A DNA stretch of 64,000 nucleotides from Alphaproteobacteria bacterium (lineage in GTDB: Bacteria > Pseudomonadota > Alphaproteobacteria > Rs-D84), in assembly GCA_046882065.1 (NCBI GenBank), contig JBKSMY010000006.1:5800-69799 (forward strand). Direction: 5' to 3'. Below the pieces are notes generated by a model that saw nothing but the letters and a program-made list of their open reading frames with translations, was not told the DNA's origin and did not search any database. Shown here one piece after another: positions 1-64,000 of this stretch. The stretch's first letter is position 1. Every line of letters begins with the position of its first letter. Position numbers and translations under genes: made by a program.

Positions 1-84
1 AAAAACTGAAAATCGCAAAAAGTAAGCAAACAAAAGATTCAATAGAATTTAACAAAAACCAACAAATCACTAGATAATAAAACA

Positions 85-108
85 CCGCCCAAATGGGCGG
101 TATTTTTA
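85..108. terminator. GC hairpin ccgccc-aaat-gggcgg with flanking T/A runs; bidirectional rho-independent terminator
   Basis: Stem-loop plus T-run seen directly; sits after stop of minus-strand ORF 122..523. Confidence 0.5.
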
Positions 109-121
109 TACAACATTATGA

Positions 122-523
122 TTAGTGTACGCGCGCCAGTTTAGACAGGTTAGCATTATATGCCGCGACGTTCGTACTGTACAGACGCGTCATTAGAACA
201 CGATTGTCTAATGCATGTTTGACCGCAGATATATCAGCCGCAGTCGCAAATGTCGCAACAGGTGCGTTAAAGGTTTTGTTTTTGACAACGATTTTAGAAA
301 TAACCTTTTCTGATTTATCTGTGAATATAACTTCTATTTTGAAATTATCGCCAACAGAATAATGCGCAATGCCATAAGAATAATCACGGGTGTTTTTCTG
401 GCCGTTTGCCGCCAAATCAACGCGACGAACATTACTGTTGTTAATCAATGTTAAAAACTGTTCTTTCATATACATTTCCTTTTTACGTCTTTGCCATGAT
501 ATTGTATAGTATTTACAGCGCAT
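122..523 (-). CDS. hypothetical protein (133 aa ORF; likely starts at internal MKEQ)
   Basis: ORF track only; no recognisable motifs. Confidence 0.35.
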   Translation of the reverse strand: MRCKYYTISWQRRKKEMYMKEQFLTLINNSNVRRVDLAANGQKNTRDYSYGIAHYSVGDNFKIEVIFTDKSEKVISKIVVKNKTFNAPVATFATAADISAVKHALDNRVLMTRLYSTNVAAYNANLSKLARVH

Positions 524-679
524 GTCTAGAAAAACAGCAATTATTTCTCTGTGCCTGGGGTTTTACTACGCAAAATGCGCGTAAGTAAGCCAGGATAAAA
601 ATTTCCCAAACATATTTTTCATTAACACTTGATAATTTGTTGCACCAAACTATAATATTGTCAACAAAAGGATTATTAA

Positions 680-1123
680 ATGGCAAGTTTAGAAGACTTT
701 ATGACACCAGAAGAACGCGTACAACAGATTGAACGCGATATGGCCGAGATAACAGATGACCTGTTGGTGTTGGCAGGCAAAGAACGCAGACGCACCGAAC
801 GACTGGTGGGCGGTACCCCAAATGGCATGGGGATGATGGTGCAGTTAAAGGAAAAGCCGCGTATTGATTTCAAATTAGAAATATACCCAAACGAAATCGA
901 AGAACCGCATTTCAAGGTTGTATATCAAAACGCCACATGTCGTTTCAAGATTGTTGACTGTATGCCAATGAAGGCTGAGGCAACACGCGGAATCCCAACG
1001 CAAATAAACAAGATTATGAAAGAAATCAAGGCAACATGGGAATCAAACTATGACGATATTGTCAAGGTGTGGGAACAGACCCGACCGACAGATAAAACCC
1101 TGGGACATCAAAAGATAAAGTAG
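680..1123 (+). CDS. hypothetical protein (147 aa)
   Basis: ORF followed by terminator hairpin at 1155-1180; no recognisable domain. Confidence 0.4.
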   Translation: MASLEDFMTPEERVQQIERDMAEITDDLLVLAGKERRRTERLVGGTPNGMGMMVQLKEKPRIDFKLEIYPNEIEEPHFKVVYQNATCRFKIVDCMPMKAEATRGIPTQINKIMKEIKATWESNYDDIVKVWEQTRPTDKTLGHQKIK

Positions 1124-1154
1124 TTATAATCTAAAAATAGATTCAAATAAAAAA

Positions 1155-1180
1155 ACCCCCGGTACGCCGGGGATTTTGTC
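1155..1180 (+). terminator. rho-independent terminator (cccccgg-tacg-ccgggg + T-run)
   Basis: Hairpin plus T tract immediately after 680..1123. Confidence 0.55.
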
Positions 1181-1222
1181 CAATATATGTTAGTTTTTTT
1201 GTTTTTTTAGTTCTGTCCAAAA

Positions 1223-2209
1223 TTAGAACTGAACATTCATGCGAACACCCAATTCAGCCTTGACATCTGTCCCGTTCTGGGATTGTTCATGCGCTGTATC
1301 GAATGTGTATTCGCCATAAACCGCAACCTGGGTTGTGTCAGTCAACTGATACGCAGCAGTCAGGTTCAATATATATTCATCAAACCCGTCGTTCATATCT
1401 TTAACACTTGCCAAAAAGCCCTGGAACTGTGGCACAGATAACAACATTGGATTAACATCTGTTGCCAAGCCTTCTACGCCATTGTCTGCGTGATGTTTAT
1501 ATGTAAAACCACCACCAAAAGACCAGCGGTCATCCATTTGATAGAACGCCTTTAAGCCTGCATTAACTTCGGTCGTAGATTTCAAATCAACAGAGATTTC
1601 ATCTGGCAACAACCCATGGAACAAAGGAGCAATTGCAGAAACATCAATGCTGTTATTATCATTACCAAATGTACGCAGAACTTCTACGAAACCGGCCGCG
1701 CTGAATTTAGACCATGTGCGACCAACCAAAGTTCCAACATGGAATCCCCAGCGACCATTTGAATAGTTATCGTATGTAAAGCCATTCGCGGCATATGAAC
1801 CAGACATTTCACTGATTCCGCCCAACTGTGCGTCGGCATACAAATCCCATGCCCAACCTGTGTCTGTGTCAATGGCACGGTATTTTAACCCAGCGCGCCC
1901 CAGGTGCATACCCTTGCGATCAATGTCGCCGTCGTGGGTATAACCGAATTTCGCGTACGCTTCCAGGTTGTCTAAAATACCATATCCCAATTCTTCGTGC
2001 AAACGCCAGATTGGAAATTCTGTTGCGCCATCATGATTCTTTTTAACATGTGCGTCTGAATCATCTGCGATTTTATACATTACGCCCGCAGATGTTTTGG
2101 AATATACCGCGCCCTGTTTAGGCATATATAACGGATTTTCCAAGTTGGCCGCAATCGCAGGTGCCGCAAAAACGGACAAAGCAACTGCTGTACTGATAGT
2201 TTTTTTCAT
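1223..2209 (-). CDS. outer-membrane beta-barrel protein (porin/OMP-like) with signal peptide
   Basis: N-terminus MKKTISTAVALSVFAAPAIAA is a signal peptide. The C-terminus ends in Phe (..VRMNVQF) as in OMP beta-barrels. Residues alternate hydrophobic and polar. RBS aggag lies upstream of the ATG at 2209. Confidence 0.55.
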   Translation of the reverse strand: MKKTISTAVALSVFAAPAIAANLENPLYMPKQGAVYSKTSAGVMYKIADDSDAHVKKNHDGATEFPIWRLHEELGYGILDNLEAYAKFGYTHDGDIDRKGMHLGRAGLKYRAIDTDTGWAWDLYADAQLGGISEMSGSYAANGFTYDNYSNGRWGFHVGTLVGRTWSKFSAAGFVEVLRTFGNDNNSIDVSAIAPLFHGLLPDEISVDLKSTTEVNAGLKAFYQMDDRWSFGGGFTYKHHADNGVEGLATDVNPMLLSVPQFQGFLASVKDMNDGFDEYILNLTAAYQLTDTTQVAVYGEYTFDTAHEQSQNGTDVKAELGVRMNVQF

Positions 2210-2466
2210 CGTATTAACTCCTTGTAGTTTGATGAAATGCCACACCCCCATTATTGGCAAGATGCGGGTTCATATCCATACCGCCCATTCTTGGCAACAG
2301 TATGTTTTTGCGATATGAACATCTGTATTGTTGCACCAGATTAGGACAGATGTCAAAAAATCTTTTTTCTTGACATAGGGGACTTGAAAAGATATGGGGC
2401 GGAACTATATATATGTAATGCGGGGGATGGGCGCAGAACTTCGATAAAAAACCAAAGGAGTTCGTT

Positions 2467-3450
2467 ATGGAAAAGCAACAGAATATAGCGCAGGCGCAAG
2501 AAAAATTCGTTATTCATTTGGATGCAAATATCGCAAAAATAGTGTTGCCATTTGACCGCAAAGAATTAGCGGCGGCATATCTGCAATTATTTTCGGGATT
2601 TGCATGGGTGAATTGGACCAACAAACATTCACTTGGGCGCGCATGGCAGACCGCACTTGAACAATGTGGCGCGTTCGCGGAAACAAAAAACAAAAAGAAT
2701 CCAGCAGCAAAATATCTGAACAATGTGTACAGCGCACACAAAAAATACTGGTCGCGCGTAATCATGACGCATGGCGAACGCGACAATACGATTAACCCAG
2801 AAGAACCAAAAATCAAACAACTGCGTGCGCATGGCGAAAAAATGATTCGCGAAGCAATGGATAAGATCAATCTGATTTTGGCGCGATATAATGAACGCAC
2901 CGAAGAGTTAATCGCAACGCAAGCAAAAGAAAAAACACAAATGCATGCGACGGCACAGGCGCAGGAACAGGCAAAGATGGCGATGCCTGAACAAGCAAAA
3001 CAACAAAATGCAAAATCGGTGGCGGCGCCGGCACAACAATCGGGTGCATTTGCCATGGTACGCGACGCGGTCAAAAAACCTGCAACTGTGGTTGCTGATA
3101 AACCTGTGGATACGCCGACGGCGGTTGCAAAACCAGCCGAAGTAAAGCCAATCGAGAAAAAGCAAGAACAGCCACAGGTCAAGACAAAAGTTGCGCAGGA
3201 AAAGAAGCCAATTGTTCATCACATGGCAAAACCAGTCGCGGCACCGGTCAAGAAATCGGGCGCTTTGCCGGCCGTACGCGATAATGTCAAACAGCCGAAC
3301 ATTGTTAAAAGCGAAGAAAAAGTCAAAGAATTTCAAGCAGGACAACAACGTCTGGAAATTAGTGCGGAACAACGTGCACAAATGCAGTTGAAGTTCCAAC
3401 AGCAAATCCAGATGTGGCAAATTGGACAATACAGACAAAACGCAGCATGA
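2467..3450 (+). CDS. Lys/Ala/Gln-rich low-complexity protein with internal ~30-aa duplication (AKSVAAPAQQSGAFAMVRDAVKKPA / AKPVAAPVKKSGALPAVRDNVKQPN)
   Basis: Repeats visible in the translation; RBS aaaggag before the ATG at 2467; terminator at 3483-3508. Confidence 0.5.
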   Translation: MEKQQNIAQAQEKFVIHLDANIAKIVLPFDRKELAAAYLQLFSGFAWVNWTNKHSLGRAWQTALEQCGAFAETKNKKNPAAKYLNNVYSAHKKYWSRVIMTHGERDNTINPEEPKIKQLRAHGEKMIREAMDKINLILARYNERTEELIATQAKEKTQMHATAQAQEQAKMAMPEQAKQQNAKSVAAPAQQSGAFAMVRDAVKKPATVVADKPVDTPTAVAKPAEVKPIEKKQEQPQVKTKVAQEKKPIVHHMAKPVAAPVKKSGALPAVRDNVKQPNIVKSEEKVKEFQAGQQRLEISAEQRAQMQLKFQQQIQMWQIGQYRQNAA

Positions 3451-3482
3451 CTTAGGAGTCAGTAATGGATTTTGATTTTGAA

Positions 3483-3508
3483 AAAACCGGGAACTGTCCC
3501 GGTTTTTA
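3483..3508. terminator. bidirectional terminator between convergent genes
   Basis: aaaaaaccgggaactgtcccggttttt hairpin with A and T runs on both sides. Confidence 0.55.
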
Positions 3509-4888
3509 TCTGTCATAAATGACAGGGGTTTTATTTATCGTGTAAATGCGCCCGTCATTCTCAATATTATGATATATATACAACACATTTGATGCGCCGT
3601 CCTGGGTTAACCAGGGATTATAATAACCAATGATTTGGCGCGTTGCGTTATGCGGAAATACCGAACGAAATGTGTTATCAAATACACGAGAATATTTATC
3701 TTCAAATTCAGGTGATACAACCATATTCATCGCAACAATACCATTTGGCGCAATACGCGACTTTAATCGTTCCATAAATTCCGCCGTTATCATAGACTCG
3801 GGTACCTGATACGAATTAGAATACACGTCCAGCAATATAAAGTCATACTGTTCTGCTGTGTTCTTTAAGAACTGGCTGGCATCGGCAACAATAAACTTTT
3901 TATTCGGAGTTAATTTTTGATTCAAAAAGTGATTTTCTGAAACGTCTTTTAATGTGTGCTCGATATCAATAAAGGTATAGTCGTTACGCGTGTCGTTAAG
4001 CCCCAGGGTAAAGCCCCCTGCCCCCAGAACCAGAATTTTATAAGACTTGTCTTTGGGCATATTGTATATAAAATGCGCGTTCAGATAATTTACATACTTC
4101 GCTGTGTCGCCATTCTTATAATTATATACAGACATAGGCAAGCCATTCATATATAAAATACGTTCATCTTGTATATCTGATACCAAAATCGTAGAATTGG
4201 CATTGTTCACAATGATGCCGTATTTTTCACGCTGGTATTTATTACTGTTGACGTAAAACGATCCAATCAAAACCATCACACAGATTAACCACACCCACCA
4301 GCGACGCGACAATACCAACGCACCAATCACCGCAAGAATAGTTATCAAAACAACTGTGTAATTTACACCAAGAAACGGCATTAACAGCAATGTTGTTGCA
4401 ATCGAACCAAATACAGACCCAATTGTATCCCATGCCATTATGTTACCCGTACAATTTTTGTTATATGCATGCAACTGGCGCGATAACAAGGTTGTATTAA
4501 AACCAAACAAAAATGGCCCCGCGGACAAGAATATCAGTGAATAGATAAATGTTTGGATTGCACCTGAATGAATACCACCCGCATACATCCATGTGAAATA
4601 CTTTGTGATAAGTGGGAAACTGGCCGCAAACATGGATAAGATTGCAATAATTAAAAAACTAAAATTCAATATTTTGCGGATTTTTTTGTCGTCTATTTTC
4701 TGGGATTCGCCCATAAAATACCCCAGCGACATAAAGCCCAAGAATATCGCCATAATAATACTGGTGATAACAGCACTTGACCCGACATAGAATGACAACT
4801 GGCGCAGGACCGACAATTCCAAAGATAAACTAACATAGCCATTCAAAAAGATTAAAAACACCAATGCTGTGCGCGATAATTTATGCAT
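3506..4888 (-). CDS. membrane-anchored spermidine synthase-like (polyamine aminopropyltransferase family) protein
   Basis: N-terminal half is polytopic membrane. C-terminal half carries the class-I SAM-binding-like motif KILVLGAGGFTLG and the acidic DFILLDVYS typical of spermidine/spermine synthases. Start placed at second Met (MHKLS), which has a gggggaagg RBS. Confidence 0.55.
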   Translation of the reverse strand: MHKLSRTALVFLIFLNGYVSLSLELSVLRQLSFYVGSSAVITSIIMAIFLGFMSLGYFMGESQKIDDKKIRKILNFSFLIIAILSMFAASFPLITKYFTWMYAGGIHSGAIQTFIYSLIFLSAGPFLFGFNTTLLSRQLHAYNKNCTGNIMAWDTIGSVFGSIATTLLLMPFLGVNYTVVLITILAVIGALVLSRRWWVWLICVMVLIGSFYVNSNKYQREKYGIIVNNANSTILVSDIQDERILYMNGLPMSVYNYKNGDTAKYVNYLNAHFIYNMPKDKSYKILVLGAGGFTLGLNDTRNDYTFIDIEHTLKDVSENHFLNQKLTPNKKFIVADASQFLKNTAEQYDFILLDVYSNSYQVPESMITAEFMERLKSRIAPNGIVAMNMVVSPEFEDKYSRVFDNTFRSVFPHNATRQIIGYYNPWLTQDGASNVLYIYHNIENDGRIYTINKTPVIYDR

Positions 4889-4953
4889 ACCTTCCCCCTG
4901 AGACATATACGGTTAATCTTAGTAAAAAAAAAGCAAGGAACGCAATGGATTTT

Positions 4954-5259
4954 TTAATGCGCATTCATTAAACGAATATCGTCAAATTCGGAAAAACGAT
5001 TAAACATCGCACGCGCAAACGGACACAGAGCAATAACGTGACGGTGCTGGGCACGAGCCATGTTGGCAACGTTGCGAACCAACGTCAATCCAATGTTTTG
5101 GTGCCTGTATTCAGGCGCAACATCTGTGTAATCAATTATTAATTTATCCGCCCCAACACGAACAAACGTTATTTCACCAATTTTGACGCCTGCGACAAAG
5201 GCTTCGAAGCCATCGCGTGTTTCTGATAAAAAATACTGAACAACTTCTGCCATATACAC
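4954..5259 (-). CDS. small GNAT-family acetyltransferase-like protein
   Basis: ~100 aa with a GNAT-like core (..RHQNIGLTLVRNV..); weak call. Confidence 0.4.
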   Translation of the reverse strand: MYMAEVVQYFLSETRDGFEAFVAGVKIGEITFVRVGADKLIIDYTDVAPEYRHQNIGLTLVRNVANMARAQHRHVIALCPFARAMFNRFSEFDDIRLMNAH

Positions 5260-5309
5260 AATATATCACGGGGGATTTAATTTGTGTATCGGACTGTATT
5301 CAAGGCATA

Positions 5310-6506
5310 CTAGCGGCCACGGATATGGCGCGTCAACTGCCACGCCACAGCGGACGACAACAGAATTGCCGCCGTTATCACAACCAGATACCAACGCAAC
5401 CAACTATAACCACCGAATACACCAATGTATATCAGCCCTGTAAAGCCAATCCATCGACCAATAAATAAGGCAAAATCACGGAAAACAAAATACTCGACCT
5501 TGTGGTTGGCGGTGATACAGCGTGAATGAGACAAATTAAACACATTTACAGAAACAATCTGGTCCATCAAAATCATGGCGGTTGAATATATCAAATTATA
5601 GAACAGGAATGTAATCGGCGTTGTCGTGTACACAAATAAAGATATCGCGACCAATGTCAATAACATTGAACCTGTTAGTATGTATGGATAGTATTTTTTG
5701 CAGCCCCAACGACCAAACGCCCATGATGTGACAATAGAAAATATTGCGAAAATGGTCGTAAATATACCCAGATTCAAATCTGTCTGGAACATATATACTG
5801 TATACATTGTGATAACCGTATTCAGCAAACCAACCCCAAAACCACGCAAAATTTCCATAGCGAACATTTCTCGAATAACACGAAAGCGCATCATACAGCG
5901 AAAAAATCCAACAAAGTCAATTGGAGTACGACTGCGATGGCGCGATGGAGTCAGCATAAATGTAAGCCCTAACTCTATAATCGATAACCCGAACAGAACA
6001 TAGGCGATGTTTGTATATGACCCCATGTCAATAAAAACACCCAAAACAACAGGGGTTATAATTTTAGTAAGATAAATTACCGTGTTTTTAATGCCTATGA
6101 ATCGATTCATAACGGCAGGTGTGCCCTTTTCCCCGACCATGGCATTCATTGGCAAATGGTACATAGCAGACCCAATGCCGTACAGCAGCCCCAGCGGAAT
6201 CAGATAATCTACCACGCGATCGCCCAACAACATAATCGCCAGCAACAGCGCAATTTTCGGAATCAAATTCAGGGAAAAAACAGAGACCTTGTTATAGCGT
6301 TTACACCAATGCGCAAAAATAAAGAAACCAGCACAGGTCGCCGCATATTCAAACAATCTGTATGTCGAAACAGCGATAATTTCGCTGGATGACAGGTGCA
6401 TGATGAAAGATACCAAAAACGTGCCCAGGAACAGGTCTGTAATGTTGCGCAAGGCAGAAAAAACAATCAACAGACGCAAATCGCGTGATAATTTTGGTAT
6501 AATCAT
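5310..6506 (-). CDS. MFS-type transporter (12 predicted TM segments)
   Basis: 398 aa, hydrophobic throughout with paired 6-TM halves. Confidence 0.55.
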   Translation of the reverse strand: MIIPKLSRDLRLLIVFSALRNITDLFLGTFLVSFIMHLSSSEIIAVSTYRLFEYAATCAGFFIFAHWCKRYNKVSVFSLNLIPKIALLLAIMLLGDRVVDYLIPLGLLYGIGSAMYHLPMNAMVGEKGTPAVMNRFIGIKNTVIYLTKIITPVVLGVFIDMGSYTNIAYVLFGLSIIELGLTFMLTPSRHRSRTPIDFVGFFRCMMRFRVIREMFAMEILRGFGVGLLNTVITMYTVYMFQTDLNLGIFTTIFAIFSIVTSWAFGRWGCKKYYPYILTGSMLLTLVAISLFVYTTTPITFLFYNLIYSTAMILMDQIVSVNVFNLSHSRCITANHKVEYFVFRDFALFIGRWIGFTGLIYIGVFGGYSWLRWYLVVITAAILLSSAVAWQLTRHIRGR

Positions 6507-6600
6507 GGGAAACTCTCTCTGGGGTGAAATTATATCATAAAAAACCCAGGAAATGAATCATTATATGAAAAATTTGACATGTATGGGCGACTGGACTATA

Positions 6601-6729
6601 ATGCGAGGCATGAAAAAAGCACTAATTGGATTTGTCGTTGTGTCAATTTTGGCATTGGCGGGTTGCGGGGTAAAATCCGACCTGGCGCGACCAGACGCGT
6701 CGTTCCCACGCGACTATCCTGTGTATTAA
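6601..6729 (+). CDS. small lipoprotein (42 aa)
   Basis: MRGMKKALIGFVVVSILALAGCGV.. has a lipobox LAGC; not in the ORF track because <60 aa. Confidence 0.35.
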   Translation: MRGMKKALIGFVVVSILALAGCGVKSDLARPDASFPRDYPVY

Positions 6730-6777
6730 AGAACTGCGGGTATGGCGACTATGAAATGCCGTCATATCCACGATTTT

Positions 6778-6862
<85 letters not shown>

Positions 6863-6945
6863 AATACAAAACAGTATAAAAAATACTTGATTTGGCGAAA
6901 AAAATAACTTAATATACTGCGCATAATAAATAAAAGGCGAATAAA

Positions 6946-7125
6946 ATGGCATCTAAAAAAGGCAGCAAAGAAGTTGTACAGTTGAGAAATAACGAAACTG
7001 GTGTCTTCTATATTACTACAAAAAACACTAAGTCTGAAAATACTCAGGGCAAAATGAAATTCCGTAAGTACGACAAGAAATTGCGCAAGCATGTCGTTAT
7101 GACTGAAGCAAAGGTTTCACACTAA
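6946..7125 (+). CDS. rpmG: 50S ribosomal protein L33
   Basis: MASKKGSKEVVQLRNNETGVFYITTKNTKSENTQGKMKFRKYDKKLRKHVVMTEAKVSH matches the L33 consensus (..YxTxKN..KLxLxKYDPxxRKHV..). Missed by the ORF track (<60 aa). Confidence 0.85.
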   Translation: MASKKGSKEVVQLRNNETGVFYITTKNTKSENTQGKMKFRKYDKKLRKHVVMTEAKVSH

Positions 7126-7154
7126 ATATATACCTTGTGTATCAGATTAGATTT

Positions 7155-7178
7155 AGCCCCGCAATCGCGGGGCTTTTA
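7155..7178 (+). terminator. rho-independent terminator after rpmG (gccccgcaatcgcggggc + T-run)
   Basis: Perfect hairpin plus TTTTAT; the same hairpin core recurs at 24291. Confidence 0.6.
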
Positions 7179-7249
7179 TGTGTGTTGGTGGCTTGACATA
7201 AAGTAATTTTATTCTTAAGATAAGCATTGCACAATTTAAGGGGTTAGGC

Positions 7250-8359
7250 ATGCCAAAAATTTCAGTTATTGTTCCATGTTATAATGTTGCACCGTATATT
7301 GGGGCCTGTCTGGATTCGTTAATCAATCAAACCCTGGACGATATTGAAATTATCTGCGTTGACGATAAATCAACCGATAATACACTTGCGATTATCAAGG
7401 AACGCATACCGCAGGATTCGCGCATCAAAATAATTGAATTACCGAAAAATTCGGGCGTATCGGTTGCGCGTAATACAGGCATAGACGCAGCCACGGGTGA
7501 ATATGTTGGCTTTGTTGACCCCGACGACTATGTAGATTTAGATTTTTATAAAAAATTGTATGAAGCGGCAACACTTGAAAATGCCGATATTGCCAAGGCG
7601 AACTTAACCGTAATTAATGTGGATGGGGTTCATACTGTGGGACGACTGAACCGCTTTGTTAAACAAGATAAATTGAATTTTCAGTATGAGTTTACATCCG
7701 CAATTTATAAAAAAGAATTCTTGGACGAACACAATCTGCGATTTTTGCCAGGGGTGTCAATTGGCGAAGATGTGAATTGGCAGATTAAAGCGGCATATCT
7801 GGCAAATAAAATACCTGTGATTGATGAAGTTTCTTATTTTTATGTTAGACGAACCGATTCCGCGTATTGCCAGTTTCTGACCCGCGCAAAAATAGAAAAG
7901 GTGTGCAGTGCATCACAAGATTTGCTGACCTGGACAAACAATCAGACAGATATAACATTTTCAGATTATATGAATATCATGCGTTCGGTTTATGCGTTGA
8001 TGTTGAATAATATTCCTAAATCAATGACATACCAGGACAAAGAGTATATAGCACGCTGCGTTATCAACGCATATCGTGATACAAGATATCAACAAGATGC
8101 ATTAAAAAGAAATTTTAAAAAGCACTCGCGCAGACCTGTTGCGCATGGGCAGGTTGATGAAATTATAAAAACTTTGGCATATCAGAAAAGAAGATACAAA
8201 CTGTTTGGCAAATTACCAATTATCAAGGTATTACACGCACCAAATCAGGAATACAAATTGATTCTGTTTGATTTAATAACAATATTCAAGTGCGTGCGCG
8301 GACAGTATAACGACCGATTTTATATTTGCGGAATAGAAGTTATGAAAGTTGCCCACTAA
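7250..8359 (+). CDS. family-2 glycosyltransferase
   Basis: N-terminus MPKISVIVPCYNVAPYIGACLDSLINQTLDDIEIICVDDKSTD with downstream DPDD is a classic GT2 (GT-A) signature. Confidence 0.75.
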   Translation: MPKISVIVPCYNVAPYIGACLDSLINQTLDDIEIICVDDKSTDNTLAIIKERIPQDSRIKIIELPKNSGVSVARNTGIDAATGEYVGFVDPDDYVDLDFYKKLYEAATLENADIAKANLTVINVDGVHTVGRLNRFVKQDKLNFQYEFTSAIYKKEFLDEHNLRFLPGVSIGEDVNWQIKAAYLANKIPVIDEVSYFYVRRTDSAYCQFLTRAKIEKVCSASQDLLTWTNNQTDITFSDYMNIMRSVYALMLNNIPKSMTYQDKEYIARCVINAYRDTRYQQDALKRNFKKHSRRPVAHGQVDEIIKTLAYQKRRYKLFGKLPIIKVLHAPNQEYKLILFDLITIFKCVRGQYNDRFYICGIEVMKVAH

Positions 8360-8374
8360 CGCAAGGAGAAAACC

Positions 8375-10324
8375 ATGGCAAAACTGGCGGTAATTGTCCC
8401 TGTTTATAATGTCGAACCGTATATCAAGGACTGTATGAATTCGCTGATACAGCAGACTATGCACGACATTGACATTATTTGTGTTGATGACTGTGGGACA
8501 GATAAATCAATGAAAATTGTAGAACAATTTGCCCAACAGGATAAACGCATCAAGATTGTTCATAACGATAAAAACAGCGGACTGTCAGAAAGCCGAAACA
8601 ACGGTGTGCGGGCGTGTAATGCAGAATATATTATGTTCTGTGATTCTGATGATTTCTTTGCGCCGGATATGTGTGAAAAAATGTATAACGCAATTACGGC
8701 AGACGGTGCAGACTTGGCAATTTGTGGCACCGAAGTAATTTACGAGGCAGACCACGACCAAAAGCAATCTGATGATGCATATTTCGCAGTACGACATAAT
8801 GGCACAATGGAAAAAGATATGGACATTATGCGTTGGTACGCGGTGTGTGCGTGGAACAAAATATATAAACGCGAAATTATGACAAAGTACGACGTTTGGT
8901 TCCCACGCGGATTAAAATATGAAGATGAATTTTTTTATCCTGCATATCTGACATATACGCACAAAATCGCATTTGTGCCGGAAAAACTGTACAAATATCG
9001 CCGACGCGCAGGTTCTATTATGAACACCACGTTCAGTCAGAAACACAAACTGAATACAGATAGTTTGAAAATTGCCATTGCATACTGGGATTGGACAGCA
9101 ACACATGATTCAATTGGCGATAATGTTGACTGGTACTGGATTCATATGTTTGTCAAAATGTTTGAAGGCGCACTGAATAAAAATACGCCCGATAACTGGG
9201 ACACATTGTATGATATGGCAAACGATTTTATAAAAAAACACTATAATCCCATGGATGTTTCTTTTCATACTATGTGCGCAATGAATAATATCATCAAAAG
9301 ACACCCGCCCAAGAAAATGTATATTGGGGGTCTGATTCGCGTTCATACCGCACCATTAAAGCGTGAGTGGTGCATTTGCAAAACACCCGTGTGGAAGATT
9401 AAACGTCTGCAAACAAAAAACAAATATTATCTGTTTGGGATTCGTGTGGCACACAAAAAAATTAAACCCAAATTCCCAAAACCACGGAAAATTATCGAAT
9501 TACCAATTGACAATTCGCAATTGTTGCAGGAATTGCGGAAAATTGGTCGTTTTACATATATTCCGAACCCTGGGAACGCGGGTGACATGCTGATTGCGTC
9601 TGCGACAATGGGATTTTTTGATAAACATAAAATCCCATATGATACTTACACACCAAACGCCAATTTAGATGCGGTTGTTTATGGTGGCGGTGGTATTTGG
9701 ACCGCGGATTACAAAAAAGATTGGATGAATCATTTGGATTTATTTAGGAACGCCCGCAAGATTATCATATTGCCCAGTTCGTTTAATAACTGTCCAGAAC
9801 TGATTGATGCGCTGGACGAACGATTTGTTGTTTTTTGTCGCGAAAAACGCAGTTATGAATATCTGATGGCCGCAAACACACGGGCAACAATTTTACTGGA
9901 CCACGATATGGCTTTCCGTATGACGAAACAAATGTTGTTATCAAAACACACACTTTCGCCCAAAATGATAAAGACTTTGTTGAACATATCGTGGGAAAAT
10001 ATTCCAAAACGCGCACGCTTTATGCGCGTTGACCGTGAAAGCGCAGGCAAGTACAACAGCGATTTGGATGTATCTGATTTGGCAGGTGGATATTTTACAG
10101 ACAATCGGCAATGGATTGATTTTTGTGCCACATTGATGTTAGCGGTTGTAAATTGTGCAGACGTCGTTGTTACAGACAGACTGCACGTCGCGATTGCAGG
10201 ACTGTTGACAAGGAAAAAAGTTTATATGTTGGATAATACATACGGCAAACTGTCAGCCGTGTACGAACATTCAATGAAACAATTTGAAAACGTACATTTT
10301 TGTACAACTATGCCGGAATTATAG
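8375..10324 (+). CDS. bifunctional GT2 glycosyltransferase / polysaccharide pyruvyl-transferase (CsaB/WcaK-like) fusion
   Basis: N-terminus has a GT2 signature (VIVPVYNVEPYIKDCMNSLIQQT..IICVDDCGTD..DSDD). C-terminal ~300 aa has PS_pyruv_trans-like motifs (IPNPGNAGDMLIA .. GGGG .. TDRLHVAIAG). Confidence 0.6.
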   Translation: MAKLAVIVPVYNVEPYIKDCMNSLIQQTMHDIDIICVDDCGTDKSMKIVEQFAQQDKRIKIVHNDKNSGLSESRNNGVRACNAEYIMFCDSDDFFAPDMCEKMYNAITADGADLAICGTEVIYEADHDQKQSDDAYFAVRHNGTMEKDMDIMRWYAVCAWNKIYKREIMTKYDVWFPRGLKYEDEFFYPAYLTYTHKIAFVPEKLYKYRRRAGSIMNTTFSQKHKLNTDSLKIAIAYWDWTATHDSIGDNVDWYWIHMFVKMFEGALNKNTPDNWDTLYDMANDFIKKHYNPMDVSFHTMCAMNNIIKRHPPKKMYIGGLIRVHTAPLKREWCICKTPVWKIKRLQTKNKYYLFGIRVAHKKIKPKFPKPRKIIELPIDNSQLLQELRKIGRFTYIPNPGNAGDMLIASATMGFFDKHKIPYDTYTPNANLDAVVYGGGGIWTADYKKDWMNHLDLFRNARKIIILPSSFNNCPELIDALDERFVVFCREKRSYEYLMAANTRATILLDHDMAFRMTKQMLLSKHTLSPKMIKTLLNISWENIPKRARFMRVDRESAGKYNSDLDVSDLAGGYFTDNRQWIDFCATLMLAVVNCADVVVTDRLHVAIAGLLTRKKVYMLDNTYGKLSAVYEHSMKQFENVHFCTTMPEL

Positions 10325-10334
10325 GAGTTAGACT

Positions 10335-11954
10335 ATGATTCTGGTATATCATCATATATGCAAAAATTTAACAGATGACAAAAATAGTGTATCTGTTAAA
10401 ACATTCAAGCGACATATGAAATATTTGAAGCTCAACAAATTCCATGTCGTAAGTATGTTGGAATACAATCCAAATGATAAAAAGCATGTGGTATTAAATT
10501 TTGATGATGGCTATAAAGATGTTCTAAACGCATTACCTATATTAAAAAAATATAAATTTCCATTTCATGTATTTATTATTGGCGATTGGATTGGAAAACA
10601 TTGGGCAATAAGTGTACAAGACATTAAAAAAATTGTAAAATCTGGTGGTTTTATTGAATGGCACACAAATACACATCCTGATTTAACAACATGTGATGCA
10701 GAACAATTAAAAAGGGAATTACAGGTTCCAGACCAGATGCGACAGTTGGCACCAAATCATTTTAAATGTGTCGCATATCCGTATTGGAAACACAATAAAA
10801 ATGTTATTGAATATGCTGAAAAGTATTTTAAATTGGCACGTACTGGCAATGGAAACGGAATACCAAATAATCGTTTCGCAATGGAGGCAATAAAAATGAC
10901 AGAAAACATAACATTCGATGACAAAATTGTAAAATATGTTGAAATGGCGGTTCCGACATGGCCGTGTAATTTTAGATGTCAGTACTGTTATGTGGGACAA
11001 CATTACAGCGATATCGAACGTGGAAAAGTTCAGAAATTTGAATACACGCCAGAACAAATAGCGGATGCGCTGTCCAAGAAGCGACTGGGCGGAACCGCTA
11101 TTATGAATTTTTGTGCAAATGGCGAAACGTTAATTTTGCCACAAAATGTAGAACATATTAAGGCAATACTGGGGGTGGGACATTTTGTTATGGTGGTGAC
11201 GAATATGACCCAGACCAAGGCGCTGAAAGAACTATGCGAATTGCCCGCAGAATGGCGCGAAAGATTGTTTTTGAAATGTTCATTTCATTGGATGGAATTA
11301 AAACGCTTGGGGTTACTGGACATGTTTGCGGACAATGTAAATATGTGTTGGAACGCAGGCATCAGTTTTACAATAGAAATCACACCGCACGATGAACTGG
11401 TACCAGAAATTGATGAAATAAAGAAATTCTCGATGGAAAGATTTGGTGCGTTGCCACATATTACTGTTGCGCGCGACGAAAATAATCAGTTTGAACGTTT
11501 GACAGAGTATTCTGTTGATGAATACAATAAAATTTGGGGACAATTTGATTCAGAACTGTTCAGATTTAAAAGTCAAATGTGGAATAAAAAAATACATAAT
11601 TTTTGCTATGTCGGGGATTGGGGATATTCTGTAAATATCGCAGACGGAAATATTTTCAGATGTTCTTCGTACGGACATATTGGCAATTTATTTGAGAGTA
11701 AAAAATTACCTCGAAAACCCGCTTGTACAAAATGCCCACATATTCATTGTTATAATGCGCATGGTTGGCTGGGACTGGGCGGCATGGTGCCAAATATAAA
11801 ATCACCAACATATGCCCAAATGCGGGACCGTGTTCGCAATGACGGAACGCATTGGATATACCCAAGAATGAGATGGGTTTTTGAACACAAAATATCTGAT
11901 AACAATAAAAAATATTCTGGCATAAAAAAATTGATTACTAGATTAAAACGATAA
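10335..11954 (+). CDS. polysaccharide deacetylase (NodB-type) fused to a radical-SAM domain with extra C-terminal Cys cluster
   Basis: Residues ~50-130: VLNFDDGYKD .. HTNTHPDLT are NodB/CE4 motifs. CNFRCQYCYV is the CxxxCxxC radical-SAM motif. C-terminal CSSYG..CTKCPHIHC is a SPASM/twitch-like Cys cluster. Very AT-rich codon usage. Confidence 0.6.
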   Translation: MILVYHHICKNLTDDKNSVSVKTFKRHMKYLKLNKFHVVSMLEYNPNDKKHVVLNFDDGYKDVLNALPILKKYKFPFHVFIIGDWIGKHWAISVQDIKKIVKSGGFIEWHTNTHPDLTTCDAEQLKRELQVPDQMRQLAPNHFKCVAYPYWKHNKNVIEYAEKYFKLARTGNGNGIPNNRFAMEAIKMTENITFDDKIVKYVEMAVPTWPCNFRCQYCYVGQHYSDIERGKVQKFEYTPEQIADALSKKRLGGTAIMNFCANGETLILPQNVEHIKAILGVGHFVMVVTNMTQTKALKELCELPAEWRERLFLKCSFHWMELKRLGLLDMFADNVNMCWNAGISFTIEITPHDELVPEIDEIKKFSMERFGALPHITVARDENNQFERLTEYSVDEYNKIWGQFDSELFRFKSQMWNKKIHNFCYVGDWGYSVNIADGNIFRCSSYGHIGNLFESKKLPRKPACTKCPHIHCYNAHGWLGLGGMVPNIKSPTYAQMRDRVRNDGTHWIYPRMRWVFEHKISDNNKKYSGIKKLITRLKR

Positions 11955-11980
11955 AAACCGGGTTTCCCCGGTTTTTTTAT
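11955..11980. terminator. bidirectional terminator (aaaaccgggtttccccggttttttt)
   Basis: Hairpin between convergent genes ending at 11954 and 11977. Confidence 0.55.
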
Positions 11981-12477
11981 ATGGCGGATTGACCATAAAC
12001 AATCCAATACATATTATGTGAACCAGTTAAATAGGCCTGGATTACCAATGTGGTTGTTGTGCTGCTGTCTGATTTGACGACACCACTGTATGCGCCGGCG
12101 TTGCCTTCGCGACCCACCCATGAAAACCCGCACCAGTATTGATTATTCGCCATTTGTACTGGTAATGAAATGCTGCGTGTTTCACTTGTTAGTTCGTCCA
12201 ACTTTAATCGTCCGCCCATTTCAACCCAGCCACTTTTATATTTCCGGTACCAGGTGTAGTTATTGTCTGCCGTTGGCGTTTGCCAGGCGATGACATAATC
12301 GTATGGGGTCAAATCTGGAATTTCGCTTTGTTTCGCAAGTGTCGTGCCACCGGGTGTTTGCCCGTCGTGGACACGCAAAGTGTTTGCAGTTGTGTCAACC
12401 GTGATTTCACCGGGTGCGCCGGTAAATGTTTCATGTTCGGCCGACGTGCCGCGTCTGAATTGTATCTGTCGTGACAT
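11977..12477 (-). CDS. phage tail-fibre-like protein (conserved tail-fibre N-terminal domain), short
   Basis: MSRQIQFRRGTSAEHETFTGAPGEITVDTTANTLRVHDGQTPGG matches the widespread caudoviral tail-fibre/Mtd-N type N-terminal motif (QxRRGT..GE..D..T..L.VxDG.T.GG). Confidence 0.5.
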   Translation of the reverse strand: MSRQIQFRRGTSAEHETFTGAPGEITVDTTANTLRVHDGQTPGGTTLAKQSEIPDLTPYDYVIAWQTPTADNNYTWYRKYKSGWVEMGGRLKLDELTSETRSISLPVQMANNQYWCGFSWVGREGNAGAYSGVVKSDSSTTTTLVIQAYLTGSHNMYWIVYGQSAI

Positions 12478-12517
12478 TTTTATTCCTTTTTGAGTTTTTT
12501 TTTATACTGGTTAATGT

Positions 12518-12814
12518 ATGAAAAAAATTTTAATTATTTTTTATTGTTTTTTTACACCATTCTTGGCAATGGCTGTATTGCCAGTTGTAAAAACGAATAT
12601 CGAAATTCCGTATAGAATCGCTGTTGATTCCAGCGCAATTTCCAGCATCGGCTTCAAAGACAATGTTTTGGAAATCGAATTTAATTCTGGAAATACATAT
12701 CAATATAATGGTGTTGCCAAGGATACTTTTGAATTTTTTTTAAATTCTGAATCCAAAGGACAGTTTTTTAATCGTTATATCAAAGGTAACTATGATGTTA
12801 TTCGCATTAAATAG
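12518..12814 (+). CDS. KTSC-domain protein with signal peptide
   Basis: The signal peptide is MKKILIIFYCFFTPFLAMA. The KTSC-like core is SSAISSIGFKDNVLEIEFNSGNTYQYNGV..F..FLNSESKGQFFNRYIKG. Confidence 0.5.
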   Translation: MKKILIIFYCFFTPFLAMAVLPVVKTNIEIPYRIAVDSSAISSIGFKDNVLEIEFNSGNTYQYNGVAKDTFEFFLNSESKGQFFNRYIKGNYDVIRIK

Positions 12815-13278
12815 TTCCAATTTTTCATAACATACGTTCTGATGCCATAACCAGGATTATATTTTGGGTATAATTTTTGAAAATCTGCGCTGGCACAATA
12901 TATATCGTCTGATGATATCGCGCCAATTTGCGCCAGATACACCATCGCAATCGACGGAGAACGTGACACACCACAATCACAATGAATTAAAACAGGCATC
13001 GTTTCAATATGTGCAATAATAAACTTAATCGCAGCATCAAATATCGGATTGGTATAAGCCGGGTTAAATTCACATGGCATATCAACCAAATTTAAATATA
13101 GATTTTTTCCATGTTTATAGACTAAATAATCTGGATTGTCGCTACACAGACTGCCTTGGTACCCTAAAACGCGGCGATGACATGTTTTACACGCATGAAT
13201 TATTGCGATATTATCGTGACGATATGACATGCAATCATGCATATCACCGACATACAGGTTATTGTATACTTGTATCAT
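12790..13278 (-). CDS. dual-specificity / Cys-based protein phosphatase (CX5R active site)
   Basis: VLIHCDCGVSRSPSIAMVYL contains the HCxxGxxRS P-loop of DSP/PTP phosphatases. Its 3' end overlaps the convergent KTSC gene by 25 bp. Confidence 0.6.
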   Translation of the reverse strand: MIQVYNNLYVGDMHDCMSYRHDNIAIIHACKTCHRRVLGYQGSLCSDNPDYLVYKHGKNLYLNLVDMPCEFNPAYTNPIFDAAIKFIIAHIETMPVLIHCDCGVSRSPSIAMVYLAQIGAISSDDIYCASADFQKLYPKYNPGYGIRTYVMKNWNYLMRITS

Positions 13279-13288
13279 ATTACATCCA

Positions 13289-13525
13289 TTATTTTATAAC
13301 AGCCCCCTTAATCAGGGTCAGGTCTTCTTTGATATCGTCAATTTTAATCTGAATTTGACCAATGCCCGTTTCCAAAATCGTCGTGCGATTTTCAAGTGAT
13401 GTTATCCGGGTATCAAATGTTTCGTGTTCCGCAACAGATAAGTCTTGGCGGGCAGCCCAATAGACCAACCCACCAATGAACATTATCAAAAACCAACTGT
13501 TGCGCAGAAAGTCCAATGACATCAT
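13289..13525 (-). CDS. small membrane-anchored coiled-coil protein (phage accessory; spanin/holin-like?)
   Basis: N-terminal TM segment (WFLIMFIGGLVYWAA) followed by a helical repeat-like C-terminus. Confidence 0.3.
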   Translation of the reverse strand: MMSLDFLRNSWFLIMFIGGLVYWAARQDLSVAEHETFDTRITSLENRTTILETGIGQIQIKIDDIKEDLTLIKGAVIK

Positions 13526-13725
13526 GATTTGTCCCCCCTGCCCCGCACGATTTGTGATTCTATTTGGCGCACTAAGGCGCGTTGGGATTCAGCCCAGCGC
13601 AATTCCCCGTCCGATGCGTTCGCCCCTAGTGTGCGTTCAATCGTAATCTTGCGCAAATGATCCAAGACCGCACGACCGGACGGTGTGCCAAAACAACGCG
13701 CGTAGTTTAATGATATATCCGTCAT
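13522..13725 (-). CDS. hypothetical phage protein (67 aa)
   Basis: ORF translationally coupled (overlapping stop/start) with flanking phage genes. Confidence 0.3.
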   Translation of the reverse strand: MTDISLNYARCFGTPSGRAVLDHLRKITIERTLGANASDGELRWAESQRALVRQIESQIVRGRGDKS

Positions 13726-14957
13726 AGTTGCCCCCCAAGAACTGTTTCCAATGCCGTCATCTGGGCAATCGGCGCAATGTATTTTAGTTCTGCGTCCCCG
13801 TTCAGACGAATTGGTTCAATCAGCCCACGACGCGCCAATATCTGTAATCCACGGTCGCACAAGGGGCGTATAAATTCATGTAGCAAACGTCCATAGGTTG
13901 CGCCCAAAATACGCATCATATCGGCATTGCGCGCCATAATTTCTGTGGCGGTCATTTCTTTTTCAGACAACAACCCCAGTCGGTCCGCCAACAACGCATG
14001 ACGGATACGTTCGCGCAAATCGCGCAATATCAGTTGCGATACATCAAAGTTCGCACCACTGGTCAATGGGGTCAGACCAGATGAACCAACAGCCTTGGGT
14101 ATAATTGCGCCAGGGGTCAAGTTTATGTTCTGCAGATTGATTACGCCGTCGTCGTCCGCCATCCATATACCAGACACAGCAATTGTTGCATTTTTCAAGA
14201 CCAGTTCAACAACCTTGTTCGCGGTTTTAATGTCTGGCAATGCACGCAGGACCGGACCACGACCGTACAATTCACCAGATGATACCGCCCAGCGGAATAT
14301 AATGTATGGATTCGTTTCAAATGTACCCGTGGAAACAATGTTGTTTTCAATATCACCACCAACGTCCAGCCACGCAACAAAATCCGTTCCAACCAGGCTT
14401 TGTACCAATTTTAACGGGGTTTCAGGGTCGCGCTTTATCGTATCGCGCAGGTTTGCCGGCGGTGTCCATGTTGGGTATTTTTCCAGGACTTCGCGTGCAG
14501 ACATAGATGTTGTGTGGAATACTGCGTTTGGCAATATCGCAATATCTGTCATTGGAATGGCTGTAAATGTAAATGCAGATGATGCACCAATCGGCGATTC
14601 TGACATGAACAAACACGCCGTCCCCAGCACCACTAAGTCCATATAACACTGGTGGATTGTCGTATAAAAATTCGAGTCATTCAAATTCGCACGCAGGACA
14701 GTCGTCGCATAGTCTGCGTTCTGGGACAAATCACTTTCGCCCACCAATTGCAACCACATTGATTCCGGCGGTGTCAACAACGTGTAAATCGATGCCGCCA
14801 GATTGTCTGATGCGTCCATGGCGGTGGCGTCAAACAATGTTGCCGCATCGTCGTCGGCCGTCGGCATGGCATAGCGACGCGCCGCGTCCCAACGCGCAAC
14901 CCAAGGCGCACGCGTATCCAATGCACGTTTATAAAGGTTCTGTAAATTTTGATACAT
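13722..14957 (-). CDS. putative portal protein
   Basis: 411-aa ORF immediately downstream of the terminase-C fragment, which is the canonical TerL-portal order. The size fits; no motif-level proof. Confidence 0.35.
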   Translation of the reverse strand: MYQNLQNLYKRALDTRAPWVARWDAARRYAMPTADDDAATLFDATAMDASDNLAASIYTLLTPPESMWLQLVGESDLSQNADYATTVLRANLNDSNFYTTIHQCYMDLVVLGTACLFMSESPIGASSAFTFTAIPMTDIAILPNAVFHTTSMSAREVLEKYPTWTPPANLRDTIKRDPETPLKLVQSLVGTDFVAWLDVGGDIENNIVSTGTFETNPYIIFRWAVSSGELYGRGPVLRALPDIKTANKVVELVLKNATIAVSGIWMADDDGVINLQNINLTPGAIIPKAVGSSGLTPLTSGANFDVSQLILRDLRERIRHALLADRLGLLSEKEMTATEIMARNADMMRILGATYGRLLHEFIRPLCDRGLQILARRGLIEPIRLNGDAELKYIAPIAQMTALETVLGGQL

Positions 14958-14974
14958 TTTGTTTCCTTTTGGTT

Positions 14975-15859
14975 TTATATCTTGAAATTTGTGTTGGCAG
15001 AAAAGGTTTTTATCGATGTGCCAATTGCACGCACGGGCGTTGGAGTGTCCGTTATCGCGCCCGCGACCGCGTCCAGGCCGTCATCGTGAATGCCGGTTGC
15101 CCCAATCGGAGACCAGCCTAACATTTCCGACAACAGCGGCGTGTTTTGAACACGCGTGTGTGCGTGCAGGCGACCCGTTGATAGCAACGGTTCAATAGCA
15201 TTCAAAATTCGGTCTGATTTTGGTTTATTGTTCTGGATTTTATTTACATATATGTTTGCACCTTGCTTGATTGCACAATCGCGCATAATTTCAGGCAACC
15301 CAACCCCCAGGCCATTTGTTTCGATTGTTATGCGACGCAGTCCACGCGCAGACATAAATTCCAACACCATATCGCATTGGCGCGACAATGGGAACAGTTC
15401 ATCATCAGATACGGTCAGGTATAAAATATCGTGGATAAACACACGGCGCGAATTATCATCACGATACAGCAATACACAGGTACTGCCGTCGCGATGACGA
15501 CGGCCAGTCGCCGGATCCCAATATAATGTCATGCCTGTGATATGAAATTCATCAATCCGTGCAAAACGTGGGTCAAATTCAGTTTCATAAAATTTTAGTC
15601 CCCCCGGGTCCAGGCGGGCGCGTTCAAGCGGTGTGCATTCCAACATCATCTGGGACGAGAAGTGGCGCATACCAACTGTTTCGCGCAATTGTTCTATTCT
15701 TGAAAGCGGGAATAATTCGGGCCACGCGGGCGTCCCATCTGCGTTAACTATCGGAATTTTCAGCAATTTATACCCATGTAAAAAAGGCGTTGAAAAAGCA
15801 TTTTTTTCATATACTATGGGCATAGAAGAAAAGGAATTTGACATGGATTTTACCCCCAA
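14975..15859 (-). pseudogene. terminase large subunit, C-terminal nuclease-domain fragment
   Basis: LYWDPATG .. FIHDI .. IHDDGLDAVAGA are the RNaseH-like TerL nuclease motifs. There is no ATPase domain. The ORF opens with TTG and has no RBS. Its first ATG (CAT 15842-15844) overlaps the divergent dnaB ATG (15843). Confidence 0.6.
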
Positions 15860-17408
15860 AACATTACCAACAAATCTGGAAGCAGAACAGGCAGTATTGG
15901 CTGCGGTACTGATGAATAATCGTGCGTTGGAACGTGTGGGCGAATTCCTGAATTACAAGCATTTTTCACATCCTGCACACCAGGAAATTTATAAACTGGC
16001 CGAAAAGCAATTTGCCGCAGGTATTCCATTCGATATTATTACCGCAAAAAATTATCTGGACCAACAGGGCGTTCTGGAATCTGTTGGTGGCGTGGACTAT
16101 TTAAGCCAATTAACCAGCGCCGGCGCGACCGTCGTTAATGTTGAACAATATGGACGCATCGTTTATGAACATGCGTTGCGTCGTGATTTAATCGCCCTGG
16201 CCCAGGATATTACAGACAAGGCTTTTGTCGAAGATTTAGACAATCCGGTCGCGCGCCAGATTGAAATCGCAGAACAAAAGTTGTTCGATATGGCAACAAC
16301 AGGGACGTCTGAACGCGAACTGACTTCTATTTCAAGCGCGTTGCAAAGCGCCCTGGCTGAGGCAGAAATCGCATACAAAGCCGATGGTCAGTTATCCGGT
16401 CTGACGACGGGATTGAACGCATTGGATAAATCAATTAGTGGGCTGCATCATTCAGATCTGATTATTATCGCAGGACGTCCCGCGATGGGGAAAACCACAC
16501 TGGCAATGAATATCGCGTTCAATGCCGCCCAGGCAATTGCATTTGGTCGCGCAAACCAAAATTACAAGGGCGCAGTTGTGTTTTTCAGCCTTGAAATGTC
16601 GGCGTCCCAGTTGGCGGCGCGTGTGCTGTCATCGCAATCCAAGATTCCTGCAACCGCCATGCGTGAAGGAACACTGACGGATGAAGACTTTCTGAAAATG
16701 TCACAATATTCAGCCGCCATCGGACAGGTGCCGTTATTCATTGATGACACCCCGGGTATGAGTGTGCCAATGATGCGTACGCGTGCACGGCGTCTGGCGC
16801 GTAAACACGGTGGAATCGCGTTGATTGTTATCGACTATCTGCAGTTGATGACATCCCCCGGTGGCAAGCATAGTGACAATCGTGTTCAGGAAATTTCTGA
16901 AATTACACGAGGGCTGAAAATGCTGGCCAAGGAATTAGATGTCCCAGTTATCGCCCTGTCCCAGTTGTCGCGTAGCGTGGAATCGCGCGATGACAAACGA
17001 CCAATGCTGTCCGATTTGCGTGAATCTGGTTCTATTGAACAGGACGCGGACATTGTTATGTTCACATACCGCGAAGAATACTATTTGCAAAATCGTGACC
17101 CGTCTGACCGCATATCGAATAATGTTAATGATAAAATGCATGAATCATGGCAGAGCAGAATGGAACGCGCACGCGGCAAAGCAGATATTATCATCGGCAA
17201 AAACCGTCATGGTCGCCCTGAAACTGTACGCACAGCGTTCTTTGGCGATTACAGTCTGTTCGACAACCTGGACGAATTTGAGGCGCGTGGTGAAAATGAT
17301 TTTGCACAACCTGCACCAACAATTACAGCAGCACAACTGGCAAATGATGTGGATTCTATGCCGACTGCGATTGATCCAGACGCAATTCCAGACGACATGC
17401 CGTTGTAA
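15843..17408 (+). CDS. dnaB: DnaB-family replicative DNA helicase
   Basis: N-terminus LPTNLEAEQAVLAAVLMNN. Walker A is GRPAMGKTTLAMNIAFNAA. Walker B/H4 are IDYLQLM and SQLSRSVE. There is an unusual ~45-aa acidic C-terminal tail. The upstream in-frame extension from 15633 is judged non-coding. Confidence 0.8.
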   Translation: MDFTPKTLPTNLEAEQAVLAAVLMNNRALERVGEFLNYKHFSHPAHQEIYKLAEKQFAAGIPFDIITAKNYLDQQGVLESVGGVDYLSQLTSAGATVVNVEQYGRIVYEHALRRDLIALAQDITDKAFVEDLDNPVARQIEIAEQKLFDMATTGTSERELTSISSALQSALAEAEIAYKADGQLSGLTTGLNALDKSISGLHHSDLIIIAGRPAMGKTTLAMNIAFNAAQAIAFGRANQNYKGAVVFFSLEMSASQLAARVLSSQSKIPATAMREGTLTDEDFLKMSQYSAAIGQVPLFIDDTPGMSVPMMRTRARRLARKHGGIALIVIDYLQLMTSPGGKHSDNRVQEISEITRGLKMLAKELDVPVIALSQLSRSVESRDDKRPMLSDLRESGSIEQDADIVMFTYREEYYLQNRDPSDRISNNVNDKMHESWQSRMERARGKADIIIGKNRHGRPETVRTAFFGDYSLFDNLDEFEARGENDFAQPAPTITAAQLANDVDSMPTAIDPDAIPDDMPL

Positions 17409-17441
17409 TTTATAATTATTTGCTTGCGCAGGGAACAAAAA

Positions 17442-17460
17442 TTGACTATTATTTTGTCAA
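17442..17460 (+). promoter_or_regulatory. inverted repeat TTGAC-N9-GTCAA overlapping a -35-like TTGACT, upstream of repressor gene; candidate operator
   Basis: Palindrome seen directly; RBS aggag and ATG 17486 lie downstream. Confidence 0.3.
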
Positions 17461-17485
17461 GTATTAGTCATTTAGGAGTTTGCCC

Positions 17486-18493
17486 ATGGCCCAAGAAGAA
17501 ATTATATTTCCAAATAATATCCGCAACATTCGTTTGGCTAACGGTATGAAGATGACCGAACTGGCGCGTCGCGCAGGTTTATCTTTGTCTGCTGTTTCCA
17601 AGATTGAAAAAGGTGTTCGCCGACTGAACCAAAAACAGTTGTTGAATATTTGTAATATCCTGGGCTGTAAACTGTCCGATATTTTCATCAAAGAATCCGA
17701 TGATGTCGCAGACCAATGGCAAAGCGAAATCAAACGCCGTATGTCAGACAATGAAAACAGCGGTCTGAAAGTGTTCGGCAGCGGTCTGCGCAAGATTCGC
17801 CAGCAACGCGGAAAAACAATCGCACAGGCAGCAAAAGACGCCGGCATGACATTGTCTGTTTATCATAAAATCGAAGTCGGACAACGTGAAATCTATCAAA
17901 ATGAAATCGAACCATTGGCGCGTTCTTTTGCATTGGGTGCCGAAGAATTGTTCGATAAAATCGCAAGCCTGTATAAATCTGGCGAGTTGAACAAGCACAT
18001 CAGCAAAGTTAAAGAACGTGTAAAATCCGTTCTGATACCGGGCAATCCAATATCTGGTATGGACATGCACGGCGGTTTGTATGGCGCAAAATTGTATGAC
18101 AGCGCACGCAAAAAACTGGTTCCTGTGTTCGGCACACCCGCTGGCAAAGGAATCTCATTTAAAAAATCTGACAAAACAATGATTGTCGCCCCAATGACAT
18201 TAGAAGGACGCGCCGGCATCTATGCCGTTGCACCAAATTCTAAACGTTTGGGTGGTTTTGTGCCTGAAAATTCATATGTGTTTGCGGATTCCATGACCCC
18301 AGCACAGCCAGGCGATTTAGCAGTCGCAATTGATGTGGACTTTGACACATTGGATGGCGATACAACTGTTAATGCACAAATCGTTAGTGTGCGTCAGGAT
18401 TCCAAAGGCAGAGTTTATGGTCAGATGTCTTCACCAGATGAAAAATTGACAGCACAAACTATGCACAAGGTCGTTATGATTGTTATGGAATAA
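17486..18493 (+). CDS. CI/LexA-like repressor: two XRE-type HTH domains plus C-terminal S24-peptidase-like domain
   Basis: Two HTH_XRE-like segments (TELARRAGLSLSAVSKIEKG; IAQAAKDAGMTLSVYHKIEVG). C-terminal FADSMTPAQPGDLAVAIDVD resembles the GDSM..PGDLVVVD autocleavage module. Start moved to the ATG 7 nt after aggag. Confidence 0.6.
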   Translation: MAQEEIIFPNNIRNIRLANGMKMTELARRAGLSLSAVSKIEKGVRRLNQKQLLNICNILGCKLSDIFIKESDDVADQWQSEIKRRMSDNENSGLKVFGSGLRKIRQQRGKTIAQAAKDAGMTLSVYHKIEVGQREIYQNEIEPLARSFALGAEELFDKIASLYKSGELNKHISKVKERVKSVLIPGNPISGMDMHGGLYGAKLYDSARKKLVPVFGTPAGKGISFKKSDKTMIVAPMTLEGRAGIYAVAPNSKRLGGFVPENSYVFADSMTPAQPGDLAVAIDVDFDTLDGDTTVNAQIVSVRQDSKGRVYGQMSSPDEKLTAQTMHKVVMIVME

Positions 18494-18519
18494 TACAAAC
18501 ATACACGGAGAGAGAACCC

Positions 18520-19161
18520 ATGAACGTCAAAACCAGCGCAATCGCATTGAAATTATTAAACCTGTACCGCCAAGAACATGTTATTATTGGTGGCTGGACG
18601 ACTGTTAATCCGATTTTTTTAGCCGAGGCAACTGATGAAGTAATTAAAGAGTTGCGCACAATCCCCACAGGTAAATTATTGGTGCAACATATTGAAAATC
18701 TGCGCAGCGGCAAGACAGCCATGGACACCATAGATTCAGAATTGCTGCCATATGGCGGAATGATGACCGCAGAAGACATAGCAACAATTAAACTGACACC
18801 ATATCAATGGCGCGAACTGGAAGAAGGATTACGCAACTTTACACCAGATCAGGCAGGACTGGACAAATTTATGTCAATGGATGTTGTGCGCGAATTTGGC
18901 GAAGAATGGCAGAATTCTATTCGTTCCACTTTGAACGCACGACCACAATTGTTGGACAAATGGCGCACTGTTAAGCAAACCTATAATGCGTACAGACTGT
19001 GGGATATGGCGAATGAAATTATAGCCGCTCCGATATCCGAACGTAATCGCGCCCAGGTACAGGCCGATATGCCGGAATATGAAACATATTTACCTATGTT
19101 TGGCGACGCAGGTGCAGAATTGTTGACTAAATTACGCACATTTATCAGCAATATTGATTAA
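18520..19161 (+). CDS. hypothetical protein (213 aa)
   Basis: ORF with RBS; its stop overlaps the stop of the terminase-N fragment (convergent). Confidence 0.4.
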   Translation: MNVKTSAIALKLLNLYRQEHVIIGGWTTVNPIFLAEATDEVIKELRTIPTGKLLVQHIENLRSGKTAMDTIDSELLPYGGMMTAEDIATIKLTPYQWRELEEGLRNFTPDQAGLDKFMSMDVVREFGEEWQNSIRSTLNARPQLLDKWRTVKQTYNAYRLWDMANEIIAAPISERNRAQVQADMPEYETYLPMFGDAGAELLTKLRTFISNID

Positions 19162-19793
19162 TTGTTGCGGTATATTGTGTCGTGCGTATGTGGCGTTCCG
19201 ATGTAAATCATTGCCCCATTCGGCGAAAGGATAAAATCTAATTCGCGCAGTCTTTCACGCATTTGTTCCCGTTTCTGCGGGGTGTTTGATGTGTTGGGAA
19301 CTTCGACATCGTCACAAATAATTAGGTCTGCGCGCAATCCTGTAATGTTGCCATGCAAGCCTTGGCAGATGACGGAAGGTTCGCGGATGCCAATTGGTCG
19401 ATTAACCGTTATGCGTGCTGATGCCCATTCTTTTTTATTTTGCGGCACCAAATGGGCGCACCACGGATGATTTTCTAGTATATGCCGAATGTGTGATACC
19501 ATACGCGACGACAGCCCGGATTCCGCAGATAATATCAGTATTCTTGTTTGTGGACGCAGATACAATACACAGGCAACAAAAACACCAACAACTGTTGATT
19601 TGCCAGAATGTCGAAACGCCATCAACAGCCCACGATGTGGCGCATCACACAAAACATCATATAAAAATTCCATAATTTTGCGATGATGCGTTGGCGTCTG
19701 CAACCCCAAGACCCGATTCCATTCATCTAAGAAACTATAAAATTCCGTAATCATCGCGGTTTTCATTCGGGGCAGGTTCTGAAATAAAGCCAT
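19158..19793 (-). pseudogene. terminase large subunit, N-terminal ATPase-domain fragment
   Basis: Walker A is AFRHSGKST and Walker B is LIICDDVE, with a downstream GTP coupling-like motif. It ends after 211 aa with no nuclease domain. Confidence 0.65.
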
Positions 19794-20286
19794 AATCGTT
19801 TATCAATTTAGGCAATGCATTTTCCAGCACCCCAACCAAATTACGATACACCCCCAATACTGCGCCACCGCCCAGTTTATCGCGAATAACGTCATGCGTG
19901 TAATTTATCAACGATTTAACATCATTGTGGATGTTCGCCCATTCAACCAAGTCTGTGTTCACAGAATGTAAATCTTGAAATGCAGACAACAGAAAGTTAA
20001 AATCTGTGTTCAAATCTTCTGGGTCTATTCTGCGAGTTGGTTGATAGTCAATGGTGCGCGATAATGATATTTGTCGAAAAATGTCCAGTTTTGTATCCGC
20101 AGGTGGCGCAACATCAAAAACAACGTTGCCACCAGAAAAATCTTCGTTTGGTAGAACGGCATAATTAAATGCGCCATCCCCTATAACATCATTTATGGCA
20201 ACGCGCACATCTGCGGTCTGAAAAAAAGGAAACACAAACGCAAATTCCGTTGTCAGGCCGTCTGCAATATAAGATATTTTATACAT
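19735..20286 (-). CDS. phage structural/accessory protein, hypothetical (183 aa)
   Basis: ORF in the co-directional phage gene string. Confidence 0.35.
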   Translation of the reverse strand: MYKISYIADGLTTEFAFVFPFFQTADVRVAINDVIGDGAFNYAVLPNEDFSGGNVVFDVAPPADTKLDIFRQISLSRTIDYQPTRRIDPEDLNTDFNFLLSAFQDLHSVNTDLVEWANIHNDVKSLINYTHDVIRDKLGGGAVLGVYRNLVGVLENALPKLINDYGFISEPAPNENRDDYGIL

Positions 20287-20306
20287 AGTATGTCCCCCAC
20301 CCTGCC

Positions 20307-20654
20307 TTAGCCAACCAGGTCATCAAATCTGGACAGCAAAGATTTCAATAAATTTGGTTTCTTGGCGCGTGCATTTTTTAACTTGGTCATATTATTGCGA
20401 CGCTTTTCTTCGTATGGTGCAGACGTTTCCGATTTCAGGCGTTTCAAAACTGCGCCTTCGGTCACGCCGTTTGTGCGCATGCCAGACGCACCATATTTTG
20501 CGCGCTGGGCCGCCAACGCTTTTTTCACCAGGTTTGTTTTTTCTGCTTCGTCCGCAGCCATCTGTGCGATTATTTCTTGGCGTTGATTTTTTGCCGCCTT
20601 TTTAGCGTCTTTGTAATCCAAGATTTCCGTTATATCTGATACAACTTGTCCCAT
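20307..20654 (-). CDS. basic helical phage protein (115 aa); small-terminase or internal protein candidate
   Basis: Lys/Arg-rich composition; position just upstream of TerL. Confidence 0.3.
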   Translation of the reverse strand: MGQVVSDITEILDYKDAKKAAKNQRQEIIAQMAADEAEKTNLVKKALAAQRAKYGASGMRTNGVTEGAVLKRLKSETSAPYEEKRRNNMTKLKNARAKKPNLLKSLLSRFDDLVG

Positions 20655-20681
20655 GTTTATGTCCTTGTGTTTTATAATGTG

Positions 20682-22412
20682 TTAAACCGAGTACCAACCG
20701 TGCAAACTGACAGAAAGTACTGTTGTTGGATAATTTTCGTTGCCGTGCACCGTCCATGCGGGCGTCATACAATCTGTTGTTGTGCCTAATAGATTTATTG
20801 AAACGTCGCCGCTGAATCCAGGACTGGTCGCGGCATATATTTCATTTGGCAAACTAATCTGGAGATTGTTTATTGATATGGATTTAGTATCCAGAACACG
20901 CGCTGTAATCTTGCGCAGGCGCAGACGTGTCGCGTTATGCCCAGATGCGCGTAATGGCATGCCAGATGCCTGAAAAGAAAAACTGTATTTATCTGCATCC
21001 ATCATTGCACCTGCATCAAATCGTTCAAGATAAAACCCATCTTCGCGATGCGTCGCAACATATGTGCGTCCGTCACAGACAGCAACCGATATAAACTGGC
21101 CGCGTGTTTTATATTGCCCCCAGGCAGAAATCCCCAGCGCTGCATTCTGATTTAATACAGCCATCGTGCCGTCAGCCAGTACAACAAACAGCCGACGCGC
21201 TGTATCATTATATGCGATATCTATCGGATTGGTCAGCAGATGCTTGGACAATGCGCATAGGTCATTTGCATTGTAATTTTCACCTAACTCGTCCAATGCT
21301 AATTCGCGAATATCACGACCAGACGCAGATACGAATATGGTCGCACCTTCGATTTTCTGGGGCGGTAAATAACGCACAACATACGAACCAACCGATGTAT
21401 GTTGTTTAATGTCAACAACAGATGGAGTTAGCGGTTTACTGGAAATCGCCCATTCACCAACATTGGTTAAGATTTGTAAAGTATCGCTGCTGACGACGGT
21501 ACAAATCTGTTGACGCTGGGCCGATAACAGAGATATAAATATGGCTTCGTCATCCAGACCCGTGCCAGCATCAAAGTTATTGTGTTGCCCCACGCGTGAC
21601 AACCATATTCCAGCCGGCCATGAACGCGATCCACCGAACACCAAGCGATCCTGGTGAAAGGTGATGCTGCGTGGCCAACCACGACGCGCACCAAACGCAC
21701 ATTCATGCCAATCTGATATGGCGGAATCAGGCAAAGTATAGGTGCCATTTGTGTGTACGACAACCTGGGTTGGACTGATATATTCTATGATTTGCCATTG
21801 GCGATTTAACAAGCGCAAACGACCGCCAACATTTTCAGGTGTCCAAAAATCTGCATTCGTGGTAAATGTTGCATAATTGTTGCCTGATGAATGGGCGCTG
21901 ACCGTTATTTTTATATTAGACGCATCGTCAAATTTTACAAACGGCATATTGACCGTCATATCTGCGTCGTTGCGCGAAAATTCGAATTCACGCAAATAAA
22001 ACCTATTGCCAGATTTGTATAATGTTTGTGGCTGATAATCAGCATGCACAAATATCATTGTGCCAAAACGCTGGGCATACTGTAAATGCGATGCGTCGTT
22101 GTATGACCAAGGTGTTTTTAGCGACTGGTAAAGTGTGTCGCCCAGATATATATCAATGTAAAAATCTGTTATTGCCAACAGATATTCTTCGTCATCAGAA
22201 ACAGAAAAAGGTATTAGGCGTGCTGGGCCTTTGAGTGCGCTGATACTGCGTAAACCTGAACGACGCGACAGGCCACCGCCCGCCAGGACATCCATGTTTT
22301 CCAATCGGGACAGACCGTCTATATTATCGTGCGCATAGAATTCTGGGGCAACCGCACCATTTGCAAATGAATTTTGTGTTTTGATAAAATCTGCCATGCG
22401 AAAATCCCCCAT
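20682..22412 (-). CDS. tail tubular protein B-like (T7 gp12-like), putative
   Basis: 576 aa directly after the gp11-like gene. Local resemblance to T7 gp12 (LAGGGLSRRSG vs LKGGISQQP; FGGSRSW vs FASPRSSF). Recollection-based. Confidence 0.4.
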   Translation of the reverse strand: MGDFRMADFIKTQNSFANGAVAPEFYAHDNIDGLSRLENMDVLAGGGLSRRSGLRSISALKGPARLIPFSVSDDEEYLLAITDFYIDIYLGDTLYQSLKTPWSYNDASHLQYAQRFGTMIFVHADYQPQTLYKSGNRFYLREFEFSRNDADMTVNMPFVKFDDASNIKITVSAHSSGNNYATFTTNADFWTPENVGGRLRLLNRQWQIIEYISPTQVVVHTNGTYTLPDSAISDWHECAFGARRGWPRSITFHQDRLVFGGSRSWPAGIWLSRVGQHNNFDAGTGLDDEAIFISLLSAQRQQICTVVSSDTLQILTNVGEWAISSKPLTPSVVDIKQHTSVGSYVVRYLPPQKIEGATIFVSASGRDIRELALDELGENYNANDLCALSKHLLTNPIDIAYNDTARRLFVVLADGTMAVLNQNAALGISAWGQYKTRGQFISVAVCDGRTYVATHREDGFYLERFDAGAMMDADKYSFSFQASGMPLRASGHNATRLRLRKITARVLDTKSISINNLQISLPNEIYAATSPGFSGDVSINLLGTTTDCMTPAWTVHGNENYPTTVLSVSLHGWYSV

Positions 22413-22931
22413 TTAAAAGCGCGTGTTAACTAATGAAAAATCCGATATACCGTCGATTGTGGCGGTTGTACTGTCTATAAATTTCGCGGTCTGTAATTCT
22501 GTTTCGTATAATGCCGCCAACATACGAAATACTGTTTGATCCCCCATTAAGGGAATACAAAATTCCATCGCCAGTCGCGTTGCCGCCAAGGAAACAAAAT
22601 ATCCTGGGTATAATTCTGGGGCGGTTTTTACGACTGCGGTTATTGTTGTTGTGTCGCCGTCACATAAAATTCTGTTTCCGTTAATGCGTCCAGATGTTTT
22701 TAAAACACGCAGAACGTTGGCAGGAACTAAAAAATCGCCGTTTGTGTTCTTGGTTAAATCCATGGTCTGGGTCGCAAAACGCCACGGGTGGGCAGATATA
22801 ACAGAATCCATCACAGTATCGAATAATGTGCGTGCAAGTTTTGCAGGGGCGCTGTCGTCGGTAAGAGACTGAATTGGCTGTTCGCCAATCTTTAATAACG
22901 CCATCGAACATAAGTCTATTTTGGTAAGCAT
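22413..22931 (-). CDS. tail tubular protein A-like (T7 gp11 family)
   Basis: From internal Met MLTKIDLCSMALLKIGEQPIQSLTDDSAPAKLARTLFDTVMDSVISAHPWRF. This parallels T7 gp11 ..VNDILASIGEPPVSTLEGD..RRILNKINRQIQSRGWTFN. The size is ~172 aa. RBS aaggtg. Confidence 0.5.
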   Translation of the reverse strand: MLTKIDLCSMALLKIGEQPIQSLTDDSAPAKLARTLFDTVMDSVISAHPWRFATQTMDLTKNTNGDFLVPANVLRVLKTSGRINGNRILCDGDTTTITAVVKTAPELYPGYFVSLAATRLAMEFCIPLMGDQTVFRMLAALYETELQTAKFIDSTTATIDGISDFSLVNTRF

Positions 22932-22960
22932 TTTTGCACCTTTGGTTAATAAAAATTTTA

Positions 22961-22980
22961 GGTCGGCAATTTTGCCGACC
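22961..22980 (-). terminator. hairpin ggtcggcaa-aatt-ttgccgacc followed by T-rich tract on minus strand (intra-operon attenuator/terminator)
   Basis: Perfect 9-bp stem between the 77-aa ORF and the gp11-like gene. Confidence 0.35.
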
Positions 22981-23007
22981 TGTAAGGGAAAGGAGAAAAA
23001 AAGTTTG

Positions 23008-23241
23008 TTATGCCAATGCAACTGTTGTTACATTCAAATCTGTGATATTGATTTTCTTAATCGCAGTATTATCAGATGCGTTGATAATAATAATATCACC
23101 TATGTTCATCAATGTTTTGACTGCATTGAAATATCCGTTGGCGGTAATTGTCGCCAATGTTTCAGCCGAGCCACAGTAATGCCACAATGTAAATCCATTT
23201 GCATACGCGATAACAGATAAATTTTTGTTCTGAAAAGCCAT
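23008..23241 (-). CDS. small phage protein (77 aa), hypothetical
   Basis: ORF between capsid and gp11-like genes. Confidence 0.3.
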   Translation of the reverse strand: MAFQNKNLSVIAYANGFTLWHYCGSAETLATITANGYFNAVKTLMNIGDIIIINASDNTAIKKINITDLNVTTVALA

Positions 23242-23280
23242 ATGAGTTTTCCTTTTGGTTAAGTTGAATTTTAAATTGTG

Positions 23281-24102
23281 TTATTCGCCATCCGAACATT
23301 TAACGCGAACAATACCATCTGCATCAATCAAGACCGCGCCTTGGGACATGCTGTTGCTGATAAAGTGCGCAGCACGTTCGCCATGCCATGAAATGTCTGT
23401 CTTGACTTCCTGGCCACAGGCATGACCAATGCTGGATGCGTGATAGATAAAGCAATCACGATTTGTTTCCGTGCCCGGCAGACCGTTATACAGAACCCAT
23501 GTAATGCCCAACCATTTACGCGCAACACCACCATTCAACAATGGCAACGCATCGCCAACATAATCAGCAGAAACAAATTCATCCATGGACAGCAGTTCAT
23601 TCCACTGGCGCACACCAACAACCGCAAAGCGACGCCCATCGTCTGGAACATCGTTAGTGTTCAACACCTCAACCGCAGATAAAATTAAATCCTTGGTAAG
23701 ACCCGTCGAATAATCACCAACGTTTGCTGTCGCATTGTTCATGGCAGATACAATCAATTCGTCTGTTTTGCGACCCAAGGCATATGCGCCCGCAGATGCA
23801 ACAACACGACGTTCATCAATATTGACCTTTAATTCATCCAAAGCATCAACCCAATCGCCCGCATAGTAATCAGACAACATACATTCAACAGGTTCATGAT
23901 TCAGATTCATCACAGGCACAATGCCGTGACGTGATTTTGTGCTGGCCGTGCCACGACCAACCTTTTGAAATGTGGTGGATGCACCGATGACACCCGATTT
24001 GCTGCGAACCGTAGAACGCAGTTTTGTGCCCATTTGCTGATACGCCAAATGAACATCGGCTTCGAATTGTTTCACAAACACATTATCGATGGAAACAGAC
24101 AT
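23281..24102 (-). CDS. major capsid protein (T7 gp10-like / HK97-fold), putative
   Basis: 273 aa. C-terminal YHASSIGHACGQ..AAHFIS resembles the T7 gp10 MHRSAVGTVKL..IAKYAMGHGG region. Preceded by a scaffold-like gene and followed by tail tube genes. RBS aaagga. Confidence 0.45.
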   Translation of the reverse strand: MSVSIDNVFVKQFEADVHLAYQQMGTKLRSTVRSKSGVIGASTTFQKVGRGTASTKSRHGIVPVMNLNHEPVECMLSDYYAGDWVDALDELKVNIDERRVVASAGAYALGRKTDELIVSAMNNATANVGDYSTGLTKDLILSAVEVLNTNDVPDDGRRFAVVGVRQWNELLSMDEFVSADYVGDALPLLNGGVARKWLGITWVLYNGLPGTETNRDCFIYHASSIGHACGQEVKTDISWHGERAAHFISNSMSQGAVLIDADGIVRVKCSDGE

Positions 24103-24290
24103 AGAAAAATCCTTTGCTATAAAAAATTAAACACAGGTGCCAATGTACGGCACCGCAAAATATTTTGTATTTTGGTTGTGCATAAAATGCGCCATCAGAC
24201 AAAAAGTTTTAGGGTCCGCAGATGCGGATTGTCCATAAAAAATATCAGTCAGACCTGCGCAAATATCTGACTGATACTTTTATTAAAAAA

Positions 24291-24306
24291 CCCCGCAATC
24301 GCGGGG
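24291..24306 (-). terminator. ccccgcaatcgcgggg hairpin followed (minus strand) by TTTTTTAATAAAAG; strong terminator right after the repeat-protein gene
   Basis: Seen directly. A second hairpin, tcagtcaga..tctgactga, lies at 24246-24275. Confidence 0.5.
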
Positions 24307-24318
24307 TAAATATTTCAA

Positions 24319-24624
24319 TTATTTTTTCTTGCAAACTTTTTTAGCAGGTGCTTTTTTCGCACATACTTTTTTTGCAACTGGTTTTGCAACTACTTTTTTA
24401 GCAGGTGCTTTCTTTGCAACTGGTTTTGCAACTGGTTTTTTAGCAGGTGCTTTCTTTGCAACTGGTTTTGCAGCCGGTTTTTTAGCAGGCGCTTTCTTTG
24501 CAACTGGTTTTGCAGCCGGTTTTTTAGCAGGTGCTTTCTTTGCAACTGGTTTTGCAGCTGGTTTCGCGGCTGGTTTTTCAGCAACTACTTTCTTTGCTGC
24601 TTTTTTCTTAAACAAGAATGCCAT
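24319..24624 (-). CDS. histone-H1-like basic repeat protein (tandem KPAAKPVAKKAPAK 14-aa repeats)
   Basis: The protein is 101 aa and almost entirely Lys/Ala/Pro/Val. It contains about five tandem repeats and ends in a Cys-containing tail, VCAKKAPAKKVCKKK. Confidence 0.6.
   Translation of the reverse strand: MAFLFKKKAAKKVVAEKPAAKPAAKPVAKKAPAKKPAAKPVAKKAPAKKPAAKPVAKKAPAKKPVAKPVAKKAPAKKVVAKPVAKKVCAKKAPAKKVCKKK
24394..24561. repeat. 42-bp tandem DNA repeat x4 (plus partial copy) inside the basic-protein gene
   Basis: Unit ttttttagcaggtgctttctttgcaactggttttgcaRcYgg recurs at 24394, 24436, 24478 and 24520. Confidence 0.85.
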
Positions 24625-24736
24625 TCTTTCTCTCCTTCAATATAAAAAGTTTTGGACAGAACAAACCTGTTTTGTTCTTAATTGCATTTTATCGTAATTA
24701 CAAAACTTAGTAAAGAAGAAAGTGTGTTTTTTCAAA

Positions 24737-25393
24737 TTATGAATATAATTTTTTAAAACCGTTTTCTATTTTTCGAATGTATTCTAGATCACCATCACGC
24801 CAATATTTTGGATCGCGCATCATGCGACGCAAATCAGAATCTGACAAAATTTCATTTTCATTTTTATCTGTTTTAACGTCAGGCTCCATCGATTGCATCA
24901 TCTTGTAAACGCTTTGGATTCCCTGGGGTGTAGCGCACAACGATTCAAATGCGTCCTGCGGCAAAAAGCGTTCGCCAAATGTATTTATCGCACGCAACGC
25001 ATCTAACATTTTTTCATCGCCACCAAAGAAATTTTTCAATTCATTCATCGCAGATACATCATCACGCGTTGCAAATAATTCTGAAATTACTGGTGATAAA
25101 AAATTGTTCGCAATATCATAAATTTTTTCAACTTGTGTTTTAGTCAAACCAATTTCAAGAAATTTTTGTCGCAGATTTTCATCATCATATAATTCATGAA
25201 CAGGATATTCAGATGCATCATCCGGAACACCAATTGCGCGATTAAATTTCTGACGCGCAGCGCTATCTGAATTTTCATTTGGAACAGACACCATCGTGCC
25301 AATCTTTTTTTCTAATTCATTATACGAACGCATCAACGCGTCTGTATTCAATGTTCCGTCATTATTACGAAATTTTTCTGGGATGTTATCCAT
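24737..25393 (-). CDS. acidic helical protein, scaffolding-protein candidate
   Basis: ~218 aa from internal Met MDNIPEKF (RBS aaggaa), rich in D/E and predicted helices, and located upstream of the capsid gene as in T7 gp9. The long upstream extension is judged non-coding. Confidence 0.3.
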   Translation of the reverse strand: MDNIPEKFRNNDGTLNTDALMRSYNELEKKIGTMVSVPNENSDSAARQKFNRAIGVPDDASEYPVHELYDDENLRQKFLEIGLTKTQVEKIYDIANNFLSPVISELFATRDDVSAMNELKNFFGGDEKMLDALRAINTFGERFLPQDAFESLCATPQGIQSVYKMMQSMEPDVKTDKNENEILSDSDLRRMMRDPKYWRDGDLEYIRKIENGFKKLYS

Positions 25394-25583
25394 TGTCTTT
25401 TCCTTTGGTTTCGTTTGAACGGCGCAGAAAATATATTCCCGCCAATGTAAATATTGCCTGCAACATTGTAAATAAATCTGTATCACCCACCAGGTATGCA
25501 CCAACAGCCGACAAGATACCCGTCGCAGAAATTATGTATGTTCGGTACCCAGACAGGTAGCCACCATGTATTATTCGTTTCAT
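25386..25583 (-). CDS. holin-like small membrane protein
   Basis: 65 aa with two hydrophobic segments and a charged C-terminus, immediately downstream of the lysin gene. Confidence 0.35.
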   Translation of the reverse strand: MKRIIHGGYLSGYRTYIISATGILSAVGAYLVGDTDLFTMLQAIFTLAGIYFLRRSNETKGKDNG

Positions 25584-25595
25584 AGAAATCGCCCA

Positions 25596-26012
25596 TCATA
25601 AATAGAACAATATGCCATCTATGTCTGCAATATATCCGCGCGATGTAGCCCATGCAGGGATTTCATCTGCATAATGAAATTTTGTTGCACCATAACAACT
25701 GTCAGGTAATTGCCCCATCAACATTCGATAGGCCGTACGAACACACATTTGAAACGCACGATTTTGAGCCGGCACATGCAAACGCACATGATTTACATCT
25801 GAATCCGATAATGCCGGAAATATAGTTTTATCACAAATCAAATTAGATATCGTAACACCTGATGCGTCTGATAAATTTTTTATCATTGATGTAAACGCAC
25901 ATACCAATGGCAATGAGACACCACCTGTTTGCGCATAAACAACGCGTGCAATTTTATATGCCATGTTTGTAGTACCAGACGTGTCTGGATTTTTTATCAA
26001 TGTCAGTTGCAT
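25596..26012 (-). CDS. cell-wall hydrolase, SleB-like (Hydrolase_2) phage endolysin
   Basis: IARVVYAQTGGVSLP resembles the SleB/Hydrolase_2 motif (ARVVYAEAxGE); the size is ~138 aa. Confidence 0.55.
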   Translation of the reverse strand: MQLTLIKNPDTSGTTNMAYKIARVVYAQTGGVSLPLVCAFTSMIKNLSDASGVTISNLICDKTIFPALSDSDVNHVRLHVPAQNRAFQMCVRTAYRMLMGQLPDSCYGATKFHYADEIPAWATSRGYIADIDGILFYL

Positions 26013-26181
26013 TTAATGGCCCTATTGTTAGAAAAATAAAACCCATGCAGAAAATGCATGGGAAATAAAAAACCACAACGCATGTTGTGGACAGAATCTG
26101 TGCTGTTTATGTGTTATATAATATCATAAATTCAAACAAAAGTCAAGACAATATTTTCAAACCCGCAGAAATCCGCGATTT

Positions 26182-26862
26182 TTACACACTTATTTCATCA
26201 CCATAAACCAACAAATAGTGTGTACCACGACGTAAAACCAATGCGCCGTTTTCGTTTATTCCAATCAATTCTGCCACTTCGCCCTGGTATTTAACAGGAC
26301 AATTAATACATGCCGCCAGTTCGGTCCAACGGGCACGCACCGCACGAAAATCCGCACGACGCCATTTGTCCATATTGCGCATTAAACGATTCAGTAATTC
26401 GTTCATTGGAATTTCCGAATAGTTATCCATCTTGGTTGTTTTATACCGATCAACCGTTGGATTCGAATTTACATTTATGCCGATTCCAACAACAACAAAG
26501 TTGCCTGAATACTCGATCAATGTGCCCGCTATTTTTTTACCGTCAACCAGAATATCATTTGGCCACTTAATCGTTGGGCGAATGCCAAAGGACGCAATCG
26601 TTTCTGCAATCGCCACCGCCACCGCATAAGACAGACGCGCATCACGTTCAGGAGACGCATAAATAAAACTGATATACAAATTGCCATGATGGGATACCCA
26701 TGTGCGACGCATACGACCGCGCCCCGCAGACTGAGCCGCCGCCAAAACCGCCGTATGGTCAGTTGCACGACCAGATGAAATTAATTCCAGCGCATAATCC
26801 TGGGTACTGGGGATTTTGTCGAAAGATAATAATTTATAGTTTGCCAATGCGATATACCCCAT
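26182..26862 (-). CDS. birA: biotin--[acetyl-CoA-carboxylase] ligase
   Basis: GRGRMRRTWVSHHGNLYISF.. is the BirA catalytic-core motif (GRGRxGRxW). Start placed at internal Met MGYIALANY. Confidence 0.7.
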   Translation of the reverse strand: MGYIALANYKLLSFDKIPSTQDYALELISSGRATDHTAVLAAAQSAGRGRMRRTWVSHHGNLYISFIYASPERDARLSYAVAVAIAETIASFGIRPTIKWPNDILVDGKKIAGTLIEYSGNFVVVGIGINVNSNPTVDRYKTTKMDNYSEIPMNELLNRLMRNMDKWRRADFRAVRARWTELAACINCPVKYQGEVAELIGINENGALVLRRGTHYLLVYGDEISV

Positions 26863-27253
26863 TTGTGTTAACGATAAATCCGCGTCCGTACGTTCGACGC
26901 AGTTGATAAATTGCAGTATCAATTGTATGCGTCGCAACATCGGGCGCATAGCCAAGTACTTCTTTTAATTCATTACCGGTCATACCACCTGATTTGTGCA
27001 ACGACACAAGGATTTGCCCCTGAAGACGAGGCAACGACACGTCTGTGCCAAAAATATCGCGCAAAACACCCGCATCATCGTTCGCACTTAGTATCAAGGA
27101 TTTTAGTTCAAAAGAACTTAAAGGCCCGGAAATGTTCAAATTATCAAAATTTATATCTGTGGAATTTGGCGCGTCCAAAACAGTTGCCCCAAAGTCAGCC
27201 AGGATTTGGCGCCATATTGTGTCTGATGCATAAATACGAACACCGTTTAACAT
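26834..27253 (-). CDS. transcriptional regulator with OmpR/PhoB-type winged-helix DNA-binding domain (no receiver domain)
   Basis: C-terminus LTGNELKEVLGYAPDVATHTIDTAIYQLRRTYG resembles the Trans_reg_C wing. Confidence 0.4.
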   Translation of the reverse strand: MLNGVRIYASDTIWRQILADFGATVLDAPNSTDINFDNLNISGPLSSFELKSLILSANDDAGVLRDIFGTDVSLPRLQGQILVSLHKSGGMTGNELKEVLGYAPDVATHTIDTAIYQLRRTYGRGFIVNTNGVYRIGKL

Positions 27254-27325
27254 GGATTAATTCTAGAATATATAAATTCCCTTGTCCAATAAAAAACCGC
27301 CCAATCGGGCGATTTTGACATACAA

Positions 27326-27517
27326 CTATTTCATTTCTTTTGGGACATTAACAACAATCTTGCCACCCTGCCCCGTTTTAATCCATTCTAGTGCGGCAAT
27401 TCTGCCCTCTACATGCTTTCTGTCTTGCTCGTTATCTAACTTTAATTCCCGCAACAAACGAATTGTATTGTCTATTGATTGGATAATCTCTTCTGTTAAA
27501 ACTTTGTTTTTCAGCAT
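27326..27517 (-). CDS. hypothetical small protein (63 aa)
   Basis: ORF plus downstream terminator (27285-27308). Confidence 0.3.
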   Translation of the reverse strand: MLKNKVLTEEIIQSIDNTIRLLRELKLDNEQDRKHVEGRIAALEWIKTGQGGKIVVNVPKEMK

Positions 27518-27538
27518 GGCTTTCTCCTTCTGTCAAGA

Positions 27539-27982
27539 TTAACGACCTCGTGCAAACCTTTGCGGTTTTAGTAGCATAGCTTGATATTTTAAACCTCCTC
27601 CAATATGCCTATTAATTCTATATGCCTTGGGCTTATAACTTGGTTTCGAAACAGAGAATCCCTTAGAGCTATATGTTATCTCACCCTCGTCGTCTGCTTC
27701 TATTAAATCCGATACCGGAATCTCATATGTTTGCCCATCAGGCGATTCATAGATAACAGTTTCTGCATTAGCTGGAACCTCTATTGTTCCACGGTCTTCT
27801 GGTTTGTAGTTTGTATTATTCAAACGGTCATACGCATCCCAATCAATATTAACACCAGAATCATTTTTCTTGTCATCATCATTTCGCCCAAACCACCCCA
27901 TCTGATACACAATACCAGATTTCTTGGCGTTTGAAACTATTGACTGATTATTTTTAAGAGAATAAGAAATTATAACAATCAA
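27539..27982 (-). CDS. hypothetical protein (147 aa)
   Basis: ORF track only. Confidence 0.3.
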   Translation of the reverse strand: MIVIISYSLKNNQSIVSNAKKSGIVYQMGWFGRNDDDKKNDSGVNIDWDAYDRLNNTNYKPEDRGTIEVPANAETVIYESPDGQTYEIPVSDLIEADDEGEITYSSKGFSVSKPSYKPKAYRINRHIGGGLKYQAMLLKPQRFARGR

Positions 27983-28101
27983 ATTATCTCCTTTGATTAA
28001 TATAATTATCTGATTTTAGTGTAATACAGTATTCTTTATTTTGCAATAAAAAACCGCGGTGGGGTGTCACCGCGGTTCTAGAGTGTCGAAACCATTGAAT
28101 T

Positions 28102-28353
28102 CTAGTCGTGTACAGGCTCTGGCGGATCAATATATTTGGTAAAGTCCTGAATTTTTGCACCTGTGGACGACAAAATCTTGGAAATACTGTTGGTGGATGG
28201 CCATCGTGGTTGCCCTTCTTTGGACCAGCGTTTGCTTTTGTTGAACGTCGTCGGGTCCAGACCGCTGCACTTTGCCAGCCCAGAACATGACATACCGTGC
28301 TCTGTTGCAAAGCGTTCTATGGCACGCCACACATCTTCATGTGTCATTTTTCT
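28102..28353 (-). CDS. XRE-like HTH transcriptional regulator (phage-type), start at MTHEDVW
   Basis: GMSCSGLAKCSGLDPTTFNKSKR is an HTH-like segment; the protein is small, as in Cro/CI-like regulators. Confidence 0.4.
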   Translation of the reverse strand, partial: RKMTHEDVWRAIERFATEHGMSCSGLAKCSGLDPTTFNKSKRWSKEGQPRWPSTNSISKILSSTGAKIQDFTKYIDPPEPVHD

Positions 28354-28529
28354 CTCCCTCTTGGTTATGCACCAGAAAAACTTTACGTCTGATACAATGT
28401 TGATTTTATTCCAGAAATCCGGGCAAAACAACAAGTACCATTTCCTAGGAATATTAGGATTTTAATTATACAAAAAATTTTTTTGACAAAACACTTGACG
28501 AATCGATTTTAGTGTACTATATTTTAAAT

Positions 28530-28722
28530 CGTCAAAGGGATAAAACCTGATGACTGATGCGAAAACATCATGTGGGGACCAGAGGTTCAGACTCCCTCCT
28601 ACATTCTCTCTCCTCTGGACTCTGGTGCCCACACCACAGTTTAGAGTGTCCAATTTCTTTTTCTCCTTTCCTTCCTTTCGGGACACTCGGAAATACCGCC
28701 GGCAACGGCGGTGTTTTTTTGT
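28530..28722 (+). ncRNA. candidate small RNA (~190 nt) with own promoter and terminator, CU-rich (anti-SD-like) tracts
   Basis: The promoter is TTGACG (28495-28500) - 17 nt - TATATT (28518-28523). The terminator is accgccggcaacggcggt plus T8 (28695-28720). Internal hairpins include ccagagg..cctctgg and gagtgtcc..gggacactc. CU tracts include ctcctacattctctctcctctgg and tctttttctcctttccttcctttc. The overlapping 61-aa ORF is low-complexity. Confidence 0.35.
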
Positions 28723-28770
28723 TTTGTACAAATAGAAATAAAAACCCCACCATTTGGTGGGGTTGTTTCT

Positions 28771-29655
28771 TTACACGACGTGGCGGCGAATTGCGCTGAA
28801 TATCGCAAACCCCAGCAACAATACCATAATGAACATAAATATAGCCAACGCAATATCATCATGTTCTGCAAACGGCAACCGCACATTCATGCCGTAATAG
28901 CCAACAATTACCGTCGGTATCACCAATAAGATATTCCAGATAGTTAAACGGTTAATGTTTGTATTCGAATCCATGTTAATAACACTTTCGAATGTTTCCT
29001 TAATCGATTTTAACATTTTGCTGTACGATGTCACAACCTCGGTCGCCTGGCCTAATTCGATACGGGCATCTTCGGCCAGTTCTTGGGCCTCGTCCGTTTT
29101 AACAAAACCACGAACCTTTTCTAATTTATCCAACACTGCAATATTACCACGAATGCCCGCCATATACAGGGTATAACTGTTTTCAACTTCTAATAAATCA
29201 AGTAATTCTTTTTTTCGAATACGTTCCAATAACACATGCTTGGACGCGATAACACGTTTATTCAATTCTTTTAACATGCGCAGGTACGATTCCGCAATAT
29301 AGTACAAAATGTTCAAAATGAATTCTTCGCGAGATGTCTTTTCAGACTTTTTAATTTTATCCAATAAATCACAGCGTTTGCGACATACCGTTATAACGCG
29401 GTTTGATGACAGAATAATAGACAATGGTTCTGTATGCCACAATGTGTCTGTTTCACGGTTGATAATTGGGAAACGAACGATGATAACCTTGTAATCATCT
29501 TCAATTTCAAGACGGGGTTGTTCGTCTGGGTCCAAAATGTCAGATATAGTGTCTTCGTCAATCTTGTACTGGGTTTGCAGTTTTTCAAAATCTTCGTGAT
29601 CAGGATTGCCAACATTTACCCAAGAGAATGTTTTTAATTTTTCTGTTACAAACAT
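28771..29655 (-). CDS. corA: CorA-family Mg2+/Co2+ transporter
   Basis: C-terminal two TM segments with the GMN-type signature (YYGMNVRLPF). Start at internal Met MFVTEKL, which has a strong RBS aagggggat. Confidence 0.65.
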   Translation of the reverse strand: MFVTEKLKTFSWVNVGNPDHEDFEKLQTQYKIDEDTISDILDPDEQPRLEIEDDYKVIIVRFPIINRETDTLWHTEPLSIILSSNRVITVCRKRCDLLDKIKKSEKTSREEFILNILYYIAESYLRMLKELNKRVIASKHVLLERIRKKELLDLLEVENSYTLYMAGIRGNIAVLDKLEKVRGFVKTDEAQELAEDARIELGQATEVVTSYSKMLKSIKETFESVINMDSNTNINRLTIWNILLVIPTVIVGYYGMNVRLPFAEHDDIALAIFMFIMVLLLGFAIFSAIRRHVV

Positions 29656-29794
29656 ATCATCCCCCTTTGGCAGATTTAAATCCAGTCTATAATATCGCAA
29701 AAAAATGTTTTTTGCAATAAATTCTGGGAATATAAATTCGTATTTTGTAATAGGCAACTGTGATAATATTATAAAAAACAACAGGAAATATCAC

Positions 29795-30292
29795 ATGGCA
29801 AAAAAATTTAAGACAAATACCAACGCATTCAGTATCGCACACTATATCTTGTTATTTTTGGTCGCAGGATTTAGTATAGCAATAATCGCATGGGTAATGA
29901 TAAAAAATAATAATCATAATCCTGCAAATAACGTATCAGCCAATGTAATTCACATCAAAGATACCGACCCGTGTGTTCAACGAACCCGCGACATGGTGGC
30001 ACGCATGTGGGCATATGACCCAGGAACCGTACCGGAAAAATACTGGAAAATCGCAGAAAACTATCTGTACCAGGTCATCACAACACGCACATATGGCATA
30101 TGCCAAGACGTCGCGTTTACATGCCATGTGGGACAAATTCGCATTGACTGTGATCCATGCGCAGTACCAAGCGCGCGTGATTGGGCACAAAGTATTCATG
30201 TTGCGGATTTAATACGAAAAAACTGTGGCGTGGACGTTAACGAACACGCGATGGAATCAGTCGACGCAACGCATCACCCAATAATTGAATAG
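29795..30292 (+). CDS. membrane-anchored hypothetical protein (start MAKKFKT)
   Basis: RBS acaggaaat. One TM segment (ILLFLVAGFSIAIIAWVMI) followed by a Cys-containing soluble domain. Confidence 0.4.
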   Translation: MAKKFKTNTNAFSIAHYILLFLVAGFSIAIIAWVMIKNNNHNPANNVSANVIHIKDTDPCVQRTRDMVARMWAYDPGTVPEKYWKIAENYLYQVITTRTYGICQDVAFTCHVGQIRIDCDPCAVPSARDWAQSIHVADLIRKNCGVDVNEHAMESVDATHHPIIE

Positions 30293-31004
30293 CATATGGC
30301 GTGTCAGTACGAGTTAAAATTTTTGCCAGTTTGTCCTGGTGTTCCGGGCATAAGACCAGACAACCCGTATCGATATTATACTTATTTGCGCACCAGTTTT
30401 TGAATACCAACTGTTTCTGGTACATGGTGGCGTATTCAGATTGACTTTTGTTCAGCGCGTTGTGGTGCGTGATAAATTCATTGATATCACGGGGATGAAA
30501 CTGAAAACCAACACCCAATAAAAAGTTTAATATCAACCCCCAATCGCGATACATGTGAAAACGCGTTGCGTAATCAAAGCGGGATTGTGGATTCAATGCC
30601 CAAATATACTGGGCATAGTAATAAGACACACGGGCAGCATCGTCAAAAATACGTCTGACCGCGCCGCGATGTCCAAACAGAACACCTAAACTGGGGTCGG
30701 TTGCCAGATTATAATAATATTCCAGTTTATATGCGTCATTGACGATTTTATCGTACGTCAGACCGTCTATGCGATAATCATGGGCAAATTTATAAGTCGT
30801 TTTATAGCCTGCATCACGCAGTTGTTTGTCCAAACTTAGCGCGCTGGATTTTGTATCGGCATATAATTTGATTTGCTTTTTTGCATATTCATCGGGGCTT
30901 GATTTCACACAGGCAACATGTTTGCGCAAATCGGCAGATGTCACCGCGCCTACAGAATCACGCAAATCATTGACCGTAAACATATCACCATTTTGAATCA
31001 TTAT
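30237..31004 (-). CDS. hypothetical protein (~255 aa)
   Basis: ORF track; start placed at internal Met MIQNGDM. Confidence 0.35.
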   Translation of the reverse strand: MMIQNGDMFTVNDLRDSVGAVTSADLRKHVACVKSSPDEYAKKQIKLYADTKSSALSLDKQLRDAGYKTTYKFAHDYRIDGLTYDKIVNDAYKLEYYYNLATDPSLGVLFGHRGAVRRIFDDAARVSYYYAQYIWALNPQSRFDYATRFHMYRDWGLILNFLLGVGFQFHPRDINEFITHHNALNKSQSEYATMYQKQLVFKNWCANKYNIDTGCLVLCPEHQDKLAKILTRTDTPYAIQLLGDALRRLIPSRVR

Positions 31005-31078
31005 ACACCCCCAAGATTGGGAGTATTTTACATACTTATTTTCGTACGTCAATAAAAACCCGCCGGTGGCGGGTGCTT

Positions 31079-32191
31079 TTATCGATTTGTTAACTGTAAT
31101 TCAATACGACGGTTTTTCTGAAGTGCCGCCGGGTCGTTACCCAATTCAACAGGATGCATATCACCAAAGCCACTGGGGACCAGGCGACGTGGCGAAACGC
31201 CCGCATTTGCCAATTCATTCGCAACCGCTGTTGCGCGCAACAAAGACAGTTCCGTGTTGTTTTTATACCCCGCCGTACCAGATATAACCTGTTTCTTGTC
31301 AGTATGACCGTCAACACGAATAATCCAGTTAACGTCAGTTGGGATTTTTTCTTCCATGTCTTTAATCACGTTCGCAATCAAATGCAGTTGACGTTTACCG
31401 TCCGCGGACAATTTGTATGCGCCACTTGGGAATAAAATATCGCTGTTGACAATAAAGCGGTCGCCATCTGACTGAATTGTTGTGCGATCACCCATGGCCA
31501 GTTTAACCGCCTTGTAAAACTCAGACTGATACTGGGACATGTCTTTTAATTCAGCAACCTTGTCCGCCAGGGCACGATTCAAGCGCGTTGACATTTCAAC
31601 ATACCGAATTTCCTGGGCGCGGGATTTTTCTTCGGCTGCATCCAGCGCGGCCTGTAATTTCGCCAACTGGTCCGACAGATTAGCACGCTGGGCCTCCATC
31701 TCGTCCTGTAATAACTTGCGTTCCTGTTCCAGGGCAGCCGTTTTTTCCTTGTCCAGGTTTGCCTGATTCAACTGTGTATTTAATTCAGCCACCATTTTTT
31801 GCAGGTCGTTGCCCTGGGCCTGTAATTCAAGAACCTTGGCTTCGTATGCGGTGATAAGTTCCGCGACGCTTAAATCAACCTCGGCCAATTCGTTGTTCAG
31901 GTCTGCATTAGACTGTTCCAATGATTCCAATTGGTTGCGCGCCAATATCAACAAGCGTTTTGCTTCTTCTTCGTCCATGGTCATTTGCGCAATCATTTCA
32001 GCCTGCTCTGCATTCGTTGCCTTTAATTCTGCAACGGTTTTCGCCCCAGTTGTTTTATTAAACACACTGGTTGTAGTCCACAAAAACACAAAAACTATCA
32101 TCAAAAATATCAAAATGATTACCAGATTCGAAAACAAGTCTACGAATCCTGGCCATGCATTTGTTGATGTACGATAACGAATGTTCATCAT
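31079..32191 (-). CDS. MotB/OmpA-family protein with N-terminal TM, ~200-aa coiled coil and C-terminal peptidoglycan-binding OmpA-like domain
   Basis: TM is LVIILIFLMIVFVFLW, followed by a long heptad-rich region. The C-terminus has the OmpA_C-like motif TDKKQVISGTAGYKNNTELSLLRATAVANELANAGV..RIELQL. Confidence 0.55.
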   Translation of the reverse strand: MMNIRYRTSTNAWPGFVDLFSNLVIILIFLMIVFVFLWTTTSVFNKTTGAKTVAELKATNAEQAEMIAQMTMDEEEAKRLLILARNQLESLEQSNADLNNELAEVDLSVAELITAYEAKVLELQAQGNDLQKMVAELNTQLNQANLDKEKTAALEQERKLLQDEMEAQRANLSDQLAKLQAALDAAEEKSRAQEIRYVEMSTRLNRALADKVAELKDMSQYQSEFYKAVKLAMGDRTTIQSDGDRFIVNSDILFPSGAYKLSADGKRQLHLIANVIKDMEEKIPTDVNWIIRVDGHTDKKQVISGTAGYKNNTELSLLRATAVANELANAGVSPRRLVPSGFGDMHPVELGNDPAALQKNRRIELQLTNR

Positions 32192-32218
32192 GATACTACT
32201 CTCTCTCTTGCTTTTGTT

Positions 32219-32992
32219 TTATATTTCTGAAACAGCCTGTTCCAGTGATTGGACACTTTTAGTTAATTCGCGGGTTGCCAGATTTATCTGGGGCAATATT
32301 TGCGATACTGTGTCCGTCGCGGCAACGCGTGTGTGTGATGCCAAGTAATCTTCTAGTTCGTGATAAATCATATTTTGGGCGGTTTGAACCTGAAGCCCCA
32401 GGAAACCGACAGTCAAACTGCCCCCCAGACCCAGTAACGAACTGGTGAACGCGGTCGCCATACCCGCCAGCGGACGGGACAGCCCAGCCTGCATAGACTG
32501 CAGAACAGTTTCATCAGAAAAGTTCAGATTTCCAATCAATTCTGCAAAACCACCAACCGTCAAAATCAATCCCCAAAACGTTCCCAACAAACCCAAAAAG
32601 ATTAACGTGTTTGTGATGTAACGAACCGATTCACGCGAATCTTCGAATCGCAACAATATCATTTCCATAAAACCATTCAACGTTGTCGCAGAAATCTGTT
32701 TCGGACGCGATGATAACATTTGCGCCACAGGTCGCAATAAATTTGGTGGCAACTTTAACCCACGATGACCAGTTGTATAGCCACGCAACCATTTGTATTC
32801 AGGCAACAGTCCAAACATCAAAATAAAACACAAACCAATTCCAAATAGTGTGGTGCCAATAATAATGCCGTTCAGCCAAATGTTCGCAGCCGAAATCGCC
32901 ATAAAATCCGCCCAAAAATACAACACACCCGCAACCAGCAATGCGGTAAATAATGCCATGCGATTAAGTGCGCCATGAAAATGTTTTGTCAT
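32219..32992 (-). CDS. MotA/TolQ/ExbB-family proton-channel protein
   Basis: 257 aa with 3-4 TM segments and the conserved GLLGTFWGL-type segment of MotA_ExbB proteins. Confidence 0.55.
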   Translation of the reverse strand: MTKHFHGALNRMALFTALLVAGVLYFWADFMAISAANIWLNGIIIGTTLFGIGLCFILMFGLLPEYKWLRGYTTGHRGLKLPPNLLRPVAQMLSSRPKQISATTLNGFMEMILLRFEDSRESVRYITNTLIFLGLLGTFWGLILTVGGFAELIGNLNFSDETVLQSMQAGLSRPLAGMATAFTSSLLGLGGSLTVGFLGLQVQTAQNMIYHELEDYLASHTRVAATDTVSQILPQINLATRELTKSVQSLEQAVSEI

Positions 32993-33060
32993 ATGAACGT
33001 TCCCCCGCTTAATCGTAGGTTAGTAAATTTAACTGAACATTGTCAATAGACTTTATTGCG

Positions 33061-34302
33061 TTATTTACACACTGCCACATAGGGTGGCGCGGAACGCGAC
33101 ATGTCAATTTCGCCCACCCCACAATCCAGACAATTAAAACGACGATTCTGCGCGTGCGATTTGTCCAACGGAACCGCAACATTCACCATCGTTTCGACCG
33201 TTTCTATGTACGCAGGGGACGGAAAACCAAAGTAAAACGCACGACTTGGGCCGCTGCATTCGTCAGCCTGCCCTGGATAACAAAGTGGATCTGTCAAACG
33301 CGCAGGATCCGGAACACACGAAGAAACGCACGTTTCAGCATCAACCACCATACGTTCACAATCTGTACAGGACGTTTGCGGAACACGCAATGTCGCCCCC
33401 AGCGCACCATACACCGCACCAGATGTTATATGTGTACACTTTTTACTGTTTGTGGTTGCGGACGGGTCCATGACACATTCCCATTCCAACGTATTATAAT
33501 TCAAACGCGCAATCATTTTGTCTGGGCAGTTTTTATCCGGGAATGGATCAACACATTCCCAAACGCTGTCCACCATAACCGCCGTTTGAGCATCCGCACA
33601 CAGCGGCTTACGCGTTTCGTCGGGTACACACTCGTACAAATCAGAATCCCATATCATATCACCACCACAATCGGTTTTGGTGTTATATTCAACACATTGC
33701 CAACGACCAAAACGATATGCCTGGGCGGTGCCAACAGGACAAACAATGTCAGGTGTAGGCGCAATATCATATACAACACCCGCATCTGGGATTTCATACT
33801 GGGTCAAATACACCAATTGACCGTCCACCAATTCCATATTCTTTACAATTTCCGCAGGGATTTGACGGCGCATCGACGTTCCACCAGACACTATCATGCC
33901 ATCGTTTAACACACCAAACGTTCCTGCGTCTGAATAATATTTTTCCAGAATTTCCATCATAGCATTATGATCGGTCGTATCAATCGGATGAGTTGCCGTG
34001 ACAATATAACTGAATGCAGGCTTTTTATTTTTTACAATTTCGCATTTTGTGCTTTTTAACTTATTATCCAGACAGATAAATTCGCTGATGATTCCGTTTT
34101 GCTCGATACAAATATCGTTAAAATCCGTGCCGTTAATCTGGGCATTATGTAACGCAGTTGCACACTGGGCCACCGTACGCAGGTCAGAGCGAGAAACCGC
34201 ATATTCTGTTTCATGTTTGGCAACCTTTTGACTGGGTGAATCCATCATATAGTACCCCGCCATAAACAACGCCACCAAAATCATGATAAAAATATTCATC
34301 AT
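33061..34302 (-). CDS. Cys-rich (>30 Cys) membrane-anchored/secreted protein, unknown function
   Basis: N-terminal TM/signal anchor MMNIFIMILVALFMAGYYMM. Dense Cys spacing throughout (CxxC, C-x-C pairs). First gene of a co-directional trio with the MotA/MotB-like genes. Confidence 0.45.
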   Translation of the reverse strand: MMNIFIMILVALFMAGYYMMDSPSQKVAKHETEYAVSRSDLRTVAQCATALHNAQINGTDFNDICIEQNGIISEFICLDNKLKSTKCEIVKNKKPAFSYIVTATHPIDTTDHNAMMEILEKYYSDAGTFGVLNDGMIVSGGTSMRRQIPAEIVKNMELVDGQLVYLTQYEIPDAGVVYDIAPTPDIVCPVGTAQAYRFGRWQCVEYNTKTDCGGDMIWDSDLYECVPDETRKPLCADAQTAVMVDSVWECVDPFPDKNCPDKMIARLNYNTLEWECVMDPSATTNSKKCTHITSGAVYGALGATLRVPQTSCTDCERMVVDAETCVSSCVPDPARLTDPLCYPGQADECSGPSRAFYFGFPSPAYIETVETMVNVAVPLDKSHAQNRRFNCLDCGVGEIDMSRSAPPYVAVCK

Positions 34303-34369
34303 TCCCCCTTGCGATTTATAAAAAGTCTAGGTAATATAAAAACAAATTGCAACAGGAAATGGATGTGGC

Positions 34370-34858
34370 ATGAAAAAAATTTTGTTATTCTTTGTGTTGG
34401 TTGTTGTGTCTGCATGTGGCTTTGAGCCTATGTTTTCAGGACAAGATACAAATATTTATGTAGAACCAATTAGCGGAATTAACGGTATCGAATTACGCAA
34501 TGCACTGTGGGCTAAATTTGGCGGTCAACACGGGGCAGACGCAGCGTATAAACTGACCGTAAAACTAAGCAACCCAAACACACAGTACAAGGCGTTAGAA
34601 AGAACCGGGGACGCAACCTGGCAGGAAGTATCTTTGACCGCGACATATACATTAACACATGACGGGGAACAGATTGCAACCGGCACAGAACGCGCAGCGG
34701 AATCATATACATTTGTACGATACTTGGTTGCGTCAAATGCGTCGTATAATAATGCTGTACAGAACACTATCAATGTTTTAGCAGAAAAGATTGGTACACG
34801 CGCAATCGCAGAAACATATAAATATTCACACAATGTTACAGGTGCGGACGCAAAATAA
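34370..34858 (+). CDS. lptE: LPS-assembly lipoprotein LptE (RlpB-like)
   Basis: Lipoprotein signal MKKILLFFVLVVVSAC, ~160 aa, immediately upstream of holA as in the conserved leuS-lptE-holA arrangement. Confidence 0.55.
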   Translation: MKKILLFFVLVVVSACGFEPMFSGQDTNIYVEPISGINGIELRNALWAKFGGQHGADAAYKLTVKLSNPNTQYKALERTGDATWQEVSLTATYTLTHDGEQIATGTERAAESYTFVRYLVASNASYNNAVQNTINVLAEKIGTRAIAETYKYSHNVTGADAK

Positions 34859-35847
34859 TGAAATGGAAAGACGCTGATTTTAAAGGTGGTATTGATACAA
34901 TCCGTGCTGTTCTGATTTATGGACCCGACGCCGGCCAGGTGGATGAATACTGCGATTTGGCGGTTGAAAAACTGGGGATTGAAAAAGACAATCTGTTTGC
35001 GCTGGATTCAGATGAACTGCGCGAAAAACAAGACGCCCTGTTTGCTGAGGCATGTACCCCATCTATGTTTGGGGGACGGAAAATGGTGATTATTTCCAAC
35101 GCGGGGGACGCATGCGCCAAACAAGTGGCGGATTTAGTTAATCATCCTGGACTGTGCGCAACGGTGATTGTGGCCGCAGGCGACCTGCGTGCGGGGGGCG
35201 GATTGCGTTCCCTGTTCGAAGGTGCCGACAATATGTCCGCATTGGCATGCTATACCGATGATGCGCGAACACTTGCCACATTGATTCGCAACGAATTGTC
35301 GGCAGCCGCCGGGATTCAACAGATTACACCAGACGCAATGGCGTACATGACATCACACCTGGGGGGCGACCGCGGAATTACGCGTGGATTTTTAACAAAA
35401 ATCGCGCTGTATGTTGATGACAAACGAATTGTAGAACTGTCAGACGTGGAAAAATGTTTGCCAGACACAGGGGCAGCAGATTTAGATGATTTTCTGTATT
35501 CCTTGACGGCCGGCCATATTCAGCAAACTATGCAGGCGTTGGACAGACTGTTATACGACAACAAGGAACCAAATATGTTGGTTCGCATGCTGGATGGACA
35601 TTTCAAAAAATTACAAACCGCCGTTGTGGATGGACAATTGCCACGACTGTTCTGGAAAGTAGAAGACAAATTCAAGCAGGCAATTAAAATTTGGCCAGAC
35701 GCAGAAATCACCGCTGTTCTGGTCCGATTAAATGAATTAGAACGCCAACTGCGCACAACCGGTATGCCGGGCGAGGTTTTATTACGCGACTTTGCGTTAA
35801 AACTGTGTGCGCGCGCGGCAAAATTAGCAATCAAAAGAAGGAACTGA
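34858..35847 (+). CDS. holA: DNA polymerase III delta subunit
   Basis: ~330 aa with AAA+-like N-terminus (VLIYGPDAGQVDEY). Position after lptE, start overlapping the lptE stop. Confidence 0.6.
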   Translation: MKWKDADFKGGIDTIRAVLIYGPDAGQVDEYCDLAVEKLGIEKDNLFALDSDELREKQDALFAEACTPSMFGGRKMVIISNAGDACAKQVADLVNHPGLCATVIVAAGDLRAGGGLRSLFEGADNMSALACYTDDARTLATLIRNELSAAAGIQQITPDAMAYMTSHLGGDRGITRGFLTKIALYVDDKRIVELSDVEKCLPDTGAADLDDFLYSLTAGHIQQTMQALDRLLYDNKEPNMLVRMLDGHFKKLQTAVVDGQLPRLFWKVEDKFKQAIKIWPDAEITAVLVRLNELERQLRTTGMPGEVLLRDFALKLCARAAKLAIKRRN

Positions 35848-35853
35848 TAAACT

Positions 35854-36615
35854 ATGTTGGCATCTGTGTACGCACCAAAAGATTTTAAAAGACTGCGCGC
35901 CGCGGGCGATGTTGTGGCACGCTGTTTTGATTTTATTTCCCCGTATATCAAGGCGGGTATTTCCACCGGTGAAATTGACCGTATGGTTGCACAGTTTCTG
36001 AAGGAAAATGGGGCACGGTCATCTGATTTGGGATACCAGGGTTACCCAAAACATATTTGCACATCCGTTAACGATGTTATCGTGCACGGCATCCCAAGCG
36101 ACGAAGTTATATTGAAGGATGGCGATATTGTTAACGTCGATTTAACGGCCGAGTATAAAGGCTTTCATGGTGACGCATCGCGTATGTTTATGATTGGCAA
36201 TGTCACCCCCCAGGCACGAAAATTGGTTCAGGTTTGCCAAGACGCATTGAATGCTGCAATTTCAATTTGTGCGCCGGGTGTGCCGTTGTCTGAAATCGGC
36301 AAGACAATCGAAGCGGTTGTTAAGCCACATGGATTTTCAATATCGCGCGATTTTGTTGGTCACGGTATCGGCAAGGTAATGCATGACGATCCACAAATTT
36401 ATCATTTCTATGATAAACGCTGGGACAAGGTTAAAATGGTCCCGGGTTTGGTATTTACAATCGAACCTATGATTAACACGGGGTCGGCAGAATGCAAGAT
36501 TGATGATGATGGCTGGACTGCACGCACGGTGGATGGTGGACTGTCCGCACAATGGGAACACACAATCGGCATTACCGAAGATGGCGCAATTATTTTCACA
36601 GAAAAAATGGTCTGA
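35854..36615 (+). CDS. map: methionine aminopeptidase type I
   Basis: Metal-ligand motifs are seen in order: GYQGYPKHICTSVNDVIVHGIP, FHGDASRM, VGHGIG and WEHT. Confidence 0.85.
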   Translation: MLASVYAPKDFKRLRAAGDVVARCFDFISPYIKAGISTGEIDRMVAQFLKENGARSSDLGYQGYPKHICTSVNDVIVHGIPSDEVILKDGDIVNVDLTAEYKGFHGDASRMFMIGNVTPQARKLVQVCQDALNAAISICAPGVPLSEIGKTIEAVVKPHGFSISRDFVGHGIGKVMHDDPQIYHFYDKRWDKVKMVPGLVFTIEPMINTGSAECKIDDDGWTARTVDGGLSAQWEHTIGITEDGAIIFTEKMV

Positions 36616-36623
36616 TATTCAAT

Positions 36624-37325
36624 ATGCCAAAACCAGACGAACTGTTTCACGCGGGACACCGCGAAAGATTAAAAGAAAAGTTGCTGAAAGGTCAATTGGC
36701 TGACTATGAAAAATTGGAACTATTGTTGACCTATGCGATTCCACGTCGTGATGTCAAACCATTGGCACGCAGGTTAATCGACCATTTCCAAGGAATATAT
36801 TTTGTATTGCGGGCGCCCATCGAAGAATTGGCCAGGGTACCAGGTATTGGCAAAAACACAGCAATTCTTATTAAACTGTTTCATGAACTGGAACTGGTGG
36901 CGTATGAGCAACGCGCAATGTCTGGTAATTATTTAATGGACGAAAAATATAGATATGAATTTTGTCGCAGCCTGGTCATCAATGAAACCGTCGAAAAATT
37001 CTTTGTATTGTACATGGGCGACAATATGCGGTTGATATACAAAGAAGAACATACCAGCGGTACAATAAATCAAACCGGTGCATATCCACGCGAAATCGCC
37101 AAGAAAGCATTGGAACTGAATGCGTTAAGCGTATTGCTGTTGCACAATCATCCTGTATCCGACAACAGTTTTTCATTTGATGACTGTTGTCTGACCGAAC
37201 ATGTTGAACAGGCATTGGCTGCATTAAATATCGCCTTGGTCGACCATTTAGTACTGGCATCTAATGGCGTTATGCATTCATATCGCGCATCACCATGGCT
37301 GCACAAGAAATCGTTAAAGTCTTAA
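36624..37325 (+). CDS. radC: RadC-family JAB-domain protein
   Basis: Helix-hairpin-helix region (VPGIGKNTAILIK) and the JAMM motif HNHPVSDNSFSFDD. Start at MPKPDELFH. Confidence 0.7.
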   Translation: MPKPDELFHAGHRERLKEKLLKGQLADYEKLELLLTYAIPRRDVKPLARRLIDHFQGIYFVLRAPIEELARVPGIGKNTAILIKLFHELELVAYEQRAMSGNYLMDEKYRYEFCRSLVINETVEKFFVLYMGDNMRLIYKEEHTSGTINQTGAYPREIAKKALELNALSVLLLHNHPVSDNSFSFDDCCLTEHVEQALAALNIALVDHLVLASNGVMHSYRASPWLHKKSLKS

Positions 37326-37835
37326 ATCTGACGGTTCGCCCGCCGACGTTAATGGGGCGTCAGAAAATGGCACTTCGTGAATTGGTACATCTGTGTATAT
37401 TGCGCCAGAATCATAGATATCGAAATCTTCGTATAAATCAAAATTGTCGCGTGTTTTCAATTTGGAATTGCGCGCGTCCAGCAATCGATTCATTTCCGTT
37501 ATGGGTACCGTAATCGTGCGACAGCCACGCGCAAACAAATCATCGCCATAGACTATATTCATTATAGGTTTGGCAATTGATAAAACCCCAAAGATAATTA
37601 TTAAATTGCGCATATTGGTAAAGAAATCATTCTTGGCGCCGCGTATCATTGATATTGCCCATCCGGTCAACAACAATCCCGTCAGTACAAGAATCGCAAA
37701 CCAGGCATAATGCGCAAAAGTTTCAAAACTGCGCAGGATACAAGACGGATCTTCCATATATACAAAATCAGGGTCCACACGCACGTTGTGAAACCCAGAA
37801 TTTGTTAGCAATCGAATAATCGTGTCTGCGTTCAT
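37314..37835 (-). CDS. membrane protein, hypothetical (173 aa)
   Basis: Two TM segments in the middle (FAILVLTGLLLTGWAISMI; LIIIFGVLSIAKPIM). Confidence 0.35.
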   Translation of the reverse strand: MNADTIIRLLTNSGFHNVRVDPDFVYMEDPSCILRSFETFAHYAWFAILVLTGLLLTGWAISMIRGAKNDFFTNMRNLIIIFGVLSIAKPIMNIVYGDDLFARGCRTITVPITEMNRLLDARNSKLKTRDNFDLYEDFDIYDSGAIYTDVPIHEVPFSDAPLTSAGEPSDLRL

Positions 37836-37844
37836 ATCAGCCCA

Positions 37845-38918
37845 TTATGCGCCCTGCTTTTTCGATGCGGCAGGGGTAAAGAATCCTGGAATCGAAAAGT
37901 CTTCGTCGTTGGCGGCGATACCGGCCCAGCCGAACAAATCGCCCACCAGACCACTGTCATCGCGTTTAGCCTTTTTAAATGGCAAGATGTTTTTCAATTT
38001 ACCAATTTTTCCCGCACCGGTTGCGCGTGGTGCAGCCGGAATTTTGTCCTGGGCGTCAGCAAATTCGGTTGCCAACTGGGCCAATGTTGCATCCGTGTCA
38101 TCGCCTTCAAAAATATCAGCGGGAACTTCTGCAACTGGGGCTGTCTGGACATCTTCGCGCAGGGGCGCCATGGTTTCCAATAATTCTTCCAGCGTTTTTT
38201 CCATCTGGGGTACCGGCGCATCGTCTGTAATCATATCGCCAATTGTTACGGTTTCAACCGCATCGTCCGCCGCGACCACAGGCGCAGATAATTCTGAATC
38301 AACATTGATATCAGAAATAATTGCGGTTTCGACAACATCGGCCACGGGTTCTGTGATAACTTCAACGACAGATTCCATAACCGGTTCTGCAACAACTTCT
38401 GCGACAGGTTCAACGACAACTTCTGCGACAGGTTCAACAACCGGTTCAATCACCGTTTCAACGACGGGTTCAACCGGCGTTTCCTGGGCAGATAAAATTG
38501 ATAAAATTGGAATAACTGGTTCAGACGCAGGGGATTCTGGCGTTTCTGGCGTTTCTGGTGTTTCTGGTGTTTCTGGCGCGACATCAACAATTGGTTCTGG
38601 GACAATTTCTGCGACGGGCGCATACTGTGTTTCAGCAACAGGTTCAATAACAGACCCAACGACAGGTTCAATCACGGGTTCAATCACAGGTTCAACGATG
38701 GGTTCTATTTCTGGTTTGTTTGCCGTTGCAACAACAGGTTCCGCAACTGGTGCGACATCATAAACGCCTGATAACGCATTGTCTGCATCCACCGGAACAC
38801 CAAATAATATCGTATCCTTGTCCAGACCAAGTGCAGCACGCACAGAATCAAAAGCCGCACGAATTTCAGACATTTCAAACACTTCATTACCGGAAATATA
38901 GATTATTTTGGTCTTCAT
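37845..38918 (-). CDS. acidic Val/Pro/Glu repeat protein (EPV/ETP repeats) with small folded N- and C-terminal segments
   Basis: Repeats PVIEPVIEPVVGSVIEPVAE, ETPETPETPETPE, VEPVVETVIEPVVEPVAEVVVEPVAEVVAEPV. RBS gggggat before MKTKIIYISG. The antisense 313-aa S/T/G-rich ORF is judged a shadow. Confidence 0.45.
   Translation of the reverse strand: MKTKIIYISGNEVFEMSEIRAAFDSVRAALGLDKDTILFGVPVDADNALSGVYDVAPVAEPVVATANKPEIEPIVEPVIEPVIEPVVGSVIEPVAETQYAPVAEIVPEPIVDVAPETPETPETPETPESPASEPVIPILSILSAQETPVEPVVETVIEPVVEPVAEVVVEPVAEVVAEPVMESVVEVITEPVADVVETAIISDINVDSELSAPVVAADDAVETVTIGDMITDDAPVPQMEKTLEELLETMAPLREDVQTAPVAEVPADIFEGDDTDATLAQLATEFADAQDKIPAAPRATGAGKIGKLKNILPFKKAKRDDSGLVGDLFGWAGIAANDEDFSIPGFFTPAASKKQGA
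38531..38578. repeat. 9-bp tandem DNA repeat (ggcgtttct/ggtgtttct x5) encoding ETP repeats
   Basis: Seen directly in sequence. Confidence 0.8.
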
Positions 38919-39000
38919 AAATTCATCCCCCACAATATATGGTCGTATTATATCACATTTTAGGGTTGAACGCATATAAAAAATGTCTTAAACTGAAAAT

Positions 39001-39213
39001 ATGGCAGATATAAAACAGCAAATTTTTCAAGAACTGAGTCATCTGGAAGAAGCCGCCGCAAAACTGCGCGGAACAGCAATTCACGCAGGCAAGCAGACTG
39101 ATTTAGAGGTGGCAATATTAACAGAACAAGTGCGCGGTCTGCGTGAAAAGAATGCACGCGCGGTTGATATGATTGATAAATCTGTATCTATACTAAGGAA
39201 ATTGAAAAAATGA
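39001..39213 (+). CDS. small coiled-coil protein upstream of zapA (ZapB/DUF4164-like?)
   Basis: 70 aa, all-helical heptad pattern, with its stop overlapping the zapA start. Confidence 0.3.
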   Translation: MADIKQQIFQELSHLEEAAAKLRGTAIHAGKQTDLEVAILTEQVRGLREKNARAVDMIDKSVSILRKLKK

Positions 39214-39488
39214 GTGTTGTTTCTATTCCAATTGTAAACAAAAATTACCCGATGGGGTGCGAAGACGGGCAAGAAGCGCGTCTGATTGAACTGGGGAAAA
39301 TGGTTGATGCGCGCGCACGTCAGATTCTGGACAAGATTGGCCCCCTGCCCGAGAGTTCTTTGTTGGCGACGTTGTGTATTGTTTTGGCGGACGAAGTGCA
39401 CAACAAACCAGAACCCGCCGCGACCGAGGCCGATCTGAAAGAAATCTTGGCCCGAATACGCGAAATTAAGCACAAGATTGCACAATAA
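39210..39488 (+). CDS. zapA: cell-division protein ZapA
   Basis: VSIPIVNKNYPMGCEDGQEARLIELGKMVDARARQI matches the ZapA N-terminal pattern (V.I.G..Y.L.C..GEE..L...A..VD). The size is 92 aa. Confidence 0.55.
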   Translation: MSVVSIPIVNKNYPMGCEDGQEARLIELGKMVDARARQILDKIGPLPESSLLATLCIVLADEVHNKPEPAATEADLKEILARIREIKHKIAQ

Positions 39489-39517
39489 ATCCCCCGCCAA
39501 ATGGCGGGATTTTTATT
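39489..39517 (+). terminator. rho-independent terminator after zapA (cccccgccaaatggcggg + T-run)
   Basis: Hairpin plus T tract. A second hairpin at 39553-39578 serves the convergent gene. Confidence 0.6.
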
Positions 39518-39574
39518 TAGATATTATTAAACAAGTTTAATGAATATAATAAAAATCCCCCAAACGGGGGATTT

Positions 39575-41644
39575 TTATTGTTTGTCTGAGTCTTTAAATA
39601 TATTCTCGACCCATTTCTTCATGTCGTCTGGACTTGGATCTTTAGTAGAATCGCCGTTTACAGACATACATGTGCGAACCTGGGAACGACATGCATTGAT
39701 AGCAATATTTTGCTTTGCGGTGTTTGTATCATCATAATTGTTTGATGCCAAGCATGATGAAACATCTGTTATGCAATTTTCTGCATAGTCAGAAATCACC
39801 TTGTCCTGGGCAACCTTAATCTTGGTCAATGTGCGCTGCAGGTATTCCTTGACAACATTGTTGTCTGGTTTGTATTCACGATTAGACGCGTTCGTACCTT
39901 TATATGTATAATCCTGGCACTTGTTCAATACCGACATACACATACCAAAGTTTTTGCCACCTTCGTTATATCCGATTTTGTACAACAAATAGTTTGACAT
40001 TATGTCAGACGGTTCTTTCTGGGCAGTGGCAACGACTGTGCTATTTATATAATCAGTTAGTGTGCCGTCATTCTGTGTAGCACCCCACGCGTATTTTTCT
40101 TCGGAACCATAATACCATGTGCCATACAGTGTATTACTGGCATAATCTGCACTTGGCGCTGGAACCTGCGTGTCACTAACCACATAGCCCGGGGTTGAAC
40201 CAACAACGATTTCGCCGTCAACAATGTATTTGCCCGTTGGGTCCAGACAGTATTCATAATCTGTACCGCATACATAGTCGTCCTGCATACAGGAATCCAA
40301 TGCATTCACACAACCGCGTAAATCATATGAATTCTTTTCCTGGGCAACCATAAGGCGTGCGCGTTGCAGAACACTTTTCGCATTACGAACTGTTTGAGTC
40401 ATTTCCGTATTCGTATCGGTCAAACTGCGTTCATACGCGATACATTGTTTATCAATTTCCAAATCATAAGAATTTGTGATAACAGAAATATCAACACCCT
40501 GGGCCGCGCAACTGTTCAAGACAGATGCCTTGCAACGGGATGCCGCCGTTTTGTACAATGTTTCACCGCGCTGGTTGCTGATGGATGACGTGTCCGCAGT
40601 TGATGCACCAAACAAGGATGCCAAATCAAAGCCTGTGCTGCTGATACTGAAATCCAACAAGCCAGACAGGTCAAAATTCATGCCAGAATCGGTTGCCGTA
40701 GATGCACTGCCAGATTTCACATCAACAATCAGATTTTTGATTCGATCCAGGTCATTTTTCAGACTGGTATTATCTTGGGTTGACTGCATTTTGATTTCAG
40801 CCTCGGTCTGGGTGAACAATGTTTCAATTTCATCCGCAGACAGACCAATATATTGAATCTGCTGAGCCACATCTTGTAATGCCTCGGTTGCAGCCTTTAA
40901 CGCTTCTTCTGTCTTGGCATAGTTTTTGATATTTTTCGAGCAAGAGCAACGTCCCTGGTTATCGTCCAGAACGTTACAGAAATTATCCATACATGATGTG
41001 TACTGGGCCTTGCAAAAATCGGTGATTTGCGCCAATTCATCCATAGACTGGGTTGTTTCCGCAACAGTTTCCGTCGCAGTTGTTGAAGAACCAGACAAAG
41101 CCGTAATTGTTGGAATGCGTGCACGAACCGCACTTGCACGAGAGCCGACACGACCGGTATATAACGGTGTGTTCACGGTATCTGTTTGAACAATTGATGC
41201 GCGTGCCGCAACCGCCGGCTGGGCCGACTGCATTGCGCGACGTGTTGTCGCAATCTGTTGTGTTCCGTTTGTTGCGCTGCGCGCTGCACGCGTCGACACA
41301 CGCGTTGCAGCATTACGCGACGCCGCGTTCGTTGTAGTACGCGAAGTAACGGCATTTGACGTAGTGCGTGAAGACGCAACAGCACGATTACCCGAGGTAC
41401 GCGAAGCAACATCCGAAGTTGTCGGAACCGTACGCGATGCATTTCGATTCGTTGTGCGAGGATTTACCGCAGATGGCGCCATTACCGGTACAACAGGTGC
41501 CGCAACCGACGCTTCTTCGACCACTTCTTCGGCCGGCGTTTCTTCGTCAGCGTATTCAACCACTTCGTCATAGTAGATGGGCGCAACCTCAGCAAATGCG
41601 GGCAACACCAGCAGACCACTAAGCACGGCAATAAATCTTTTCAT
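39575..41644 (-). CDS. large secreted Cys-rich protein with Ser/Thr/Arg/Ala-rich low-complexity N-region
   Basis: The signal peptide is MKRFIAVLSGLLVLPAFA. A ~130-aa TTNRNASRTV..SRTTSNAVTSRTTTNAASR region follows. The C-terminal ~480 aa carries many Cys. Confidence 0.45.
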   Translation of the reverse strand: MKRFIAVLSGLLVLPAFAEVAPIYYDEVVEYADEETPAEEVVEEASVAAPVVPVMAPSAVNPRTTNRNASRTVPTTSDVASRTSGNRAVASSRTTSNAVTSRTTTNAASRNAATRVSTRAARSATNGTQQIATTRRAMQSAQPAVAARASIVQTDTVNTPLYTGRVGSRASAVRARIPTITALSGSSTTATETVAETTQSMDELAQITDFCKAQYTSCMDNFCNVLDDNQGRCSCSKNIKNYAKTEEALKAATEALQDVAQQIQYIGLSADEIETLFTQTEAEIKMQSTQDNTSLKNDLDRIKNLIVDVKSGSASTATDSGMNFDLSGLLDFSISSTGFDLASLFGASTADTSSISNQRGETLYKTAASRCKASVLNSCAAQGVDISVITNSYDLEIDKQCIAYERSLTDTNTEMTQTVRNAKSVLQRARLMVAQEKNSYDLRGCVNALDSCMQDDYVCGTDYEYCLDPTGKYIVDGEIVVGSTPGYVVSDTQVPAPSADYASNTLYGTWYYGSEEKYAWGATQNDGTLTDYINSTVVATAQKEPSDIMSNYLLYKIGYNEGGKNFGMCMSVLNKCQDYTYKGTNASNREYKPDNNVVKEYLQRTLTKIKVAQDKVISDYAENCITDVSSCLASNNYDDTNTAKQNIAINACRSQVRTCMSVNGDSTKDPSPDDMKKWVENIFKDSDKQ

Positions 41645-41730
41645 GATAAATCCTTCCCTTCTATTATGTTTGATTTTATCATACCGGGCTTTTTTTTACA
41701 AATGAAAAAATCGAAAAACACGCGTTTTTT

Positions 41731-42753
41731 TTATTTTATTCCCGACACATGCTTTTGCCAATTCCACGCAGACGCCAACGTTTCTGTCAATGGCACAGTC
41801 GCACGCCACCCAAGGACGCGTTCCGCCAAATCTACATTCGCCCATATCGCAGGAACATCGCCCGGTCTGCGCGCAGCAATCTTGTGCGGAACACAAACAC
41901 CAGTCGCAGCACAAAACGCATTCAACAATTCCATAACAGACGCACCACACCCCGTGCCTATGTTATACACCCTGACCCCGTCCGCACCAGACAGCATATG
42001 ACGCAATGCCGCAACGTGAGCGCGCGCCAAATCGTTGACATCAATATAGTCGCGCACACAAAAACCATCTGGGGTGTCATAGTCATCGCCAAAAACACTT
42101 AAACATTCACGGACACCCGCCGCAGTCTGTGTAATATACGGCATCAAATTATTTGGAACACCGTTTGGCAACTCGCCAATTTCGGCCGAAGAATGTGCAC
42201 CAATCGGATTAAAATAGCGCAATATCGTTGCATGCATCTGTGGAAACGCGCGAACTGTATCGCGAATAATATTTTCGCCCATAACCTTGGTCTGGCCGTA
42301 TGGCGATGTAGCGGGCTGTAATGGAGTTTCTTCGGTCACAGGCAACACATCCGGCACACCGTATACCGTCGCCGATGACGAGAACACTATGTTCGGCACA
42401 GCAAATTCACGCATCAAATCCAAAACATTTATCAGACCACCCAAATTATTACGATAATACAACAAAGGCTTTTCAACAGATTCACCAACAGCCTTTAACG
42501 CGGCGAAATGAATCACCCCCACCGCATCACTGTGCGCGGCAAACGCAGACCGCAGGGCCGACACATCTGTACAATCAACCTTGATAAATTCTGGACGAAC
42601 GCCCGTTATTCGCGCAACACCGTCCAATGAATCAGTACTGGAATTTGACAGATTATCAAAAACAACTACATCAAAGCCGGCCTCGATTAACGCAACACAT
42701 GTGTGCGAACCAATATAACCTGCACCGCCTGTGATAATAATTTTTTGCGACAT
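41731..42753 (-). CDS. galE: UDP-glucose 4-epimerase
   Basis: MSQKIIITGGAGYIGSH Rossmann motif, YxxxK region, ~340 aa. RBS aaggag. Confidence 0.75.
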   Translation of the reverse strand: MSQKIIITGGAGYIGSHTCVALIEAGFDVVVFDNLSNSSTDSLDGVARITGVRPEFIKVDCTDVSALRSAFAAHSDAVGVIHFAALKAVGESVEKPLLYYRNNLGGLINVLDLMREFAVPNIVFSSSATVYGVPDVLPVTEETPLQPATSPYGQTKVMGENIIRDTVRAFPQMHATILRYFNPIGAHSSAEIGELPNGVPNNLMPYITQTAAGVRECLSVFGDDYDTPDGFCVRDYIDVNDLARAHVAALRHMLSGADGVRVYNIGTGCGASVMELLNAFCAATGVCVPHKIAARRPGDVPAIWANVDLAERVLGWRATVPLTETLASAWNWQKHVSGIK

Positions 42754-42925
42754 ACACAAAACTCCTTTGGACAAATTATACAGCAACTAAAAAACAAGGC
42801 AACGGTATTTTTTCCTAATTCATTAAAAATTATAATGAATTTATCTTGCGAGTGTGTTATGCTTGCTTTATAATCTTCAGAAAATCAAGGGAGCGTTTGG
42901 ATTGTCGATACTGAAAAAAGTTTCA

Positions 42926-44491
42926 ATGTGGATTTTGGCATTACCATTGATGGGATGCACAACCGTACCGACAACAACAAATGACACCCGACTGGACGGA
43001 TACATCTCAAAGGTCAGCGCAACAGACTTTGACTATAACCCATACGACACACCGATTGCACAATGCTATGCAGACGAATTGGCGGTGCGCGAAGATGCGT
43101 CGGGTGCGACACTTATCGAAGACGGGCTGTCCGCGTTCGTGATACGTTCGGCATTTGCACGAATGGCAACAAAAACAATCGATTTGCAGACATATATTTA
43201 TAGTAATGATTTCACATCCAAAATTCTGATTGCCGAACTGAAAAGTGCCGCCGACCGCGGGGTCAAAGTACGAATTTTACTGGATGACTATGGTACTAAA
43301 TCAGACATCGTGGATGTGATGCTGTTGAATCAGCACCCGAACATCGAAGTCAAAGTTTTTAACACCGTCGGAAATCGTTCCAGACTTTTGTACTATCCAC
43401 AATTTCTGACAGACTTTAATCGACTGAATTCGCGCATGCACAACAAACTGTTCATCGTGGACAATATTGCATATATCACAGGCGGGCGAAATGTGGGCAG
43501 TAATTATTTCTATCCAGAAACCGCATCAAACTTTTCAGACACAGACGTTTTGTTCATTGGCGATATGACACACTTTGCAACAAACAGTTTTAACGAATAC
43601 TGGAATCACCACCTGTCTATACCGGCGTCTGTATTCCCCAAGGCAAAATCTAAAAAAGCACTAAAAAAACTGGAAAAATCATTTGTCGAAATCGAACAGC
43701 GCGCATCCGAAGACGTTCGCAAATATAATACTATCATCAATATGGCAATTCGCGAATACAAACAAAAGCGATTTGATTTCAGTTGGGGACGTGGAAAATT
43801 CTTGGCCGACCCACCCGAAAAGGTGGAAATGAGCATGGCTGAAAAAGAAGCATACCGTGGCGATATTATACGCGCATTGCAACACCTGTGGAACCAAACA
43901 TCAGATTCCGTGTATCTGTCGGCGGCATACTTTGTGCCAGGACAAGGCGGACTGGAACATATGCTGGGCGAAGAAAAAGCCGGCGTGCATATGACAATCG
44001 TAACTAATTCGCTGGCATCAACCAACGCGCCAACCGTTTATGCCAAATGGGAAAAATATAGAAAACAACTGATTGAATCTGGCGCAGATGTATACGAATT
44101 TATGGCGTCGGCAGAAAATCTGCGCGGCAAAGAACACGACCGCGAACGCAAACAATCCAGTTTTTCCGTTCTGCACAGCAAGACAATGGTGTTTGATGAC
44201 AACATTTCTTGGATAGGCAGTTTTAATCTGGACCCACGCAGCGCGTATTACAATACCGAAAATGTTGCAATTTTTGAAAGTCGCGACTTTGCCGACAAAC
44301 TGCGTAAAATGATAATCCAAGACACTCAGACTTCGTGGCAGGTATCTTTGGACGATAACGGCAAGCCCGTTTGGACAGGCAGTCGCCCAGGCGACACCAC
44401 ACCACGGGTACACAAACACGCCCCAGATACAGGATTACTGCGCAGAATTTGGAAAAATATATGTAATCTGGTCCCTGAAAAATTCGTATAA
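42926..44491 (+). CDS. phospholipase D-family (two HKD motifs) lipoprotein; cardiolipin-synthase/PLD-like
   Basis: HKD motif 1 is HNKLFIVDNIAYITGGRNVGSNY. HKD motif 2 is LHSKTMVFDDNISWIGSFNLDPRS. The lipobox is LPLMGCTT. Confidence 0.65.
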   Translation: MWILALPLMGCTTVPTTTNDTRLDGYISKVSATDFDYNPYDTPIAQCYADELAVREDASGATLIEDGLSAFVIRSAFARMATKTIDLQTYIYSNDFTSKILIAELKSAADRGVKVRILLDDYGTKSDIVDVMLLNQHPNIEVKVFNTVGNRSRLLYYPQFLTDFNRLNSRMHNKLFIVDNIAYITGGRNVGSNYFYPETASNFSDTDVLFIGDMTHFATNSFNEYWNHHLSIPASVFPKAKSKKALKKLEKSFVEIEQRASEDVRKYNTIINMAIREYKQKRFDFSWGRGKFLADPPEKVEMSMAEKEAYRGDIIRALQHLWNQTSDSVYLSAAYFVPGQGGLEHMLGEEKAGVHMTIVTNSLASTNAPTVYAKWEKYRKQLIESGADVYEFMASAENLRGKEHDRERKQSSFSVLHSKTMVFDDNISWIGSFNLDPRSAYYNTENVAIFESRDFADKLRKMIIQDTQTSWQVSLDDNGKPVWTGSRPGDTTPRVHKHAPDTGLLRRIWKNICNLVPEKFV

Positions 44492-44531
44492 ACAAATTGA
44501 CAACAAATTATTTTGTGCCATACTGTCAAGT

Positions 44532-45701
44532 ATGACAGATGATGGTGATGCAATTTTAGTACCACAAGACGAACACACGGACAAACGCGGTTTTATTCAA
44601 CGTTTCCGCGAGGAGTTTATACACCCTTTTCAAAAATCTCGCTTCTTGAATCAATGGACAAACGCACCAATCGAAATACGGTTTCGCCTGACGAATAAAT
44701 GTAATGAAAATTGTGCACGATGCTTTGAGTGTTCGGGACCAAACAACCCATTAAACACAATACCGGTTGACGACGTGGTATGCTATGCCAATGCGCCAGA
44801 TGTTAAATTTACAGACATTTTTATGACGGGCGGTGAATGGTCGCTGATATATGACGTACAACCACATTATTTGCGCAGCATTTTTGATAAATTGGATTTA
44901 TCTAAATCAGACGAATATATAATTCAAACTAATGCACGATGGATTCACGAAACGCATCGCGATGAGATACTGGGCGATATAAAACACATACAATCGAAAC
45001 TGGGACAAAAAAATCGCATATTAAAACTGGACATGAGCATAGATAGATATCGCAGCGCAAAAAGTATTGATGGCGTTCGCGATACAATTTGCGCCGTGGC
45101 AGGTGATTCCGATTTCAAACACACCAAGATTCGCATTATGTCATGCGCATTGGATGCACAGATGACAAACGAACGTGTTTTAATTCCAGAATATTTTGAT
45201 GCGCGCGGAATAAAACTGAAATTCGAGCCACGTTCATGGTTCAACATGTATTTTCAAGTTTGCCACGCAAACGATACACGCATTGTAATTCACGAAGAAG
45301 ACCCAACAATGCGAATTGGACGCGCAAAACAAAATGGATTCGGTTATAAAATCTATGACCCACAATTACAATGTGGCGGTCTGCAAAGCAACAATACAAG
45401 AATGGAACTGTCGTTGCGCGAAGACGGAATGATTAAATGGCACAACTGGTACGACTGGGACATTATGGTGCCATACAAAGACGCAAACAAACAAAATAAA
45501 CCAATTCAACAAATTCATGATGAACTGGTTCAGATGGCATGGCGCAAATTGTTGCGACACAATATCAAAAATACTGCGCTGAATTTGATTCCGATTTATG
45601 GCCCAATTCGAAAACTGTATATTTACAGACAAATCAAAAAATCATACGAAGATAACCAAAAACAGTTCCAATTCCACGCACAACCTGTCAAACAATTCTA
45701 A
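44532..45701 (+). CDS. radical-SAM enzyme, unknown subfamily
   Basis: CNENCARC is CxxxCxxC, and the downstream FMTGGE glycine-rich segment is the SAM-binding motif. Confidence 0.55.
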   Translation: MTDDGDAILVPQDEHTDKRGFIQRFREEFIHPFQKSRFLNQWTNAPIEIRFRLTNKCNENCARCFECSGPNNPLNTIPVDDVVCYANAPDVKFTDIFMTGGEWSLIYDVQPHYLRSIFDKLDLSKSDEYIIQTNARWIHETHRDEILGDIKHIQSKLGQKNRILKLDMSIDRYRSAKSIDGVRDTICAVAGDSDFKHTKIRIMSCALDAQMTNERVLIPEYFDARGIKLKFEPRSWFNMYFQVCHANDTRIVIHEEDPTMRIGRAKQNGFGYKIYDPQLQCGGLQSNNTRMELSLREDGMIKWHNWYDWDIMVPYKDANKQNKPIQQIHDELVQMAWRKLLRHNIKNTALNLIPIYGPIRKLYIYRQIKKSYEDNQKQFQFHAQPVKQF

Positions 45702-46027
45702 TGATGTGAAGCGACGTGCAATAATAAACTGATAATAAACAACACCGTTATAACACCAACAACAATTTTCTGGGTGCGATGCGATTTATCCCCACCACAA
45801 TGCGCGCACGCACATCGACAATCGCGCAAGACTAAATACCACGACAGCACCAACATAGCGCCGGAAAACACAAACAACCATGGTTCTAGCCAATGTGGTA
45901 AAATATGAAAATGCGCCGCGTCCGGTGCAATCAACCCAACAACCGCCAACAACATCGGCAGTCCACAACAAAAAACGTGTGGTAATATAGTCGCAACAAT
46001 TCCAATTTTAACCGCTTTGTCTTTCAT
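45698..46027 (-). CDS. small membrane protein with paired-Cys motifs (FCCGLP; CRCACAHCGG), metal-handling candidate
   Basis: Three TM segments; Cys motifs sit in TM1 and the C-terminal tail. Start at internal MKDKAVK. Confidence 0.3.
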   Translation of the reverse strand: MKDKAVKIGIVATILPHVFCCGLPMLLAVVGLIAPDAAHFHILPHWLEPWLFVFSGAMLVLSWYLVLRDCRCACAHCGGDKSHRTQKIVVGVITVLFIISLLLHVASHH

Positions 46028-46091
46028 GTGTATTCCCATTTGATATTGCCGTATTATATATTTTTTTGAACACATATCAACCAATAAAACG

Positions 46092-46120
46092 TTGACAATT
46101 TTCCCATCCGTGCTATAAAC
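46092..46120 (+). promoter_or_regulatory. sigma70-like promoter TTGACA-N17-ATAAAC ending 1-5 nt before the ATG (leaderless transcript candidate)
   Basis: Consensus -35 and a reasonable -10 lie directly upstream of ATG 46122/46126 with no space for an RBS. Confidence 0.3.
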
Positions 46121-46125
46121 CATGC

Positions 46126-47079
46126 ATGACAAAAATATCAAGTGCAGATGTATTTTCTTCGTACGCGTTTCAGGACGGCGACTCGGTTTATTTATTCACA
46201 AACGAAAACATACACGGCACATTAAAAACCGCAGGCGATTTATCAGGCAAGAAAATTCTGACGGTTGGCGCATCGGGCGATCAAGTGTTTGAATCATACC
46301 TGATGGGCGCAGGCGACGTTCATACATTCGACATAAATTCAAATCAAAAAAATGTTATCGAATTAAAAAATCACATGATACGCGGCTTGTCATATGAAAA
46401 TTTTATGGACTTCTTTTTTAGCGCAGGTAATTTCTTTAATCAAAATATACTGGCACCGATAAGCCCCTTTTTTTCGGACGACCTGCGAAATTTTCTGAAA
46501 CAATGTTCACGCAAAGACGCATGTAAAAACTTTAAATATCGCGCAGCCTATACCCGCGAATACGATATAAATAAATTGCAATACATTTCAAATGAAAACA
46601 ACTTTAATGCCGTTCGCGACAAACTGCCGGAACAAATACCGTTCAAGCATTGCGACATTTCAACAGCATACAAAGCAATGCAATATTGCGTACAACATTA
46701 CGGTTCAAATTATTTGAACCAAAAAACAGATTTTACAAACGTTCCGCCACTTTATGCGAATTTCACAGAAAAATATGATTTGATATTACTGTCTAATATT
46801 TTTAACTATTTATATCTTGATTCGATTTACACAGAAGAAAAATTCTTAAAAATGCACCGCAATGTTTTGGCGCCACTGATTGCAAACAACACAACAGAAA
46901 ACGGACGCGTATATTTTCATTATATCTGGGACGGACACACAGGCGCATGGATGAATTTTCTGGATTACTTTCAGAAAAAAAATTCAATACCAACAGAAAT
47001 TGTCGCACGAACAGTCGAAGCCGCATACAAGGATTCTTTGTATGATGTAGTTTTGTATGCCGCGCGCCGACAGAAGTAA
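46126..47079 (+). CDS. SAM-dependent methyltransferase-like / DUF3419(BtaA)-like protein, tentative
   Basis: KKILTVGASGDQ is a glycine-rich SAM-binding-like motif I. The rest is not assignable by eye. Confidence 0.3.
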   Translation: MTKISSADVFSSYAFQDGDSVYLFTNENIHGTLKTAGDLSGKKILTVGASGDQVFESYLMGAGDVHTFDINSNQKNVIELKNHMIRGLSYENFMDFFFSAGNFFNQNILAPISPFFSDDLRNFLKQCSRKDACKNFKYRAAYTREYDINKLQYISNENNFNAVRDKLPEQIPFKHCDISTAYKAMQYCVQHYGSNYLNQKTDFTNVPPLYANFTEKYDLILLSNIFNYLYLDSIYTEEKFLKMHRNVLAPLIANNTTENGRVYFHYIWDGHTGAWMNFLDYFQKKNSIPTEIVARTVEAAYKDSLYDVVLYAARRQK

Positions 47080-47257
47080 AAAAAATTGGATAGACTGGCG
47101 TGCCGGCCGGGTTGTAAATTCCCATTTGTGGCGCGTCGCCACAATGGGCCCCTTTCACTACGTAGGACTCGAACTTCGTTAAAAACTCGTTCTCGTCAAC
47201 TGGCGTTCCGAACCTGACGCAACTGCGTTGCTGAGACGGTTCTCGCCCTGCGTGGAC

Positions 47258-47333
47258 TGGCGTCCCCAGCAGGGCTCGAACCTGCATCTAATTCTTAGGA
47301 GGAATTTGTTCTATCCTGTTGAACTATGGGGAC
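47258..47333 (-). tRNA. tRNA-Arg (anticodon CCT), encoded CCA
   Basis: Manual fold on the minus strand: acceptor GTCCCCA/TGGGGAC, D arm GTTC-AACAGGATA-GAAC, anticodon stem AATTC/GAATT with loop CTCCTAA, T arm GCAGG-TTCGAGC-CCTGC, discriminator G, then CCA. Confidence 0.8.
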
Positions 47334-47370
47334 AATGAATGTTGCTATTTTATTCACAACAAAATAATAT

Positions 47371-47399
47371 TGCAAGCATGCTTTTGCAAATGTATAATG
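47371..47399 (+). promoter_or_regulatory. promoter TTGCAA-N17-TATAAT upstream of ihfA
   Basis: Perfect -10 with a 17-nt spacer, ~55 nt before the ATG. Confidence 0.4.
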
Positions 47400-47454
47400 C
47401 GTTGATGATTATTTCAATACTAATACAGATAAAAAACAAGGCAGAGGTAGAAAA

Positions 47455-47745
47455 ATGGCAACAATAACAAGAAGTGATTTTGCAAACAGATTACGCGAAC
47501 GTTTTGGTTTAACAACCGCAGATGCGTATAAAATGATTGATATTGTGTTCGATGAAATCCGTGACGCATTGGTCAATGGCGAAGAAGTAAAATTTGCCGG
47601 ATTTGGCAGTTTTAAAATCTTGGAAAAAAACGCTCGTATGGGTCGCAACCCAAAGACAGGTGAAAGCGCAATTATTTCTGCACGCCGCGTCGCAACATTC
47701 CGTCCAAGCAATGAATTTCGCGATCGTGTCGCAAATAAAAATTAA
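47455..47745 (+). CDS. ihfA: integration host factor alpha subunit (HU/IHF family)
   Basis: [36 protein letters not shown] resembles IHF-alpha [36 protein letters not shown]. Confidence 0.7.
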   Translation: [96 protein letters not shown]

Positions 47746-47761
47746 AATTCAAAAATTAAAA

Positions 47762-47788
47762 ATCCCGCCAATTGGCGGGATTTTTATT
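47762..47788. terminator. bidirectional terminator between ihfA and rplI
   Basis: aaaatcccgccaattggcgggattttt. Confidence 0.6.
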
Positions 47789-47807
47789 TGTATTTAATTC
47801 AACAGAA

Positions 47808-48404
47808 TTATTCTGCATCTGCCGCGGCTTCAACAGTTTCTTCTGCTGCAACTTCTGTTGCAACCTCTGCTGCTGGTGCTTCTTCGGCAACTTCTTCTTC
47901 GACCTTTTTAGTGCCGAATGTCAAAGATTTACCTGCAACCAATGCGTTGATTTCGTCCTGAGTCTGAGCAACATAGATTTTAACAGGAACGATAACATCT
48001 GGGTGCAAAGCAATTTTTGTATCGAATGCGCCAACAGATTTAATTGGGGCACCCAACATAACCTGAGCGGATTCAACAGATACATTTGCAACTTCTTTCA
48101 ACATACGCGCAATGTCGCGTGTTGATACAGAACCGTACAACTGACCTGTGTCACCAGCCTGGCGAATCATGTGCAGTTTTGCGTTCTTGACCGCGTCAAT
48201 GTTTGCTTCTGCATTCTTTTTCACCGCTTCTTGGCGTGCCGTCAATTCAGCCTTTTTCGCTTCGAACAAGGCAACGTTTTCACGCGTGAAACGCATTGCT
48301 TTGCCGTTTGGCAACAGATAGTTGCGTGCATAACCTGTTTTAACTTCGACTGCGTCGCCGATGTTACCCAACTTGGTGATTTTTTCTGTCAAAATAACTT
48401 TCAT
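47808..48404 (-). CDS. rplI: 50S ribosomal protein L9 with acidic C-terminal extension
   Basis: MKVILTEKITKLGNIGDAVEVKTGYARNYLLP is the L9 N-domain. Gene order is rpsF-rpsR-rplI. Confidence 0.85.
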   Translation of the reverse strand: MKVILTEKITKLGNIGDAVEVKTGYARNYLLPNGKAMRFTRENVALFEAKKAELTARQEAVKKNAEANIDAVKNAKLHMIRQAGDTGQLYGSVSTRDIARMLKEVANVSVESAQVMLGAPIKSVGAFDTKIALHPDVIVPVKIYVAQTQDEINALVAGKSLTFGTKKVEEEVAEEAPAAEVATEVAAEETVEAAADAE

Positions 48405-48436
48405 TTTATCTGTCCTTATATTCTATAAGTTAGGGA

Positions 48437-48664
48437 TTAACCCAAATTGTTACGAACGAATGGCATCAAGCCCAAATGACGTGCACGCTTGATGGCAGTT
48501 GCCAATGCGCGCTGATCTTTCTGGGAAACACCGCTGATACGGGATGGCACAATCTTACCACGTTCTGTGATATAGTGTGACAATGTCTTGATGTCTTTGT
48601 AATCGATAACCTTGCCCTTTAATGGGTTTGATTTTTTACGATAAATTGCTGCACGAACTGCCAT
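48437..48664 (-). CDS. rpsR: 30S ribosomal protein S18
   Basis: [50 protein letters not shown]. Confidence 0.85.
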
Positions 48665-49002
48665 TATTCTGCCTCCTCGGTATTCTTTTTCATCATGATA
48701 GAAGGTGTAGATGACAATTCATCAACACGAACGTTCAAGAAACGGATAACGTCTTCGTCAATGCGAGAACGACGTTCCAATTCTGTAATTTGCGCACCAG
48801 GCAATTCAATGTTTAACATAACATAGTGTGCCTTGCGATTTTTGCGGATGATATATGCCAAATTTTTCAAGCCCCAGAATTCTGTAGACTTAACATCACC
48901 ACCCAGTTCTTTGATGATTTCTGTGAATTTAGCCGCTTTTTCTTTAACCTGCGGTTCGGTCAGGTCCTGGCGGAAAACCAAGACGCTTTCATAGTAAGCC
49001 AT
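48664..49002 (-). CDS. rpsF: 30S ribosomal protein S6
   Basis: [45 protein letters not shown]. Confidence 0.85.
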
Positions 49003-49097
49003 TTTATTTCCTTTGGTCTTAAGTCAGCCGACGACCCCATGCCGTCAGCAGGAACGTGCCTTATTATGGCAATTTATAAACAAAAATCAAGTGTTTT

Positions 49098-51329
49098 TTA
49101 TTTGCCAAACTTGCCACTGCGCGGGAAACCGACCGGAACGGTGCGACCCTGGGATGCACGCTTGCCACGCCATGGCGTCCAATCTTCCAATTTCGTGGTG
49201 CCACGACCCGTTGTCCAGCCAAATCCGTTCGCCGCGTCAAAGAACATAACATCCAGAACATATGTGCGTTCGGCATTGTATTTTTGTAAAATCACACCCT
49301 TGCCGCGGGACATTTGTGGTATTTCATCGGTTGCAAATATCAACAGTTTATCATTCGAGCCAGACATAGCCACACTGTCACCCGATACATGTACGCACAT
49401 GTGCGCAGGATTTTTTGGCTCAACATTCATAACCTGTTTGCCGTTTCGGGTTTGTGCAACACAGGCGTCGCCCGATACGATAAACCCATTACCATGACGC
49501 GAGACCAACAAGTACTTGGCATTAACATCCAGCACAAATGCGTGTACGATATCTTCGTCGGCGGCGATATCTGCCATCATGCGAACAGATTCACCGAAAC
49601 CGCGCGCAGACGGCAATTCATTCGCGGACAATGTAAACATTTTGCCAGACGAACCAAATATATTGATTTTATCAATTGACTGGGCATGGAATGCGGTTTG
49701 CAGTTCGTCACCTTCTTTGAATTTCAAATCCAACGCATTCAAATCCAGATGTCCCTTGGCCGCACGAATCCAGCCCATTGTGGACAAGATGATTGTAAGA
49801 GGTTCTTTTTCTATAAATTCGTCCGCGTTGACAACAATTTCTTCGGTTTGTTCCGCCCATGTTGTACGGCGACGCCCCAGTTTCGTTTTTTTGTCATAGG
49901 TCTTTTTAATGTCGTTGAACCACGCCTTTAACTGTTCGTTTTGCGCATCATCACTGGCCAATAATGCCTGCAACTGTTCCTGTTCTGCGCGCAAGGCAGC
50001 ATCTTCGCGCTTAATCTCCATTTCCTCTAATTTACGCAAAGAACGCAGACGGGTGTTTAATATCGCCTCGACCTGGATATCGGTCAGGTTAAATTCTGCG
50101 ATTAACACAGCCTTGGCATCGTCTTCGTTGCGAATAATTTCGATAACGCGATCCAGGTTCAGATACACAACCAGCAAACCGCCCAAAATTTCCAAACGAC
50201 GCGCAATATTATTCAAACGCCATTTTGTGCGACGCTGTAAAACTAATTTCTGGTGCGCGATAAATTCACGCAGTACATCACCAATCGGCATAACACGCGG
50301 TGCACCATGTGAATCAATCACGTTAAAGTTCATATTGAAACGATATTCCAAATCCGTTAACGCAAACAGGTGCGCCATCATTTTATCCGCCGGAATATTA
50401 CGCGTTTTCGGCGTTATAACAATACGGACATCCGTCGTAGATTCATCAACGATATCGTCAACCAATGGCAATTTCTTGGAATCAATTAAGGTCGCAATCT
50501 GTTCCACCAATTTCGTTTTCACAATACCGTACGGGATTTCGGAAATCACAACCTGCCAGCCACCGCGTTCCAGGTTTTCAATTTCCCAACGTGCGCGAAC
50601 ACGGAATGCGCCGCGACCAGTATCATAATTCTTTACAATGGTTTCAAAACTGTCAATCAATACGCCACCGGTCGGGAAATCTGGCCCAACCATTTTTTTC
50701 ATAATCTGGGCGGTCGTCGCGTCTGGTTTATCAACGACCAGATTTAAGGCATCGCAAACCTCAGCCACGTTGTGGGTCGGGATGTTTGTTGCCATACCAA
50801 CCGCAATACCCATACCGCCGTTTGCCAACAAATTCGGGAACGCGCCCGGCATTACAACAGGTTCCATTGTCGTGCCGTCAAAGTTTGGCATCATATCAAC
50901 ACTGTCTTCGTCCAGACCCTCCATAATCAACATGGCGGCTTCGGTCATTTTAGATTCTGTGTATCGATACGCCGCCTGGGGGTCACCGTCGATATTACCA
51001 AAGTTACCCTGGCCATCAATCAATGGATAGCGTACGGAAAAGTCCTGGGCCAGGCGAACCATCGCATCATACACGGACGAATCCCCGTGTGGGTGATAAT
51101 GACCCAACACGTCACCAACAACCGTCGCGCATTTGCGAAACGCGGCGTTGGGCGCTAATTTCTGGCGCAACATGGAATATAAAATACGGCGATGTACAGG
51201 CTTTAACCCGTCGCGAACGTCCGGCAAGGCACGCGATACAATCGTGCTGACCGCGTATGACAGATAGCGTTCAGACAACGCGTCTGACAACTGTTGTGAA
51301 TCAATGTTTTCAATAATTTCTTTTCCCAT
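49098..51329 (-). CDS. parC: DNA topoisomerase IV subunit A (type IIA topoisomerase A subunit; 743 aa favours ParC over GyrA)
   Basis: [54 protein letters not shown], and the active-site Tyr region AAYRYTE. Confidence 0.7.
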
Positions 51330-51397
51330 AGCACAGGAAATTTAAAACATTTCAAAAAAAATAACAACACAAAAATTCCCCCAATTTGGGGGAAGTG

Positions 51398-52522
51398 CTA
51401 CATAGTCTTTTGATTTAATTTCAAATCCAGCATCGCATTTTTCGCCAATTCAATCTGGGGTGCGGGTATGCCAGATGTTAAAGTGGTCGCAATCGGCAGA
51501 TCCATATACATATCAGAACGATTAAAATAGCGATCGCGCGCCATGCGCACCAATGTCGTGCGTGGATATGAACGCAACATAAATGCCGGCGTTTTATCAT
51601 TCGATAAAAACGAAATCAAATCGGCAGAATCCATGGATTCAATGCGCTTTAATTCATTTGAATATTCTGCGCGGGCGATTTTGCGCGTATCGGCAGCAAA
51701 AACATTTGACGCATCATATGTCTTGAACAAATCACCAATATTTTCACGATTATGCCCGACATAGATATGACGACCCGTGGAATCGGCAACAAATTTACCC
51801 TGTTCAACCCGGCCACGCCCCAGGTACATAATCGCATGGAATTTACTGCGACTGCCGCGATAGCGGGGAACAATCAAAATAGAACCAGCATCCAGTCCGT
51901 CCGCACTGAAATTACGTTCGGCAAATTTCTTGGCATATTCAGAACGAACAGAATCAGATGTTTCGGCCGTCACACGATTACGCACCAGATATTTATCCAA
52001 CGCCGCATTGTACGCTGTGTCTGATTCATACATAACACCATTGTGGATACAGTCCGCAAATTCGGGCGTATTATATTTTTTTCCCATATGATACTTGAAA
52101 CCATCACACGATGTATGGCCACCGTGGGGGATAATTGTCAATGTATCACCCATTTCCGTCAAGGCGCGCGTCAGATGCGTATATTGCCCATAAACACAAT
52201 GCATACCCACCGGCGCACCCGGCAATTCAGCGCGCACCGCGGCACGATAACCATTGCGCCCCATCAATGGATGTAATTTTTCCTGGGCGCGCAACATGTT
52301 GGACACATATACATCGCGCAGACTGTCGGCCTTGTCATCTAAGTACATTTCGTTGACTTTGTATTCCATCGATGCGTTATACAGCACCGTTCGCGCATAT
52401 AACCCGGCCGGCAATTCCCCCAGCGCGCAATCAGAATCACGTTCATTTTGGGCGGTTGTCATACCCGGCCCCAGCATCAACGCCACGCCCGACAGAATAT
52501 ACGGCAAAGTCCATTTCCACTT
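51398..52522 (-). CDS. secreted hypothetical protein
   Basis: Signal peptide MKWKWTLPYILSGVALMLGPGMTTAQ; no recognisable domain. Confidence 0.4.
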   Translation of the reverse strand, partial: KWKWTLPYILSGVALMLGPGMTTAQNERDSDCALGELPAGLYARTVLYNASMEYKVNEMYLDDKADSLRDVYVSNMLRAQEKLHPLMGRNGYRAAVRAELPGAPVGMHCVYGQYTHLTRALTEMGDTLTIIPHGGHTSCDGFKYHMGKKYNTPEFADCIHNGVMYESDTAYNAALDKYLVRNRVTAETSDSVRSEYAKKFAERNFSADGLDAGSILIVPRYRGSRSKFHAIMYLGRGRVEQGKFVADSTGRHIYVGHNRENIGDLFKTYDASNVFAADTRKIARAEYSNELKRIESMDSADLISFLSNDKTPAFMLRSYPRTTLVRMARDRYFNRSDMYMDLPIATTLTSGIPAPQIELAKNAMLDLKLNQKTM

Positions 52523-52812
52523 CATCTTTGTCACCCTTTGGCAATCAAACAGACACAATAAACACAGATGTGTTTAACCATGTCAAATTGTTAATATTCG
52601 TTTTCTATTTTGATTGGTTCGTCACATACAAAAAAATTGCGACGTACATTCAGACAAAGAATAAAACCAATGCCCCGACTTGCCATAACATCATAAGAAC
52701 CGGCAGCCCGCCCCGTTTCCAGGGAACCAAAGTTTGTATATACAATATATGTAAATATATACCGTTTGTCAAGTCTAGTTTTGTTATTTTTTTAAAAAAA
52801 AATCCCCCAGGA

Positions 52813-52834
52813 CGGGGGATTTTGAACAAAGTCT
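52813..52834 (-). terminator. terminator after cold-shock gene (tcccccgtcctggggga + T-run on minus strand)
   Basis: Hairpin plus T8 in minus orientation just beyond the stop at 52839. Confidence 0.55.
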
Positions 52835-52838
52835 AGAT

Positions 52839-53180
52839 TTATTTTTTCCAGAACGCAAAACCACGACGAGACGATTTTTCTTCACGCTGTTTGCGATCTT
52901 CGACCGCACGTCTGCGTTCGGCACGACGTTCCTGGAAACGACGCGCTGATTCTTCGTCACGCTGGACAACCGCAATTGTTGTCGCGGATAATTTACCATT
53001 GCGAACTTCTTCTTCGAATTCGACAATGTCGTTTTCATTCAAAAATCTGATGCCTGCGGCCTTTAATGAACTGGAATGAACAAATACATCATCTGTGTTG
53101 CCGTCTGCGTTTGGGGTGTCAGGACTGATAAACCCAAAACACTTTTTACCGTTATACCATTTTACTTTTCCTTGACGCAT
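52839..53180 (-). CDS. cold-shock-domain protein with basic/acidic C-terminal extension
   Basis: MRQGKVKWYNGKKCFGFISPD..DVFVHSSSL has the CspA RNP1/RNP2 pattern. Confidence 0.7.
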   Translation of the reverse strand: MRQGKVKWYNGKKCFGFISPDTPNADGNTDDVFVHSSSLKAAGIRFLNENDIVEFEEEVRNGKLSATTIAVVQRDEESARRFQERRAERRRAVEDRKQREEKSSRRGFAFWKK

Positions 53181-53307
53181 AATCCTATCCTTTCCTTATG
53201 CTGTTATGGTTCTGCGAAGCACGTTCAGAACCTGATATAATTTTGACAGTTTTGAACATCGAAAGCAAGGGGAATAAAAATGCCCGCAAAACCTGCGGGC
53301 ATTTGGC

Positions 53308-54708
53308 TTATTTTTTGTAGTAACGCTGGACTTCGGTCATAACAAAGTTAAATAACTTGCCCGCCTGGGTGTCTGATGGCACTGCCCAATCGCGCTGCAT
53401 ATATGGCATAGCCGCAATCAAGACAAAGCGCGCCATAAAATGGAAAATACGCGATTCTTGGTGCTTGGACAATTTTGCCGGCGCGCTCTGAACATGAAAA
53501 ACTTCGTTTTCAATTGCGTCGTCTAACTTCTCGTTAATATTATCCAGAATCTTTTGCGGATAGTACAGGCGACATTCCTTGGGGAAGCCTTCGAACATCG
53601 ATACATCGTTGTTGCGCGAATATAAAATGTTCCAGCCAACACGGTCGAACAAATCCGACAGACAGTCACAAATCATAAGGTTGTATGTCTTGACGCCGTT
53701 TTCCATGTATGTTGCAAGGCGCGCTTCCATATTATCAGATTTGGCGCACTTCTTTTTACGCGCCGCTTCGTAGACATCGTGCGTCTTGCTTTCGAATTCA
53801 AAGAATGTACGAACCTGGCATATAATTTCCATTGGAATTATGTTTTCTGCATTTGGGCCGATGTTCAAAATAATCTTGGCATCGCGATAGTTGCGTGGAT
53901 TTTTCATATTATAAAACGTGTCGCGAACCGCCAAAATGCGATCTGGCATCATTTCATACAGGCGTTCAATAAACGTACGCGCCTGGGGGATTAAATCAAA
54001 CAGACATTTAACACGCCACACATCTTGCAGTCTTTTGCGTGGCGGCGCAATTTTATCAATCGCACGAACCAAATCCACCGCAATTTTTTCATGACCACGC
54101 CCGATTATGGACAACACGGTTTCAGATGCCGCACTAATGTATTTTTCAGAAAATTTTTGACGGATTTTTTCCGCAATCGCACGCGCCGACGCATCACGTT
54201 CATGCGACGCCAATACATGATACGCAGCATCCGCCACATCGTTGACATAATCTGTGTAATATTTGCCAGTAATCTTGTCCAGGGCACGATTAATATTCTT
54301 TTGCGCGCCAACAATAACCGTCACAATCGAAGACACCGCCAGGTCAACACGCTGGCCCACGGCACTGGTAAAAAACTGGTTACGCATAGGGTCGGCGTCC
54401 AGACGGTGATTTACCACATATGGCGATAACGGGTTAATGTCCGATATGCGAATTGGGGCATCAACCGCACTGTTGGTTTCATAGTCGTATTTCATAACCG
54501 CGGCCTTGGGCGCGCCAAAGCATTTGCCCAAAACATAGAACACTTCGCGAAACCAGTGCATACTGTTTGAATACAGCCCCTTTAGGTATTCGCCTGCTTC
54601 GTCATTTATGCGACCGTCGGCAATTGCACGATTTATTATTTCTTGGTTTTTCCGGTCGTTGTCGGTGGCAATATCTTGCGCCCAACTGTCCGACCCAATA
54701 TAAGACAT
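53308..54708 (-). CDS. RelA/SpoT-domain (alarmone synthetase-like nucleotidyltransferase) containing protein, tentative
   Basis: The central region DAKIILNIG..IPMEIICQVRTFFEFESKTHDVYEAARKKK resembles the synthetase-domain (h)E(I)Q(I)RT..W....H..YK block. The flanks are unassignable. Confidence 0.3.
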   Translation of the reverse strand: MSYIGSDSWAQDIATDNDRKNQEIINRAIADGRINDEAGEYLKGLYSNSMHWFREVFYVLGKCFGAPKAAVMKYDYETNSAVDAPIRISDINPLSPYVVNHRLDADPMRNQFFTSAVGQRVDLAVSSIVTVIVGAQKNINRALDKITGKYYTDYVNDVADAAYHVLASHERDASARAIAEKIRQKFSEKYISAASETVLSIIGRGHEKIAVDLVRAIDKIAPPRKRLQDVWRVKCLFDLIPQARTFIERLYEMMPDRILAVRDTFYNMKNPRNYRDAKIILNIGPNAENIIPMEIICQVRTFFEFESKTHDVYEAARKKKCAKSDNMEARLATYMENGVKTYNLMICDCLSDLFDRVGWNILYSRNNDVSMFEGFPKECRLYYPQKILDNINEKLDDAIENEVFHVQSAPAKLSKHQESRIFHFMARFVLIAAMPYMQRDWAVPSDTQAGKLFNFVMTEVQRYYKK

Positions 54709-54724
54709 TTTATCCCCCGTGTGT

Positions 54725-56200
54725 TTACTTCATTATTGGGAACAAGATTACGTCGCGCAGAGTTGGCTGGTCGAAAATAATGCTGGCCAAACGATCTACG
54801 CCAACGCCAACACCGGAAATCGGTGGGAAACCATGTTCCATTGCGCGGACAAAGTCATTGTCGGGGTTAAAGGCTTCTTCGTCGCCGTCGGCGATATTGC
54901 GCGCCTGTTCTTCGAATGCGGCCAACTGCTGAATTGGGTTGACTAATTCTGAATACCCCTTGCAGATTTCGGCACCACAGACCAACAATTGGTACATATC
55001 AATGCGGCGTTCGTCGTCGTCATTACGACGCGCCAATGGCACCATGTATGCAGGATAATTATACAAGAATGTCGGATTTACAATGTCGCCACGGATTTTA
55101 CGCTTGTACACATAGTCAACCAGGGTTGGGATTGACTTTAAATCTTCCAATTCCGACATCGGGAACATGCCAGCATCAACCAGTTTTTGACGCAAGGCAT
55201 CAACATCGTCAAAGTCCAAAATGTTGCAGCCAAAGAATTCGTTCATCTTGGCAGTATAGTCAATCATTTCATAGGACGAGAAATCCAGTTTTGTACCCTG
55301 ATATTCAATCTGCAATGTACCACGGCACTTCATCAACAATTCCTGGATTAAGTCCCATGTAAATTTGATATTGTCATTAAAGTCCCAATACGCCGCGTAC
55401 CATTCAACCATGGAAAATTCCTGCAGGTGCATGGCATCCATACCTTCGTTGCGGAAGTCTTTTGCCACTTCGTACACACGGTCAAAACCGGCACCGATTG
55501 CCTGCTTTAAGAATAATTCCGGCGAAATACGCAATTGAAAATCTGCATCCAACGCATTGTGATGTGTTGTAAACGGACGTGCCGCCGCACCCGACGCAAT
55601 ATTCTGCATAATTGGCGTTTCAATTTCCAAGAAACCGCGCGCATTCATAAAATCACGCCAGTATTGCATCATCTTGAAACGACCCAACAGCGCGTTGCGC
55701 GATTCTGGATTTGAAATAATGTCCAGATAGCGCTGACGATAGCGGGTTTCCATATCAGTCAAACCATGATATTTTTCTGGTAATGGACGCAGGGCCTTGG
55801 ACAGAATTTCGTACGCCGACACACGCACAGTCAATTCACCAGCAGTCGTGTGATACAACTCACCAGTAATGCCAACAAAATCACCCAAGTCAACGTTAGC
55901 CTTCATAAATTTGTAGTTTTCTTCCCCTAATTCTTCGCGGGACATAGAAAACTGAATCTCGCCATTAATGTCATAGATACGACCAAACATCAATTTACCC
56001 AGCCAACGCAATGCAGTCACACGCCCAGCCAGACGTACAGGCGTACCATCTGCCAATTCACGGGCATTTTCAATTGTGTGAGTACGGTCAAATTTAGCCT
56101 TCCAAACAACACCGTCGCGTGCGCGAATATTTTCTGCCTTTTGCAGGCGCGCCTGAAGTTCGTTAGTTGAAATTGGTGTGTTTGTTGTGTTTTCTGACAT
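54725..56200 (-). CDS. lysS: lysyl-tRNA synthetase, class II
   Basis: OB-fold anticodon-binding N-domain (VRLAGRVTALRWLGKLMFGRI), class-II motifs 2 and 3 (..FRNEG.. ; GVGVGVDRLASII). Confidence 0.85.
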   Translation of the reverse strand: MSENTTNTPISTNELQARLQKAENIRARDGVVWKAKFDRTHTIENARELADGTPVRLAGRVTALRWLGKLMFGRIYDINGEIQFSMSREELGEENYKFMKANVDLGDFVGITGELYHTTAGELTVRVSAYEILSKALRPLPEKYHGLTDMETRYRQRYLDIISNPESRNALLGRFKMMQYWRDFMNARGFLEIETPIMQNIASGAAARPFTTHHNALDADFQLRISPELFLKQAIGAGFDRVYEVAKDFRNEGMDAMHLQEFSMVEWYAAYWDFNDNIKFTWDLIQELLMKCRGTLQIEYQGTKLDFSSYEMIDYTAKMNEFFGCNILDFDDVDALRQKLVDAGMFPMSELEDLKSIPTLVDYVYKRKIRGDIVNPTFLYNYPAYMVPLARRNDDDERRIDMYQLLVCGAEICKGYSELVNPIQQLAAFEEQARNIADGDEEAFNPDNDFVRAMEHGFPPISGVGVGVDRLASIIFDQPTLRDVILFPIMK

Positions 56201-56480
56201 TTTTGTTTTCCTTTGTATTTATGTCGGTATAAAAAAACGGGCACCTAAAAAGTGCGCCCGCAGTTTTGTTTCTGTTGGTCGCACGTTATCAATTAAAACG
56301 TTTAATAAACAATTTCATATTCTGTGCACCCTGTTATTTTTGTTTGCCCACAGATTATATATTTGTTTCACAAAAAGTAAAGTAAAAAAACACCGATGGC
56401 AATTACTTGCCACCGGCGGCTCCCTTCCTTCTGGATTACCAGAAACTGTGTGTCCTGATGCGCAATACCATGTCGCTGTA

Positions 56481-56820
56481 TTATGCAGCCATTGCAACAC
56501 CAGACGTTAATGCACCGTCCGTTGCGTCCATTGTTCTTTTCGCTTCGGCAAAAACCATTTCTTTGACGCGCAGCGCCAATGTTTTTGTATCCATGCTTTC
56601 TGCTGCGGTATCAAAATTATCTGTACGAATCTGTAATGATACATAAGCACCAACCAAGGACGCACGGGGCAAATCCTCAATCGAACGAGGTGCATTGTTA
56701 TGACCAATTTTCAATTCATCAGCCAATGAAATAATCTGTCTGTCTTCGTTAACCCAAACTGTTGTTGTCAGGACCTGATTCAATGCAATCATAATTTCTT
56801 TAATATTCTTTGGCATGCGC
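56481..56820 (-). CDS. hypothetical protein (~112 aa from MPKNIKEIM)
   Basis: ORF followed by hairpins at 56386-56410 and 56238-56260. Confidence 0.3.
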
Positions 56821-57079
56821 TTTCCCCTCCTTCCTGGGCGAATGTTGAAAAATATCTCTATTTTTGTGTAAATACGTCGGTATTTACAAATCACAGAAAT
56901 AATCTTTTGTTTGTTATCTTGTTTTTCCCAAAAAACCGCCAAATCCGCTGATTTCCTGGGGTTTTATTTCTTTTTCCCTTGTCTATACAAACATCTTAGA
57001 ACAAAAACGAATCGGAGGTCAAGCACAAAATATAATTATTTTCATTTTATTTTAATTTTTTTAATTTTTAATAGCCAAA

Positions 57080-57127
57080 CCATAAAATACCATAAAAAAA
57101 CCATAAATTGTCATTGACAACCATAAA
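57080..57127 (+). promoter_or_regulatory. four direct repeats of CCATAAA (period 10-11, then 20 nt) flanking a TTGACA box: candidate MraZ operator/promoter
   Basis: ccataaaata ccataaaaaaa ccataaattgtcattgacaa ccataaattcc lies ~75 nt upstream of mraZ. MraZ proteins bind short direct repeats with ~10-bp period. Confidence 0.4.
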
Positions 57128-57200
57128 TTCCCGTGCTACATTCATCGTGAAGCAGGAAAGAAAAACCGGGGAAAAGGCCCTAAAATAAGAAGTTCATAAA

Positions 57201-57650
57201 ATGTCATTGTTTCTCTCATCTTATGAAAATCGTTTGGATACCAAGGGACGCGTTTCGGTACCGGCCTCTTTCCGTGCTTCGGTTGCAAATGAAAAATTCG
57301 CTGGCGTTGTATTGTTTCGTTCCTTTACACACAATTGTATCGAAGGTATGACGATGTCCCGCATGGAACAGATGGCCGCCGCAACTGATAAAATGGGCGT
57401 ATTCGACAGCGAACTGGACGATTTAACGGCAATGTTGTTCGCAGACGCACGCGAATTAGCGTTTGACGTGACCGGACGTATCGTAATACCAGCAGACATG
57501 TTAAAACACGCTGGCATTACTGGCACCGCAATATTCGTTGGACGTGGGAACAGTTTCCAAATATGGAACCCAGACGCATTCCGTGCCGCCCAGGAACAAG
57601 CATTAAAAAATCTGCGCAACGCACGACCAAATCTGAAAATCGGCGAATAA
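57201..57650 (+). CDS. mraZ: transcriptional regulator MraZ
   Basis: MSLFLSSYENRLDTKGRVSVPASFR plus a second SpoVT/AbrB-like half (TGRIVIPADMLKHAGI). Confidence 0.8.
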   Translation: MSLFLSSYENRLDTKGRVSVPASFRASVANEKFAGVVLFRSFTHNCIEGMTMSRMEQMAAATDKMGVFDSELDDLTAMLFADARELAFDVTGRIVIPADMLKHAGITGTAIFVGRGNSFQIWNPDAFRAAQEQALKNLRNARPNLKIGE

Positions 57651-57683
57651 AAAAATTACAGTTTCCTTTCTTGAAAACAAAAA

Positions 57684-57708
57684 ATCCCGCGTTTGCGGGA
57701 TTTTTTTA
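57684..57708. terminator. bidirectional terminator between mraZ and plsX (tcccgcgtttgcggga + T7)
   Basis: Hairpin seen directly. Confidence 0.6.
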
Positions 57709-58770
57709 TTCTTCGGCTTTAATCGTGGCACGAACATCAGATAATGCACGGGCGCGTTCCTCAATCAATCCATTCAGATTGGCAGTCGTTAAATCGGCCG
57801 CATACTTGATAGAATTCGCAAATGCCAACGCATCGCTGTTACCATGGGTTTTTACCGCAAACCCACGCAACCCCAAGAATGTTGCCCCTGCATATGAACG
57901 CGGGTCAATTTTGTTCTTTAAACGTTTGAAAACATGCACCAAGAAGAAGGCACCTATCATCGCAAAAACAGATTTCTTGAAGTTTTCGACGATAACGCGC
58001 TTAATCAATTTTGCTGTTCCTTCGACCGTCTTCAATACGATATTTCCGGTAAACCCATCAGTCACAACAACCTGGACACGACCTGTGCTGATGTCATTAC
58101 CTTCGACAAAGCCAATGTATTCGTATGGCAATTTATCTTTGTATTCGGTCAAAACTTTGTTCAAATGAATCAAGGTTTCGTTACCCTTGGTTTCTTCGGA
58201 TCCAATATTCAAAATACCCAATTTTGGTTTTGGCATTTTGCCGACAACCTCGGCATAGACGCTGCCCAGGATGGCAAAGTCAAATAAAATCGCCTCGTCA
58301 CAATGGACATTAGCCCCCAGGTCCAAAACAACCACACGGCTGTCCCCAGTACCAGATGGCAACATCGTTGTAATCGCAGGACGCGCAATACCATCAATCG
58401 TCTTTAATGCCAATTTCGATAACGACATCAAAATCCCAGTATTGCCCGCGCTGATGACCGCAGCAGATTTACCTTCGCGCACATCCTTAATCGCCATGTA
58501 CATGGATGTGTCCTGGGCATGACGCAGAACATCCATAACCTTGTCCGTGCCCCTAATCACATTGGGGGCGTGAATCAATTCACAATTGCGCGCAACGCGT
58601 GGATATTTACCCAACAGTTTACGCAATTTCTTTTCATCGCCAAAAACACGGAAAAATACATGATTTTCACCATGTTGATACAGGTACTGATTCATACCAC
58701 CCAGAACCGCATTTGGTCCTTTGTCACCACCCATGGCATCAATTGAGATTATTTTTTTATCTTCTGACAT
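57706..58770 (-). CDS. plsX: phosphate acyltransferase PlsX
   Basis: ISIDAMGGDKGPNAVLGG N-terminus; ~350 aa; rpmF immediately upstream. Confidence 0.85.
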   Translation of the reverse strand: MSEDKKIISIDAMGGDKGPNAVLGGMNQYLYQHGENHVFFRVFGDEKKLRKLLGKYPRVARNCELIHAPNVIRGTDKVMDVLRHAQDTSMYMAIKDVREGKSAAVISAGNTGILMSLSKLALKTIDGIARPAITTMLPSGTGDSRVVVLDLGANVHCDEAILFDFAILGSVYAEVVGKMPKPKLGILNIGSEETKGNETLIHLNKVLTEYKDKLPYEYIGFVEGNDISTGRVQVVVTDGFTGNIVLKTVEGTAKLIKRVIVENFKKSVFAMIGAFFLVHVFKRLKNKIDPRSYAGATFLGLRGFAVKTHGNSDALAFANSIKYAADLTTANLNGLIEERARALSDVRATIKAEE

Positions 58771-58842
58771 AGTCTATAAAAAAGCAGAAAAGGCACAACA
58801 TTGCGCCCTGCCCTTTCTGCCATTATCCATTTGTTGGTTAAA

Positions 58843-58992
58843 TTATTTTGCACCACATGCAGGACAAACGTGATGTGGACGTTTCTTTTCGCCACATGTT
58901 TTGCATACACCGCATGGCATTACAGACAATGCATCGTGTGAACGGCGCTGTGCACTGCGTGCTTTACTTGTTTTACTTTTTGGCGTTGCCAT
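58843..58992 (-). CDS. rpmF: 50S ribosomal protein L32
   Basis: Reverse-strand translation MATPKSKTSKARSAQRRSHDALSVMPCGVCKTCGEKKRPHHVCPACGAK; missed by the ORF track (<60 aa). Confidence 0.8.
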   Translation of the reverse strand: MATPKSKTSKARSAQRRSHDALSVMPCGVCKTCGEKKRPHHVCPACGAK

Positions 58993-59101
58993 TTTACTAT
59001 CCTTTTTATTTATAACTGTCCTATTTTATTCAAATCATTACGATTTGCAAGGAAAACTTTACGTTGCCCGGGGAAATGTCCCCGAACAACGATTTTTTTC
59101 A

Positions 59102-62100
59102 TTAGATGTCCAACAACTGTTGCTGACCATTGCCTTCGCGCGCCAGTTTTTCTGCACGCTGTTCTTCTTTGGCAATTTCGCGTACGCGACGGACATATGC
59201 ACCAGTTCCAATTGGAATCAGACGACCAACAATCAAGTTTTCGTTGATACCAACCAATTTATCAGTCGAACCAGAGATAGCCGCATCCACCAGAACCTTG
59301 GTCGTCTGTTGGAACGACGCGTTCGAAATAAATGAACGTGATGTCAATGACGCACGGGTCAAACCAACCAAGACCTGAGAGGCTTCGGCCAGACGACCAT
59401 TGTCGCGTGCAACACGCGCGTTTTCTTCTTCGAAATCAACACGGTCAACAACCTGGCCCATCAGGAAGCCTGTGTCACCTGGATTTGTGATTTCAACACG
59501 ACGTGTCATTTCACGAATCAAAATTTCAATGTGCTTGTCATTGATCGACACACCCTGCAAGCGATAAACCTGCTGAATCTGGTCAACCATAAATGTTGCC
59601 AGGGCTTTCTGACCCAAGATACGCAGAATGTCCTGAGGCACCGGATCACCATCGACCAGTTTTTCCGCTTTTTTCACGGTGTCGCCCGTGCGTACCAACA
59701 GGTTTGTACCCTTTGGCACCGCATATTCGACAGGTGCGCTGCCGTCTGTTGGTTCGATGCGGATGATGATTTTTGATTTTGCATCTTCCAATTCAACTGT
59801 ACCGTCGATTTCAGCCAACAACGCTGGGTTTGTTGGACGACGAACTTCCAGCAATTCGTTAACGCGTGGCAGACCGCCCGTAATGTCACCTGTACGTTTT
59901 GCCTGAACAGGGATACGCGCGATAATGTCGCCCGCGCGAACTGTATCGCCGTTCGCAACGTTCAGAGTTGAGTATACTGGCAACAGGTATTCCGCAATCT
60001 TTTTGCCACCCAGAGAGATTACTTCGCCCTTAGCGTCAACCAATGTGATTGCAGGTTTTAATGCCTTTTTCGTGTTTGTCTTCCAGTTAATAACCTTGCG
60101 AGAAACGATACCAGTCATGGAATCGACTTCTTCCTGGAAGGATACGTTTTCAACCAAATCACAGAAGTTTACTGTACCATCTGTTTCAGCGATGATTGTG
60201 TTGGAATATGGATCCCATTCTGCAACCTTGGCACCCTTTTCAACTGCGTCACCGTCGTTCACAATCAACATAGCCGCATATGGCAGGGACTGGCTGAACA
60301 ATTCTTTGCCATTGTCATCCACAACCGCAAGTTTACCATTGCGCGACAGAACAACAACACGACCTGCGCTGTTCTTAATTGTGTTAACGTCAATCAGTTT
60401 AATGCGACCCGCAACAGGAACTTCGATAAAGTGGCTGTCTGCACCACCGGCCGCAATACCACCAATGTGGAAGGTACGCAACGTCAACTGGGTACCTGGT
60501 TCACCAATGGACTGACCCGCGATAACACCAACCGCTTCGCCAACGTGTACCAGCGCATTACGCGACAAGTCCATACCATAACATTTCGCACACAGACCGT
60601 CGCTGCAACATGTCAGAACGCTGCGAACGCGTACAGATGGCAAGCCAGATTCGTTAATCTTTTTCGCTGCTGCCTTGGTAATCAGTTCGCCCTGAGGCAC
60701 GATGATTTCATTGTTGTTAGATGGGTCTTTGATGTCTTCGGCCGCTGTGCGTCCCAAAACAACGTCGCCCAATGGAACAGACAATGTTGAACCAGTATAA
60801 ACAGGTTTGGCTTCAATCGATTCCGTTGTGCCACAGTCGTGTTCTGTGATAACTGTATTCTGGGCCAATTCAACCAAACGACGTGTCAAATAACCTGCGT
60901 CAGCCGTTTTCAAAGCCGTGTCCGACATACCCTTACGCGCACCGTGGGTGGATGTAAAGTATTCAGACATGGTCAGACCTTCTTTAAAGTTCGAAATAAT
61001 TGGAACTTCGATAATCGAACCGTCTGGTTTCTGCATCATACCACGCATACCTGCCAACTGCTGAATCTGACGTTTGGAACCACGGGCACCAGACAACGCC
61101 ATCATGTATACAGAATTCCAATTGTCACCAGTTGACTTACCCAATGCTGCGTACGCCATGTCACCCAGTTTATCGGTTGTTTTCTGCCACAAGTCAATCA
61201 GTTTATTGTGACGTTCACCACCAGACAACAAACCGTTCTGGTATTGATCTTCGATTTCTTCGGCTGCCTTTTCAGACTGGGCAATGATGTCTTTCTTTTC
61301 ATCTGGAATAACGATGTCGTCATAACCAATGGAAATACCACTGCGTGCCGCCTGTTCAAAGCCTGTGTTCTTTAATGCGTCGGCCAACAGAATCGTTTCT
61401 TTGTCACCGCAACGTTCATATGTTGTTGCCAACAAAGCCTTGATTTCTTTTACCGGCATAACTTTGTTCACCAGGTCAAATGGCATATTGTCGCACTTTG
61501 GCAACAATTCACCCAAAATCATACGACCCGCTGTTGTTTTGTATGTTTTGCCGTTGATACGCGCAACGATTGGTGTGTGCAATGTAATTGTCTTGTTTTC
61601 CAACGCCAATTTCACTTCGTCCATGTTCGCAAAACGTGGTGATTTTTCGGTGTGTTCGCCGTTAATCAGCGAAATGTAGTACACACCCAAAACCATGTCT
61701 TGGGATGGAACAATCATTGGTTCACCATTCGCAGGTGACAGAACGTTGTTTGATGACAGCATCAATGTGCGTGCTTCTAATTGTGCCTCTAATGAAATTG
61801 GAACGTGAACAGACATCTGGTCACCGTCAAAGTCAGCGTTAAAGCCCTTACATACCAATGGATGCAGACGGATTGCCTTGCCTTCAATCAATACTGGTTC
61901 AAATGCCAACAACGACAAACGGTGCAAGGTTGGTGCACGGTTCAACAATACTGGATGTTCGTGGATAACCTTTTCCAGGATTTCCCATACGATATCTTCG
62001 CCGTTTTCAACCATTTTGCGTGCAGTCTTTAATGTGTTTGCATAATCACCCGCCAACAGACGCGCATAAACGAATGGTTTGAACAATTCCAATGCCATCG

Positions 62101-63214
62101 TTTTTGGCAAACCGACCTGGTGCAATTTCAGGCTTGGACCAGATACGATAACCGAACGGCCGGAATAGTCTACACGTTTACCCAACATGTTCATACGGAA
62201 ACGACCTGATTTACCGCGCAGAGAATCAGACAATGATTTCAGTGGACGACGGTTCTGGGACACCATTGGACGTGCCTTGTGCCCGTTGTCGAACAGGGAA
62301 TCAACCGCTTCTTGCAACATGCGTTTTTCATTGCGGATAATGATATCCGGTGCGTGCATTTCCATAAAGCGTTTCAAACGATTGTTACGGATGATAACGC
62401 GACGATACAAATCGTTCAGGTCAGATGCCGCGACATGACCCGCATCCAATGTAACCAATGGACGCATATCTGGTGGGATAACCGGAATAATGTCAGGCAT
62501 CATCCATGCTGGTTCTGTTTTAGAATCCAAAAATGCTTCGACCAGTTTCAACTGTTTAATCAGGGCCTTGCGTTTGGCTTCGGATTTTGTATCCGCCAAT
62601 TCTGCGCGCAGACGTGTGCGTTCATCGCCCATGTCCAAGCCCGCGATAATTTCACGCACGCCTTCGGCACCAATACCAACGCGGAATGCGTCTGCGCCGA
62701 ATTCTTCAACGGCAGCCTGGTATTCATCTTCGCTGATGACGTCGTATTGTTTCAGATTTGTTAAACCTGGTTCAATAACAATGTATGCATCGTATGAAAT
62801 AACCTGTTCCAGTTTCTTTTGTGGCAGGTTGTTCAACAATGTCGCAATTTTACCTTCGCGCAGGAACCATGTATGCGCAACAGGAATTGCCAATTTGATG
62901 TGCCCCATGCGTTCGCGACGAACAGATGCAGATCCAACTTCGACCCCACAACGTTCGCAGACAACACCACGGTATTTGATGCGCTTGTACTTGCCACATG
63001 CACATTCATAATCTTTGACTGGACCGAAAATCTGCTGGCAGAATAAACCTTCTGCTTCTGGTTTCATGGAATGATAGTTAATTGTTTCTGGTTTTTTAAC
63101 TTCGCCATGGGACCAGGACAGAATTTCTTCGGGAGATGCAATTGTAATGCGCAGGGCATCAAACTGTTCCTTGGTTTCAATTTGTCCAAATATCTTTTGC
63201 AACATATTGCTCAT
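59102..63214 (-). CDS. rpoC: DNA-directed RNA polymerase subunit beta'
   Basis: 1370 aa; Zn finger CACGKYKRIKYRGVVCERCGVEV; NADFDGDQM catalytic motif; C-terminal conserved regions. Confidence 0.95.
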   Translation of the reverse strand: MSNMLQKIFGQIETKEQFDALRITIASPEEILSWSHGEVKKPETINYHSMKPEAEGLFCQQIFGPVKDYECACGKYKRIKYRGVVCERCGVEVGSASVRRERMGHIKLAIPVAHTWFLREGKIATLLNNLPQKKLEQVISYDAYIVIEPGLTNLKQYDVISEDEYQAAVEEFGADAFRVGIGAEGVREIIAGLDMGDERTRLRAELADTKSEAKRKALIKQLKLVEAFLDSKTEPAWMMPDIIPVIPPDMRPLVTLDAGHVAASDLNDLYRRVIIRNNRLKRFMEMHAPDIIIRNEKRMLQEAVDSLFDNGHKARPMVSQNRRPLKSLSDSLRGKSGRFRMNMLGKRVDYSGRSVIVSGPSLKLHQVGLPKTMALELFKPFVYARLLAGDYANTLKTARKMVENGEDIVWEILEKVIHEHPVLLNRAPTLHRLSLLAFEPVLIEGKAIRLHPLVCKGFNADFDGDQMSVHVPISLEAQLEARTLMLSSNNVLSPANGEPMIVPSQDMVLGVYYISLINGEHTEKSPRFANMDEVKLALENKTITLHTPIVARINGKTYKTTAGRMILGELLPKCDNMPFDLVNKVMPVKEIKALLATTYERCGDKETILLADALKNTGFEQAARSGISIGYDDIVIPDEKKDIIAQSEKAAEEIEDQYQNGLLSGGERHNKLIDLWQKTTDKLGDMAYAALGKSTGDNWNSVYMMALSGARGSKRQIQQLAGMRGMMQKPDGSIIEVPIISNFKEGLTMSEYFTSTHGARKGMSDTALKTADAGYLTRRLVELAQNTVITEHDCGTTESIEAKPVYTGSTLSVPLGDVVLGRTAAEDIKDPSNNNEIIVPQGELITKAAAKKINESGLPSVRVRSVLTCCSDGLCAKCYGMDLSRNALVHVGEAVGVIAGQSIGEPGTQLTLRTFHIGGIAAGGADSHFIEVPVAGRIKLIDVNTIKNSAGRVVVLSRNGKLAVVDDNGKELFSQSLPYAAMLIVNDGDAVEKGAKVAEWDPYSNTIIAETDGTVNFCDLVENVSFQEEVDSMTGIVSRKVINWKTNTKKALKPAITLVDAKGEVISLGGKKIAEYLLPVYSTLNVANGDTVRAGDIIARIPVQAKRTGDITGGLPRVNELLEVRRPTNPALLAEIDGTVELEDAKSKIIIRIEPTDGSAPVEYAVPKGTNLLVRTGDTVKKAEKLVDGDPVPQDILRILGQKALATFMVDQIQQVYRLQGVSINDKHIEILIREMTRRVEITNPGDTGFLMGQVVDRVDFEEENARVARDNGRLAEASQVLVGLTRASLTSRSFISNASFQQTTKVLVDAAISGSTDKLVGINENLIVGRLIPIGTGAYVRRVREIAKEEQRAEKLAREGNGQQQLLDI

Positions 63215-63242
63215 TATATTTTGCTCCTTGATAAAATAGTTC

Positions 63243-64000
<758 letters not shown>

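What the first reader, a model, noticed from the sequence alone, without database searches (positions are those of the whole stretch)
31079..34302. Co-oriented trio: Cys-rich membrane-anchored protein, MotA/TolQ-like channel and MotB/OmpA-like protein with long coiled coil
Three co-directional minus-strand genes encode a ~413-aa protein with >30 Cys and an N-terminal anchor, a MotA/TolQ/ExbB-family protein, and a MotB-like protein. In the MotB-like protein the TM segment and the OmpA-like peptidoglycan-binding domain are separated by ~200 aa of coiled coil. No flagellar, Tol-Pal or TonB partners are nearby. Stator-like pairs with long coiled coils drive non-flagellar machines such as gliding, Zorya-like defence and envelope energisers. 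The Cys-rich partner is not a known component of any of these systems.
Basis: partly seen in the sequence, partly recalled or inferred. Interest (0 to 1): 0.6.

Follow-up and report, generated by a model that had tools for sequence, protein, structure and literature searches.

The report
Relocated stator-like gene pair, unrelated neighbour
The three genes are real, but only two belong together: a MotA/MotB-like, cell-wall-anchored ion-motor pair that is widespread in Alphaproteobacteria and still has no known function, while the cysteine-rich gene became its neighbour only through a recent gene move in one small lineage.

Summary
The three minus-strand ORFs exist at the stated coordinates. The window comes from a gut 'Candidatus Enterousia'-type alphaproteobacterium. 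The MotB-like protein is as described: a TM helix with an invariant Asp18, a coiled coil of about 175 aa, and an OmpA domain. The MotA-like protein is a divergent A subunit of the 5:2 ion-motor superfamily. The Cys-rich protein has 22 invariant Cys, not more than 30.

The trio is not a unit. MotB-like follows MotA-like in 80/80 species-level loci and 49/50 assessable metagenome loci. The Cys-rich gene lies upstream in only 7 of the 80 loci (72 have enough upstream sequence to judge), and these 7 plus the window form one exclusive clade. Elsewhere the Cys-rich gene stays beside lptE-holA without the pair. In 40-45 of the 80 loci the pair sits beside rpsF-rplI.

The pair carries its own conserved promoter-like element (79/79 upstream regions) and a terminator-like hairpin. 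The emptied ancestral site is visible in this window at about 49.1 kb. S. meliloti has the same pair (PRK09039 'peptidoglycan-binding protein' plus a MotA/TolQ/ExbB-family protein) and no Cys-rich gene.

Verdict: this is a divergent member of a catalogued but functionally uncharacterised, non-flagellar, non-Zorya, non-Tol/Ton stator-like pair, next to an unrelated clade-specific disulfide-rich protein. Interest is modest.

The parts
32219..32992 (-). MotA-like A subunit (257 aa). It has four hydrophobic helices. The conserved pair around residues 126-153 and 175-200 carries GLLGTFWGL and TAFTSSLLGL. The cytoplasmic loop (residues 67-125) and the C-tail are short.
   Evidence: Pfam MotA_ExbB scores 15.7 bits, below threshold. 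PADLOC ZorA1 gives E 2e-13 for a partial match. The AF2 model has pLDDT 79.7. Foldseek top hits are ZorA, TolQ and ExbB at probability 1.0. It is 42% identical to the S. meliloti MotA/TolQ/ExbB family protein.
31079..32191 (-). MotB-like B subunit (370 aa), a divergent PRK09039-type 'peptidoglycan-binding protein'.
   Evidence: NCBIfam NF006543 scores 252 bits in a full-length alignment, below the 305 cut-off. It is 31% identical over its full length to S. meliloti PRK09039.1-3 (E 3e-58). It follows the A gene in 80/80 and 49/50 loci.
32078..32149 (-). B-subunit TM helix with the invariant WPGFVDLFSNL motif. Asp18 (codon 32138-32140) is the presumed ion-binding residue.
   Evidence: The motif is invariant in 86 Enterousia sequences. 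WPG[FYW]VD is conserved in diverse metagenome loci.
31517..32044 (-). B-subunit coiled coil, about residues 50-225. It would be about 26 nm long if it is one continuous helix.
   Evidence: It has 0 Pro and 1 Gly, and a 3.55-residue hydrophobic periodicity reached by 1 of 500 shuffles. Length variants in the clade differ by whole heptads (370, 363, 356, 377 aa). It is the least conserved region, at 67% mean identity.
31109..31435 (-). B-subunit OmpA-like peptidoglycan-binding domain (residues 253-361).
   Evidence: Pfam OmpA E 7e-15. The best solved-structure matches are MotB, MotS and PomB C-terminal domains.
33020..33046 (-). Promoter-like element of the pair: TTGACA (33046-33041), a 15-nt spacer, then TACTAA (33025-20). 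It is followed by a G-rich ribosome-binding site (about 33006-33001). It lies in the 68-nt gap after the Cys-rich gene's stop codon.
   Evidence: The same element precedes the MotA-like gene in 74/79 upstream regions by regex. The other 5 carry a TTTATTA variant. It is present in every genomic context examined.
31058..31074 (-). Terminator-like hairpin (7 pairs, 6 of them G-C) plus a T-run, 4 nt after the MotB-like stop codon.
33061..34302 (-). Gene for a membrane-anchored, disulfide-rich protein (413 aa, 22 invariant Cys, four C-x13-17-C hairpin modules ending in [WY][EQ]C). It is an unrelated neighbour, not part of the motor unit.
   Evidence: No Pfam, NCBIfam or PADLOC hit. The family has only 75 representative clusters among 1.84 billion proteins. 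It is always divergent from lptE-holA. The AF2 model has pLDDT 64.7 and no significant PDB match.
49003..49105 (.). Emptied ancestral site of the pair: the intergenic region next to rpsF (49002-48667, minus strand). It aligns with the rpsF-MotA intergenic region of other genomes up to about 49100. It then breaks just before the position where the promoter would lie.
   Evidence: tblastn finds rpsF and rplI in the window. Alignment A4 shows the breakpoint. The next gene is parC/gyrA-like. rpsF and rplI are the commonest neighbours of the pair, in 40 and 45 of 80 loci.

Best explanation
The region holds two independent units.

Unit 1 (31058-33046) is a self-contained two-gene operon with its own promoter-like element and terminator-like hairpin. 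It encodes a non-flagellar MotA/MotB-type ion-driven motor of the 5:2 superfamily. [quoted passage not shown]

Shown:
- the fold of the A subunit;
- an invariant Asp in the B-subunit TM helix;
- a heptad-register coiled coil;
- an OmpA-type C-terminal domain;
- obligate A-B gene pairing.

Inferred from established knowledge of MotAB, ExbBD, TolQR and ZorAB:
- five A subunits surround the two B-subunit TM helices;
- ion passage through Asp18 drives rotation of the A ring relative to the B dimer;
- the B dimer forms a parallel coiled-coil stalk of about 26 nm that fixes it to peptidoglycan.

The output partner is unknown. My best guess is a housekeeping role in the cell envelope, cell pole or cell division, rather than motility or defence.

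Unit 2 (33061-34302) encodes an unrelated, clade-restricted, N-terminally anchored protein. It is presumably periplasmic and disulfide-rich. Its conserved neighbours are lptE-holA.

The two units became adjacent through one relocation of the whole operon from its ancestral position beside rpsF, about 16 kb away in this window. This happened in the common ancestor of a small Enterousia subclade.
For: - Pairing: MotB-like follows MotA-like in 80/80 loci and in 49/50 assessable loci.
- Cys-rich adjacency: 7/80 loci, with 72 assessable. These loci plus the window form an exclusive 8-leaf clade.
- The Cys-rich gene occurs without the pair in L001-L003.
- The pair occurs without the Cys-rich gene beside rpsF-rplI or other genes.
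- In one MAG both genes are present but far apart: locus tags E7011_04205 and E7011_02385.
- A promoter-like element is conserved in 79/79 upstream regions, and a terminator-like hairpin follows MotB-like.
- The emptied site and its breakpoint are visible in the window.
- An outgroup locus at 56% identity (L096) also has rplI upstream.
- S. meliloti has a homologous pair: 42% and 31% identity, with the B subunit scoring 692 bits against PRK09039.
- The family is very large, saturating the search at 8000 clusters.
- Asp18 is invariant.
- Coiled-coil statistics and whole-heptad length steps support the stalk.
- The A-subunit model matches only 5:2-motor A subunits.
Against: - No experiment or complex model supports the 5:2 stoichiometry, ion flow or rotation for this family. 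I could not run a multimer prediction.
- The output partner and physiological role are guesses. The only phenotypes come from K. hansenii 'motAB' (elongated cells, polar localisation; PMC6570709), and I could not verify by sequence that those genes are orthologues.
- No terminator was detected between the Cys-rich gene and the MotA-like gene. Read-through co-transcription in the trio clade is therefore possible.
- The window's proteins fall below the curated cut-offs: PRK09039.1-2 at 252 versus 305 bits, and PF01618 at 15.7 versus 22.9 bits.
- The promoter and terminator are consensus-pattern matches, not mapped transcript ends.
Confidence: 0.8

Rival explanations
1. The three genes form one functional system. 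The Cys-rich anchored protein would be a periplasmic partner or load of the stator-like motor.
For: - The genes share a strand with short gaps of 68 and 27 nt.
- No terminator-like site lies between the Cys-rich gene and the MotA-like gene.
- The arrangement is kept in all 8 members of the clade.
- In 17 of 43 environmental loci a different gene, encoding a secreted OmpA-domain protein, sits in the same upstream, same-strand position. That slot can therefore hold accessory genes.
Against: - Adjacency is confined to one small clade: 7/80 loci, 0/80 metagenome loci, and not S. meliloti.
- Both genes are retained but unlinked in most Enterousia genomes.
- The Cys-rich family is far narrower (75 representative clusters) than the pair's family, which saturated the search at 8000 clusters.
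- The pair keeps its own promoter-like element inside the gap.
- The emptied site shows a simple relocation.
Confidence: 0.07
2. The pair is a Zorya-like anti-phage defence module, a ZorAB relative.
For: - The best HMM matches are ZorA and ZorB models: PADLOC ZorA1 E 2e-13 and ZorB3 E 6e-18, and NCBIfam ZorA_4 at 27 bits.
- The Foldseek top hit is ZorA, 8vvn.
- In L004 and L005 a McrBC system lies directly downstream.
Against: - Scores are far below the cut-offs: 27 versus 500 bits, and 18.5 versus 100 bits.
- The A subunit is 257 aa and has no long ZorA tail.
- None of the neighbouring genes scanned matched a ZorC-G-type effector.
- The pair is present in all 226 relatives found across species genomes of the clade. 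It is syntenic beside a ribosomal-protein operon and is conserved as far as Rhizobiaceae in housekeeping contexts.
Confidence: 0.03
3. The pair is a flagellar stator (MotAB/PomAB type), as many database names for homologues state.
For: - Sources name homologues 'flagellar motor protein MotA'.
- The B subunit has the MotB-type Asp and an OmpA domain.
- There are weak NCBIfam hits to MotD, MotB and MotS over the C-terminal half.
- The best solved-structure sequence matches are MotB and PomB C-terminal domains.
Against: - No NCBIfam MotA equivalog hit was found for the A subunit.
- The A-subunit model has only one short helix (87-94) between the two long TM-containing helices. Flagellar stators have a 4-5-helix torque-generating interface (classification in PMC12505986).
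- Flagellar MotA and PomA are the weakest Foldseek matches.
- No flagellar genes were found in the ORFs scanned from 24.7 to 52.5 kb.
- From my own knowledge, S. meliloti has separate flagellar motA/motB/motC genes.
- The non-flagellated K. hansenii carries a similar pair (PMC6570709; orthology not verified by sequence).
Confidence: 0.04
4. The pair is a Tol/Ton-type energiser. In this reading the B subunit combines TolR-like, TolA-like and Pal-like roles in one chain and couples proton-motive force to outer-membrane or division-site homeostasis.
For: - TolQ and ExbB structures match the A-subunit model at probability 1.0 and TM-scores of 0.4-0.6.
- The cytoplasmic domain is small, as in TolQ and ExbB.
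- The B subunit has a TM Asp, a long helical spacer and a Pal-like OmpA domain.
- K. hansenii overexpression gives elongated cells, as reported for tolQR overexpression (PMC6570709).
Against: - No NCBIfam TolQ, TolR, ExbB or ExbD hits were found at E <= 0.1.
- The B subunit's periplasmic domain is of the MotB/OmpA type, not the TolR/ExbD type.
- No tolA, tolB, pal or tonB genes are linked in any of the contexts examined.
- I did not test whether the same genomes also carry a canonical Tol-Pal system.
Confidence: 0.1

Closest known systems
[quoted passage not shown]
   Same: Gene order is the same: A, then B with a gap of only a few nucleotides. The B-subunit architecture is the same: the WPGFVD TM motif, a coiled coil, then an OmpA domain. 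The proteins align over the full length at 31% (B) and 42% (A) identity.
   Different: - The window's proteins score below the curated cut-offs (252 versus 305 bits).
- The A subunit is about 110 aa shorter (257 versus 368 aa) and lacks the C-terminal extension.
- The coiled coil is about 28 aa longer.
- The genomic neighbourhood differs.
ZorAB, the motor of the Zorya anti-phage system (structures 8vvn and 8qyd)
   Same: It is the closest HMM and structural match for the TM core of the A subunit. Its B subunit also has a TM Asp and a peptidoglycan-binding OmpA-like domain.
   Different: Here the long coiled coil is on the periplasmic B subunit, not on the cytoplasmic tail of the A subunit. No effector genes (ZorC-G) are present. 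The pair is a conserved housekeeping pair, not a mobile defence island.
Flagellar stator MotAB/PomAB
   Same: The B subunit has an N-terminal TM helix with a conserved Asp and a C-terminal OmpA-like domain.
   Different: The A subunit has a condensed cytoplasmic domain rather than a torque-generating interface. The B subunit has a coiled coil of about 175 aa in place of a short plug and linker. There is no flagellar gene context.
TolQR-TolA-Pal and ExbBD-TonB
   Same: The A-subunit fold and small cytoplasmic domain are similar. Conceptually, these systems also combine an ion-driven inner-membrane motor, a long periplasm-spanning helical element and a peptidoglycan-binding OmpA-like domain.
   Different: In Tol-Pal those elements are on three separate proteins. 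Here the TM Asp, the spacer and the OmpA domain are on one chain. No TolR/ExbD-type domain is present, and no tolA, tolB, pal or tonB gene is linked.
K. hansenii 'MotA/MotB' (348 and 321 aa; PMC6570709)
   Same: It is a non-flagellated alphaproteobacterium with adjacent genes annotated MotA/TolQ/ExbB-family and OmpA/MotB. The protein sizes match the PRK09039-type pair.
   Different: I could not verify orthology by sequence. The reported phenotypes (cell elongation, colony spreading, polar GFP signal) come from overexpression.

Membership tests
PRK09039-type peptidoglycan-binding protein (NCBIfam NF006543-6) | Whole-protein score at or above the curated cut-off | tested here: not met
   The best score is NF006543 at 252.4 bits against a cut-off of 305. 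The alignment is nevertheless full length: residues 7-370 against profile positions 11-350 of 350.
PRK09039-type peptidoglycan-binding protein (NCBIfam NF006543-6) | Full-length homology to a bona fide member, with the same TM, coiled-coil and OmpA architecture | tested here: met
   The S. meliloti protein scores 692 bits, above its 362 cut-off. It aligns with the window protein over residues 5-370 at E 3e-58.
PRK09039-type peptidoglycan-binding protein (NCBIfam NF006543-6) | Encoded directly downstream of a MotA/TolQ/ExbB-family gene | tested here: met
   This holds in 80/80 loci, in 49/50 loci, and in S. meliloti.
MotA/ExbB/TolQ superfamily (Pfam PF01618; 5:2 motor A subunit) | Pfam score at or above the gathering threshold | tested here: not met
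   The score is 15.7 bits against 22.9. Some Rhizobiaceae homologues do carry a precomputed PF01618 hit.
MotA/ExbB/TolQ superfamily (Pfam PF01618; 5:2 motor A subunit) | A-subunit fold with the conserved last two TM helices | tested here: met
   The AF2 model has pLDDT 79.7. The listed Foldseek matches are all A subunits of 5:2 motors: ZorA, TolQ and ExbB at probability 1.0, with MotA and PomA weaker. The GLLGTFWGL segment is invariant.
MotA/ExbB/TolQ superfamily (Pfam PF01618; 5:2 motor A subunit) | A5B2 assembly and ion-driven rotation | not testable with these tools
   No multimer prediction or experiment was available.
Flagellar stator MotAB/PomAB | Large torque-generating cytoplasmic interface (4-5 helices) between TM2 and TM3 of the A subunit | tested here: not met
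   The model shows only one short helix (87-94) between the long helices 38-73 and 102-155. The criterion comes from PMC12505986.
Flagellar stator MotAB/PomAB | B subunit with a TM Asp and an OmpA-like peptidoglycan-binding domain | tested here: met
   Asp18 is invariant. Pfam OmpA gives E 7e-15.
Flagellar stator MotAB/PomAB | Flagellar gene context or dependence on a flagellum | tested here: not met
   No flagellar genes were found in the window ORFs scanned from 24.7 to 52.5 kb. None appeared among the called neighbours shown for L004-L006 and L091, and none was among the recurrent neighbour clusters that were identified. The rest of the genome was not examined.
Zorya (ZorAB plus effectors) | ZorA with a long C-terminal coiled-coil tail | tested here: not met
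   The A subunit is 257 aa with about 50 aa after the last TM helix. The PADLOC matches cover only the TM core of ZorA profiles that are 420-1063 positions long.
Zorya (ZorAB plus effectors) | Linked ZorC/ZorD, ZorE or ZorF/ZorG genes | tested here: not met
   PADLOC gave no such hits for the four window proteins scanned. The neighbours are ribosomal, housekeeping or variable genes.
Tol-Pal / TonB energisers | B subunit of the TolR/ExbD type, with linked tolA/tolB/pal or tonB | tested here: not met
   The B subunit carries an OmpA/MotB-type domain. There are no TolQ/TolR/ExbB/ExbD NCBIfam hits. No such genes are linked.
Proposed three-gene 'Cys-rich + MotA + MotB' system | Co-conservation of the Cys-rich gene with the pair | tested here: not met
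   Adjacency occurs in 7/80 loci, confined with the window to one clade. It occurs in 0/80 metagenome loci. The Cys-rich gene stands alone in L001-L003.

The most novel reading that the evidence does not exclude
The PRK09039-type pair could be the core of an uncharacterised class of peptidoglycan-anchored 5:2 motors that accept lineage-specific periplasmic partners encoded immediately upstream. That slot holds a secreted OmpA-domain protein in 17 of 43 environmental loci. In the window's Enterousia subclade it holds the disulfide-rich anchored protein, which would then be a newly recruited load or regulator of the motor.
Probability: 0.08. Interest if true: 0.6.

Novelty: new member of a known kind. 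Interest (0 to 1): 0.3.

Why it matters
The trio as proposed does not hold, so nothing here points to a new three-component machine.

What remains is a clean example of a very widespread alphaproteobacterial gene pair. It saturated an 8000-cluster search and is often misannotated as 'flagellar motor protein MotA'. It has every sequence hallmark of an ion-driven, wall-anchored 5:2 motor, yet I found no established function for it.

Three features make it a reasonable target for whoever wants to find out what a sixth kind of stator-like motor does:
- the long coiled coil is on the periplasmic B subunit, the reverse of Zorya;
- coiled-coil length changes in whole heptads;
- the pair occurs in non-flagellar, housekeeping contexts.

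That is a question about the whole family, not something specific to this window. The practical value of this check is a corrected annotation: the pair is neither flagellar nor Zorya, and it is not linked to the Cys-rich gene. It also documents a relocation event with the emptied site still visible.

Tried and rejected
- Family scans of the Cys-rich protein (Pfam, NCBIfam, PADLOC) found nothing.
- Its AF2 model is mediocre (pLDDT 64.7, pTM 0.37). Foldseek against the PDB gave no significant match. The best was the minor pilin TcpB at E 0.05, plus EGF-like hits, and I treat these as noise.
- Pfam on the long-form relatives (P0248 to P0313) gave nothing informative.
- A profile search of the MotA-like alignment against PDB sequences gave only a marginal ZorA-type hit at E 0.5.
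- Literature searches found no direct characterisation of the PRK09039 pair. The K. hansenii papers probably concern orthologues, but I could not confirm that by sequence.
- Two paper searches failed on syntax.
- My first locus script read only part of the locus files and was rerun.
- A stricter promoter regex used the wrong spacing and returned nothing. It should be ignored.
- I considered whether the 271-aa ORF downstream (30237-31052) is a fourth member. I rejected this because it is present only in L011 and L012, and it lies beyond the terminator-like hairpin.
- I considered whether the trio arrangement is ancestral. I rejected this because the trio taxa are one small clade, and an outgroup locus at 56% identity has the rplI context.

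Full report
**1. Observation**

The three ORFs are real and sit at the stated coordinates on the minus strand:
- 33061-34302, 413 aa
- 32219-32992, 257 aa
- 31079-32191, 370 aa

The gaps between them are 68 and 27 nt.

The first protein has a single N-terminal hydrophobic segment and 22 cysteines, not the more than 30 claimed. All 22 are invariant in an alignment of 26 homologues that go down to 60% identity. It has no Pfam, NCBIfam or PADLOC match.

The third protein has an OmpA domain at residues 253-361 (E 7e-15). Its N-terminal TM helix carries the motif WPGFVDLFSNL, in which Asp18 is invariant across 86 sequences.

The stretch at residues 50-225 behaves as a coiled coil:
- It has no Pro and one Gly.
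- Hydrophobic periodicity peaks at 3.55 residues, and 1 of 500 shuffles reaches that value.
- Length variants in the clade are 370 aa (67 sequences), 363 (9), 356 (4) and 377 (2). These are whole-heptad steps.

The second protein scores below Pfam's MotA_ExbB threshold (15.7 versus 22.9 bits). It matches the TM core of ZorA models (PADLOC E 2e-13). Its AF2 model (pLDDT 79.7) matches only A subunits of 5:2 motors. ZorA, TolQ and ExbB have probability 1.0, and flagellar MotA and PomA are weaker.

No flagellar, Tol-Pal or Ton genes were found among the ORFs scanned between 24.7 and 52.5 kb.

**2. Organism and family sizes**

Homologues come from uncultured gut and rumen Alphaproteobacteria, many named 'Candidatus Enterousia'.

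The Cys-rich family is narrow. It has 75 representative clusters at 50% identity among 1.84 billion proteins.

The MotA-like family is very large. [quoted passage not shown]

**3. Is the trio a unit? No.**

- In 80 species-representative loci centred on the MotA-like gene, the MotB-like gene follows directly in 80/80. A Cys-rich homologue lies upstream in only 7. Of the 80 loci, 72 have enough upstream sequence to judge.
- In a neighbour-joining tree of concatenated A and B proteins, the 7 trio loci plus the window form an exclusive 8-leaf clade.
- In L001-L003 (61-70% identity), the Cys-rich gene keeps its divergent lptE-holA-map-radC neighbours. It is followed there by unrelated genes, namely an AMP-binding enzyme gene and nrdD.
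- The commonest neighbours of the pair are the divergent rpsF and rplI genes, in 40 and 45 of 80 loci. An outgroup locus at 56% identity (L096) also has rplI upstream.
- One MAG carries both genes about 360 locus tags apart: E7011_04205 and E7011_02385.

**4. The pair is an autonomous transcription unit that was moved**

A promoter-like element precedes the MotA-like gene in every context. It consists of TTGACA, then TACTAA/T about 15 nt later, then a G-rich ribosome-binding site. A regex finds it in 74 of 79 upstream regions, and the other 5 carry a TTTATTA variant. In the window it lies at 33046-33020, inside the 68-nt gap after the Cys-rich gene's stop codon.

A hairpin rich in G-C pairs, followed by a T-run, comes right after the MotB-like stop codon at 31074-31058.

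The ancestral site is in this same window. rpsF lies at 49002-48667 and rplI at 48404-47808. The rpsF-proximal intergenic region aligns with the rpsF-MotA intergenic region of L036 and L038-L040 up to about 49100. Homology then stops about 10-15 nt before the position where the TTGACA box lies in those loci. The window sequence continues into the 3' end of a parC/gyrA-like gene.

The simplest reading is one relocation of the whole module, promoter to terminator. This is inference, and the mechanism of the move is unknown.

**5. What the pair is**

A mislabelled S. meliloti chromosome record shows the same pair in a housekeeping neighbourhood of inositol monophosphatase, an ABC transporter and rpmE. 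[quoted passage not shown]

The window's proteins align with these at 42% identity (E 1e-37) and 31% identity over the full length (E 3e-58). The S. meliloti B subunit is a bona fide PRK09039.1-3 member at 692 bits. The window's B subunit aligns full-length with PRK09039.1-2 but scores below the cut-off, at 252 versus 305 bits.

A metagenome scan with a combined profile gave 80 diverse loci at 35-72% identity:
- A B-type gene with WPG[FYW]VD and an OmpA C-terminus follows in 49 of 50 assessable loci.
- B-subunit length ranges from 331 to 554 aa.
- No locus has a Cys-rich homologue.

Recurrent neighbours in these loci are the same housekeeping genes as in S. meliloti. In 17 of 43 loci, a secreted protein with a Pro-rich linker and an OmpA domain is encoded directly upstream on the same strand.

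**6. Mechanism**

Shown:
- an A-subunit fold of the 5:2 motor superfamily with a condensed cytoplasmic domain;
- a B subunit with the conserved TM Asp, a heptad-register coiled coil and an OmpA-type domain;
- obligate A-B gene coupling.

Inferred from the solved MotAB, ExbBD, TolQR and ZorAB complexes (my own knowledge, plus PMC9389320 and PMC12505986 as listed):
- The complex is an A5B2 assembly.
- Ion flow through Asp18 turns the A ring relative to the B dimer.
- The B dimer is held on peptidoglycan by a stalk of up to about 26 nm.

Within Enterousia the coiled coil is the least conserved region (67% mean identity). Its length is nevertheless held at 370 aa or changes by multiples of 7. This fits a spacer or ruler role.

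The output is unknown. The only phenotypic data I found are for 'motA/motB' of the non-flagellated K. hansenii: elongated cells and more colony spreading on overexpression, polar GFP signal, and denser cellulose in disruptants (PMC6570709 and PMC7347698). Those proteins (348 and 321 aa) are probably orthologues, but I could not check their sequences. I therefore favour a housekeeping envelope, pole or division role, with low confidence in the specifics.

**7. Comparison with known systems**

- Not a flagellar stator. It lacks the torque-generating interface, has no flagellar context, and gives the weakest structural matches to flagellar stators.
- Not Zorya. It has no ZorA tail and no effector genes, and it is a conserved, syntenic housekeeping pair.
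- Not TolQR or ExbBD. The B-subunit domain is of the wrong type and no partner genes are linked.
- It is a divergent member of the PRK09039-type pair, a catalogued family whose function has not been established. Hence my rating of 'new member of a known kind'.

**8. The Cys-rich protein**

Its N-terminal anchor and 22 invariant cysteines suggest a disulfide-bonded periplasmic protein (inference). It contains four tandem C-x13-17-C modules ending in [WY][EQ]C at residues 188-276. One relative has about ten repeats of the module (P0305).

The model's N-terminal alpha/beta domain is moderately confident, and the rest is poor. No fold or family assignment was obtained. It is an uncharacterised, clade-specific protein. 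I found no evidence tying it to the motor beyond adjacency in one clade.

**9. Verdict**

Interest is 0.3. The family-level question is worthwhile, but it is not specific to this locus, and the feature that made the finding look unusual is explained by a gene relocation.

Noticed in passing
L130:171-1115 and 16 other metagenome loci (e.g. L105, L113, L121, L143, L148, L171): In 17 of 43 assessable environmental loci, a gene of about 314 aa sits directly upstream of the MotA-like gene on the same strand. It encodes a signal peptide, a Pro/Ala-rich linker and an OmpA domain (Pfam 32.3 bits, above the 27.2 threshold). It may be a lineage-specific third component of the PRK09039-type motor. It is absent in Enterousia and S. 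meliloti.
   Followed up: partly
window 31517-32044 (B-subunit coiled coil); loci L011-L090: B-subunit lengths within the clade are 370 (67 sequences), 363 (9), 356 (4) and 377 (2) aa. Indels therefore come in whole heptads, while the sequence of this region is the least conserved part of the protein. Across Alphaproteobacteria, B-subunit length ranges from 331 to 554 aa.
   Followed up: partly
window 49003-49105: This is the emptied ancestral site of the MotA/MotB-like operon beside rpsF. Homology to the rpsF-MotA intergenic region of other genomes ends about 10-15 nt before the position where the operon's promoter lies in those genomes.
   Followed up: yes
L004:8001-11040 and L005:2567-5606: An EVE-McrB/McrC restriction system is inserted directly downstream of the MotA/MotB-like pair in some Enterousia genomes. 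In 35 other loci a small BOF (OB-fold) protein gene occupies that position. The downstream flank appears to be a variable spot.
   Followed up: no
window 24737-25504 (minus strand): A 255-aa ORF matches Pfam Phage_T7_Capsid, the T7 capsid assembly (scaffold) protein (E 7.7e-08, 33.4 bits against a 27.1 cut-off). This may be a prophage or phage-derived remnant about 6 kb from the locus.
   Followed up: no
window 37845-38975 (minus strand): A 376-aa ORF contains long acidic (E/P/V)-rich repeats such as EPVVEPVIEPV and PETPETPETPE. It has no Pfam match. ORFs of similar size occupy the same position next to radC in related genomes (L001-L003, L008-L010), but I did not compare their sequences.
   Followed up: no
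P0277 (1823 aa), P0292 (2463 aa), P0305 (619 aa, about 10 repeats): The Cys-rich family has long forms that share the N-terminal region or multiply the C-x13-17-C hairpin module. None has an informative Pfam domain.
   Followed up: partly
L091 (CP090106.1) and hits H1, H3: Three records of 3.5-4.6 Mb in the plasmid collection look like chromosomes rather than plasmids. One is labelled 'S. meliloti pSymB' but carries housekeeping genes such as rpmE and purE. This mislabelling is what allowed the annotated comparison.
   Followed up: no
window 29705-30292 (plus strand) and 30237-31052 (minus strand): Two overlapping ORFs without family hits lie downstream of the pair. The 195-aa ORF has homologues in the trio loci and beside corA in L022. 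The 271-aa ORF has homologues only in L011 and L012. Their real starts and coding status are uncertain.
   Followed up: partly
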